From assembly GCF_006345805.1 (NCBI RefSeq), contig NC_043000.1, forward strand, positions 114,824,001-114,888,000: a DNA stretch of 64,000 bases, read 5' to 3'. This document shows, one piece after another, positions 1 to 64,000 of this stretch. How positions within the stretch are numbered: the first letter of the stretch is position 1; every line of letters starts with the position of its first letter. Below the pieces are notes generated by a model that had not been told where the DNA came from, did not search any database, and saw only the letters and a list, made by a program, of their open reading frames with translations. A program made the position numbers and the translations under genes. Origin of the DNA: Octopus sinensis. Taxonomy: Eukaryota.

Positions 1-331
1 CTAGGCTTACAAAGAATAAGTCCTGGGGTTGATTTGCTCGACTAAAGCTGGTTCTCCAGCATGGCCGCAGTCAAATGACTGAAACAAGTAAAAGAGTATA
101 CAGAATGCTTTTCTGAACTGATTCTGCTTCTTTCACTAATAATGAATATTCATGTAGATGTGCAGTTTGTTCAAGAAATTGTAGACCCTTCATCTGTTCA
201 TCATACCCAGGGTACAGAGCAGTATTCATTTGCATGTTGACTGTCTCGGGGAAAAAAATGAAACTTTTCATTTTATGAGATATATTCATCAAATTTGGGT
301 CAGTTTGTCTTCATAACAAGTTCTGTCACTC

Positions 332-1037
332 TCACTCAATGAGCCCACCTTTGGCCTTGACAGCCTCCAGGCAACCTTGCATCCGGCCACAGGTCTTCAT
401 CACTACTTCTTGTTTTAAGCTCCTGAAGACACTGGTAATCCTGGCCCACAGCTTTTCCTTCATGTTTCAGTTGGATTTGTTGGTTTCTCGTTCCCCTGTG
501 CTCCACACAAAGAGGTTGAAAGGGTTGCTGTCAGGCAAGTTGGGAGGTCAAATATCAGGCACTGTGTAATTGAAGAAATTCTCCAACAGTTAGGCCTGGG
601 TCTTCTGGCTTGTGTAGCAGGGTGTGGAGTCTTACTGCCACACATACAGACTCCCTGCAGCTATCCAATCAATTCAGGGCTCCACCACATCACTCAGAAC
701 ATGGTTGTAGCCATTGGAGTTCAGCTTGAGACTCTCAAGGAATAAAGTGGGGTGACATGACATCACTTTCACTGCTGATGACACCTAAAACAAGACTCAC
801 TGGAAATTTCATCTGTATGACTCTAGACACATCGTTGGGTGAGACAGTGAGTCACCTGTTGCTCTAGTTTATCTTCTGGTTTTAGCAGAAATTCTTCTCT
901 TTGGAAAAGAACCACAGCATGTCTGGTACCAGCACATGCTTCAGCTTGTTGATCAGTTTGTTGGTGAACTTGAATCACTTTTCCTGCATCGCCTTATAAA
1001 GAAATTGTCCCTTCTTCATCTTGTATGAAAAGTAGCA
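332..1037 (-). pseudogene. Decayed maT/DD37D (Tc1/mariner superfamily) transposase, 5'-truncated
   Basis: Manual minus-strand translation: YFSYKMKKGQFL...WFFSKEKNF...KFPVSLVLGVISSESDVMSPHF...WQ*DSTPCYTSQKTQA*L...DI*PPNLPDSNPFNLFVW...KGGLIE*. There are 37 residues between the second D and the decayed third acidic position. Many stops. Confidence 0.85.
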
Positions 1038-1039
1038 CG

Positions 1040-1224
1040 AGGATCCGGCAGGGGGTGGTGGTGATCCCTGCTGTACTCTTTCACCACAACTTTCTCTCAC
1101 TCTTTCTTATGTTGGCCTGCTCGCTTAGCCAGCAGAGTGGTATCATTTGAAGGCTAAAACAATGAAAAGCGCATTGTGACCAGTGATGTGTAGCAACATC
1201 TGATAGCCTGGTCGGTCACAGTGA
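1040..1224 (+). mobile_element. SINE 3' part (family G; shares GTACTCTTTCACCACAACTTTCTCTCAC with family F); inverted copy at ~19424-19539
   Basis: The same tail (TTGAAGGCTAAAACAATG...TAGCAACATCTGATAGCCTGGTCGGTCAC) recurs reverse-complemented at 19.4-19.5 kb. Confidence 0.6.
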
Positions 1225-1732
1225 TATATATATATATATATACATACACACAGGGACACACAGAGAGAAAGGGAGTGAGAGATTGAGAAAATTATACTGG
1301 AGGTAGAGAAAAGAGAAAACATAGAGAGAGAAATATACAGATAGAAAGACAGAAAGTGAGAGAGACAATGAGTGGTATAGTATGTGTGTGCATGTGATGT
1401 TGTGTAATTAGTTATGTAGTGGTGCTCAGTAAACAAGTAAAGCATGCACGTCTATGGCGCATCAATATTACAGGTGTGTAATGAAGGTTGCCTTGGTAAC
1501 GGATACAGCTATGTTAAAAGATGATAGGGGTGTGTGTATGTATATGTGTGTGTGTGAGATAATCAATAGATTGTATTTATTTACTCATATGACTGAACGC
1601 TAAAGAAAAAGAAAAAATTTAGAAGAGAATACCTGACTGTCTACTTATGTCTATTGCTCTGTCTGTCTGTCTGTCTGTCTCCTCTCTCTTTCCCCTCACT
1701 GTGTGTGCATACATATATATATATATATATTA

Positions 1733-1786
<54 letters not shown>

Positions 1787-1789
1787 ATA

Positions 1790-2478
1790 GGTGCAGGAGT
1801 GGCTGTGTGGTAAGTAGCTTGCTTAACAGCCACATGGTTCTAGGTTCAATCCCACTGTGTGGCACCTTGGGCAAGTGTCTTCTACTATAGCTTTGGGCCA
1901 ACCAAAGCCTTGTGAGTTGATTTGGTAGATGGAAACTGAAAGAAGCTTGTATATATATATATATAGCAATAAGAAAATGGAGAAGATCAAAAGGTGTTAT
2001 TCATCAACATTTAGACATTATATTATGTCTATTTATTTAAAAAAAACCATTATAGTATTTATAGATACTATTCTACTTCCTATGCTCTGCATTATATATT
2101 TTAATAATTACTGGTATTTTTATATTTTTATATATTATATATATAAAGTATAATCTGTTATACATGTATGTATATTGTTATAATGATTTTTTAAAATAAT
2201 AAATAAATAGACATGATATAATGTCTAAAAGTTGATGACTACCACCTCTTGACCCCCTCCATTTTCTTATTGCTCTATAAATTAAGGGTAAAACAACTTG
2301 TTACCCTCGCCCATTTATTATATTCAGTAGTGCAATTGCCATGCAATGAAAAAACACTTGTGTATTAATAACTGGGTATTCTACCAGCAGTATATTGCAT
2401 AGATATTATCCCTTAGTTGGTTGGATTCACAATCTCTAACTCTCTTGGAATTATATATACATACATACATACATACAC

Positions 2479-2515
<37 letters not shown>

Positions 2516-2630
2516 AGTGAGCATGTTTGTCCCACCCACCATCACTTGACAACCGATTCTGGTGTGTTTACATTCCCATAACTTAGTGGTTCAGCAAAAA
2601 AGACCGATTGAATAAGTACTGGGCTTACAA
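1790..2630 (+). mobile_element. tRNA-derived SINE family A, split by a foldback insertion at 1965-2452
   Basis: A box TGGCTGTGTGG, B box GGTTCAATCCC, then GGCACCTTGGGCAAGTGTCTTCTACTATAG. The 3' half (TTGACAACCGAT..GGTGTGTTTAC...AATAAGTACT) resumes at ~2525. Confidence 0.85.
1965..2452. mobile_element. Foldback (~130-bp inverted arms, 1965-2274) plus unique tail, flanked by (TA)n; probable Penelope-like inverted pLTR relic
   Basis: AGCAATAAGAAAATGGAG...TTTAGACATTATATTATGTCTATTTATTT pairs with AAATAAATAGACATGATATAATGTCTAAA...CTCCATTTTCTTATTGCT. Confidence 0.65.
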
Positions 2631-2722
2631 CCATGTAAGTCCTTCAGCAACCACAGAGGAATTGACGTAAGCTTAAATAATAAACAGTGATAGGTGAACC
2701 ATGATATGGCGTGGGATTACTG

Positions 2723-2770
<48 letters not shown>

Positions 2771-2777
<7 letters not shown>

Positions 2778-3210
2778 AATTTATAAATAAGAGCAAACGA
2801 AAAAATTTCTAATGCCAAATATGCCGAAATTAGACACATTGTCCATAACCATATATTTTTCACAATACGTATGCTACTTGAAAAAGGTCGACAGAAATTT
2901 CTTAAAAATTCCATTATTACCATATTGGACCGACTTCAGGGTTAGTTCATAAGAACCCTCCCTTCGTCGGTGATAAATGTGGCAAAGAAATAAATGAGAT
3001 AGTTACTCATACCCATGGAAGAAGCAAACACTAAGTCATGAGCACAATTAAGTATCCCAAATACATCCAAAATAGAAATTCTCCGGCCCATTCAATTTTT
3101 TCGTTTGCCCTTATTTATAAGTTGTTTATAAATTTAACCTTTAAAGGTATTTTTTAATATGCTGGCCATCAATAAAATTTTTTTCGAAAAAAAAAAATTT
3201 ATCCTACATT
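2771..3210. mobile_element. Foldback plus tail in (TA)n, with decayed hammerhead motif; PLE relic
   Basis: TATAAACAATTTATAAATAAGAGCAAACGAAAAAATT pairs with AATTTTTTCGTTTGCCCTTATTTATAAGTTGTTTATA. Minus-strand CCGACGA...GAAGTCGGTC at 2924-2974. Confidence 0.65.
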
Positions 3211-3219
3211 AAATATATA

Positions 3220-3289
<70 letters not shown>

Positions 3290-3442
3290 TAATGATGGTG
3301 GTGATGGCAGTCGTGGTTGTGGTGATGGTGGTGGTCGTGGTGATAGTAGTGGTGTTGGTGTTGCTCTAGCATGGCCACAGTCAAATGACTGAAACAAGTA
3401 AAAGAGCAAAAGAGTATATACATATAAATATATGTGTGTGTA

Positions 3443-3513
<71 letters not shown>

Positions 3514-3526
3514 GTATATATGTATG

Positions 3527-3920
3527 CGTGTGGTAAGTAGCTTGCTAACCAACCACATGGTTGCGGGTTCAGTCCCACTGCGTGGCATCTTGGGCAAGTA
3601 TCTTCTGCTATAGCCCCGGGCTGACCAATGCCTTGTGAGTGGATTTGGTAGACGGAAACTGAAAGAAGCCTGTCGTATATATGTATATATATATATATAT
3701 GTGTGTGTTTGTGTGTCTGTGTTTGTCCACCTAGCATTGCTTCACAACTGATGCTGGTATGTTTATGTCCCCGTCACTTAGCGGTTCTTCAAAAGAGACC
3801 GATAGAATAAGTACTGGGCTTACAAAAATAAGTCCCGGGGTCGATTTGATCGACTAAAGGCGGTGCTCCAGCATGGCCGCAGTCAAATGACTGAAACAAG
3901 TAAAAGAGTAAAAAAAAAGA
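3527..3920 (+). mobile_element. SINE family A, near full length
   Basis: tRNA-like head, internal TA/TG microsatellite, 3' end GGTGCTCCAGCATGGCCGCAGTCAAATGACTGAAACAAGTAAAAGAG (also at 1-97 and 3362-3416). Confidence 0.9.
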
Positions 3921-4497
3921 GTATGTATTTATGTATATCATCGTCATCATTATTATATATGTATATGATGATGATATATACACACGTGTGTGTGTGTGTA
4001 TCATCATCATTGTTTAGCATCCGCATTCCATGCTGGCATATATACATGTACACATGATGACGACGATGATGATAATGGTATATACAAATATTTATATTCA
4101 CACACACACACACACACATTCCTTCTCACCTTTTCTTTAATTTCTCCTTGCACACCTGTCATATGTTCTTATTCTTCATAAACTTTCATAAACCAGCTTA
4201 GGAAGTCATACATGACTGCTCTGTTTGCTAGAAATAGCTGCTAAATCTTTCTCAAACCATGCCTACTGTCTTAGAAAAATGTAAGGATACATTAGGTACT
4301 GTAATATACATCATCTCTGAATGGAATTGGTGACGGTCATGGTTGGAATGACTGAGGTCACATGTCTGCTCAGTCATCAGTAATAGAACAACGACAGTGA
4401 CATTGCATATCACTCACCTTTCCTACATCTAACCCACCTCCCTCAATTTTGATTGTAACATTTTTCTACCATCATCATCATTGTCATTCATTACTCC

Positions 4498-4740
4498 CCA
4501 CCACACCACCACCACCACCATCACCACAGCCACCACCGTCACCACCACCACTAACACCAACACCACTACTATCACCACGACCACCACCACCGCCACCACT
4601 GCCACTACCAACACCACCACCATCACCACCACAACCACCATCACCACTACCACCATCACCACAACCACCACCAACACCACTACAATTACCACGACCATGA
4701 CCACCACTGCCATCACTAACACCACCACCACCATCACCAT
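4498..4740. repeat. Degenerate (ACC/ACT)n trinucleotide tract
   Basis: Direct inspection; it produces the Thr-, Pro- and Val-rich ORFs in the track. Confidence 0.9.
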
Positions 4741-5052
4741 GGCCCTGTTATCAGTTAGCTGTAAGCCTATTCAAGTATTTTATATTTATTTAGCTACAAT
4801 CACAATGGTTTTTCCATCAGACAAACTAAATTACGTCCTCCTTCAGTGAATTAACTAATTAACTAAGCCAATCAAACTAATTACATTCCTATTGGAAATA
4901 TTTCTAATAACAAGCATGTCTGTGAGCTTAAGATATTTATCCGTAACTCCATGTGTTTCAGGTTCAATTCCACAGTACAGCACTCAAATATTCTATTTTG
5001 TCTTGCATTGATCAAATAATCCAAGTATAAATTTAGCTGCAGGAAGGAAAGT

Positions 5053-5211
5053 GTGGAGTGGCTGTGTGGTAAGTAGCCTGCTTACCAACCACATGGTTCT
5101 GGGTTCAGTCCCACTGCCTGGCACTTTGGACAAGTGTCTTCTACTATAGCCTTGGGCCGACCAAAGCCTTGTGAGTGGATTTGGTAGACAGAAACTGAAA
5201 GAAGCCAGATA

Positions 5212-5272
<61 letters not shown>

Positions 5273-5422
5273 TCATCATTTAACGTCTGCTTTCCATGCT
5301 AGCATGGGTTGGACGGTTCAACTGGGGTCTGGGGAGCCCGAAGGCTGCACCAGGCCAGTCAGATCTGGCAGTGTTTCTACAGCTGGATGCCCTTCCTAAC
5401 GCCAACCACTCTGAGAGTGTAG

Positions 5423-5483
<61 letters not shown>

Positions 5484-5728
5484 ATATATGTGTGTGTGTG
5501 TGTATATATATATGTGTGTGTATATATATATGTTTGTGTGTCTGTGTTTGTCCCCCACCCAACATTGCTTGAAACTGATGCTGGTGTGTTTACGTCCCCT
5601 GTAACTTAGCAGTTCAGCATTAGAGACTGATAGGTTTACAAAGAATAAGTCCTGGGGTCAGTGTGCTCAACTAAGGGTGGTGCTCCAGCATGGCTGCAGT
5701 CAAATGACTGAAACAAGTAAAAGAATAG
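5053..5728 (+). mobile_element. SINE family A with an antisense RTE-3'UTR (family C) fragment nested at ~5270-5421
   Basis: Head at 5053-5210, 3' half at 5530-5728. CATCATCATTTAACGTC...GGATGCCCTTCCTAACGCCAACC sits inside the internal (TA)n. Confidence 0.85.
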
Positions 5729-6157
5729 AAGAAGCTCATCAGAGAGACTACCATTGTTGTTCTCTCTGACAGATGGACCAAATATATTGCCTGGATCTTT
5801 GGCTGTCTGTGGGGGACACCCTTCTAGTGCTGCCAGCTTTTGAGCCAATTGTATTGAAGAATGTGAATCATTTTCCTTTGTTTTGATTTTTTTTACCTGG
5901 AGAATCCCAGACTGGTTCACTCTACCAATTCCACTCAGAAGATGCGAGTAAACCTGTAAGTGTGGTAGGAGATACTTGCTCAAGAGGGCCATTCCACAAA
6001 GCAAACTTCTTAACCACAGTCATGCCGGTGCCAATATTTGTTCCTCAATCATCTTTAGGATTTCTTTAGATATGATTTGATTTTAAACTGGATTGGGGCC
6101 ATCACCACCATCATCCGATGCCTTAATCCTGAATATGTCTATCCAGGTTAAGACATA

Positions 6158-7435
6158 CAGGGGTTGGACAAAATAATGGAAACACCTTAAAATTTCAAAC
6201 AAATTTATTTCAATATGGGATAGGACAGCCATTGGCAGTAATTACAGCTTGAATTCTATGAGGTATGAACTCATACAAAGTTTGAATTGTTTCCCAAGGA
6301 ATTTTTGTCCATTCTTCAGCTAAAACAGTCTCCAGTTCTTGTAGTGACGATGGTGGAGGATATCAACTCCTTACTTGTTTTTCTAAAATGCACCTTAAAT
6401 GTTCAATAATATTGAGATCTGGGGACTGGTGGCCAGATAAGATGTTCAACTTCACTAGAATGTTCCTCATGCCATTCGGTAATAACTTTAGCTGTGTGAA
6501 TTGGTGCATTATCATTCTGAAAGATTGCATTTCCCTCTGGAAACAGTTCCACAACCATAGGATGAATTTGATCAGATAAAATGCTTAAATAGTCTTGACT
6601 ATTAATTTTGCCATGAAGGGAAACCATTGGGCCAGCAGATTTCCAAGATATAGCCCCTCCCCCCAGATCATCACAGATCCTCCTCCATGTTTAACAGTTG
6701 GAAGAAGGCAGTCTTGGTCAAATGCTTCTTTTGGCTGTCTCCACACGTATACTCAGCTGGTGGTTGGAAATAAGGTAAAGGATGAATTGTCCGAGAAAAT
6801 AACATTCTTCCACTGCTCTAGGGACCAATTCTGTAGGATTTTACTCCACTCTAAATGCTTTGCAACATTTGTTTTTGAAAGTAGTGGTTTTCTGATTGCA
6901 GCCCTCATGGAAAATCTGGCTTTGTGCAGCTCCCAGTGAACAGTTTTTGTGGAAACTAGGTTCTCAAGGTGGTCATTAAGCTCTGCAGTAATTTTGGGAG
7001 CTGTACTTTTGTGATCCTTTCTAACAATTCACATAAGAGTCTGACAGTCCCTATCTGAAAGTTTTGGTTCTTTTCTGCAGTTTTGTTTCGACAAGGAGAT
7101 TTTTTTTCCCTCTTTCTCAAAGGCTGTCATTACTTCTGAGACAGTACTTCTTGATACACCAAACATTTTGGCTATTTTCGTTACGCTAGTGCCTGCCATA
7201 CAAGCACCAACAATTTGATCTCTTTGAAAGCCCGATAGATCTGTCATTTTAAAGAATTTAATTACCTTTTTCTGATGATGTCCGAAAAGAAACAGCAATT
7301 TTAGCAAAACATATTAAGCAACACTAATAATAAATCAAAAGACATAAAAATAAACCAGCTTTTGGCAGTTTTATGAATATTTCAAAATTATGATGCTATG
7401 ATGCTAGGTGTTTCCGTTATTTTGTCTAACCCCTG
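6158..7435 (-). mobile_element. Full-length Tc1-like DNA transposon (1278 bp), TA target-site duplication
   Basis: TIRs CAGGGGTTGGACAAAATAATGGAAACACCT / AGGTGTTTCCGTTATTTTGTCTAACCCCTG, each flanked by TA. Confidence 0.95.
6210..7247 (-). pseudogene. Tc1 DD34E transposase pseudogene
   Basis: N-terminus MTDLSGFQRDQIVGACMAGTSVTKIAKMFGVSRSTVS (HTH); catalytic motifs FSDNSSF, FQNDNAPIH, SPDLNIIEHL; frameshifts and stops. Confidence 0.92.
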
Positions 7436-7991
7436 TATTTTGATGGGCTGAGATCAACCCAATTTAAGATTTGGGATAAGAGATCTGATTTTAGATCATT
7501 ATCAGGTGTTTTAATACTGGATGTCTAACATAATCTCAGACTGGATTTTGAAGTAATTTATTATCAGATGCCATATTTTTAGACATATTCATGGCATATT
7601 TTTAGACATACTCATACCATATATTTAGACATGTTCATGGTAGTTAGGATTCAATGCCCTAATAGTTATGGTCCCATTACCAAATACAAACATAATGTCT
7701 GAGATTGTCCTTCAAATTATAATTATCATCATCATCATCATCATCATTATCATCATTTAACATCCATTGTCCATACTGGCATGGGTTTGACAGTTTGATC
7801 AGGGCTGGCAAGCTAGAAGGCTGCACCAGACTCCAGTCTGATTTGGCATGGTTTCTATGACTGGATGCCCTTCCTAACACCAACCACTCCAAGAGTTTAA
7901 TGGATGCTTAGTACTTTCATATTTATTGCATGTGTGTGTGTGTGTGTGTATCTGTTGATTCACCAGAAGCAATAAATTACAGGGCTCAATA

Positions 7992-8195
7992 TGAGGGGTG
8001 CCAAAAAGTTCCTGGCTTTGGGTAAAAGAAAAGACAGGAGAATCAGTTAATTATGATTTTATTCAACATATTCCCTTCTTAGATTTACACACTTATTGCA
8101 GTGGTTGTTCAAATTTTCTAAGCCTTGTAAAAAAAACTCAAAAGTTTGGGCCTCCAGCCAGGACTTAAAGCTAGGAACATTTCAGCACCCCCTCG
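7992..8195. mobile_element. Mariner-type MITE
   Basis: TA-TGAGGGGTGCCAAAAAGTTCCTGGCTTT ... AAAGCTAGGAACATTTCAGCACCCCCTCG-TA imperfect TIRs. Confidence 0.8.
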
Positions 8196-8229
8196 TACAA
8201 ATGTAAATATTCTTTAATACATTATAACT

Positions 8230-8678
8230 GTCCCCCGTGCCAGTGGCACGTAAAAAGTACCATCCAAACGTGGCCAATGCCAGTACCCCTGACTGGGCCC
8301 CATGCCGGTGGCACATAAAAAGCACCATCCAAACATGGCTGATGCCAGTACCCCTGATTGGCCCCCATGCCGGTGGCATGTAAAAAGCACCATCTGAACG
8401 TGGCCAATGCCAATATTCACTGACTGGCCCTGTGCTGGTGGCACGTAAAATGCACTATCCGAACATGATTGATGCCAGGCCTGCCTGACTGGCTCCTGTG
8501 CTGGTGGCACAGAAAAAGCACTCACTACACTCTCAGAGTGGTTGGCGTTAGGAAGGGCACCCAACTGTAGAAACATTGTCAGATCAGATTGGAGCCTGGT
8601 GCAGCCACTGGCTCTCCAGACCTCAGTCAAACCATCCAACCCATGCCAGCATGAAAAACAGACATTAAATGATGATGT
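8230..8678 (+). mobile_element. Family C (RTE 3'UTR/SINE-like) with five ~65-bp tandem units and (GAT)n tail
   Basis: RTGCYRGTGGCAYRTAAAAAGCAC cores at 8237, 8302, 8367, 8432, 8498, then GGTTGGCGTTAGGAAGGGCA and CCATGCCAGCATG...GATGATG. Confidence 0.85.
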
Positions 8679-9005
8679 TGAACTGAAAAGCTCTGATTTC
8701 CACTACTCTAAGTTGCTCGTTTCTGATCCCCAGCAGGTAAACCAAGCTTGGTTTTCTCATGAATATTCCCTGTTTGAGTATTTTTTGAAGTATGAAATGA
8801 ATGAAAGTTTGAAGGAAACATCATTATATCCTTTCATTTAGAAACCTTTGTGTACAACATGTGTGAAAACGGCTGCTTCAAACTTAATTTAATTTCTTCT
8901 TCTCATGGTAATATTATTATAAAAGTGCCCATGCAATTGAAATCATGAACGTGTTTTACTGTTTAAGCAATATTAAAAAAAAATTCTTTTAAGTAATATT
9001 TTTAA

Positions 9006-9398
9006 CTAGCAGTATCGCCCGGCGTTGCTTGGGTTTGTTTCGACCCTTTAGAATTGGAATTTTTGAAAAGTAAAAATTTTGCATTAGGTAGCTTCTTATT
9101 CTCTTTTAAGTGAACATTTTTCTGGTTGAAATACACCGAAAAATGGTGACACAGCAGTAAAAAAATTGTAAAAAATAGGGATTTTCATAGAAAAAAAGCA
9201 CGTTTTTGATGTAAATAATTTTTGGTGTTAACGTGGTCCGATTTGAATTTTATCTTCTATGAAATGAAGAGCAAGCCTTCTTCTATCATACTCTCAATTT
9301 TGGTCAACTTGCGCTGCAGGGTCTCGAAGGAGATAGAGTTTGTTGTAGGCTACCAAACCTGCCATACACAGACAACTTCAGCTTTATATAGAGAGAGA
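9006..9398 (-). mobile_element. Non-autonomous Helitron
   Basis: Minus strand starts A|TCTCTCTCTATATAAAG and ends with GC-rich hairpin CCCAAGCAACGCCGGG...CTAG|T; inserted between A and T, no TSD. Confidence 0.75.
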
Positions 9399-10133
9399 TT
9401 GATGCACACACTCAAGATTATAAATTAATTTGATATTTATCAAGTGATTTTTTTCCCCCCTGGATATATACAGAGTCCTAGATTAGAATTGAACTAGGGA
9501 CATTTATATCTAAATAAAATATAGTTATGTTGTTATCCTCTAAAGCTACTAGTTGCTCTTTACAGAGAGACAAGGTGTGTTCTTTTGTATAGTAAATGAC
9601 AGAATGAAGACAGCTGTGGTAATAGTCATGAGCTGTCATGTGAGTTGACCTGTTAAACGGTGGGTGGGGGTGTTGCTTCATATGGCATGTCATTATTAAA
9701 GTTCTTTTGTATAAACTCAGTGGAATGTCAACAGGTCAGGATAAGTATAGCCTTGTGATTACTGGTCAGCATGGAATGGTGGATTATATAAAATTTTCTG
9801 TGATAAAAGCTCACATTTTTTCAGCATGCCATCAAATTGTAACTAAAGAACAGAAAGACAGAACCTCTGACCCAGAAGATGAAGGTCTCTCTTTCCTGTA
9901 TGTCATTAATGGCCATGTGATCAATGGCTACAACAATAACTGTTTTCATTTCACTCACTTTTCAATGAAGTTTTTCTCTATGAATCCATTCCTTTTACTC
10001 ACTGATTTCAACCCTGATTGAAGAACATTTTTTTAAGCAGCAATAAATAAAGATTTCAATCATAGCAAATGCTTTTTAATTCGTCTTTGATATAATAATG
10101 CACCGTAAATTAGCACTGATATTCAGGTATGAC

Positions 10134-10347
10134 AAGGTGGTGAAATGGTAGAATCGTTAGCACATCAAGCAAAATGCTTAGCAGCATTTCGTCTCTCTAT
10201 ACACTCTAAGTTCAAATTCTGCCAAGGTCAACTTTGCTTTTTATCCTTTCCAGGTCAGTAAAATAGGTACCAGTTGCACACTGGGGTCAATATAATCAAC
10301 AAACTCCCTTCCCTCAAAATTTCAAGCCTGTACCTATAGTAGAAAAG
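10134..10347 (+). mobile_element. SINE family B (other copies ~11164-11530 -, 12855-13068 +, 18337-18566 +, 26859-27092 -, 47131-47420 +, 51642-51875 +, 57021-57232 +, 58032-58243 +, 59912-60352 -)
   Basis: Family consensus TGGCAGAATCGTTAGCA...GAGTTCAAATTCCGCC (pol III boxes) plus central GACTTTGCCTTTCATCCTTTCGGGGTCGATAAA..GTACCAG, which resembles Nin/Deu-type SINE domains (recalled). Confidence 0.85.
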
Positions 10348-10401
10348 AATATTCAGGTCTAGTGGTTATCCATGTTCCCTGGCCAAAATAAACTCTCGTT
10401 T

Positions 10402-10697
10402 GGATCTTTTCACTTTGACCGGCAGATTTTTAAAATAATTTCTTTGTAACTAAACACTTTTAAACTTCGTATACTGGTAGAATGTGTTACATAAAACATC
10501 TTTTTCTCTTGGCTTTCTTGAGAAAATTCTGTAGTTTGTAAGCTATTTCTTATTAAATTTCTTGCATTTCGGCAATTTCAACCAATCAATGACGACTATT
10601 GAGGTGAATACAATTTCTGCAGTTGTATACGAAGTTTAAAAGTGTTTAGTTACAAAGAAATTATTTTAAAAAGCTGCTGGTCAAAGTGAAAAGATCC
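10402..10697. mobile_element. MITE with ~73-bp TIRs, GG termini and 8-bp TSD (Merlin-like)
   Basis: GGATCTTTTCACTTTGACC...TAAACTTCGTATAC / GTATACGAAGTTTAAA...GGTCAAAGTGAAAAGATCC; flanks TCTCGTTT and TCTCGATT. Confidence 0.85.
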
Positions 10698-10930
10698 TCT
10701 CGATTTATAATCTGGTACAAATGTTTGACATATTTAACAGAATTAACAGATTTACCAAATTGGTGACATATTGCCAGTCTGGAAAGACTGAGCTGTTTAT
10801 ATGAAGATAAAAGTAATAAATTTTTATTTACATTTACTGAAAATCTTTCCTGATTTTTAAAAGAATGCTGATACTGTTTAAATCTTACCTTAAATTTATT
10901 TCCAGTTAACTGTTTATAATCTTCAGAAAC
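10698..10930 (-). pseudogene. Penelope-like GIY-YIG endonuclease fragment
   Basis: YKQLTGNKFKVRFKQYQHSFKN matches the YIGxTxxxFKxRxxxHxxSF segment of PLE endonucleases. Confidence 0.55.
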
Positions 10931-10964
10931 TGAATTATCAGGGACCGTTTGAGCAGGATAGGCT

Positions 10965-11162
10965 CTAACTGGGCCCCATCTGCAACTGGTCACCATATTG
11001 CACACATATGGTTATGTTGCATGTGCCTGGTGTACCCTTATCAGATGGGTAGTCATGATGGGTATATCAGACTTCATATATTTATACCCCAGCATCATTT
11101 TGATGGTGTGTGCTACTCTCTCACTAATAATTATAATAATAATAATAATAATGATAATAATA
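10965..11162 (+). mobile_element. 3' part of (AAT)n-tailed retroposon family H
   Basis: Reverse complement of 57458-57640 (GTGTACCCTTATCAGA.GGGTAGTCATGATGGGTATA) followed by an (AAT)n tail. Confidence 0.7.
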
Positions 11163-11527
11163 ATCCTTTCTACAATAGGGCACAAGGCCTGAAATTTTGA
11201 AGGAGGGGGCTAGTTGATTACATTGACCCCAGTAGTCAACTGGTACTTATTTTATCAACCCTGTAAAGATGAAATGCAAAGTTGACCTCAGTGGAATAAT
11301 AATAATAATGATAATTCTTTCTACTGGAAGCACAAGGCTTCAAATTTGGGGGAAGGGATTAAGTCAATTACATTGACCCCATTACACAACTGGTACTTAA
11401 TTTATCGACCCCGAAAGGATGAAAGGCAAAGTCAACTTTGGTGGAATTTGAACACAGAACGTAGCGGCAGACAAAATATTGCCAAGCATTTCATCCAGCA
11501 TGATAACGATTCTGCCAGCTTGCTGCC

Positions 11528-11563
<36 letters not shown>

Positions 11564-11778
11564 TTAGCATAATAATTATATCAATTAAGAAATTCTAATT
11601 TATACATCAGGTTTCACAATTAAATTAGGAATCTCATCAATGTTCCATATTGTTTTAATTAACTGGAGGTGTATCACAATGGATGTAATGTTGGCTCAAT
11701 GTATTTACAACTCTACATTAAAATGTATGAGTATGAGAGAGAGTGTGTTTATTATGTATGTAACTGTTGTTGTGTGAA

Positions 11779-12113
11779 GGCGCATGGCTCAGTGGTTGGA
11801 GCTTCGGGCTCACAATCAAGAGATAGTGAATTCGGTTCCCAGACCAGGTTGGGTATTACATTCTTGAGCAAAACTCTTTATTCTCATGTTGCTCCAGTTC
11901 ACTCAGCTATAGAAACGAGTTGTGACGTCACTTGTGTCAAGTTGTCTTTTGGCTTTTGGCGTTTCCTTGGACAACATCAGTGGCATAGAGAGAGGAAGCT
12001 GGTATGCATGAGCTACTGCTGGTCTTCCATAAACAACCTTACCTGGACTTGTGCCTTGGAGAGGAACTTCCTAGGTGCAATCCCATGGTCATTCATGACT
12101 GAAGGGGGTCTTT
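11779..12113 (+). mobile_element. tRNA-derived SINE family D (CORE/V-like centre)
   Basis: GCGCATGGCTCAGTGGTT A box, degenerate B box, TTCTTGAGCAA..CT..GTTGCTCCAGTTCACTCAGCT. Confidence 0.75.
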
Positions 12114-14424
12114 ACCAATTGTTGCTGTGGTTGTTGCGAGTGACTAGCCCCAGGTAAATCTTGATCAAAGCGAATCTATGATCAAAGACATTCCAGCTGT
12201 GACCATCCGGTCTTTTTTTTCTATGTGCATGGAACTGAGGACTACATTACCAAGGTGTCCCCTTCCTTTTTAAGAGAGTAGAATGTGATTTAAGGAAATA
12301 TGGTTGCTATTTCTTGTAAGTTGAATGACCACATAGAGGTTCCCTCATTAACTCAATGTATGTGTGTGTGTGTGTGTGTGTTCAGTAGCTGGAATATCTA
12401 TCAACATTCATCATTCACCCACACACCAGCCTGAACATTTACACACAAGCAATGATGAATAATGATTAAATGACCTCCTCTTAAACTCACCACCACCACC
12501 ATCACCACCACCACCAACAACAACAAACCATTTAGCAAGCCTCTGTATGGTTGCTCAACTTGCTAGAAATAAGAGCCAAGTCTCCCTCATGTCACATCAC
12601 TACTGTCTCACAAAAAGACCCACTGGACCCTGTGATGCCTATTACATAAGGAGAAGATTGGGTGGCCACAGGTAGGATGTCTTTGGTTATAGAGATCTGT
12701 TTGATCAGGTCAGAGATGACCTGGTGCTAAATAAAAAACAACACCATCTCTACCATCAGTACTACAACCACTACCACTGCTGCCGTCGCTACTGCCACCA
12801 CCACAGTTATCAACACTGTTACATTATCAACAACAACAACAACCACTACTATTAAAATGGAGCCTAACGAATCATTAGCATCCCAGGCAAAATGCATCGT
12901 GGCATTTTGGCTGTCTTTACATTCTGTGTTTGAATTCCGCCAAGGGCCACTTTGCCTTTCATCTTTTCAGGGTTGATAAAGTAAGTACCAGCTGAGCACT
13001 GGGGTCAGTATCATCAGCTTAATCCCCGCTCCTCCGAAACTGCTAGCCTTGGGACAAAATTTGAAGCCAGTATACATTGGCAAGGCTGCAGTTTACTTTG
13101 CCAGCCCAGTGGTTCTCAAAGTGGGTGGTATTGGCACCCTGGGGGCAGTGGAAAGATCCAGAAAGGTGTTGGAGAAACGTGGCGTGCTAACAGAGTGGCC
13201 AAAAGGGGAGAAATGGACATAAAAAGGTCTGACTTACACAGAGTAGAAATGATATCAAGAATTAAAGAAATTGAATACGAGTTTTACAAACATATGTATG
13301 ATAGGCTTCGTTCAGTTTCTAACAACCAAATCCGCTCAGAAGGCTTTGATCAGCCTGACGCTATAACAGAAGACATTGCCCAAGGGTGCCATGCAGTGGG
13401 ACTGAACCTGGAACCATATGGTTGAGAAACAAATCACGGCTTTAACACATTTGATTGTTGTCTGCTGGATCAAAGCTGACCTGGGCCTAAACAAAACCTT
13501 CAATACTCTATCACAGGGGATATCTAATGATGTGATCTTGTCATATTTGCATATAACACACCTGTTGCACCTTCAATAATGAAAGTATGAAGACAATGTA
13601 TTTAGGAGAGTGGGGGTGTCAAGTGGTGGCGGCTGCTTCATGGAATGACAGACATTATAATATCAGGGTGTGTCTTGTTTCTTAAGGCCTGCTGCTACCC
13701 TACATCAAATATACAGAAATCATATAAATACACACACACATACATCCATATCCATACACACACCTACATACATACGTTCATGCATAGAAATATACAAATA
13801 CATACATGCATTCATACAAGTTGGCTGCTCTGGAAACGATCACGCTCGAATGGTGCTCTTGGCACCCTACTAGCATGGGCACAAGTGCCAGTAAGGCGAC
13901 GCTGGTAACGATCACACTCGAATGGTGCCTTTTATGTGCCACTGGCACGGAAGCCAGTTAGCCGCTCTGTCAACGAAGACCAATTGGTCAAAAGGATTTG
14001 GTGGAACTTAGACATTATAACAACCACCAAGTCATCTGAAAGTATCCAATTATCTTCAGGTGCTTTGACCCTGAACCATAACACACTCCTGTTGGTGGGT
14101 CAGTAGAGGTGGCCAAATCACTACTCATTATCTCTTTCTGGCTTCCAGCATAACTCCTCTCTTTCTCTCTCTGGCTCCATAACCAGCAAGAGGCTCATGC
14201 TGCTGCTGCCTCTCCCATCTTGCGGAGCCATGTGGTTGGGAAGCAAGCATCTTACTACACAACCAGTGCTGGCTCAAGGTACCGGCAACTCAGAGAGTCA
14301 CTCGGGAGGAGAAGGGTGCCATGTGATAAGGAGCACCAAGGAGGGTGTGACAAAGGCAAGGAAATTTCTACAACCATCAGCTTGTACACGCCAAAGTTCA
14401 GCTTGCCTGGGGCACCAGCAAACC

Positions 14425-15205
14425 TAGGCCTGGCCCGGCACACAGCCATGCCTATATGTCTTTTATCTTTTATTTGTTTTTATCATTGGACAACGGCCAT
14501 GCTGGGGCAAAACCTTAAAGAGTTTACTTGAATGAGTAGACTTCAGGGCTTATATTTTTTTTAAAGCCCAGAATTTATTCTGTCAGTTTCTTTTGCTGAA
14601 CTGTTAAGTTACATGGATGTAAACACACCAGCACTGGTTGTCAAGTGGAGGAGGGGGGGGGACAAACACAGACACAAACACACTCATATATATCATCATC
14701 ATCATCGTTGTCATTGTCATTTAATATCCTCTTTCTATGCTGGCATGAGTTGGACAGTTTGACTGAGGACTGGCAAGCCAGGAGGCTACACCTGGCTCCA
14801 ATCGGATTTGGCAAGGTTTCTACAGCTGGATGCCCTTCCTAATGCTAACCACTCTGAGAGTATAGTGGGTGCCTTTTACATGCCACCAGCATGGGTGCTA
14901 GTCAGGTGGCATTGGCTTCACCCCCACTCAAATGGTGCTTTTTACGTGCCACCGGCATGGGTGGCAGTCAGGCGACACTGGCATCAGCCTCACTTGAATG
15001 GTGCTTTTTATGTGCCACCAAGACAGGTGCCAGTCAGGTGGAACTGACAGGCTTCTTTCAGTTTCCGTCTACCAAATCCACCCACAAAGCTTTGGTCAGC
15101 CTGAAGTTATAGTAGAAGACACTTGCCCAAGGTGTCATGCAGTGAGATTGAACCCAGCACCATGAGACTGGAAGCAAGTCTCTTACCACACAGCCACGCT
15201 TGCTC
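14425..15205 (-). mobile_element. SINE family A (minus) with family C nested at ~14695-15042
   Basis: Reverse complements of the family A 3' half and head flank a CATCATCAT...GGATGCCCTTCCTAA copy. Confidence 0.8.
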
Positions 15206-15439
15206 ATGTATGTGTGTGTCTTTGTGTGTGTGTCTGTGTGTGCGTGTGTGTGTGTGCGATGACCTTTTCTATGTAAGAATTAGGATGTATGTATATGTGT
15301 ATATATGCATACATTCACATATGCAATTAACTACAGTATAAAAAGTAAAACGCTTTTTCACACACATATACCCTGTGCATGCATTCACACACACACACAT
15401 ACATAAACATGTCTCCACAAACCATAAACACACGTCCAA

Positions 15440-15477
<38 letters not shown>

Positions 15478-16349
15478 GCAAAAATGAAATCTGACAATTG
15501 TCTTGACAACAATTTTGATTATAATTGTGGTGTGACTGGATCTGTTTTTCTAGTTACCACCACCACCGCCATTACTACTACTACTACTACTACTACTACA
15601 ATAAGGGACCCTGTACAAGGTAGATCGTCAGGCTAGAAATAGCTGCCAAATCTCCTTCATGCCAAATCTTCTTTTCTTCAAACTTGTCTGTATTAGTTAG
15701 GGAGAGAATGCAGTCTTAAAATGCCGTTAATTTCTTCGGGACAGTCATTAACGGAATGTCTTAGATCCGCTTCATCAAAGTCGACCAGGATTAAACTACT
15801 ACTACTACTACTTCCATTAACCCCGCCGTAAGAACCAATTAGAGAACATTTTCGTAGTCACTAGATATGTTAAAAACAGTAGCCTAGTCTCTCTCAAATC
15901 AACCGTGTTTAAAAAGCACACATTGGACAATGTAAACTTTCTGTCTCTCTCTCTCTCTCTCGTTCTATCTATCTATCTACCTCTGTATCTAAGATCTCTC
16001 TCCCCACCCACTTTCTCCTTCGCCGCTAACGCCACCTCCATTACAACGACCAGATACTTTTCTTTTCCCCTCTTCTTCTTCTAACACATACACACACACA
16101 CACATACAATACACCCCCTCTTTCTCTCCACCATCACCCACCACAACACCATTACTACTACTACTACTACTCTCCGCACCACATACCAATCAACTCTCCC
16201 TCCTCTCTTACCATACACACGGCTACCACCTCCGCCACCACTACCATCACTGCTGCTACCACCACTACTACTACTACTACTGAAACTACGACGAACAACA
16301 ACAAAAAGCACAGCTCTCTACCACTACTACTACAACCATTATTACTAGC

Positions 16350-16627
16350 TGTAAATGACCACCAGTCAAAGGAGGTGGCCCATTATGTGCCGTCGTTCTG
16401 TTGCATTATTATTATTATTATACGTGAAGAAAGCTGTGCTGTGGGTGAGACGGAGAGAGTCAAGAGACGGTGGTGGTGTTATGCAGTTGGAGCGATTTTA
16501 CCTTTAGATTCTACACCAGGACAACAAACAAACAAACACTTGATGAGTTGAAAGAGCGAAAGAACGAGAGGAGGTTTGATGCCTTAGTAATGTTGAAGTG
16601 GACAAACACAATTGAGTCGTCGTAAGT
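16350..16627 (+). promoter_or_regulatory. Candidate promoter/first exon of a host transcript, ending at a consensus splice donor
   Basis: Unique, SINE-free, CpG-retaining sequence; GTCGTC|GTAAGT donor at 16622 (alternative TAA|GTAAGG at 16626). Inference only. Confidence 0.3.
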
Positions 16628-17137
16628 AAGGCCTCTTAACAGCTACTTCATTCCATTTCGCATCATCTTGTTGTTGTTGTTAGTTGTGAGTTGTTGTTGT
16701 CTTGAGTTGAGAGTTAAGTCTTCTCCCTCATCCACCCGTTATCAGCAGCCACCCTACCTAACACCTTCCCCTACGGCATCTGCTTTTAAGTAAGACACCG
16801 ATGGATTTACAGACATACATAATTTGTATGAGTGTGCTTGGTACATGTGGGATTGTGTGTTTGTGTTTATGTGGTACATGTGTGCATGTGTGTGAGGAAG
16901 TGTGAGAGAGAGAGAGGAAGATTTTGTCTCAGTTGTAGGCAAAGATAAACAGATGATTTAGGACTCGGGACGGGACAGCAAATGCAGAAGCTTGTGTGTG
17001 ATTCTGTGATTCTATGCGAGGTCGTGTGTGGTTCTGTATGTGTACACGTTTGTGAGTGATGTGTGTGTGTGTGTAGGTCATGGAGATAGTGAAAATGGTA
17101 CTACAGTGACAGATAGGTAGATAAACATGCATTACAG

Positions 17138-17474
17138 CAGAGATTCTCAATCTTTTTGGGCCACCTCACCACTCATGGACACATAATACCCACAGAGCTT
17201 CCACCCCTATTTTTATGTATAAATAAATATTTGATATTTTATTAACTTATATGTACTATGAATCATTTGATATTTAATATATTTTAAAATTTGTATACAA
17301 TATTATAATATCATAATAAATTCATAGCGTACCCCAATCCGCTGTTTTCCTCCCAACGCCTCATTTTCTCTCCCACCCCCACCCCCAACCGTCCCCTTAG
17401 GCAACAGCGCCCACCTGGACCGTCTCGACACCCACCGGGGGTGGGGGCGGTAGCTTCCACTTTGAGAATCTATG
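17138..17474. mobile_element. hAT MITE with 8-bp TSD
   Basis: TIRs CAGAGATTCTCAA / TTGAGAATCTATG; flanks CATTACAG and CATTAGAG. Confidence 0.85.
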
Positions 17475-17891
17475 CATTAGAGTCTATTACAAATACTTAA
17501 ACTTGTGCACGAGGAACAGTGAATGCGTATATATGTATACAGACACACACACATATACATACATGCACACGTGTGTGTGTACGTACGTGTGTACATGTTG
17601 TGTGAGTGTGTAGAATTTCAAACTCCTAAGTTTTCATTAAACTACAAGGCTCATTGAACTGGTGTACAACAGGTGGAACACTTGACAGACCCATGTACCC
17701 TTAATGTAATTAGGGTTACACATTTCTGTTGATACAATGTGACACTGATTTTTTTTTGTACAATCTGTCGGATGGAGCTGTACATAGTTATCCTCAAACC
17801 AATTTCATTCACATAGGATGGCTTGGGTAGACACTTGACACACAGACAATGACACTGGCCTTGAATATCACTCAGGGTAATGTTCTCAGAA

Positions 17892-18124
17892 GGCAGTGAG
17901 CTGGCAGAAACGTTAGAACGCCGGGCAAATTGCTTAGCGGTTTTTCGTCTGTCTTTACGTTCTGAGTTCAAATATCGCCGAGGTCAACTTTACCTTTCAT
18001 CCTTTCGGGGTCGATAAATTAAGTGCCAGTTACGCACTGGAGTCGATGTAATCGACTTAATCCCTTTGTCTGTCCATGTTTGTCCCCTCTATGTTTAGCC
18101 CCTTGTGGGCAATAAAGAAATAAG
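17892..18124 (+). mobile_element. SINE family B with ~22-bp target-site duplication
   Basis: ACTCAGGGTAATGTTCTCAGAA (17870-17891) and ACTCAGGGTACTGTTCTCAGAA (18131-18152) flank the copy. Confidence 0.9.
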
Positions 18125-18711
18125 AATGTTACTCAGGGTACTGTTCTCAGAATTTTGTGATATCCAAAAGAAATTCTAAGACACTTGGTCATGCTTGCTC
18201 TTTATGCACATGTAAACTTTGTGAAAGTCCATTTGGTGAACTTGACTTGTAGATCAAAGACCAACTTCGTCACAAGCACACACACACACACTCTCTCTCT
18301 CTCTCTCATACCGATTCTGTTGGAAGATTAGATTAAAGGCGAGCTAGCAGAATCGTTAACACGCCGGGAGAAATGCTTAGCGGTATTTCGTCTGCCGTTA
18401 GGTTCTGAGTTCAAATTCCGCAGACGTTGACTTTGCCTTTCATCCTTTCGCGGTCGATAAATTAAGTACCAGTTACGCACTGGGATCAATATAATCGACT
18501 TAATCCGTTTGTCTGTCCTTGTTTGTCCCCTCTGTGTTTCGCCCCTTGTGGGTAGTAAAGAAATAAATATAGGTATATGTCACTATTGAATATTCAGTCC
18601 CTGACACTATGATACAATGAGTAGAGAATTGAGGGAACAACTTGAATATACATTGAAATTGAGAGCAATTCCATTTAATCTATTTATCTATGTACACACA
18701 TATACATACAT

Positions 18712-19142
18712 ACAAATCCAAATTAAGACTCCTACAGGCCCTAAGCACTTAAAAGATTTTGGTGCACCCACATATATGTAATACAAAATATAAACAATAA
18801 TAAACCATAAAATAAATTTCAATTTTTCAAAATGAAACAAAAACCAACAGTAAGATAGAAAATAGTGTTTATTTTTGTATATATTCCCACTTTATTTATA
18901 TTTGAAGAGTCTTCTATTTTTTTTTTATTGTGTGAAATCTTTGATCAGATCCTCAAAATTAATCTTAGGTGACACATCTGCATCTATACCTATTAAAGAT
19001 GAGACATACTAAATATTATTGTTGCAAGTTTAAAGTGATCTCCTTTGTGCCCTAAACCATTTATCATTTCCATGGTGCCCACTGCCACTTCCTTTGATGC
19101 CCTAAGCACATGCTTATTTTGCTTAGTGGTTAATCTAGCAAT
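18712..19142. mobile_element. Old non-autonomous DNA element; related end at ~42458-42842
   Basis: GCCCTAAGCAC near both ends; the terminus GCTTATTTTGCTTAGTGGTTAATC recurs inverted, split by a SINE, at 42.46-42.84 kb. Confidence 0.4.
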
Positions 19143-19378
19143 GAATACATGCGTGATCATCAATCTAATATATTTACTGCATATGTCCTTTTCACTTTTG
19201 TTTTTCCTGTTTTTTTTTATTTTTGATTTATATATTTTTTATTTTATATATTTTATTATTTTTGATATATATATATACACACACACACACACATATATAT
19301 ACGTAAATATATATATATACATATATAAATACATATATGTGCATATACATATATATATATATATATACATATATATAT

Positions 19379-19427
<49 letters not shown>

Positions 19428-19549
19428 CGTGACCGACCAGGCTATCAGATGTTGCTACACTTCGCTGGTCACACTGCGCTTCGCATTGTTTTTAGCCTTC
19501 AAATGACGCCCTCCCGCTAGCTAAGTGAGCAGACCAACATATATATATA

Positions 19550-19943
19550 TTTGCTTGTGAAGACATGTTGGGGCAAGCGAAATCGAAATCGAATTGAACC
19601 AGCCAGGATCCCTGGTCTGGTGGTACGTAAAAAGCACTATCCGACTCGTGGCCGACGCCAGCACCGCCTCGACTGGCTTCCGTGCCGGTGGCACATAAAA
19701 TACACCAATCTGACCGTGGCCGTTGCCAGCCCCGCCTGGCACCTGTGCAGGTGGCACGTAAAAAGCACCCACTACACTCACGGAGTGGTTGGCGTTAGGA
19801 AGGGCATCCAGCTGTAGAAACATTGCCAAATTAGACTGGAGCCTGGTGCAGCCTTCTGGCTTCCCAGAGCCCCGGTCGAACCGTCCAACCCATGCTAGCA
19901 TGGAGAACGGACGTTAAACGACGATGATGATGATGATGATGAT
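19550..19943 (+). mobile_element. Family C / 5'-truncated RTE 3'UTR (near-identical copy at 24060-24488; others ~7730-7905 -, 23618-23855 -, 28920-29180 -, 29990-30633 +, 38775-39130 -, 46127-46363 +, 47780-48017 +)
   Basis: TTGCTTGTGAAGACATGTTGGGGCAAGCGAAATCGAAATCG matches the 3'UTR of the RTE copy at 54.5-55.1 kb; ends CCATGCTAGCATGG...(GAT)n. Confidence 0.88.
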
Positions 19944-20359
19944 ATATATATATATATCATAGATGTGCTGCCTAGGTATGTAAGGTAGACACTGCCTACC
20001 TTGAATAAAATAGATCGATAGCAATATTTTCCTCTCATGGCAAAATGTGCATCTAATTCAATAAAATTATGAAGGTTACTCAGATTACTATGCATAAAAT
20101 GCAAAATATTTTATTCTTTTGTAAATTAGGTGACCATAATTCGCCTCTGCTTTTCAATCTTAGTATCTAAGCTTTGCATTGTAGTATTGTAGTAAACATG
20201 CTGTGTACACTCCTACAACATTGTTATCTTTATGTGCTATAAAGGCAGAAGTAAATCTGCCTTCAATTCAATCACATGCCTGTTTTGCTTATTTTTTATG
20301 TGTTTTACTGCATAAACATTACCAACTCCCTATGGTGAGTAATTTCTGACAGTACTTGC

Positions 20360-20419
<60 letters not shown>

Positions 20420-20437
20420 CATAAGAACACAAATGGG

Positions 20438-20539
20438 GTTTAAAATTCATGACAGTTGTTTCAGTAGAATTTAATTGATAAATTATTTATGGATTGCAAC
20501 ATAGCATAGAATCCACCATCTTCAGATAAAATTTTAAAC
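20438..20539 (-). ncRNA. Type I hammerhead ribozyme motif with intact core
   Basis: Minus strand: stem I GTTTAAAATTTTAT / CTGAAGA-T / stem II GGTGGATT...AATTCTACT / GAAA-CAACTG-TC / stem I' ATGAATTTTAAAC. Confidence 0.75.
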
Positions 20540-20579
20540 AGATATACAGAGGTGAGATAATATCTTGATGATGACACCT

Positions 20580-20678
20580 GTTTAAAAGTTTACCTAAAGA
20601 TAATGAATTGTAAGCTATGATATAATCTATAAACACATCAACAAAATTCAACTGAAACAGCTGTCGTAAATTTTAAAC
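20580..20678 (+). ncRNA. Type I hammerhead ribozyme motif with a G5A core mutation
   Basis: GTTTAAAAGTTTAC / CTAAAGA-T / ..TGAATT...AATTCA.. / GAAA-CAGCTG-TC / GTAAATTTTAAAC; palindromic short stem III ACAGCTGT. Confidence 0.65.
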
Positions 20679-20867
20679 CATATCTGTGTTCTTTTTATAT
20701 TTACACTGCACCTAGAACCAACATTAGCTGGATCTGTGGTTTAAATTGTATTGGTATTTACATATTTACAACATCCTACCAACAATTAATACTTTCATGG
20801 TTGTTTTACCTCATTGTAAACCCTGTTATTATATCTAGCCATTTCTGGCCCATGTTTGTATGTATGA

Positions 20868-21975
20868 ATGCCAATAGTACTTTACAAATATAGTAGCAAA
20901 TACAATAGCAAACAAACTCAATGCCCAAATAAAACCCAGGTAAATAGGTTACACACCTATACAAAAAGCTTAAGTAGAAATAGAAAAACATACCTCAATA
21001 ACATAGATACCTCTAGCAATATCGCGTGGTATATAATTCCCTTCAGAAAACAAATAATTTCCAATATACCAAAATTGTTCTATTCAACATTAGCTAAACA
21101 TTTTCCAAAAGATAGTAAATACCATGGAATATTTAATAAACATAGGTTTAGAGTAGCCCTTTCTAATAGCAAAAATCTAGCACAAATTATAGCAACACAC
21201 AACACTAGTAGATTAAGCAGTTTCCATATAAACAATAACAACATTAGTAACCAATATAATAATTATAGATTAATAAATAGCAACAATGCCAACATGAGCG
21301 AACAACCCATAAGTAACCCAATCAGGTATCAGGATACGAACTATGGTTTGACAACCGATAAAATAGAAGCTTCCTGATCAAACTCCTGCATTAGCCTGAA
21401 AGTGGAAAATTTGAATCCTAAAAAGTGCAGTACTCAGAATGTTGTCTATGTGGGAAAGAGTAATAGCTTAGAAGATAGACAGGAGAATTTAGAAATCACT
21501 TCTAGTGAAGCTGAAGTGGAAACTATTAATGGAAATAGTGGAACTATCAAATGCAATTTTGCAAGGAACAAGGTCTGTCTGCTTAACTCTAATTGTAGGT
21601 ATAAAAATATCATATACAGATGTAAGGTTACTTCAGAGAATAGGGAGTATTTCTATATAGGAACTAGCTCATGTTATATTAAACAAAGAATTGCCAATCA
21701 TTTAAATTCATTAAGATATAGGAACAAAATGAATACTACTAGCCTTAGTATACTAATTTGGGCACTAACAGATAGTAATAATGTATATTTGCTTGCGTAG
21801 GAAATAATTAGAAAGCTAAACCTTATAGAATAGGCAATAATAGATGTGCTCTTTGTGTGAAAGAAATGTACCAAATTTTCACTTCTAAATTTACTCTTAT
21901 AAACACAAAACAGGAACAGACTACAAGATGTCCACACTTGAGAAAATATATGTTTAAAATATTTAATAAACACAA
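20868..21975 (+). pseudogene. PLE GIY-YIG endonuclease frame (Naiad-like Cys pattern), no RT
   Basis: NIAWYIIPFRKQIISNIPKLF..LAKHFPKDSKYHGIFNKHRFRVALSNSKNLAQIIATHN; CNFARNKVCLLNSNCRYKNIIYRCKV..YFYIGTSSCYIKQRIANHLNSLRY; then (frameshift) KAKPYRIGNNRCALCVKEMYQI..INTKQEQTTRCPH. ORFs 20868-21377 and 21402-21800 are in frame across a TGA; TAG at 21798. Confidence 0.85.
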
Positions 21976-22541
21976 CTCACCAGCTATAGTAATTATGTTA
22001 GTTACAATAATGATTGTAATAATTAATAATATTTATACTATACTACTAATAATAATGTGGAAGCACATGGCCTAGTAGTTAGAGCAGCAGACTCGCAGTC
22101 GAGGGATCGTGGGTTCAAATCGCAGACCAGGCGATGAATAAACATGTTAAAACCACACTTCAACTGTAATACCAGTAGTGGTGATTATAAGAGGAGAATT
22201 CAATTTGATTTAAAAAGCAACACTACCACTTTCAGCTGAATGCTAACGCAAAATGCTTGTTTGAATAAGTTCACTTTGAAAATGTCGTGATGGACCCTTG
22301 ATGAAATTGCAGTGACTAGGATGCATAATTGCATACAGAGCAATGTGCAGTCGCTGCAGACAATACATATGTAGGTTAGTGTTATATATGGTGTAGAAAA
22401 CTTTGCACTAAAAAAGTTTCGAATGTGAATAAATTTATCTCCATTCTTCATTGTCAATTATATATATATATATATACATATATATATGATTGGATTTAGT
22501 TGACAGAAGCTGAAAGCAACCCAACATATGTGCATGTGTAC

Positions 22542-22581
<40 letters not shown>

Positions 22582-22582
22582 T

Positions 22583-23044
22583 TGAGGTGTGGTCTGTTAA
22601 GACCGTATAAGAGTACATTCACCGTTAGAATTCCCAAATTGCCAGTAGTATTCTTATGGTATGCTACCAATTCTAGTCTAAGGTATTCATCATGTGGGAA
22701 AATAAAAAGTAAAAAGTAAAAGAGTCAAAAGAAGAGTAAGTACGGTTAGGCAGCTTTTTAATCATTACAAATGTTTCGATACATAGAGATCCTCGTATAT
22801 ACAGAATTTAAATTAAATTATGCAACGATTTACCTGTATGAGAAGATCTATATGTGCCTCCCCAGGCAATACTCAGTTGCTGTCTCGGTAAGTAAATCTA
22901 GATTTTCATGCTACAACATTCACGGCTTCTTTAAATCCTGTATATACAAAGATCTGTATGTATCAAGACATTTGTAGTGATTAAAAAGCTGCCTAACCAT
23001 ACTTACTCTTCCTTTTGACTCTTTTTGACTCTTTTACTTTTTAC

Positions 23045-23046
<2 letters not shown>
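22583..23046. mobile_element. Tail plus foldback (arms within 22707-23046) in microsatellite; PLE-like relic
   Basis: AAGTAAAAAGTAAAAGAGTCAAAA..GAAGAGTAAGTACGGTTAGGCAGCTTTTTAATCATTACAAATGT is inverted at ~22968-23046. Confidence 0.65.
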
Positions 23047-23085
<39 letters not shown>

Positions 23086-23109
23086 AGATGTGGAACACGA
23101 GTTGTGATA

Positions 23110-23586
23110 TATAAAAAAAGGAAATGAAGAAAATGCTGACAAAATAATTTAAGTAAGGGAGAGTGTATTTAATTAGGTGAAAGTTCTTTTTTTAAACAAA
23201 AAAAGAGAAAAATTGGGTTAGAATACAATGTTCATTTTTTGTGAATGATTTCAGTGTATAAGAAAAAAAAGTAAGAGTCTTTTACAGTGTTCTGTTTCAG
23301 AGTAAGATATTTAGTAAAAGCGTGTAATATACAGTTTTTTGTGGAAAAGTTCAATGTCAGATTTCAGTGTAGGATAAAAAAAGTAAGAGTTTACCGGTTG
23401 CGCATTTGTTATGCTTATCAAAAGATATTTTGAGTGAGATAGAGTTCCTTTCTGATTGATTTTTTTCTCTTTTTTTCTCTATTGTATTCTAACCCAATTT
23501 TTCTCTTTTTTTGTTTAAAAAAAGAACTTTCACCTAATTACACTCTCCCTTACTTAAATTATTTTGTCAGCATTTTCTTCATTTCC

Positions 23587-23594
<8 letters not shown>
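23110..23594. mobile_element. Foldback with ~120-bp near-perfect arms in (TA)n; PLE-like relic
   Basis: AAAAAGGAAATGAAGAAAATGCTGAC...GGGTTAGAATACAAT / ATTGTATTCTAACCC...GTCAGCATTTTCTTCATTTCCTTTTT. Confidence 0.7.
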
Positions 23595-23621
<27 letters not shown>

Positions 23622-24499
23622 TCATCATCATTTAATGTCCACTTTCCATGCTAGCATGGGTTGGACGGTTCAACTGGGGTCTGGGAAGCCAGAAGGCTGC
23701 ACCAGGCCCAGTCTGATCTGGCAGTGTTTCTACAGCTGGATGCCCTTCCTAACGCCAACCACTCCGTGAGTGTAGTGGGTGCTTTTTACGTGCCACCGGC
23801 ACAGGTGCCAGACGAGGTTGGCAAACGGCTACGATCAAATGGTGCTTTTTACGTTTGCAGGTATAACTCTATAGTTCAGAAGTTTGTTTCCAGCCATGTA
23901 GTCTTAAGCTCAGTCCCACTGCTTGGTATCTTGAGCAAGTTTCTTCTTCTCTCTCTCCCTAAGCCAACCAAAACCTTGTGAATGAATTTAGTTGACAGAA
24001 GCTGAAAGCAACCCAGCATATGTGTGTGTGTATATACATACGTATATATATATATATACTCCAATGCGACCGTACGACAGGCACCCATGCCAACCCCCTT
24101 TGCTTGTGAAGACATGTTGGGGCAAGCGAAATCGAAATCGGATTGAACCAGCCAGGATCCTTGGTCTGGTGGTACGTAAAAAGCACTATCCGACTCGTGG
24201 CCGATGCCAGCACCGCCTCGACTGGCTTCCGTGCCGGTAGCACATAAAATACACCAATCTGACCGTGGCCGTTGCCAGCCCCGCCTGGCACCTGTGCAGG
24301 TGGCATGTAAAAAGCACCCACTACACTCACGGAGTGGTTGGCGTTAGGAAGGGCATCCAGCTGTAGAAACATTGCCAGATTAGACTGGAGCCTGGTGCAG
24401 CCTTCTGGCTTCCCAGAACCCTGGTCGAACCGTCCAACCCATGCTAGCATGGAGAACGGACGTTAAACGATGATGATGATGATGATGATATATATATAT

Positions 24500-24670
24500 A
24501 GTCAATTCAAATAAAGAAATAAAATTAACAGACAAGAGGATATGCACAAGGAATGTATTAGCTTGAAGCTCTGTAAAAAACGAGTTTTGACATTTCAAGT
24601 ATAGCTCTTCATTGGAAAAGAAAAAGGAAAAAGTCTAAAGAAAGAAAAGAAATCACCAACAGCATGTGTA
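24500..24670 (-). mobile_element. Short solo pLTR-like element with decayed hammerhead (24585-24619)
   Basis: Minus strand TTTT-CCAATGA-A-GAGC-TAT-ACTT-GAAA-TGTC-AAAA; flanked by TA repeats. Confidence 0.5.
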
Positions 24671-24759
24671 TACATATATACATGTGTGTGTGTGCATATA
24701 TGCATATACATAGCTTAGAAATGTCATATATGGGCATAGATAAGCTCACTCTGTAACTC

Positions 24760-26023
24760 TCAGGTCATCCCATAAGTTCTGTCCGATTTTACGTTTTTTA
24801 AAATTGAATGAAATTTAATAGTATTTTAGAATGTCTAATGGAATTAAAATTTATTTTCATACATTTGTGTACATTTAAACTAATTAAATATTATTTTACA
24901 GAATAATAGAATTAAGATTTCTTTGATTAAAACCCTTTCTAACATGGAAGTATCCAAAGAGCATTTAAAGCACATAATGCTTTATGAGTACAAGAAAAAG
25001 GAAACTCTGCAGCCGAAGCGACTCGAAACACACTCAGTTTATGGGAAAGAATGCTTGAATGAAAGAACTTGCAGAAGATAGTTTGCAAAATTCAGAAGTG
25101 GAGATTTCAGCCTTGAAGATGAAGATCGAACAGGACGTCCAATTGAGTTTGATGATAAATCCTGCATTATCAGTTGAAGAATTGGTAATAGAGCTTAGTT
25201 CAGACCATACAACTGTTCATCGTCATTTTCAACAACTTGGAAAGGTTCCTAAACTTGGAAAATGGGTGCCTCATGAATTGTCCGAAAGCAACCGCAAATC
25301 CTGAGTTGACATCTGCTCTTCTCTCCATTCTCGTGAACTCATTTCACCCATTTTGGATAGACTTGTGACTGATAACAAAAAAATGTATCTTCTATCGAAA
25401 TGTTAAATGTCGTAAATAGTGGCTTGGTAAAAGGGGAAAAGCTCAACCACAACCGAGAAGGGAACTTCATGGGAAAAAAGTTCTTCTCTCTACCTGGTGG
25501 GATTGCAAAGGCGTAATTCACTTTGAATTGTTACCACCTAATGCAACAATCAATGCTCAAGTCTACTGTCAGCAATTAGAGCGTTTGAACCAAGCTTTGA
25601 AGAAAAAAGACCCGCTTTAGTGAATTAAAAAGGAGTGATGTTTCATCAGGACAATGTGTGATCCCACACTGCAAAGATCACATCACAGAAGATCGAAGTG
25701 CTTGGTTGGGAAAAAATTCCTCATCCACTTTATTCTCCCGACCTTGCTCCTTCAGACTAGCATTTGTTTCGTAGTTTACAGAATCATTTGGGGTGACATA
25801 ACTCCTCGCAAGCCAGGAGGAGGTCGAAACTGACATTTCAGAGTTCTTCGTTTTGAAACCAAAAGAGTTTTACATTGAGGGGATTAAAAAGCTTGTAAAT
25901 AGATGGAAAGAAGTCATAGATAATTAGGGAAAGTACATTGATGATTAAATTTTGATTAAATGTAACATTTGATCACTTGTTTTCTTCTTTCAAAATTCAG
26001 ACAGAACTTATGGGATGACCTGA
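24760..26023 (+). mobile_element. Full-length mariner element (1264 bp)
   Basis: TIRs TCAGGTCATCCCATAAGTTCTGTC / GACAGAACTTATGGGATGACCTGA; TA on the right flank. Confidence 0.95.
24944..25948 (+). pseudogene. Mariner DD34D transposase pseudogene
   Basis: MEVSKEHLKHIMLYEY, GKWVPHELS, HQDN and YSPDLAPSD motifs; multiple stops and frameshifts. Confidence 0.93.
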
Positions 26024-26518
26024 TATATAGTATTGGTTTTATTCTTGTTGTATGACACCTTGGACAACCACAAAGCCACACACCTACACACTCACACACA
26101 TAAACACATGCACACACACACTCACACATGCATGTATATGTGTATTTTTGCATTTGTCACCCACCCACCCCTGCAATCACTTGACAACCTGTGTTGGTTT
26201 GTTTATGTCCCTGTAACTTAGTGGTTCAGCAAAAAAAGACTGATAGAATAAGAACTAGACCTGAAAATAAGAACTGGATTTGATTTATTTAACTAAACCT
26301 TCCAAGATTGAGATAGTGCCCCAGTATGGCCACAGTCCAGTGACTGAAATGAAAATAAGATCTAAAATTTACATGGATATAAACATGGATGTTACAACAG
26401 ACATGGCCAGGATGTTAAAAAGTGTTTTTGGAACCCGTGTCTTCAGGTTCAATCCTAAGTATAAAAAAACAAAGTCAGTGGGGCAGTGAACAATAGTTAT
26501 TTCTAATCATAAAGCATG

Positions 26519-26822
26519 TGGAGGCACATGACCTAGTGGTTTGAGCAGCGGACTTGCGGTCGAGGGATCGCGGGTTCGAATCTCAGACCGGGTGATGTGT
26601 GCGTTTATGAATGAAACACCTAAGCTCCATGTGGCTCCAGCAGAAGGTAATGGCGAACTTCTGCTGACTCTTTCACCACAACTTTCTCTCACTCTTTTCT
26701 CCTGCATCTTGCAGCTCACATTCGACGGACCGGCATCCCGTCCAGGTGGGGAACCTATATGCCATGGAAACCGGGGAACTGGCCCTAATGAGCCAGGCGT
26801 GGCTCGAGAAAGAACAAACAAA
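26519..26822 (+). mobile_element. tRNA-derived SINE family F, V-domain-like (variant at ~58816-59120; head only at ~22058-22135)
   Basis: TGACCTAGTGG A box, GGTTCGAATCTC B box, CGACGGACCGGCATCCCGTCCAGG and GGAAACCGG...ATGAGCC. Confidence 0.8.
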
Positions 26823-27923
26823 TAATAATGCATGGCACCTTCAGACATTGAGTTGTAACTTATTTCTTTACTACCCACAAGGGGCTAAACACAGAGGGGA
26901 CAAACAAGGACAGACAAATGGATTAAGTCAATTATATTGACCCCAGTGCGTAACTGGTACTTAATTTATCGACCCTGTAAGGATGAAAGGCAAAGTCGAC
27001 CTCGGCGGAATTTGAACTCAGAACGTAACGGCAGACAAAATACGGCTACGCATTTCTCCCGGCGTGCTAATGTTTCTGCCAGCTCACCGCCTGTTGGTCA
27101 CTTCCTTGCTTGAGACTTTGGCAGATGAAAATTTTACGTGAGCTGAGATGGGTGAGAAAGGCTGAAGTCAAAGTTACTCATGTAAGGTAGATTGGACTGT
27201 AGAGGTGTGAGGTAATGGCAGAGAAAGTTTTTATTGTGCCAAGGAAACCTTGATATTCCACAAGGCCACCAGAAGTTACTTGACAATAGCAGAGAGAGAG
27301 AGAGATAATTGTAGATAGATGTAAATAGACAGATATTAATATATACAAATTAAAATAGATATACAGAGAACAGAAATACTCATGTATACACAGCTTTCTC
27401 TCTCATTTTAACACGTGTGTGTGTATGTGTGTGTGTGTATAAGCACACACACACACATACACGCAACAGATATTCGTACATACACAGAAGTGGAGAGGGA
27501 GAGGGGGTACAGAGACACATAAAACTTACACTAAAACATTATCATACTTGTCAACTTTGATGGAATGTTTATTTAAATTTAGCTATGGCTAATATTTTCC
27601 CACTCGTAGTAACATAACAACTATAGGTGTGTGCGTGTGTGTGACTTTATATATACAACTATACAAGTAACAGGACGCATACATGCTTCTGGGTAGAGTT
27701 GTTGGTTGGATACGAAATCTGATCAACAGCAACCCATAAACCTGTGGAGCATCCTGGTATCAGAGGAGTCGGTACCTAAGGACCATGGACAGTGTCCATG
27801 TCTCACAACTATAGAGCAGGACAAGGAGGACCAGAGACCTAAATGCCCGAGGCCTGCACTGATATCAGTTGTCAAGCGATATTGTGGTGAGGAGGACAAA
27901 CACAGACACACAAACATATACTG

Positions 27924-28108
27924 GTAGCCACTACACACATTTTTTTTCTCTCCTTGTTTCTCTCCTTGTTTTTTTCTGTCCCTTTCTGTAGAAAAGCGTA
28001 GGCTCAAAACGTAAAAGACCTTTTCAATTCCTGAGTGTTATACTAATACATCTGTTTGTTTTCTGCACCACCTGTCTTTGTCTTTTGATTTTTTCGTGAA
28101 CTCTCCCT
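27924..28108 (+). mobile_element. Solo pLTR-like element with decayed hammerhead (same family as 46404-46590), nested in a family A SINE
   Basis: GTCCCTTTCTGTAGAAAAGCGTAGGCTCAAAACGTAAAAGAC at 27978-28019. Confidence 0.65.
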
Positions 28109-29258
28109 ATATATACATATACAACGGGCATCTTCTAGTTTCCATCTACCAAATCCACTCACAAGGCTTTGGTCAGCCCAAGGCTATAGTAGAAGACACT
28201 TGCCCAGGTGCCATGCAGTGGAACTGAACCCGGAACCATGTGATTGTAAGCAAGATACTTACCACACAACCACTCCTTCATGTGTACAATGAATTTGAGT
28301 GTGTATGTGTGTGTGTGATCATAGTCCTCATCATCATTGTTGTAAGGCCCACTTTTCTGCACTTGCATGGGTCAGGAAAAATTCCCTGAACCATTCAAGC
28401 AATTTCTTGTGCACAGGTGCTCTTCCTATTATCAAACATTTCACATTTCCAAAGAAGGTAATATTTCTCCAACTCATTCAAGCATGCAAACAGTATAGTG
28501 GCTGGACATATTTTCATGGCAGATTGCAAACTGTTGACATCATTTTGTATGATGGCAACTAAAACACACACACACATCTATAATCAAAATTCAGAGAGGT
28601 GACAGATGAAATATGTATTTCATTTGCAGACAGCTGTTTCATAATAAGTCACCAGTTACATCAGTGATGTTGAAACATCCTACAGACATAAAATATAAAC
28701 ATACGTATAAATGTGCATATATATATAGTTGTGTTGTAACATAATGAATAGGATTTCTAATTTCTCAGAGCTTACTCTAAGTTCTGTCTCATTTTCTGAA
28801 TCCCTATTCCTGTTGTGTGTGTGTGTGTGTGTGTGTACATGGTTTGTATATTTATATAACTTTATATATGTATGTATGTGTGTATGTGTATACATATATA
28901 ATATATATCATATGTATATATCATCATCATCTTCATCATTATTTAATGTCCGGTTTCCATGCTGGCATGGGTCGGACTGTTTGACTGAGATCTGGAGAGC
29001 CAGCGGCTGCACCAGGCTCCAATCTCATCTGGCAATGTTTCTACAGCTGGATGCCCTTCCTAATGCCAACTACTCCAAGAGTGTAGTGGGTGCTTTTTAC
29101 GTACCACTGGCACATTCAGATGAGGCTTTTTACATTCCACTGGTACAAGAGCCAGTCAGGTGGACCTGGCATCAATCACGAATATATATATATATATATG
29201 TATATACACACACATCATTGTTCAACACCTGCCTTCCATGCTGGCATTGGTGGGACAT

Positions 29259-29300
<42 letters not shown>

Positions 29301-29302
<2 letters not shown>

Positions 29303-29507
29303 GGGTTGGCCAAAAGTCATCCATCAGTAAATCAAAATATCCATAAAACTATCTGTAATTCTGTATTGACTTGAATGGAAAAATGTGTCGCTCAAGAAGG
29401 ACTTCAGTTTGAACAATTTTCATGATGTTTCATATTGAGATGCTTTTCTTAAATTCATTCAATCGTTAAATGGTTTTAATTTACTGTCAGATGACTTTTG
29501 GCCAACC

Positions 29508-29510
<3 letters not shown>
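29301..29510. mobile_element. Tc1/mariner MITE (210 bp)
   Basis: TIRs CAGGGTTGGCCAAAAGTCATC / GATGACTTTTGGCCAACCCTG followed by TA. Confidence 0.88.
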
Positions 29511-29551
<41 letters not shown>

Positions 29552-30638
29552 TGTAACAAGCAACATCAAAAGAAGATGAAATGATGGGGGCATGTTATGA
29601 GACAAATCATGTATATACATACACTGGGTAGTATATTATATATACTTGAATGCGTAAGAATATAAATATGGATATATATGAGTAAAATGATGTGATTGAT
29701 GTCATTTTGTGTACTGGGTGTCAACAATGAAACATAAAATTGTCACAGCTGAATAATAAAAGGAATGAGGTATCTAGTCATGAAAGTATATTCTATAACA
29801 AAGCTCATGATATCACTGCTACCATTGAATTTAAGTGAATTAGTTGTGCATACATAACAATTTTTTTATGTCTGATATATGTACCTACAGATATGTGTGC
29901 GTGAATTTGTGTGGTAATTAAGAAAATATGTTAGTGGGCCATGATAAATTCTCATGAGTTTTCATATGAGGCATATATATATATATATAGCGCCACCTTG
30001 AGTGTCAATGCCAGCACCGCCTTGACTGCTGATACCAGAGCTGCCTTTAACTGGCTCCCGTGCCAGTGGCACCTAAAAGGTACCATCCAATCGTGGTTGA
30101 TGCCAGCCCCCTCTGGCCCTTGTGCCAGTGGCACATAAAAGAAGCACCCACTACACTCTCGGAGTGGTTGGCGTTAGGAAGGGCATCCAACTGTAGAAAC
30201 ACTGCAACATCAGACTGGAGCCTGTTGCAGCCTCCTGGTTTCCCAGACCCCAGTTAAATCGTCCAACCCATGCCAGCATGGAAAACGGACATTAAGTGAT
30301 GATGATGATATATACATTAGACTAGGGTCTGGTGCAGCCTTCTAGCTTGCCAGCCCTGGTCAAACCATCCAACCCATGCCAGCATGGACAACAGATGTTA
30401 AATGATGATGATGATGATACACATGCCAGTGACACATAAAAGAAGCCGATGCTGGGGACATGTAAAAAATACCCTGTACACTCTGCTGAGTGGTTGGCAC
30501 CAGGGAGAGCATCCATTCTGGGAAACCAAGTCAAACCAGACTGGAGCCTGGTGCTGCTCTCTGACTTACCAGCACCAGTCAAACCATCTTACCCATACCA
30601 GTATAGAAAGTGGCCATTAAATGATGATGATGATTATA

Positions 30639-31025
30639 TCTATTATATAAAATCTGTTCTGTCTGTCTGTGTGTGTGTCTTATAGGATCTCGGGCATCCT
30701 CCATCCAGTCGCGCTCAAATTTGATATGTAGTTACAGACGGTATCAGGGTGTGTATAAGTCTTGAAAAAATTACAAAACTCGATTCCAGGTGAGAATGCG
30801 ATCGATAAAGCCGTGGGAACGTGCATTTGTAAGCGCAAGTACATCAGCTGTTGCGATCGGTATTATGCGTACATGAGAAAAATGTATGTGCAGTTTGCAC
30901 AAAAAAAGCCGGCTGGCTTGAAATAATACCACAAAATGGAACGGTCGGACAAGTTGTTTTGAGAAAATTTGGTTTAAATGTTTGACAACTCAGCATCGTC
31001 CATTGGACGGGGTACATTTTGCTTG
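30639..31025 (+). mobile_element. Non-autonomous Helitron
   Basis: A|TCTATTATATAAAATCTGTTCTGTCTGTCTG start; 3' hairpin CGTCC-ATT-GGACG then CTTG|T (degenerate CTRR). Confidence 0.7.
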
Positions 31026-31039
31026 TATATATATATATA

Positions 31040-31300
31040 ATAATTTGAGGGAATATTATTCCTAACTTACAGGGAAAAATTCAATTTAGAAATACTAAAT
31101 CAAATTTCACAAAATATAATATATATTTATAAAAATTAGAAAAAAACCACTTTTTATCAATTCAAAATGAACAATTAAATTACACCATCTAGAAAATTAC
31201 ATATAATAGAAATATTAAATATAATATAACAATGTAATTTTCTAGATGGTGTAATTTAATTGTTCATTTTGAATTGATAAAAAGTGATTTTTTCTAATTG

Positions 31301-31304
<4 letters not shown>
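31040..31304. mobile_element. Tail plus foldback (~73-bp arms within 31129-31304) in (TA)n
   Basis: CACTTTTTATCAATTCAAAATGAACAATTAAATTACACCATCTAGAAAATTACAT and its exact reverse complement. Confidence 0.7.
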
Positions 31305-31333
<29 letters not shown>

Positions 31334-32246
31334 ACTGTTCCCATCAACCAAAACCACTTGCAAAGCATTGTTTGTCCTAGGCTACAGTAGAAGACTCTTA
31401 GCCAATGTGCTGCATTGTGTGGATCCAAGAGCACATAGTTGCAACATGAACTTCTTAACCACACAGTCATGCCTGCACCTATCATAGATATTATTCAAAT
31501 ACAGTTTAAGGTTATCAGCCAAAAAAGGTGTCTGTGTCATTAGTTTTTTTCACCTTCTCTGCTGATTCTGTAGTGTGTCTTTTGTTCTTCCATAACATGA
31601 CTGACAAGGACTTTCCTGCAAGAAAAGCATAAAAGATAAGCTGTTAACCTAGAAAATTCCTGTTGGTTGTCTAATTCTGTAAGAGCCTCTTGTAATTACT
31701 TCAGTTCTTATCAATAGCTTGGTGGACCGTTTGATTGTCAGTCTTTTAATGGCATTAAGGCTGCAAACTGACAAGATTGTTAGCATTCTAGGCAAATTGT
31801 TTAGCAGCATTTTGCCTATTTTTACATTCTATTCTAACACACATGTCACCATCATCATCATCATCATCCTTCAATGTCCATATTTCACCCTGGTATGAGT
31901 TGGACAGTTTGACAGAATTTGATAGATTCAAGGACTGCATCATGTGTCCTTTTTGGCATCATCTCTACTGCTGCCCTTCCAACAGTACCTCCGTGTGTGT
32001 GTGTGTGTGTGTGGTTGGTTGGTTGAGGATAGATATAGCTGAAAATAGAAAGACAAGATTCAACTAAATTAAAGAGTTTTATCAAGCACTCTATCACTTT
32101 TGCTATTATACAATAGTTGGGATTCAAAATATTGGCTTACTTCACTACAAGACAGAAATAGTAGCTTTGGTAACTACCCCACACTTGCCCTCAATAAATA
32201 ACTGGAATTGCCCTTTTCTGGGCAATTCTGCTTAGCCCTTGTTTAA

Positions 32247-32563
32247 CCCTTTACAATTCAGATTATTCTGTCAAATGTAATTCTTACTTATTCATATTGT
32301 TTCTCATTAATCAGGCATTGTCTTGTAGTTTCAACATTTCAGTGATGTGATTACTTTTTTACTTGTTTCAGTCATTTGACTGTAGCCATGCTGGAGCACC
32401 ACCTTTAGTTGAGCAAATCGACCCCAGGACTTATTCTTTGTAAGTCTAGTACTTATTCTATCGGTCTCTTTTGCTGAACTGCTAAGTTACAGGGACGTAA
32501 ACACACCACCATCGGTTGTCAAGCGATGTTAGGGGACAAACATAGACACACAAACATATACAA

Positions 32564-32600
<37 letters not shown>

Positions 32601-32872
32601 TACGACGGGCTTCTTTCAGTTTCCATCTACCAAATCCACTCACAAGGCTTTGGTTGGCCCGAGACTATAGTAGAAGACATTTGCCCAAGGTGCCATGCAG
32701 TGGAACTGAACCCGGAACTATGTGGTTGGTAAGCAAGCTACTTACCACATCCACTCCTGTTTATTTTTACTAGGACATTGTAGAACAGGTGTGAGAAGTT
32801 GGATCTGGCCAGTTTGAACATAAGACAGGTAGAATGTTTAGGATGGATTTGGCTGGTTTAAATCCTAAAGGA
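32247..32872. mobile_element. piggyBac-type MITE interrupted by a minus-strand family A SINE (~32353-32760)
   Basis: TTAA|CCCTTTACAATT ... AATCCTAAAGGA|TTAA. Confidence 0.65.
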
Positions 32873-35537
32873 TTAAATGTGTGCGGTGCCTGAGAAAAGA
32901 ACTACCCTGCAGGTGGGTGCCAGTCCATCATATGTAACATTTCCATGTAGTACTTGTACCTTTCATGTAACATCTTAGGAGGAGTGGTGGCCAGTAAAGG
33001 AGCCTCTATATGATTATCTGTTCTATTAGAATCAACAGTCAAATTTTCTTCAAAGCTCACATTTTATTTAAGGCCTCTGTCAGTCAAGCCCAATTGTGCA
33101 TCTGTGCAAGGAGGGTCAAGATTTTTTTTTAAAAGATTGGTATTTGCCCCTGGATGTATGTCTATCCACTCCATGCCTCTTATCTTTATTCAATGAAAAT
33201 GCTGCTGACTTGGTCCCCTACAGCTTGGTGCTAGTGTTGTCACAAAAATGAAGGAACATTAGTGGGTAGAGTATTTAACTCACAATCATGAGGTCATGAG
33301 TTTGATCCCTGGTGATTCCCTAGTCCACTCAGCAGGTAAAAATGAGCAGTACCTGTATTTCAAATGGCCTAGTTCGTCACACTAAATCTGCCTAAGAACT
33401 ACCTTAAGGGCATGCATGTCTGTGGTGTACTCAGGCACTTGCATGTTAATTTCAGGAGCAGGTTGTTTCGTTGATCAAATCAACTGGAACCCCCACATCG
33501 TCATATCTGACGGAGTCCCAGTTTTTTTTTTTTTTTTTATCTTGATGGAACTCATAAAGCCAGAACAAATATTGTGAGGTATCTTACTTGCTCCTCCAAC
33601 AATTCTGTCGACAGTCCTAAAGCCTGATACATTCTTACCAAGCTTAAAATGATGAAAGCAAATTTGACCTCATCAGGATTCGATCTCTGAATGCAGAGGT
33701 CTGGAACTAATAACTGTAAATCTATCAATCAATATTCTGCTCTAATGACTCTGCCAACTCACCACTTTTGGTTCACTCTACTTTCTCAAAATAGTTTTAT
33801 AAGATCCGTGGGTGAACTAAGTTGATGTGGAATATAGGGCAGTGGATTTGAACATAAGTCTCCTGGACAGCTAGACAACATACCACAACCACCCCCTCAA
33901 TCAGCCATCTTACTTTGGGTAAATACGAGAACAGAGACAGCTGCAGATCTTTGTTTAATTGTAAACATCATCATCATCATCATCATCATCACAGACACCC
34001 ACTGCAGACTAACAAACACACACCACACACACACACTCATACACACACATGTACACAAACTCTTTAAAGTCACAGACGCTGACATAACTACTTACACACA
34101 CATAAAAACACTTGTATCCAAGCTAACATGCACACACACACGTGCGCATGCATTCACATACTTACACTAACGAACACATACATGTATCCATTATTTTACT
34201 GTTAAATTAAGTCCATCTGGTAACAGGCTCCATTGTTTCATGTCTGTGTGTCCACCAGTCATCCTCCACCTGGGGCAGCTGGTTAGTTCAGTGTAATCGC
34301 CAGCTTCAGGTAGAATAAGCAGAAGTGATGGTGGTGGTGGTGGTGTGGGGGGATTAGATAATTGATGGCATAGATGGGGGAGTGGTTTTTAAGTAATAGG
34401 GAGGTGGGATAGAGAGAGACACAGACAGACAGACAGAAAGATAGACAGACATAAAGACAGACAGACAGAGACAGATGGGCAGGCAGGCAGACAGACAGTT
34501 AGATGGATGAGAAAGAGAGGAGATAAGAAAATGAGAGGCAGAGTGAGACAGATAATCCACTTATAGGAGAGAGGGAAAGGTAGAGGGAGAAGAGAGAAAG
34601 AGAGAGAGAGGGGGAGCAAGGAGACAGAAAGAAAGAAAGAAAGAAAAATAGAGGAGAGAAATGAGTTACAGACGCAAAAGACTGTGTTGGGGGTGGGGTA
34701 TAGAAATAGAATCGTGGGGGTGGGGACAGTTGTAAGTAGAGTGGGTGGCTGAGAGAAGTGGGGAAGGAGAAATTCTGGAATATAGAAAGACATGTGAGAG
34801 AAAGGAGGAGAGAGAGAGATACAGACAGAAAAGGATATAACAATGTGATTGAGAGGATATACACACACACACTGTCTCTCCCTCTCTCTTCTCTTTCCCT
34901 CTCTCATCCTCTCTCCATCTATCTATCCTCCCTCTCTCCCTCTCCCTTTCTCGCTCACTCTCTCTCTCACTCCTTCCTTCTCTTGTATCTATCCCACCCT
35001 CATACTTCCTCTCTCTCTATTTATCTATCTATCTCTTACACACATACACACACATTCCTACATTCCCCAACATCCTTATCCTTGTCTATAGTTTGAGGCG
35101 GAACTCCATACAACACTAATCTGAACATTTGTAAATTATCATGCTGGGAATCGGACACAATATTATGCCAAAAGAGACCTTTTTACTCAATCAATTCTCT
35201 TTTGCAGACACAAATTGTATAGCACCTTTGCTCACTATGTAAAACCATTATAATTTATCTTAAACTTAGCTAAAATTCTTTATTTTCACACTACTTCTCT
35301 CCTACAACTCACACTACCTTACTTCAAATTTTGGTTTTCCCACATTTTTGTGTCTATTGCCTCTGCTTTGTTAACTGAGAACAACTACCTCATCTTAACA
35401 ATTTCATCTGGACTTCTCACTTATTGCACACCTATGACATAATGTACATGCCACCCAAGAATATGGCTATTATGGATTATTGAAACAGCTGTTGATATAA
35501 GACATTACATAATTTATATATATATATATATATATAT

Positions 35538-35716
35538 ATGCTTTCTTTATATTCTAATCTGTATTTTGTGCTCCATGTAAATACATGTCTTGTGTCTAAA
35601 TGCATATATACATTTCTATATATTTCTATATATGTGCATATATGTACACACACACATATACAAACACATACACATATATGTACAATACATTCATACACTT
35701 ATATATACATATTTAT

Positions 35717-35769
<53 letters not shown>

Positions 35770-35960
35770 ATATATATATATGCTTTCTTTATATTCTAAT
35801 CTGTATTTTGTGCTCCATGTAAATACATGTCTTGTGTCTAAATGCATATATACATTTCTATATATTTCTATATATGTGCATATATGTACACACACACATA
35901 TACAAACACATACACATATATATGTACAATACATTCATACACTTATATATACATATTTAT

Positions 35961-36030
<70 letters not shown>
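35538..36030. repeat. Near-perfect tandem duplication (~242-bp unit) bounded by (TA)n
   Basis: ATGCTTTCTTTATATTCTAATCTGTATTTTGTGCTCC... starts at 35538 and again at 35780. Confidence 0.92.
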
Positions 36031-36039
<9 letters not shown>

Positions 36040-36047
36040 ATATACAC

Positions 36048-36091
<44 letters not shown>

Positions 36092-36101
36092 ATATATATA
36101 T

Positions 36102-36412
36102 AAATTTAGATTTAAAATAATAAGGGTGAAAAATTGAATATTAATTTGATTAATATCAATTTAAAACCAGTGGTCTAGTATACTGAAAAATCTGAAGATT
36201 CAGAAAAATTTTATTACATACATATAAGAGGGATGACCACTAAATGGACATCCATTATGCTGGAAGTAGACCCCCTTTGGTCTTACCACTAAGAAAGGAT
36301 TGTTCTCAAGAACATAAATTTTCTTGAGAACAATCGTTTCTTAGTGGAAAGACCATAGGGGATCTACTTCTAGCATAATGGATGTCCACTTAGTGGTCAT
36401 CCTTCTTATATG

Positions 36413-36417
<5 letters not shown>
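36102..36417. mobile_element. Tail plus near-perfect ~200-nt hairpin (36216-36417) in (TA)n
   Basis: GGATGACCACTAAATGGACATCCATTATGCTGGAAGTAGA...TTGTTCTCAAGAA / TTCTTGAGAACAA...TCTACTTCTAGCATAATGGATGTCCACTTAGTGGTCATCC. Confidence 0.75.
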
Positions 36418-36454
<37 letters not shown>

Positions 36455-36455
<1 letters not shown>

Positions 36456-37095
36456 TAGCTGAATGATCCAGCATTGCCCAGGTTACTGCTGTTCTTATTC
36501 AGATTAGTAAACAACAAATATAAAGATATATTCTCATAATTATTTCAAAATATCTATATTTTATTAAAACAATATCCAAATTGTAATGATAACATAATTT
36601 TAAACTGAAAATTTGTCAATGTTAAAGCACCTCAGGGTAAACAATATTCATTGTGTAATTTTTTTGTTGGTGTGAAAATGGATTGCTGCTGCTTCCAACT
36701 CATGACCAAGCAGCATAGATTTAGCCACGGGAGAAGCATGCAGTAGAGAGATCAAATCCAGCTACCTTGAGGGATTCACCCTGAGATTTGTTAATTGAAA
36801 TAACAAAACTTAGTTTGACTGGAAACTGAAGCATCTTAAATTCAAATGGAACATCTGTAGGTATGAGAGGAATTTTTGGAATATAGACATTTTCTCCTTT
36901 GTGACTACCTGTTATGATTGTTGCCTCTAGGACATTTGGAGTCGTTTTGGAAATTCTTTGATACAGTTATAATATTTGGATAGAAGATTTTTTGCTCAGA
37001 GTTAGGACTGAGAAAAGAACCTTTTTAGAAAGTCGAAAGGCACCAACTTTTGGGAAGAGATTTCACAAAATGTGTGTGGCTTTTGCTTTTATAGA
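36455..37095 (-). mobile_element. Probable non-autonomous Helitron
   Basis: Minus 3' end CCTGGGCAATGCTGG...GCTAG|T resembles the 9006 element; putative 5' end A|TCTATAAAAG. Confidence 0.5.
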
Positions 37096-37747
37096 TGTGC
37101 AAGCGCTTTTTCAGTTCTACACACACACACAAATATATTTACACACACACACACACTTTAGAATAGGTTCATCACACCCCTGCATGTCCTAAATGGTCAC
37201 TAAATAGACTGGTAATGAAAAGGGCATCTAACCATAAAACTCTGTCAGAAAAACATCCAACCCATGCCAGTATGGACAACAGATGTAAAACACCAAGGAT
37301 ATGGTGATTTAGGAAAATTGTTAGAGCAGTGGAGAAGATATTGTGTGGGGGTTATTTTTCTGACCCCACCCCCATGCTTCATGATTGAAAATCCAGTCAA
37401 GGTCAACTTTACTTTTGCTCCCTCTAGGGCTGACAAATTAAGTACCAGTCAATCATTGAAACAACACCATCCACCTCCCACCTCTCTCTATATATATATA
37501 CTGTGATATGAGAAGGCTCTGGGGGACCACCCACAGGGTATCTGATGTCAGAAAGGGTAGCAGATGACCCTACAGAGATAACTGAGCCACTCTCATTCCA
37601 GAAGTTTCTAGTTATAGATGACAGATTTTATTAGCAATATAACAAAGGCTAATGGCTGAGTAGAATAGTCAAAGCATCAGACAAAATGCCTTGTGGTATT
37701 TAGTTAGAGTTCTCTACATTCCAAGTTCAAATCCTGCCGAGATAATT

Positions 37748-38490
37748 CTTTTAATTGTTTCAGTCATTTGACTGCGGCCATGCTGGAGCACTGCCTTTAG
37801 TTGAACAAATCAACCCCGAGACTTCTTTGTAAGCCTCGTACTTCATCTATCAATCTCTTTTGCCGAATTGCTAAGTTATAGGGACATAACCCCACCAGCA
37901 TCGGTTGTCAAGTGATGGTGGTGGGGACAAACACATACACACACACACATGCACACATATATGTATATATACGACAGGCTTCTTTCAAATCCACTCACAA
38001 GGCTTTACAGAGTGTACTGGGTGCTTTTTACATGTCACCAGCATGAATGCCTTATATGTTTTAAGCATGAATGCTTTGCACATGCCCCTGGCACAGGTGC
38101 TTCTTACTTAGCACCAGCACCAATTTCATTCATACATGTCTTCTTCTAAACTTCACATGGTTCCCGGTTCAGTCCCACTGCGTGGCACCTTGGGCAAGTG
38201 TCTTCCACTATAGACTTGGGCCAACCAAAGCCTTGTGAGTGGATTTGGTAGACAGAAACTGAAAGACGTCTGTCATGTGTGTGTGTGTGTGTGTATATCT
38301 TTGTCCCCACCAGCATCGCTTGACAACTGATATTTGTGTGTTTATGTCCCCATAGCTTAGCAGTTCGGCAAAAGATACCGATAGGATAAGTACTAGGCTT
38401 ACAAAGAACAAGTCCTAGGGTTGATTTGTTCAACTAAAGGCAGTGCTCCAGCATGGCCACAGTCAAATGACTAAAACAAGTAAAAGAATA
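37748..38490. mobile_element. Two family A SINEs in opposite orientation (37748-38005 -, 38153-38490 +)
   Basis: The family A 3' half is present on both strands within 750 bp. Confidence 0.8.
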
Positions 38491-39344
38491 AATGGACAGA
38501 GGCTTTGCTGAAGTTTTTTGAAACAGTTGAAAGGTATTATTAGGTTAAGATGACATTTTACATATTAAAGGTGTCAAACGTCAGACAGATTATGGTGACA
38601 GATGTCTAATATATTTTTACTTTCATTGATTGATGTGGACAATGAGGATGTTAAGTACGTCTCCTAAAATCTCTCCCTTCAAATTGGTAACAGTGTCCTG
38701 AGCTGAAAACCAATCTAGTTATTGGTTTTGTTGGTTCATATGTTCTGATGTTTTAAAAATGTGCTAAAAATGTTTCATCATCATCATCATTTAACGTCTG
38801 CTTTCCATGCTAGATTGGATGATTTTGACTGAGGGCTGGCAAACCAGATGGCTGCACCAGGCTCCAATCTTGATCTGGCAGAGATTCTACAGCTGGATGC
38901 TCTTCCTAACGCCAGTGTAGTGGATGCTTTTTATGTGCCACATGCATGGGGGCCAGTCAGGTGGTACTGGCAACAACCTCGCTCGAATCTTTTTACACAT
39001 GCCACCGGCACAGGTGCCAGTAAGGCGACGTTGGTAACGATCACGCTCAAATGGTGCCCTTTTATGTGCCACCGGCACAGAAGCCAGTTGACTGCTCTGG
39101 CAATGATCACTCTCGGATGGTGCTCTTGGCACAAATTTTGACTCTTTCATTGAACATGTTATTACACTTTATTAGACCTCAGGAAGCTTTACTGGTTCCT
39201 GAAGTCCATATTCTAAATATAATGGGAAGCTTATTGAAGGAACTATCAGTTACATAGAGCTGATCAAATAAGAAGGGAATCTTTACATGATTGTTCAACC
39301 GCCTGCAACCAAATCTCCCTTAATTTATACACTAACATCATTAA

Positions 39345-39568
39345 CCCTTTCGTTACCAACCCCCCCAAAACCGGCTCTGGCTCTGTAGTACAAATGTCTT
39401 GTTTTCATAAGTTTTGAATTAAAATCTTACCCACCAAACCTTAGTCACAGTTTATGTTCTTAACACTAACTGAATGATAACTAAGTTATTTTACTAAATT
39501 CTTTGTTATATTTAAAGTAATTGAAAGGAAACACAGAGCATCTCAACCGAAATATGGTAACAAAAGGG
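39345..39568. mobile_element. piggyBac-type MITE, copy 1
   Basis: TTAA|CCCTTTCGTTACC ... GGTAACAAAAGGG|TTAA. Confidence 0.9.
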
Positions 39569-39599
39569 TTAAAATATATAATACAGAAACAATTCTTAA

Positions 39600-39823
39600 C
39601 CCTTTTGATATCAACCCAGCTGAAACCGCCTCTGACTCTGTAGTACAAATGTCTTTTTTTTTCATAAGTTTTGAATTAAAATCTTCCACCAAACCTTAGT
39701 CACAATTTATGTTCCTAACACTAACTGAATGATAACTAAGTCCATCTACTAAACTCTTCGTTATTTTAAAAATTAATTGAAAGAAACACAAAGCATCTCA
39801 AAATAAATACGGTAACAAAAGGG
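39600..39823. mobile_element. piggyBac-type MITE, copy 2 (same family and orientation)
   Basis: TTAA|CCCTTTTGATATC ... GGTAACAAAAGGG|TTAA; internal sequence colinear with copy 1. Confidence 0.9.
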
Positions 39824-39952
39824 TTAAATGATAAAGTGCTTGATACACAGTACTCAAACATTACTACTGGATGGCAGCTGCTCAATCAGGACTGACCTAA
39901 GGTACTTAGGGTTAGATTACAAAAATACAGGTCACTCAGGGAACCTCTGTAT

Positions 39953-40461
39953 CAGTCTTCTCCAACCCTTTTTACCTATGGAGGCCTTTGATTCTTATTT
40001 AATTTGGATGGAGTATCATAACCATTCCATGTTGAAAAAGTATCCTACATTATTTCTGTTATGAAACATTAGGAATTGTAGGACAAAATTTTTTTAATAT
40101 TTTGAGTATTGTTGTAGATTAAATGGCTTTCAAGACCGTTTTGGATGGTGATGTTTGATGAATTGAGGCCATGTTCATCTTCTGTGTAGTATCTCATGTA
40201 TGCTAGCTGGTATGTGTTGTAAGAGAGCCAACTAGATCATGTCTTTGCTCTCCAACGTCTAGATGCCAAAGGAGGAAGTCACAAAGCCTTGTGTCAGAAT
40301 CACACCTCTGCTTGCGCCATCTAGCGCGAGCTTGTTTAAACCCACTGTCAAGGGAGGTAACTGCACCTATAATAGTATAACTAGTTTATTGCAGATAAAT
40401 CTTAACAGCAAAATTTTATGTGGACCCCAAGGGCCATAAGGCCCCTGGTTAAAAACCACTG
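39953..40461. mobile_element. Old hAT-like MITE, probably with an internal insertion
   Basis: CAGTCTTCTCCAACC ... GGTTAAAAACCACTG imperfect ends; no clean TSD. Confidence 0.4.
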
Positions 40462-41291
40462 CTTGACATAGCAGCCAAATCTTCCACAGTGTACGCACTC
40501 CACTTTGGGCAAAATAGAAGCACATTGATGATGTAGTCTCATTTATCCTGTATACCAGAAAAAAAATGGGATGGTCATTGATGGAACACCTTTGATGATA
40601 GGTGTGGTGAGTTTGGGCTGACACAGAGTAAAACAACATCCGGTAACAAGCTAAAAGGTTGCCTCTCTTACTTCTTTGTCCGTTTCTAAATCAGTCTTGA
40701 AGTTGTTCCATACTACCACAACTACTACTACTACTACTACTACTATTTATACTACTGTTGCTACTACTACTACTATTATTACTACTACTACTACCATCAT
40801 GACTGTCACCACACCACCACCAACCCCATCAACACCAGTCCAACATAAACACAGCCCACCTCACATCTGATATGTTTCAAAGGATCTGCAGTGTTAAATA
40901 AGGTCTTACAGGGAAGAGGGAGGGAGAGGTAGCAAGTAAAGGAGAGACAGAGAGAGAGGGAGAAGAGAGAGAGCTAGAAGGCAGCAGTATAGTAAAGGGG
41001 GAAGGTGGGAGATATGAAGGTGATAATAAGGATGAAGGAGGAGGGGAGAAATCACAGATATTATAGAAGAAGGGGAGGGATGAACGGTGGAATAGAAGGA
41101 ATGGGGAGTAGGAGAAATAAGGGGTGGTGAGAGGAGAGATACTGTTTGACAAATTAACTGACACTTGGTAATGAGGATAGAACTGTCATCAAGTATTAAC
41201 ATGTTGTTGTTGTTGGTGGTGGTTTTTATGCCATATTGTAAAGTAATTTGCCTCTAGATTCAGGTCTACCCCTGTGTGTGTGTGTGTGTGT

Positions 41292-41678
41292 GTAGGCGTA
41301 GGAGTAGCTGTGTGGTAAGTAGCTTGCTTACGAACCACATGGTTCCAGGTTCAGTCCTACTACATGACACCTTAGGCAAGTGTCTTCAACTACAGCCTCG
41401 GGCCGACCAAAGCCTTGTGAGTGGATTTGGTAGATGGAAACTGAAAGAAGCTCGTCGTATATGTGTATATATATGTATGTGTGTGTGTATGTTTGTGTGT
41501 CTGTGCTTGTCCCCCAACATCGCTTGACAACCGATGCTGGTGTGTTTACGTCCCCGTAACTTAACAGTTAGGCACAAGAGACCGATAGAATAAGTACTAG
41601 GCTTCCAAAGAATAAGTTCTGGGGTCAATTTGCTCGACTAAAGGCGGTGCTCCAACATGGCCAGTAAGAGTAAAGAGT
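41292..41678 (+). mobile_element. SINE family A, full length (others ~47566-48170 -, 48385-48952 -, 51560-52178 +, 52705-53106 -, 53849-54170 +)
   Basis: Complete head, microsatellite and tail layout. Confidence 0.9.
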
Positions 41679-42019
41679 GTGTGTGTATGTGTGTGTGTAC
41701 ATGCAACACTGCATGTCCCTGTTTATCACAGAATCTATACTTTCACCTGTCTGGTAATCTATGTGGTTGTGTGTGTGTGTGAGTGAGTGTGTGTGTGTGT
41801 GTATTCACGCTCTTATGTCTGTATATGTGTTTGTGATCCTTCCTTGTGTATCTGTAGTTGTATGTAAGCTCTGTGTGTGTGTATATATGTATCACAGTCT
41901 ATACTTTCACTTGTATGTTTGTCTACATGGCTCTGTGTGTGTGTGTGTGTGTTCATGCTTTTACGTCTGTATATGTGTCTATGTCCCTTCCTTGTGTATC
42001 TGGGTACCTATTTGTCTCT

Positions 42020-42250
42020 AAGAGAAGGGATTTAACATTGAGGAACAAGAATTCATGGGGTCTGCAACAGACAGTGGAGAGGCAGTGGGTCCAAGTAGGG
42101 TAGGGATTGCATCTAGAGCTGGTAAGCTGAGCGGAGCAGAGACCATTCTTGGAACTGTTGTAATATCAAAGAGAGAGGACATAGCTGTGTTGAGGAACAG
42201 TGTTAGAGAGGGTTCAATCATTCGACAGTGGGGGAAGCATAGGCTATAAT
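42020..42250 (-). mobile_element. Ancient LINE (CR1/L2/Jockey-like) ORF2 3' remnant; similar relic at ~44290-44440
   Basis: Minus-strand peptide NGLCSAQLTS resembles the GxCSSEL tail of such RTs (recalled); heavily decayed. Confidence 0.3.
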
Positions 42251-42479
42251 AAGTATTTGTTTGTTGATTAGTAATAAGCATATAAACATGACTATGTGTT
42301 AATAAATATGACTGTTGGTGGCAGAGGAGTTGAAAATTCCCCCTCCCCCGTAATCCTCCCATGGGGGTGGGGTGCAGCCAGGTATGTACTGACAGTCTTT
42401 ACTATTTTCCAGGTTCTATACTAACATGCATATTGATAAACAAAAAGTCTATAAACAGCATGGATTAACCATTAAGTGT

Positions 42480-42800
42480 AAGCATGTGGCTTAGTGGTTA
42501 GGGCATTCGGCTCACGATCATAAAGTTGTGAGTTCAATTTCTGGCGAGGCATTATGTCCTTGAGCAGAAGAGTTTATTTTACATTGCTCCAGTTCACTCA
42601 GCTGGCAAAAATGAGTAGTGCCTGTATTTCAAAGGACCAGCTTTGTCACACTCTGTATCATGCTGAATCTCCCTGAGAACTACGTTAAGGGTACACGTGT
42701 CTGTGGAGTGCTCTGCCACCTGCACATTAATTTCACGAGCAAGCTGTTCCATTGATCGTATCAGCTGTGATCCTCATCATCGTAACCGACAGAGTGCTCC
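42480..42800 (+). mobile_element. tRNA-derived SINE family E (second copy at ~33255-33520)
   Basis: TGGCTTAGTGG A box, GAGTTCAATT B box; tail CCTGTATTTCAAA...GAGAACTAC.TTAAGGG...TTAATTTCA.GAGCA shared with 33.3-33.5 kb. Confidence 0.8.
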
Positions 42801-43129
42801 CCCTTTTTTTTAACCTTTAAGCAAAATAAGCATATGCTTAAGTCTTCAAGGGAAAGCAGGGGCACTACAGAAATAGTAAATGGTTTATGGCACAAAAGAA
42901 ATTACTTTAGACTAACTACAATAATATTCAAAATGGTTTATATGATGGGAAATATATTTTCAAAGTGTTCATGGTGTCATAGTGAAGATCTGATCAAAGA
43001 TTTTGCAATTAAAAAAAGTAGGAGAAAACTTCATATATAAATAAAGTGGAAGTATATAAAAATAAACATTTCTCCATCTTACTGATAGTTTTGTTTCATT
43101 TTGAAAAATAATAAATTATTAATGGTTTA

Positions 43130-43500
43130 TTATTACCTCCACCTTAGCAAATGCAGAGGTATTGTTTTCAGTTGCGTTTGTTTGTTTGTTTGTCCCTGGA
43201 CAAGATATTTCAAGAACCACCTGATGGATTTGGATGAAGCTTTCAGAGATGTTTGGCCTCATGACTGGCACAAACTGATTAGATTTTGGGATAAATCGGA
43301 TACCAGACAAGGATTCAGTATTATTTTTCCAGTTTTTTTTTACTTAATTTTTGAGAGTAGTCAGGTTCATTTTTAGTATTCTCATTTGTGATAGCAGTTG
43401 AGTTATTTCAGATATTCTCATTTTAAAAATCATCTCTGGCTAATCATTGAGAGGACCTTGGTGTTGCCTTCGTAGAAGTTTGCACTCTCTGAGTGTTCTT
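43130..43500 (+). mobile_element. Helentron-associated (HINE/DINE-1-like) element
   Basis: 5' TTATTACCTCCACC..GCAGAGGTATTGTTTTC, (GTTT)n, 3' degenerate subTIR CGTAGAAGT and terminal hairpin GCACTCTCTGAGTGT. Confidence 0.7.
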
Positions 43501-43614
43501 GTTGTTTATATTTTGAAGGTCGATATAAATTTTAGGGTCGATGTAATCAACTAGTCCCTTCCCCAAAACTTCAGGCCTTGTTCCTATAATAGAAAGGGTT
43601 ATTTGTCTCTGTTA

Positions 43615-44213
43615 AGGTGGCAAGCTGGCAGAATCGTTAGCATGCCGGGCGAAATGCTTAACGGTATTTCGTCTGCCGCTACGTTCTGAGTTCAAATTCC
43701 GCCAAGGTCGACTTTGCCTTTTATCCTTTCGGGGTCAATTAAATAAGTACCAGTTACGCACTGGTGTTGATATAATCGACTTAATCTGTTTGTCTGTCCT
43801 TGTTTGTCCTCTCTGTGTTTAGCCCCTTGTGGGTAGTAAAGAAATAGGTATTTCGTCAGTCTTTATGTTCTGAGTTCAAATTCTGCTGAGGTCAACTTTG
43901 CCTTTCATCCTTTTGGGGTTGATAAATTAAGTACCAGTTGGATACTGGGGTCAATAAAATTGACTGGCCCCCTCCCCCAAAATTTTTGGCCTTGTACCTA
44001 GAGTAGAAAAGAATCGTTAGCATGCTGGGTGAAATGCTTAGTGGCATTTTGTCTGCTGCTACATTTTGGAGTTCAAATTCTGCCAAGGTTGACATTGCCT
44101 TTCATCCTTTCAGGATCAATTAAATAAGTACTAGTTACACACTAGGGTCATTGTACTCGACTAGCCCCTTTTCCCCCCAAAGTTTCAAGGGTTTGTGCAT
44201 TGAGTAGAAATAA
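43615..44213 (+). mobile_element. Three head-to-tail family B SINE units
   Basis: GAGTTCAAATTC..GCC..GGTC.ACTTTGCCTT repeats at ~43690, ~43872 and ~44069. Confidence 0.85.
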
Positions 44214-45068
44214 TAATTTGTCTCTGTTGATTTGGATCCAATTTAGTTCTTTTATGTTCCAACTCACATTGAGTGGGGATGGTCATGGTGATGGTAGGGA
44301 TAAAAAGAGATGGCTAATAGTGATAGTCTGGGATATGGTTGAGGAAATGGGAGTGGGGAGTCACATTCATCTGCAGTGAAGCTTTTCCATGCCCTCCACC
44401 ACAGGAAGAAGAACATAATGAATAATTTGGCAGGTTTTCAGTATTGACTGATTCCAACTTTATTGATGTGAACTGACCATAGCAAACACTTCTGCCTACA
44501 AAACACAAGTATCCTCACTACTGCAGCTGCTGCTGCTACTACTACTGCTGCCGCTGAGTGGGGGGAGGGTAGTCAATATTATCAGCCCCAGTACGTGACT
44601 GGTACTTTGTGTTGACCCCAGAAGGATAAATAGTAAAATTGGCTTCAGGGTGTACAGAGCCAGACAATACACCGCAAACCGTTTTTTCCAACATTCTAAC
44701 AATTCTGTCATTTCACCTGTTTAATAGTGGAGGTGCATGGTTCAGTGGTTAGGGTGTTGGACTTATGACCATAAGATTCATGTTTCAATTCCTGGACCAA
44801 GCAATATGTTGTGTTCTTGAGCAAAGCACTTTACGTATGTAAGTATGAGTATATATGTATATGTATGTGTTTGAGTGTCTGTGTTTGCCCCCCCTCCATC
44901 ACTTGACAACTGATGCTGGGGTGTTTATGTCCCTGTAACTTAGCAGTTCAGCAAAGAGACTGATAAAATAAGTACTAGGTCACAATGAGATACATGTTAA
45001 CACATGGAAGATTCAATCAGAATGATTTTACATATATATATATATATATCTATATATATATATATATA

Positions 45069-45860
45069 TGTGTGCAAGAGAGACGATTGCGCTGGTATGG
45101 TCATGTGGCGAGAATGGATGAAGATAGGTGTGTGAGAAAGTGCCAATCCCTAGCAGTTGAGGGAACCCGTGGAAGAGGTAGACCCAGGAAAACCTGGGAC
45201 GAAGTGGTGAAGCACGACCTTCGGACGTTAGGTCTCACCATGGAAATGACTAGAGACCGAGACCTATGGAAGTATGCTGTGCGTGAGAAGACCCGGCAAG
45301 ACTAGTGAAGCCATAATCCATGGCCCCTACCTGGGACGTAGTCAGTCCACCTGTGCATACCTTCAAATCGAACCAAATCAAAATAGATGAACATCAATGG
45401 AATTTGTATCCTTGTGGTACCAGTGCCGGTGGCACATAAGAAAACCATCCGAACGTGATCGTAGCCAGTACCGCAACGACTGGCCTCCGTGCTGAGGGCA
45501 CATAACAAACACCATCCGAGCGTGGCGTCCGCCAGCCCCGTCTGGCACCTGTGTCGGTGACACATAAGAAAACACCATCCGAGCGTGGCCATCAGCCAGC
45601 CTCGTCTGGCACCTGTGTCGGTGGCACATAAAAAACACCATCCGAGCGTGGCCGTCTGCCAGCCTCGTCTGGCACCTGTGTCGGTGGCACATAAAATCAC
45701 CCACTACACTCTCGGAGTGGTTGGCGTTAGGAAGGGCATCCAGCTGTAGAAACATTGCCAGATCTGACTGGCCTGGTGCAGCCTTCGGGCTTGCCAGACC
45801 CCAGTTGAACCGTCCTACCCATGCTAGCATGGAAAGCGGACGTTAAACGATGATGATGAT
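45069..45860 (+). mobile_element. 5'-truncated RTE LINE: ORF C-terminus plus 3'UTR (repeat array, SINE-like domain, (GAT)n)
   Basis: VQERRLRWYGHVARMDEDRCVRKC..VEGTRGRGRPRKTWDEVVKHDL...DRDLWK, stop at 45305. Confidence 0.92.
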
Positions 45861-46403
45861 GTGTGTGTGTGTGTGTGTGTATATTGTTATTGCTGTTATT
45901 ATGCAAAAATGTTGTAAGTCCAAAATGTTGCTTTTTCAGAAAATGAAAAAAAAATTAGTTTCACCATTCCATAGCAAAACCATTGTACTACACTTTGACA
46001 ATTTTTGATATCTTGGCATCTGAAGCAGCTGGTGATACAATAGTTTGGCAAGAAGAACTAGCTATTGCAAGCAAAATTAAATATTAAAAAAAAAATTGCA
46101 TTTGGTCAAATTTGGGCATACAACAGTACCAATCTGACCGTGGCCGTTGCCAGCCTCGCCTGGCACCTGTGCAGGTGGCACGTAAAAAGCACCCACTACA
46201 CTCACGGAGTGGTTGGCGTTAGGAAGGGCATCCAGCTGTAGAAACACTGCCAGATAAGACTGGAGCCTGGTGCAGCCTTCTGGCTTCCCAGATCCCCGGT
46301 CGAACCGTCCAACCCATGCTAGCATGGAGAATGGACGTTAAACGATGATGATGATGATGATGATATGTGTGTGTGTGTGTTTGTATAAATACACTGATAG
46401 ATC

Positions 46404-46590
46404 GTTAGCCACTACACACATTTTCTTTCTCACCTTATTTCTCTACTTGTTTTTTCTGTGTCCCTTTCTGTAGAAGAGCGTAGGCTCGAAACGTAAAAGA
46501 CTTTTTCTATTCATGAGCATTATACTAATACATCTGTTTGTTTTGTACACCACCTGTCTTCGTCTTTTGTTTTTTTCCGTAAACTCTCCC
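46404..46590 (+). mobile_element. Solo pLTR-like element carrying a minimal hammerhead-like motif
   Basis: Second copy at 27924-28108; ends in (TA)n. Confidence 0.7.
46460..46501 (+). ncRNA. Minimal type I hammerhead-like motif with an A6U core variant
   Basis: GTCCCTTT-CTGTAGA-A-GAGC-GTAG-GCTC-GAAA-CG-TA-AAAGAC. Confidence 0.6.
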
Positions 46591-48576
46591 TATATATATA
46601 TACACATACATATACAAATACATATATTAGTCAATGAAATTCCAAACATAGTTGGACTTTCAGGATTTATTTTTGTGTTTTACAAGTTTACAATATTACA
46701 ATAATACGATAACAAGTTTTCCGCAATCCTCAGGTTTATGTTGTAATATTAACCGATAGTCATGCTTCACACCTGATAACTCGAATAAAATGATTGAATT
46801 TGTCCTTTATATACTTTCTGATAGGCTCCACTGGGCCAAATCTTCTGAACTGTATTCTAACCAACCAACGTGCAGCTTAGACATCACAGCTTGGTGAACA
46901 TGCCAACAGAATTGACATTGATAATTTCGTATTCACAGAAATATTTTTAACCAATCAGAGTGTGACTTAGATGTCACAGCTTTGATGAGTGTACCAACAC
47001 AACTGACATTGACAGGATTTATTCATAGAAATCTTTTAATCAATCAGAGTTACCTGTAAAGCATTCAACACTTGATACAACAAACAATATTCCTGCTTTA
47101 AATTAATTTCATGTTACTATTAAAAGTTTTAGGCGGTGAGCTGGCAGAAACATTAGCATGCTGGGCAAAATGCGTAGTCATGTTTCGTCTGCCGTTACGT
47201 TCTGAGTTCAAATTCCGCCAAGATCGACTTTTCCTTTCATCCTTTCAGGGCCGATAAATTAAGTACCAGTTACGCACTGGGGTCGATGTAATCGACTTAA
47301 CCAGTTTGTCTGTCCTTGTTTGTCCCCTCTGTGTTTAGCCCCTTGTGGGCAGTAAAAAAATAGATATTTCATCCGTCTTCATGTTCTGAGTTTGAATTCT
47401 GCCATGGCCGACTTTGCTTATTATTTTTTATTGTTTTTATCGTAGAATTACAATTTATTATTATTATTACTAAAAGTTATCATTATCCGTGGTATGCACA
47501 AATGTTTTGTGTTTGGAATCATATATCCTTGATACCAGGTCACAACCAGTTTCCTTAGACACACTCTCTTTACTTGTTTCAGTCATTTGACTGCGGTCAT
47601 GCTGGAGCACCACCTTTAGTCGAGCAAATCGACCCCAGGACTTGTTCTTTGGAAGCCTAGTACTTATTGTATCAGTCTCTTTTTGCCAAACCGCTAAGTT
47701 ACAGGGATGTAAACACACCACCATCGGTTGTCAAGCAATGTTGGGGTGACAAACACAGACACACAAACATATGCACACACATAAAAGCACTGTCCGTTCG
47801 TGGCCGTTTGCCAGCTCTGTCTGGCACCTGTGCAGGTGGCACGTAAAAAACACCCACTACACTCGCGGAGTGGTTGGCGTTAGGAAGGGCATCCAGCCGT
47901 AGAAACACTGCCAAATCTGACTGGGCCTGATGAAGCCTTCCGGCTTCACAGACCCCAGTTAAACCGTCCAACCCATGCTAGCATGGAAAACGGACGCTAA
48001 ATGATGATGATGATGATATATATGATGGGCTTCTTTCAGCTTCCATCTACCAAATCCTCTCACAAGGCTTTGGTTGGCCCGAGGCTATAGTAGAAGACAC
48101 TTGTCCAAGGTGCCACGCAGTGAGACTGAACCTGGAACCATGTGCTTGGTAAGCAAACTACTTACCACATATGTATATCCAAAAACAGTAAAGAATGGAA
48201 CAGGTAAAATGCAGACTCTAAATGTTTCATAGCAAACCAATACTTATGTAAGTTGTAACATACACAAAAGAAACTTTGCCATGAAATGAATTATATATAA
48301 TTGCAACTATATAAATTAATATATACCATACATGTCCTCAGTTTGCAAAGCAAAACATGTGTGGTGGGGAAGCCTCCTGATGCTCTTTTACTCTTCTACT
48401 TGTTTCAGTCATTTGACTGTGGCCTTGCTGGAGCAAGGCCTTTAGTTCAGCAAATCAAACCCAGGACTTATTCTTTGTAAGCCTAGTACTTATTCTATTG
48501 GTCTCTTTTGCCGAACTGCTAAGTTACGTAAACACACCAGCATCGGTTGTCAAGTGATGTTGGAGGCAAAGGGACA

Positions 48577-48614
<38 letters not shown>

Positions 48615-51600
48615 CAAGGATTTGGTCGGCCCAAGTCTATAGTAGAAGACACTTGCCCAAGGTGCCATGCAGTGGGACTGAACCTGGAACCATGTGGTTG
48701 GTAAGCAAGCTACTTATCACACAGCCACTCCTGCACCTATAGTATGTAATGCATATATATATATATATATACACACACACATATATACGACGGGCTTCTT
48801 TCAGTTTCCGCCTACCAAATCCACTCACAAGGCTTTGGTCGGCCCGAGGCTATTAGTGGAAGTCACTTGCCCAAGGTGCCATGCAGTGGGACTGAACCCA
48901 GAACCATGTGGCTGGTAAGCAAGCTACTTACCACACACCCACTCCTACGCCTACACAATTTGTTGTTTGATCTTTACGATTGATCATAGTCCTTGCCTTT
49001 CCTACTCAAATGGTAGCACAGAGAATTTGCTTATATGGCAGTTAGTTAATGACTAATTACTGTTTTGGATAGCGAAATTAGTGTGTTGTACTTTAGACAG
49101 CTTGTCACTAATTAAATAATATACAGTTATGCACAACATAGCAATTAAACAATATATATTTATGTCCAGTGTAGCATGAATCAGATACACCAGATTAAAT
49201 TCAAGCATTTTTAGAAAGCTTTTGTTCTGAAATTAATTATATGTAATTGCATATCTACATATATACATAAACTAGGATTTTCAGAAAGAGAAATTGAGTG
49301 GCTAATTCGTACATTACAAGTCCAATCTGTGAGTGGAACAGTAAAAATATGCAAAACTTTTCTTAAGTTTGAAATGTGAATTTATCTGTGTTAACTACTT
49401 CCTAAAGATGGGGCCGTGTATCTTTGTTAGAAACTGGCTCCCTCCTCAGTGGAAGATTTATAATAATTGAAAAATGGAAGAGACATACATATAAACATGC
49501 ATGCATACATTCATACATACTTTACATACATAACAACATAAATGATATATAAACATATGCATATATACATACATATATGTACATACCTACATCTATATAT
49601 ATACATGCATATATGGGTACAAGACATCAAAAAAACGTTGAACACAATGAGAAACGAAAACATAAAAGCAAAAACATGGAAATGAACTTTTTTTCAAACA
49701 ACAAAAAAAGCAGAGTACAAGACATACAACACAAGGAATATTCCTCTTCTTCAGTTGTCCCTGTTTCATCTACTTCGCGTTTAGAAGGTAAGGACAAAAC
49801 GTAACTTCATTGAAACAGTCCTTCCCACAAAGCAAATTTTGGATTTTTTGCGTAGGGGTAAAAGTGGTAACAAGAACAGGACAATAAAAACAATACAAAT
49901 AAAAACAGTGAAGGACAGGACAAGGAGAATAACACAGTAAAAACAAATGATGAGGGTTGTTAAGCCAAGATGATGGAAAAATTATTTTGAACGTATTGAA
50001 GAAACAGCTTATGAGAAGGACAGGATAAGCCATCTTGACTCGCTGAAGATAGCAGTCGGAAAGATATATACATATATGTGAGTGTGTGTATGGAAAAAAA
50101 TATTAAAATGAAAATTATTAATATGAAATTGCTTTTTTTAAAGCAGATTAACACAAAATGTCATGAAAGGAAGTCTTTTGTCTCTGCTTTTCAAACACAC
50201 ATTATAAGAAAATTTGTATAGGAATACTTTGTAACAGGTGCATTTGAAAAGCTCAGAGCTGCAGAAAGCGCCTAAACAAATACTTCCCTCCATCAGATGT
50301 GTGTTAATCAGATTCTTCCAAATTCAGTGGAATTATTAGAATAGTGGGTGGAGTGTCATGTAAAACTGTCCTGCCTTTTTGTGCTTGGAATGCAACGTCT
50401 GTGCCAGCAGGCGCCAAGCTGCATTAGCCTTTGTCATTCTTCTGGATAACATTGGTACCATAATGAGGCATATATTTATGGGTGTGGGGAATAGTGTGTC
50501 TTCTGTAAATAAAAAAAAAAAAGAAAAAACATCTTGCTCCAGCCTATACTTTAGAGGGGAACTTTTCAGGTGTGAATTCATGGTCATACAAGACTCCAGA
50601 GATAGTCTGAAGAACTATGATTCTGTTCTTTGATTGAATTCTTCTGTCCTGGTCTGAGATTATTTATTTAAGGCTTTCCTCATTTTTAAAGAGATCAAAA
50701 GCTTTCCTGCCTTTAGAATTGAAAAAATTGAGGTGATAACGGTGTAGGGGGAGGGAGATATTCCCATATGAACAGAAGCGGGAGAGAAGGGAGATGAAAG
50801 AGCTTTGGTGGAGAGCTGTGATGGTAAGGGTGATAGTTGTAATGGTGGTGGCAGTGGTGTTGGTGGTTATGCTGCTGCTGCTACTGCTACTGGTAGTTTC
50901 ACTGTCACATGTTGACATATTGACATAAGATTTTTAAGTGTGTAGGGGTTTGGCAAGTGAGATATATTTAGTGGTGATGGTCGTGGTAATAGTAGAGAGG
51001 CAATGAGTGTTGTTTGTAATTGTTATGGTGGTGGGGGGTATTGATGGTGGAGTTAAAAAATGGTAGTGGGTGGGGTGGGAACCATTATGAAGGAGTTACT
51101 TGTGGTGGCAGTGGTGGTGGTGGTGGTTATGGAAAATGATTGTAAAAGTTGTCATGGCAGTGGTGATGATGATGACAATGATAGTGGTGGTGGTGTCAGA
51201 TGGTGAGAATGGACTTGTGTGTGACGATGGACAGGATGATAGCAGTGCCCCCCTCTTGTACCCTATCACCCTCCCCCCCAGTAACATCTAGCCTCGGTAC
51301 GGGGAGGGAAGAAGAAAGCATGTAAATTATTGCAAAAATTATGATGGAATCCATTTTACATTGTTGAGAAGGGAAAAGACAGAAAATTTTGTGTAAAGTT
51401 CGTTAAGTGTAGATTAACTTAAAACAGCTTCCCAGCAAAAATAGCTGATCTCAGAGTTAATCTGCTGCTGAGTTTCTCAATGTTTTTGACTTTGTGGAAC
51501 ATTGCGGACCAAGTAGAAAATTACTGACATACTTTGCATGGAATGTTGACATATATGAAAGGCACAAACATGGCTGTGTGGTGAGAAGTTTGCTTCCAAC

Positions 51601-51931
51601 AAACCATATGGCTCTGAGTTCAGTCCCACAGCATGACATCTTGGCACGAACTGGCAGAAACGTTAGCACGCTGGGCAAAATTCTTAGCCGTATTTCGTCT
51701 GCCACTACATTCTGAGTTAAAATTCCACCAAGGTCGACTTTGCCTTTCATCCTTTCGGGGTCGATTAGAAAAGTACCAGTTGCACACTGGGGTTGATATA
51801 ATCGACTTAATCCGTTTGTCTGTCCTTGTTTGTCCCCTCTGTGTGTAGCCCCTTGTGGGCAGTAAAGAAAAATAACTTAGGACAACCGAAGCCTTGTGTG
51901 AGTGGATTTCATATATGGAAACTGAAGGAAC

Positions 51932-51973
<42 letters not shown>

Positions 51974-52224
51974 ATTGCCCTCCATCACTGCTTCACAACC
52001 AGTATTGGTCTGCTTACCTCCTCGTAACTTAGTGGTTCAACAAAAGAGACTGATAGAATAAGTACCAGGCTTTAAAAAATTAAGTATTAGGTACAATTCA
52101 TTCAACTAAAAATTCGGCAAGGTGGTGCCCCAGCATGGTCACAGTCTAATGATTGAAATAAGTAAAAGATAAAAGAAACGCATGCACACACACATATATG
52201 TATGTATGTATACATGTATATATA

Positions 52225-52305
<81 letters not shown>

Positions 52306-52922
52306 ACAGACAAGCAAACAGACTGATATGTAGACATATATAACAAATTGCTTAATGAAAAGACAACAAAAGAACACAGAAAACGGAAAAACACACAAAA
52401 GTTATTAACATGCTTACCCCTCATCATTTATTGAACAAAAATCATCACAATTTTGACACCTTATCAATAATATTGTTCAGTTTGGTATCACTAATAGAAT
52501 GCTGCTGGCGTACAAATGAACAATAACAATGGACAAGAAATGATAAAAAATTAATAAAGACAAGAGGTGTAAATTTACTTTACACTTTGCGCGTTAATTA
52601 TTTCCCTGTCCCTGATGAGATCTAGTTAAATTCTCTATATCAGGTTGAGCAACTGTGTAGAATCTACACAGCTGCTCAACCTGCTAGAAATAGCAGCTCA
52701 CTATCTTTACTCTTTTACTTGTTTCAGTCAATTGACTGTAGCCATGCTGGAGCACCGCCTTTATTTGAGCAAGTCATCCCTAGAAGTTTTTCTTTGTAAG
52801 CCTAGTACTTATTCTATTGGAAGCTTTTGCCAAACTGCTAAGTTATGGAGATATAAACACACCACCATCGGTTGTCAAGCGATATTGGGGGGACAAACAC
52901 AGACACATAATCATGTACACGC

Positions 52923-52953
<31 letters not shown>

Positions 52954-54269
52954 CGACAGGCTTCTTTCAGTTTCCGTCTACCAAATCCACTCACAAGGCT
53001 TTGATCAGCCCGAGGCTATAATAGAAGACACTTGCCCAAGGTGCCACACAGTGGGACTGAACCCAGAACCATGTGGTTCATAAGCAAGCTACTTACCACA
53101 CAGCCCCTCACATTTTATTTTAATAACCATCACTAGATTTATCATGCATAATATAATTACCACTAGAGGTAAAATCTATTATGTTAATTATGTTATCTCA
53201 CCATACTCTAAAGCCTAATGCCCCCTTTAACATGCCCAGTGCCTCCTTGAGGGCAGTACTGCCTACATTGAGCACTTCTGCTCTAGAGGTTGCTTAGGGT
53301 GGACAGTGGGTTGGATAATACAACTATAAAAAGTACTCAGTAACCTTAGATGTAACATATAAGTGTGTGCACACGTGTGTATGAATATGTGTTTATGTGT
53401 ATGTATGTGTGTGTGAGTGTGTGTGTATGCATGTGTTTGTGTTAGTATGTATGTGTGTGTGTGTGTATGAATGTGTGTGTATAAATGTGTGTGTGAATGT
53501 GTATGTGTGAGTGTATGAATGTGTGTGTGTATAAATGTGTGTGTGTGTATGAATGTGTGTCAGTGTGTGTGTGCATAAATGTGTGTGTGTAAGTGTATGA
53601 ATGTGTGTGTGTGTGAGTGCATGAATGTGTATGTATGTGTGTGTGTACATATGTATATATACTTGCATCCATGCCATGCATGAATGTATCAATACTGAAA
53701 AACAAATAAAAGAAAACAAAATAATAAAATTACACAAAAAAAACATTAGTGAAATGAGTGGGGAGACATTTGTACTAGTTTTTGAAATCAAAAAAACTAA
53801 AATCAGTTGAACTCTTTCAAAATTATAATATAACGACATATAATATATAGGCACAGGAGTGGCTGTGTGGTAAGTAGCTTGCTTACCAACCACATGGTTC
53901 CGGGTTCAGTCCCACTGCGTGGCACCTTGGGCAAGTGTCTTCTACTATAGCCTCGGGCCGGCCAAAGCCTTATGAGTGGATTTGGTAGAGGGAAACTGAA
54001 AGAAGCCCATCGTATATATATATATACATGTATGTATATGTTTGTGTGTCTGTGTTTGTCCCAACATCGCTTGACAACCAATGCTGGTGTGTTTACGGCG
54101 CAGTAACTTAGCGGTTCGGCAAAAGCTACCAATAGAATAAGTACTAGGCTTACAAAGAATAAGTCCTGGGATGGGGTCACACAGTCAAGTATTTGTATGT
54201 GTGAATGTAAATACGTATATGCATGAGTAAATACATGTATATGTATGCGTATACTTTATATTTATTCAG

Positions 54270-54313
<44 letters not shown>

Positions 54314-54499
54314 GTAATTATAAATTTTCTTTAAAAAAGCAGAGAAAGCATGGAAGTGCTCGAGTCAAACTTGAGATGCTAGACAGGTACAAGAGATACG
54401 GAGAAGAAGTTCAACTTAGGTGGACACATATATGGATTTAATATGATAGAATTTTCTAAAACATTCTCTGTATCTCTTATACTTATATAAATATATATA

Positions 54500-56385
54500 T
54501 CATCATCATCATCGTTTAACATCCGTTCTCCATGCTAGCATGGGTTGGACGGTTTGACCGGGGATCTGGGAAGCCAGAAGGCTGCACCAGGCTCCGGTCT
54601 TATCTGGCAATGTTTCTACAGCTGGATGCCCTTCCTAACGCCAACCACTCCGTGAGTGTAGTGGGTGCTTTTTACGTGCCACCTGCACTGGTGCCAGACG
54701 AGGCTGGCATCGGCCATGGTCGGATTGGTGCATTTTACGTGCATTGTGCACAGAAGCCAGTCAAGGCGGCACTGGCTTCGGCCACGATTCGGATGGTGCT
54801 TTTTATGTGCCACCGACACGGAAGCCAGTCGAGGCGGCACTGACATCGGCCACGATTCGGATAGTGCTTTTTATGTATCTCCAGTCCAGGGGTCCTGGCA
54901 TCTGCCGGGTGCCAGTCATAGGATTGGTTCAATTTCGATTCCGATTTCGATTTCACTTGCCCCAACAGGTCTTCGCAAGCAAGGGGGGAGCGGTTGGCAT
55001 AGGTGCCTGTCGTCGGATGAGGTTCGATATCGACTTCGCTTGCCTCAACAGGTGTGTCCAAGGGAGGAAAGGCATGCATAAGTGGGCTGGACTCACTTGT
55101 CCTGCCTGGTCTTTTCACGCACAGCATATTTCCAAAGGTCTCGGTCGCTGGTCATTTCCTCAGTGAGACCTAAAGTTCAAAGGTCGACCTTCACCACATC
55201 GTCCCAAGTTTTCCTGGGTCTACCGCTTCCACGGGTTCCCTCCACTGCTAGGGATTAGCACTTTTTCACACAACTATCTTCATCCATTCTCGCCACATGA
55301 CCATACCAGCGCAATCGTCTCTCTTGCACACCACAACTGATGCTCCTTAGGTCCAACATTTCTCTCAGGGTACTAACGCTCTGTCGAGCATGCACACTGA
55401 CATTACACATCCATCGGAGCATACTGGCTTCATTTCTCGTGAGCTTATGCATGTCCTCAGCAGTCACAGCCCATGTTTCACTGCCATGTAGCATGGCTGT
55501 TCGTACACATGCATCATACAGTCTGCCTTTTACTCTGAGCGAGAGGCCTTTAGTCACCAGCAGAGGTAAGAGCTCCCTAAACTTTGCCCAGGCTATTCTT
55601 ACTCTAGCCGTTACACTTTCAGCACCCCCACCCCCACTACTGACTTGGTCACCAAGATAACGGAAGCTATCAACTACTTCTAGTTTTTCCTCCTGGAAAG
55701 TGACGGAAGTTGTTTTCTGCTGATTTTCAGAGGTTAATGCTCCCGAGCATCTGCCACATACAAAAACTATCTTCCCAGTTAGCCTTCCTTTGACATTGCT
55801 GCACCTCTTATGTGTCCATAGCTTACACTGGATACATCTTATAGAGTTTCTACCTACACCTTTTCTACAGATGGAGCAGGGCGATCTTCCTGAAGACATT
55901 TGTGGATTGTCTACCTTCTTACTTATTAGTACTTTGGTTTTAGCTAGGTTGACTCTAAGGCCCCTCGATTCTAGACCCTCCTTCCACACCTGGAACTACT
56001 CCTCCAGTTCTGATAGTGACTCAACAATTAGAGCAAGGTCGTCAGCATATAGGAGCTCCCAGGGGCAACCTGTCTTGAATTCCTCCGTAATTGCCTGGAG
56101 GACTATGATAAATAGGAGGGGGCTGAGTACTGAACCCTGGTGGACCCCAACCTCTAGTTTGAATTCTTCTGTGTACATGTCGCCAGCCCTAACCTTACTT
56201 ACGGCATCCCTGTACATGGCTTGCACAGCCCTCACCAGCCATTCATCTATCCCTAGTTTCCTCATTGACCACCAGATAAGGGATTGGGGGACCCTGTTAA
56301 AGGCTTTCTCCATGTCAACGAAAGCCAGGTACAGGGGCTTATCTTTGGCTAGGTATTTCTCCTACAGCTGTCTCACCAGAAATAT

Positions 56386-56388
<3 letters not shown>
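54500..56388 (-). mobile_element. 5'-truncated RTE LINE (~1.9 kb) flanked by (TA)n
   Basis: RT C-terminal half plus 3'UTR ending in (GAT)n. Confidence 0.95.
55093..56388 (-). pseudogene. RTE reverse transcriptase pseudogene with an internal PHD finger
   Basis: LAFVDMEKAFNRVP, GVHQGSVLSPLLF, LLYADDL, KTKVL, CSIC..CIQC..HKRC..CGRC, FRYLG, LHGSETW, RLRWYGHV; several stops. Confidence 0.93.
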
Positions 56389-56420
<32 letters not shown>

Positions 56421-56425
<5 letters not shown>

Positions 56426-56622
56426 ATCCAAACAAGAAAACACAAAAAAACGAGGACGTGGAACAAATATAGTATTATTGGATGCTCAGGAAAGAAGGGA
56501 AGAAGGAGGGTTTAACGTTTCGACCGGAGCTCTTCGTCGGGAACATAGGAGAAGGAAAGATCCTGAGAAGGGAAGACAGAGGAAAAAAATCGCCAACGGT
56601 ACACACGAGGTCACATTTTGAA
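56421..56622 (-). mobile_element. Solo pLTR-like element with a minimal hammerhead motif (56510-56544)
   Basis: Minus strand GTTC-CCGACGA-A-GAGC-TCC-GGTC-GAAA-CG-TT-AAAC; (TA)n on both sides. Confidence 0.65.
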
Positions 56623-57234
56623 ATATATATATATATTTCTGCCGAGGTTGACTTTGCCTTTCATCCTTTCGAGGTTGATAAATTAAGTACCAATTGCATA
56701 CTGGGGTCGATCTAATCGACTGGACGCCTCCCCAAAATTTCAGTCCTTGTGCCTAGAGTAGAAAAGTATATATATATATATATATAACGTGTAAGTTCAG
56801 TCCCACTGTGTGGCACCTTGGGCAAGTGTCTTCTACTATAGCCTCGGGCTGACCATAGCTTTGTGAATGGATTTGGTAGACAGAAACTGAAAGATTAAAT
56901 AAGTACCAGTTGAGTACTGGGGTCGATATGATTGACAAACCCTATCACTCAAATTTCAGATCTTATTCCTATAATAGAAAGGATTATTATTATGATTATT
57001 ATTATTATTGTTATTGTTATTAAAGTGTTGAGCTGGCAGATTGGTCAGCATGCCAGGTGAAATACTAAACAGTAGTTCTTCTGCCACTACTTTCTGAGTT
57101 CAAATGCCGCTGAGGTCAACCTTGCCTTTCATCCTTTTGGGGTTGATAAATTAAGTACTGATGAAACACCGGGGTCGATGTAATCTACTTACCCCTTCCC
57201 CCCAAATTTCAGTCCTTGTGCTAAAACAGAAACA

Positions 57235-57278
<44 letters not shown>

Positions 57279-57367
57279 CATTATTATTATCATTATCATT
57301 ATTATTATTATTATCATTATTATTATTATCATCATCATTATTATTGTTATTATCATTATTATTATTA

Positions 57368-57407
<40 letters not shown>

Positions 57408-57456
57408 CATTATTATTATCATCATCATCATCATCATCATTATTATTATTATTATT
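57235..57456. repeat. (ATT/ATC)n trinucleotide tract (tail of the family H element)
   Basis: Direct inspection. Confidence 0.95.
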
Positions 57457-57993
57457 GAGTGAGAGAGCAGTGCATGCCATCAATGTGACACTGGGGTAAA
57501 ATATACAAAGCCCAGTATACCCATCATGACTACCCGTCTGATAAGGGTACACTAGGAACATGCATCACAACCATATGTGCGCAACATGGTGATCTCATAT
57601 TAAGATAAACAGCACATGATCTTGCAGGTGGGGCCCACTTAGAATTTTCTTCTGGTCAAAAGGTCCCTGAATAAGGGTTGTTTAAGGATGTTGATCGAAT
57701 CACCCAAGTTTCGAGAGGTGAATTGTTCGAACCTCAAAGAATCCCTCTCAACACATGGCTATGATGCTCCCCAATTACTTCTACTCATGATCAGAGATGC
57801 ACATATTGTCAGCCACTAAGGGACATGGTCAACTGGTTAAGGTCTAACAACTGACAAGCAAATCTGTGGTATTGAGCAGAATATTTGCTATAGCCTTTTT
57901 TTTATACCAAGACAAAACAATGTACATGATAACACTTCCAATCAGTTAAGTTCAGAAGCCATGAGATCCACTGCCTGGTACTGCATCAAGGCG
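57457..57993 (-). mobile_element. Retroposon family H with (AAT)n tail
   Basis: 3' part shared with 10965-11162; the simple-repeat tail abuts at 57456. Confidence 0.7.
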
Positions 57994-58690
57994 TTGTTGT
58001 TGTTGGTGGTGGTGGTGTTGTTGTTGTTGTTGCAGTGAGCTAACAGAATCATTAGCATATCAGGCAAGATGTTTAGCAGCATTTCATGCCTTTACATTCT
58101 GAGTTCAAATTCTCCTGAAGTCAATTTTGCCTTTCATCCTTTCAGGGTTGATAAGATAAGTTCTTGTCAATCACTGAGGCCAATGTAATCAACTAACCGC
58201 CTCCCTGAAAAATTCAGGCCTTATGCCTATAGTAGAAAGGATTATTATTATTGTTTTTATAGTTGTTGTTGTAATTTAATCCATAATTATAGATGGATAA
58301 TCAGTATAGCTGACACTCCAGGGATTATTATCAGTACAATGTGATATCTGAAAGCTGCTTAACCTAGTTTCAATAGTAATGTCTATGTTCGGATTATCTT
58401 GGCAAGAGAACATGTGCCTAATCGATCCATTTGAAAGGAGCTTCCAAGATGACCACATCATTGATGTTGTTGTTGTTGTTCAGAAGTAGCTCAACCGGAA
58501 TTTGTCAAATTTATATCCCAAACCATTCCAGGAATGACAATCCATTTGTGGGCAGCAGTTCAGTTTATCTTGCTCTCAATCATTTGTTGTGTTGTATTTT
58601 TTATGAAACTACTTCAAATTTCAAATTGAAAATAAAACATTATATGAGGAAATGAATTGGAAAAAGACTCATATACATATATATATATAC

Positions 58691-58802
<112 letters not shown>

Positions 58803-59349
58803 ATATAAAATAAGTGGAGGTGCAATGGCCCGGTGGTTAGGGCAGCGGACTTGCCGTCGGAGGATCACAATTTTGATTCCCAGACCATTGTGTGTGTTTG
58901 TTGAGCGAAAATACCTAACGCTCCATGAGGCTCCAGCAGAGGGTGGTGGCGACCCCTGTTGTACTCTTTCATCCCAACTTTCTCTCATTCTTTCTTCCTG
59001 TTTTTGAGTAACGCTGCAATGGACTGGCATCCCATCCAGCTAGGAGGAACACATACGCCATAGAAACCAGGAAACCGGGCCCATGAGCCTGGCTAAGCTT
59101 GAAAAGGGCACATAAATAAAAAACATATATATATATATAATAATAAAGGGTAAAATTAATTAATTAATAATTAATAATTTTACCAACTAGTTCAGTATGT
59201 TAAAAAAACCATTATCGGTAAACTTATACATAAATTTTTGTAATTATGAGTATAATTATAATTAGGGTTCAGCAAAATTTGCTTCACCACATACTGAAAT
59301 TTAGAAACAGCAGTTAAACACTACTATTCTACTACTATAAGATATCTTA

Positions 59350-59650
59350 TAGTGCTATGCTATGCTCGCAAGCGGAACACTTTAGAGATTGCTGTAGGGA
59401 TTCTCTTACTGCTGCCACATTTCCTGGAGTTTTAACAGTCCTAGGTCTGCCAGGTGAATTTCTTTTCAGTGTGAATCCAGTTGCCTGAAGGTTAGAAATC
59501 TAAAGCAAGATCATATTCTGATCTGGCACAGATGCATTTAGACCGAGCACAAAGTGTCTATCTATGGAATGTTCCCAGTGAGGATATGGATTGGTTGTTT
59601 TCATAATACGCTTGAACAACAGACCCATGATGTTCACTGCTCAAACTCAT
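59350..59650 (-). pseudogene. Tc1/mariner-superfamily transposase N-terminus (DUF4817-type HTH), decayed
   Basis: MSLSSEHHGSVVQAYYENNQSI, then (frameshift) ..ISNLQATGFTLKRNSPGRPRTVKTPGNVAAVRESLQQS. Confidence 0.75.
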
Positions 59651-60936
59651 AAAGGGTTCTGAAAATGATAGAGAAATTGTTATAATAATTGTTAGAGAAA
59701 ATGGACATGACAGAGAAATTGTCATGATGAAAAAAATGAAAATGATAGAGCCTAACCTACCAAATGAGATCTATCCTGCCTCTCTATCTCAACAACAGCC
59801 TGTATAGTGCAAACTCCAAATGTAGGAGATCTTTGTGCCCCACCTTGTATGTGTGGGTATGCGTGTGTGGGAGTGTTGTGAGTGTGTGTGTGTATACACA
59901 CAAACGGTATTCTTTTCTACTCCAGGCAAAAGGCCCGAAATTTTTGGGAGCGGGGCCAATCGATTAGATTAACAACAGTATACAACTGGTACTTAATTTA
60001 TTGACCCCCAAAAGGATGAAAGGCAAAGTCGACCTTGGTGGAATTTGAACTCAGAACACAAAGACAGATGAAATACTGCTAAACATTTCGCCTGGTGTGC
60101 TAACGTTTCTGCCAGCTTGCCGCTTTTAAAATACTTATTTCTTTACTACCCACAAGGGGCTAAACACAGAGAGGACAAACGGATTAAGTCAATTAGATCA
60201 ACCCCAGTGAGTAACTGGTACTTATTTAATCAACCCCGAAAAAATGAAAGGCAAAGTCGACCTCGGTGGAATTTGAACTCAGAACGTAACTGCAGACGAA
60301 ATACTGTTAAGCATTTTGCCCGGCATGCTAACGTTTCTGCCAGCTCATCACCTTCTTTGCAAAAAATATTACATCTTCTTTGTGTGGCTGATACATTATA
60401 ACTACATAAGGCTGGTTAAAATCATTTTAATAGGTTAGTTTGTGATAGCTGCCATGAGAGAATCTCTCATATGGTTCTATGGTGCATATGAGCACTCTTA
60501 TTTACACTGCCAGCAAAAGACAATCACCACCATCCCCACTGCCAGGACTACCAGATCATGTGGCTTTGGCCTTGTTTCACCTTGTCATACATATATGCAG
60601 TATAAAGATACAGACTACAAACAGCTTCTTGCTTGGGGATGTCGGTCAAGGCAGGTTGTTAGAACATGCCTTGCAACATCAAACAGTCTTAAGACTCTGA
60701 GCACATGGTCTATTCAGTCTGTCAATCAAGACACAGGTACAAAAAAAACTCAGGAGAAAAAGAAAAAGAAACATGCAAAAACAAGTGGGAAGGTGAATAA
60801 AAAAGAAAAAAAAATCAGGAAAATTAGAGTTATGCCCCCTTGGACCGTAAGCCATAATTAAACTAGTGATTCATTATGTATGTATATTCTCTCTCTCTGT
60901 CTGTCTCTCTTTATATATATATCCTCTGTGTGTGTG

Positions 60937-60979
<43 letters not shown>

Positions 60980-61914
60980 ATTCTATATATATATGCATAT
61001 ATATATATTCTACATATATACATGTATGTATATATATATAGATAGATAGATAGATATGTAAATATTTATTTTAGTATATATGTGTGTGTGAGTGTGTGTG
61101 CATGGGCATAGTGTGTGTGTGTGGGGGGGTGCATGGGCATATGCATGTATGTGTGTGTGTATGAGTTAATCAGATGTGTATGTATGTGTTCAAGAGAAAG
61201 TGAATGCCTGAAGCTATTGAGTGCATGTACATTGTGTGTGTATATATATATGTGTGTGTGTGTGTGATCTTTTTTGTTTATGTATGTGTTTAAGACTACC
61301 AGACATAAGTATATTGTGTGTATATGCATGTGTACGAGTGTGTGTGCATGTCCCTATTTTCTGTTGTTATGTGTGTATGAAGCTATCAAACAATACAAGT
61401 ATGTGTGTATGTTTGAAGGTAATATGTGTATGTGTATTGCATGTGTATGGGTGCGTGTATATGTGTGTGAGGCTCTCTGATGTATGTGTGTGCTACAGGA
61501 GGATACGTGTGCCATACTGGGTCACAGTAGTGGTAGGTGTTAGGAAGTGTGGGATTGAAGTGTGGGTGCTAGTGTGTGTGTGAGGAGTAAGATGAAGGAG
61601 TATGTGTGTGTGGATGGTAGTATATATGAGGTATCAAGAAGAGTGTGCATGTGTGTGTATGGGTGTATGTGTATGTATGTATGTGTATGTATGCGTATGT
61701 ATGTATGTGTATGTATGCATATGTATGTATGTATGTGTATGTATGTATATGTATGTATGTGTATATATGTATGTATGTATGTGTCTATGTATGTATGTAT
61801 GTGTCTATGTATGTGTATGTATGCGTATGTATGGGTGTATGGCTGTATGTATGTGCTGTTTGAATGTAAATGACATGCATAATATTGGTAATAAATTAAA
61901 CGGTGCAGGGTAGG

Positions 61915-62270
61915 TATGCCTTTGAAGTGCTTTTCTTTCTGCCTTTTAAGTGCTTGCCTTCCACCAGCTTAATGTAAAAAAATCCCTTGAGGAGTCGCAT
62001 GTCAGGCATTCAAACAAGGTGGCGTGCCCACCTGCCCTGCACTTTCTTCAGCAGTCTGTAAACACTTGGCGGATCAGCTCAAGAGAGAACCTTATCTTAC
62101 CGGGTGATTTTCAACAGCTTTCTCATTTGGTATATGTCAATATGATTTAACTTTTTGGCATGGTATTTATAAACAACCCAAGTCTCGCAGGCATACAGTA
62201 GCATAGGTAGTACAACTGCTTGCGACACCTTGAATTTGGTGGCCAGCCTTATGCCTATCTTCTCCCACAT
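61915..62270 (-). pseudogene. Old RTE RT C-terminal fragment
   Basis: WEKIGIRLATKFKVSQAVVLPMLLYACETWVVYKYHAKKLN..MRKLLKI..RWARHLV. Confidence 0.85.
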
Positions 62271-62295
62271 AAATACATACATAAACACATACATA

Positions 62296-62474
62296 CCGTA
62301 CTTTAGCATGTATAAGGAACCCTTGTGTATAAGGAAGCCCCTAATTTTGGGGGCTTAAAATTTGGAATAAAGGTCTTGTAAGAGAGTATAATACTATCTA
62401 TGTATAAGAAACTCCTGTATTTTTTTAACCTAATTTTTGACAAAAAAGGGTTCCTTATACATGTTAAAATATGG
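62296..62474. mobile_element. pogo/Tigger-type MITE
   Basis: TA|CCGTACTTTAGCATGTATAAGGAACCC ... GGGTTCCTTATACATGTTAAAATATGG|TA. Confidence 0.85.
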
Positions 62475-62476
62475 TA

Positions 62477-62842
62477 CATACATTCATCCACATATACATA
62501 CATACATACATACATCCACACATACATACATCCACATATACATATATATACACATATACATACATACATCATAATACATACATAATCCACACTTACATAC
62601 ATCCACATATACATACATATATATACACATATACATACATACATCATAATACATACATACATCCACACGTACGTACATACACACATACATATATACACAC
62701 ATACATATATATACACATATACATACATACATCATAATACATCCATCCACACATACATACATCCACATATACATACATATATATACACATATACATACAT
62801 ACATCATAATACATACATACATCCACACGTACATGCATACAC
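62477..62842. repeat. Compound (CATA/CA/TA) minisatellite with higher-order units
   Basis: ACATATACATACATACATCATAATACA recurs four times. Confidence 0.8.
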
Positions 62843-62844
62843 AA

Positions 62845-64000
62845 AGGTAGTAAGTAGCGAACTTCTTCACTACTACAGGGAGTGACGACCCTGCCTGACA
62901 CGAGTTCCGGGCTCAGCTGGCTCTGGCTGACAGTACCCGGTATGGGCCCCTATCCAGGGTTACGGAAAGGAGACAATCTTCAAAGAAATCCGGAGTGGAG
63001 CCCCGAAGGCGGTCTAGTGTTCGACTCGACACTCTTCCAGCAGCTCCTGCAACCAAGCTGGTGCCAAACGTAATGCACTGCACTCCACCAGCAAGGTCGA
63101 GAGAGGAAACCTGACGATTGGGCTACTCTGGACTTTCTTATCTATAGCCCAGGCCTGCGCAAAACTGGAGAGGACACTTCAGTGCTGCTGTAAAAAGCTG
63201 CAGAAACAACACGGGAGGTAACAGTCATGAGTGATAAGCCCATTCAGATTGGTGTAAAATATGGGCGCTACGGGTTACCTCTGACAGTGGGAGGGACCTC
63301 CGTGTCCTATTTGTTAGCTACTGCCCACCTCAAGCTGGGCAGCCCCTAGTTAATAAGGTGCTGACCCGCCACAGGCCACCTGCTCCATTGGGTGCTTGGA
63401 GCTAAGAGTATGACTCGAAAAGCGGCCTGCAACCTCTGCACCAGGCAAGCAACTAAAAGTCAAGAAAACACCAGTTCTGCGGTTGGCAAGCTGGAATGTC
63501 AGGACCATGTGTCCTGGAATATCTGATGATCTTCTCAGGATTGAAGACTCAAGGAAAATGGCCATCATTGACCGTGAACTAAAGAGGCTTAACATAGATA
63601 TTGCTGGGCTGCAGGAGACAAGACTTCCCTCAAACAGCAAACTCAAAGAGCAGGATTTCACCTTCTTTTGGCAGGGAAGAGATCCAGAAGAACCTCGTCA
63701 ACATGGCGTTGGCTTTGCAGTGAGAAACTCACTACTCTCCTCAATAGAACCACCATCGGGAGGCACTGAGCATATCCTCTCACTGCGCCTCTCGACTTCT
63801 TCTGGCTCAGTACATCTACTCAGCATCTATGCTCCCACTCTCTACAGCTCAGAGGAGACCAAGGACCAGTTCTACAAAGATCTCAACTGTGTCACAGAAA
63901 ATATACCAACGACTGAAAATATCTACCTCCTAGGGGATTTTAACGCTCGCGTGGGATCTGACCATGATTTGTGGCCCATTTGTGTTGGACACTTTGGTAT
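62845..64000 (+). mobile_element. 5' end of an RTE LINE (5'UTR plus AP endonuclease), running off the window
   Basis: GC-rich leader followed by an APE coding frame. Confidence 0.9.
63414..64000 (+). CDS. RTE LINE apurinic-like endonuclease domain (partial, open to window end)
   Basis: Stop-free frame: LRLASWNVRTM..LNIDIAGLQETRL..FFWQG..HGVGFAVRN..LSIYAPT..KDQFY..LLGDFNARVG..GHFG. Confidence 0.9.

Follow-up and report, generated by a model that had tools for sequence, protein, structure and literature searches.

The 64-kb window, the whole stretch of Octopus sinensis DNA that was analysed, contains an imperfect inverted repeat of ~271 bp at 20423-20693, whose arms (20423-20541 and 20578-20693) are separated by 36 nt and pair in two blocks, 20423-20479 with 20637-20693 (57 nt, 84% complementarity) and 20475-20541 with 20578-20644 (67 nt, 75% complementarity). 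Each arm belongs to a copy of a dispersed repeat that we refer to as family A. The minus arm (20423-20541, minus strand) is the 3' 119 nt of one copy and terminates at the tail-less 3' terminus of the family, adjoining a (TA)n microsatellite (20360-20422, no strand) that forms the left flank and is the likely target site; the 36 nt at 20542-20577 are the upstream part of the same minus-strand copy, family A sequence lying 5' of the arm. By alignment, the minus and plus copies meet head to head at 20577/20578, the plus copy beginning 2 nt before its own arm (20578-20693, plus strand). The minus copy, ending at (TA)n, has no tail, and the plus copy has one (20694-20868, plus strand), an optional 3' extension of ~203 nt in family A that here ends ~30 nt short, at the start of element B (20869-22056, plus strand), a 5'-truncated copy of a different repeat whose GIY-YIG endonuclease frame has decayed. 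Rfam matches resembling microRNAs at 20353-20441 (mir-297, mir-1277, mir-466 and others) fall far below their gathering scores and were set aside as artefacts of the TA repeat.

The GIY-YIG domain of element B is recognized by PF01541 (E 1.4e-6; 29 bits, the cutoff being 22.6), and its frame is broken by a stop codon at 21375-21377 and changes near 21800. Element B is a copy of a repeat of ~1.4-1.9 kb, 5'-truncated relative to its relatives, with no RT domain in the copies seen, and by eye part of it resembles the RT-to-endonuclease linker or C-terminal part of Hydra/Penelope-type PLE proteins. Sequence associated with it may extend to ~22487 and a second (TA)n near 22460. When the GIY-YIG frame was compared with longer proteins, 0 of the 327 candidates scored, and the protein atlas gave scores of at most 0.86. 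The junction of the family A tail with element B could reflect either two insertions or one chimeric insertion. A tRNA-like GC-rich stretch near 22066-22135 was not confirmed, ARAGORN having found no tRNA in 19000-25000. Further out, the long open frames of 19521-19913 recur at 23655-24462 on both strands, which indicates that an abundant short repeat lies to either side of the locus, and an open frame at 25059-25304 resembles by eye the DNA-binding N-terminus of transposases of the mariner type, domains akin to which also occur in the flanks of related loci.

Read along the minus strand, the minus arm presents in order one strand of helix I, CUGAAGA, a U, GGUGGA, an insert of ~44 nt, UCUACU, GAAA, CAACUG, UC and the helix I complement. 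Its core runs from C3 at 20525 to A9 at 20519, with G12 to A14 at 20461-20459 and C17 at 20451; every core position is kept, helix II has 6 bp and helix I 13 bp. The cleavage site predicted from the sequence lies on the minus strand between C17 (20451) and A1.1 (20450). The plus arm has the core CUAAAGA, with G5>A at 20596, and its helix II is unpaired, a 5' strand AAUGAA facing UCAACU; it retains GAAA at 20654-20657, the perfect palindrome ACAGCUGU and then UC, with C17 at 20665. After GAAA the plus arm reads CAGCUG and the minus arm CAACUG. Of these two arms only the plus arm has an intact loop 3 palindrome, the AACU of the minus arm giving two central mismatches in a dimer helix III, and the G10.1-C11.1 pair has decayed to G.U in the minus arm and to A-U in the plus arm. 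Helix I is the same in both, 13 bp with one bulged U. The minus-arm motif is thus intact and the plus-arm motif dead. The sequence features given in the initial annotation of this locus are all present, including the inverted repeat of ~270 bp, the stem I of ~13 bp in each arm, the intact CUGAAGA of the minus copy, the CUAAAGA and palindrome of the plus copy, and a predicted cut between 20451 and 20450, which agrees exactly with ours.

A relaxed custom descriptor, consisting of CUGANGA, an optional bulge, 4 bp or more of helix II, GAAA, a helix III that is short, UH and 5 bp or more of helix I, and tolerating up to ~80 nt between the core halves, had a single match on the two strands of the window, the minus arm, and one match in total when the window was shuffled 200 times under a first-order Markov model (mean 0.005). 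Hammerhead covariance models had also been suggested as a check, and here the curated Rfam models found no hammerhead: there were no matches at gathering score in the whole window, 18 matches but 0 hammerheads at E<=10 on 20350-20760, and no matches on 20 related loci (63,606 bases). The likely cause of this miss is that helix II has an insert of 44 nt and is preceded by a bulged U. A covariance model of the family (R1) gives the minus arm 104 bits, which it does by construction, and otherwise found in the window only the two arms; one further weak match, at 49194-49303 (E 0.36), was discarded on inspection of the alignment, which consists of unrelated AT-rich sequence. The relaxed descriptor detected no hammerhead in element B, either in the window or in nine other copies.

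A search of the animal's own genome (2.7 Gb, 13,516 contigs) with 20423-20693 gave at least 525 first-look candidates, and scoring the best 40 of these 525 yielded 84 matches with identities of 69-85%. The family majority was derived from 44 arms, comprising 42 of the 53 arm matches of at least 100 nt together with the two arms of the window; an earlier alignment held 32 arms. Among the 44, the majority nucleotides of the core are C3 (39 copies), U4 (39), G5 (39), A6 (41), G8 (41), A9 (43), G12 (31, with A in 12 copies at a CpG site), A13 (43), A14 (44), A15.1 (41) and U16.1 (41), while position 17 is C in 26, U in 11, A in 6 and G in 1. The majority is therefore canonical at every position (n=44), and the whole core is intact in 17 of the 44. 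The two least conserved places, 11.1/12 and 17/1.1, coincide with CpG sites of the majority sequence, and the variants found there are the TG/CA forms that CpG decay produces. A bulged U stands between A9 and G10.1 in 39/44 copies, and the 10.1-11.1 pair, among 38 copies, is GC in 21, GU in 9 and AU in 2. The majority helix II consists of 6 bp, an internal loop and a second tier of 6 bp, with an insert of ~44 nt (56 nt from A9 to G12); helix III has 2 bp and a palindromic AGCU loop, and helix I has 13 bp with one bulged U. Judged from these alignments, the majority sequence carries a type I hammerhead architecture, whose palindromic helix III loop implies action as a dimer.

The sense unit of family A starts ~250 nt upstream of the arm, with a 5' boundary near L009:1277, giving a non-palindromic unit of ~366 nt. 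Many copies end at a proximal 3' terminus 36 nt past the predicted cut, and a second fixed 3' terminus lies ~203 nt further on, at the end of the tail. By eye, 11 of 32 arms continue into the tail and the others end at the proximal terminus, mostly followed by a microsatellite; both tail-end motifs are present in 15/29 tail copies, and a microsatellite run follows within 45 nt in 7 of those 15. The 5' ends are variable and often abut microsatellites. At 24 other loci, opposed arms were found at 10, with junctions 22 to 121 nt apart, and solo arms at 14, while arms in tandem in the same orientation, by which retrozymes are recognized, were found at none (0/24, few loci for so large a family). 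The two arms of a pair hold the same 3' part of the element, and in the inverted pairs examined the tail is one-sided. The marks of PLE-type insertion, namely an inverted 5'-truncated copy, a one-sided tail, variable 5' truncation and a microsatellite target, are all present. The flanks of 82 loci contain 125 reading frames of at least 120 aa, of which a single one, at L022, has an RT domain; as a partner it was rejected, lying beyond the element terminus and a TA run/microsatellite and looking like an unrelated LINE. Other Pfam domains in the flanking frames are a mariner-type transposase (Transposase_1) and an HTH domain (HTH_48). An RT and GIY-YIG element bearing a family A arm was found neither in the 82-locus flanks nor in the consensus sequences available from PMC8557442, and six family A motifs are absent from those supplement consensus sequences, where line breaks could hide a match.

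Family A is most readily compared with the minimal hammerheads of PLE pseudo-LTRs (Cervera & de la Pena 2014, PMC4209133), which occur in thousands of dispersed copies. An extra nucleotide after position 9, a G10.1-C11.1 pair, a palindromic helix III (15.2-16.2 and loop 3) and a long helix II are recurrent traits of that class and make chance unlikely (PMC4209133); the initial annotation had not selected for them. With it family A shares the type I topology, the G10.1-C11.1 pair with one nucleotide left unpaired between it and A9, the length of helix II, a helix III of 2 bp whose palindromic loop points to dimers, and the distribution as dispersed, mostly truncated copies with opposite-strand pairs; "dual min-HHRs" ~100-700 bp apart on opposite strands have already been published (PMC4209133). 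The kinship with short-stem-III, dimer-style PLE hammerheads proposed from the sequence at first sight is supported by the traits of the family majority. Family A differs from that class in its helix II insert of ~44 nt with a second 6-bp tier, in a helix I of 13 bp compared with the published 4-5 bp, in the lack of an RT/EN-coding carrier in the 82-locus flanks and in being missed by the Rfam models and by expectations of short loops.

Likenesses extend to the mode of insertion. Craig et al. 2021 (PMC8557442) describe PLE insertions in which a 5'-truncated copy is inverted, one end bears a tail and the target is AT-rich or (TA)n sequence, and a PLE protein has been found to cleave and extend both DNA strands, with reverse transcription from two internal sites (Frangieh et al. 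2024, PMC11167929). Family A has in common with PLE insertions the head-to-head 5'-truncated copies, the one-end tail, the microsatellite targets and a choice of two 3' termini that both lie past the ribozyme cut site, and departs from them in its longer tail (~203 nt, the published one being 30-40 bp) and in being non-coding (~366 nt plus tail). Its dependence on a PLE enzyme is putative. Metazoan non-LTR retrozymes (Cervera & de la Pena 2020, PMC7229834) are likewise short non-autonomous non-coding elements with a type I hammerhead, but they are defined by tandem arrays and circular RNAs, whereas family A at 24 loci has solo and opposed copies only, with no same-orientation tandem; retrozyme-like elements have been argued, in the preprint of Li, Clavereau & Pollet 2026 (10.64898/2026.07.22.740005), to derive from PLE pseudo-LTRs. 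In the hammerhead table of the PMC8557442 supplement, "ctgaagat" is the printed core of Hydra-1_cRog and Penelope-5_HM, the Hydra-1_oBim hammerhead has the core "ctgaagag", a 7-bp helix II with an 8-nt loop and a (TA)n preference, and Naiad_Ovul is listed as "HHR_half_core" with a (TA)n preference, half_core separations being 35-50 nt. The octopus PLEs of that source (Hydra-1_oBim and Naiad_Ovul) therefore resemble family A in CUGAAGA plus one extra nucleotide, in (TA)n targets and in distant core halves ("half_core"), but in the sequences available there have no sequence match to it.

The initial annotation had read conserved stems with divergent loops as selection on structure, and this finds no support in the copies. 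Across 38 copies the structure pairs 87.7% of cells, compared with 87.9% in shuffles; with the partners slid the figure falls to 33.5-45.3%, a comparison biased towards the structure by its derivation from the same sequences. Covariation is 0.124 against 0.121 in shuffles and is reached by 158/500 of these, the 38 copies being those of one neutrally decaying family, which cannot show covariation. Divergence from the majority in the same 38 copies is 11.1% for stems, 11.0% for the helix II insert and 13.5% for other unpaired columns. That of the core is 9.7%, or 5.5% excluding CpG columns, a value that rests on 11 mostly A/U columns and is not taken as constraint. Between the two arms of the window, 13/65 stem and core columns differ and 12/43 unpaired columns (Fisher p = 0.36). 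With neither covariation nor excess pairing, the structure rests on one ancestral sequence. As far as the alignments tell, the hammerhead structure is a property of the family A ancestor, from which the copies appear to decay neutrally.

A transcript spanning both arms has a predicted hairpin of -115.3 kcal/mol (z = -16), which competes with either hammerhead fold. Folded singly, five arms do not exceed their shuffles in stability (z = -1.35 to +0.67), and in the same number of arms a fold compatible with the hammerhead is 1.9-6.8 kcal/mol less favourable than the minimum. The helix II insert of ~44 nt is unusual, and loop-loop contacts are not evident. Traces of cutting were sought in the ends of the copies. 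Of 15 tail-bearing copies with a window match beginning within the arm or beyond it, 3 (L044, L058 and L042) start 1-5 nt past the predicted cut; one of them, L044, folds back symmetrically at precisely the predicted site. The palindrome expected of such a fold-back occurs genome-wide at 1 place compared with 0 for the control at <=2 mismatches, and at 17 compared with 15 at <=3. A genomic footprint of cutting in vivo is therefore not supported. The one place found at <=2 mismatches, L044/L097 (G000:C10:70813674-70813699), has both arms beginning at the first nucleotide past the predicted cut, an arrangement as expected if a cleaved RNA were copied to its 5' end on both strands.

An indication of the fate of transcripts comes from a contig of 1645 nt in run X1, which covers 20467-22107. 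The run was labelled RNA by guess, and its 95 Mb of contigs and depth of 23.6 at the locus make RNA its likely identity. This contig differs from the assembly by A>G at 20518, 20524, 20597, 20603 and 20675, all within the inverted repeat, where 5 of 91 A's are changed compared with 0 of 647 outside it (p = 2.6e-5); G is the 5' neighbour at 0/5 of the sites. It also has a C>T at 20516 within the repeat and a single C>T in the other 1414 nt. Two DNA contigs of X3, at 20443-20539 and 20517-21018, match the assembly with 0 differences and so have A at each of the five sites, as do those of X4 at two of the five. The cluster of A>G changes hints at possible A-to-I editing by ADAR of a hairpin RNA transcribed from the plus strand, on which the dead copy alone is in sense orientation. 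However, X1 differs from the assembly by a TGTA indel in addition to its C>T changes (2-3), and with this indel marking it as another individual, the A>G changes could be alleles.

We consider it probable that the locus consists of two 5'-truncated, head-to-head copies of a dispersed non-coding hammerhead retroelement, likely deposited together by a PLE-type insertion into (TA)n. A PLE enzyme would nick both DNA strands and prime reverse transcription of the element RNA on each, and two cDNAs, one begun at the tail-less site and the other at the tail site, would meet head to head, which would explain why the ribozymes face apart. In the master element, the hammerhead would have cut a precursor RNA at a point 36 nt ahead of the proximal 3' terminus, acting as a dimer or with protein assistance in all probability. 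At the present, old locus the motif is probably inert as a ribozyme; a plus-strand transcript over both arms would fold into a long hairpin, one that is apparently A-to-I edited. In other respects the locus is an ordinary worn relic, with one arm mutated and cutting only predicted. A bolder version, in which the two-tier helix II hammerhead works with the assistance of protein, is of a design that escapes both Rfam models and published descriptors, and marks an uncatalogued, microsatellite-targeting, PLE-dependent non-autonomous family that seeds transcribed and edited hairpins, strikes us as doubtful.

That two working hammerheads, one per strand, self-process their transcripts and may cut a host intron RNA, with selection keeping the stems, is very unlikely. 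The minus arm does have its full core, a 6-bp helix II and a 13-bp helix I, and a contig from a probable RNA run spans the locus, but the plus arm has lost G5 (G5>A) together with its helix II, the AACU of minus-arm loop 3 would put two central mismatches into a dimer helix III, stems and loops decay alike with covariation absent, and the both-arm hairpin is far more stable than either hammerhead fold. Published PLE hammerheads, for their part, show poor cleavage in vitro or depend on protein (PMC4209133, PMC11167929). The idea that transcripts of either strand are self-processed is therefore not sustained: besides the missing G5 and the competing hairpin of -115.3 kcal/mol, the changes in the sole RNA-like contig found point to the plus strand, where the only sense copy is the dead one.

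Mobility by other means is also improbable, to differing degrees. A MITE whose terminal inverted repeats contain hammerhead-like words by coincidence would account for the 271-bp unit with inverted arms of ~118 nt in an AT-rich context, for five other loci (L002-L005 and L022) that match all 271 bases, and for the identical 22-nt inter-arm gap of L002 and L003. It would not account for solo arms at 14/24 loci, for 5' ends that are variable and junctions that differ (22 to 121 nt) where fixed termini are expected, or for a ~366-nt non-palindromic unit with an asymmetric tail at one end only, and a full hammerhead architecture with PLE-specific extras is unlikely to arise by chance; we regard this origin as highly improbable. 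Somewhat less so, if still quite unlikely, is a short retroposon moved by a LINE RT, its pairs arising via twin priming and its hammerhead genuine yet without a part in mobility. The flanks of 82 loci yielded no PLE partner, the sole RT frame near a copy looks LINE-like, though unrelated, and 5' truncation is also seen in LINE-dependent elements. Twin priming in L1 and other LINEs yields adjacent, non-overlapping segments, however, and the paired arms of family A, which carry the same 3' terminal part and each start at a family 3' terminus, are unlike its products. The two alternative 3' termini, the one-sided tail and the microsatellites on both flanks fit the published marks of PLEs, and the neighbouring element, of GIY-YIG type, shares the target habit.

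If the locus arose by PLE-type insertion, the "twin divergent ribozyme" is a by-product of that insertion and not a separate device. Family A adds a hammerhead variant with a long two-tier helix II insert that curated models miss, and counts of PLE hammerheads in such genomes are on that account probably too low. The known picture of the PLE hammerhead class is otherwise unchanged by family A, the long two-tier helix II being its one unusual trait. Should the A>G cluster prove to be editing, the fold-backs of family A supply edited double-stranded RNA in this animal. A last observation concerns the start of helix II, where A9, the bulged U and G10.1 form an AUG (20519-20517, minus strand, and also in the family majority). 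The reading frame of an Anolis PLE begins at the equivalent AUG (PMC11167929), and in family A the frame from this AUG stops after six codons.
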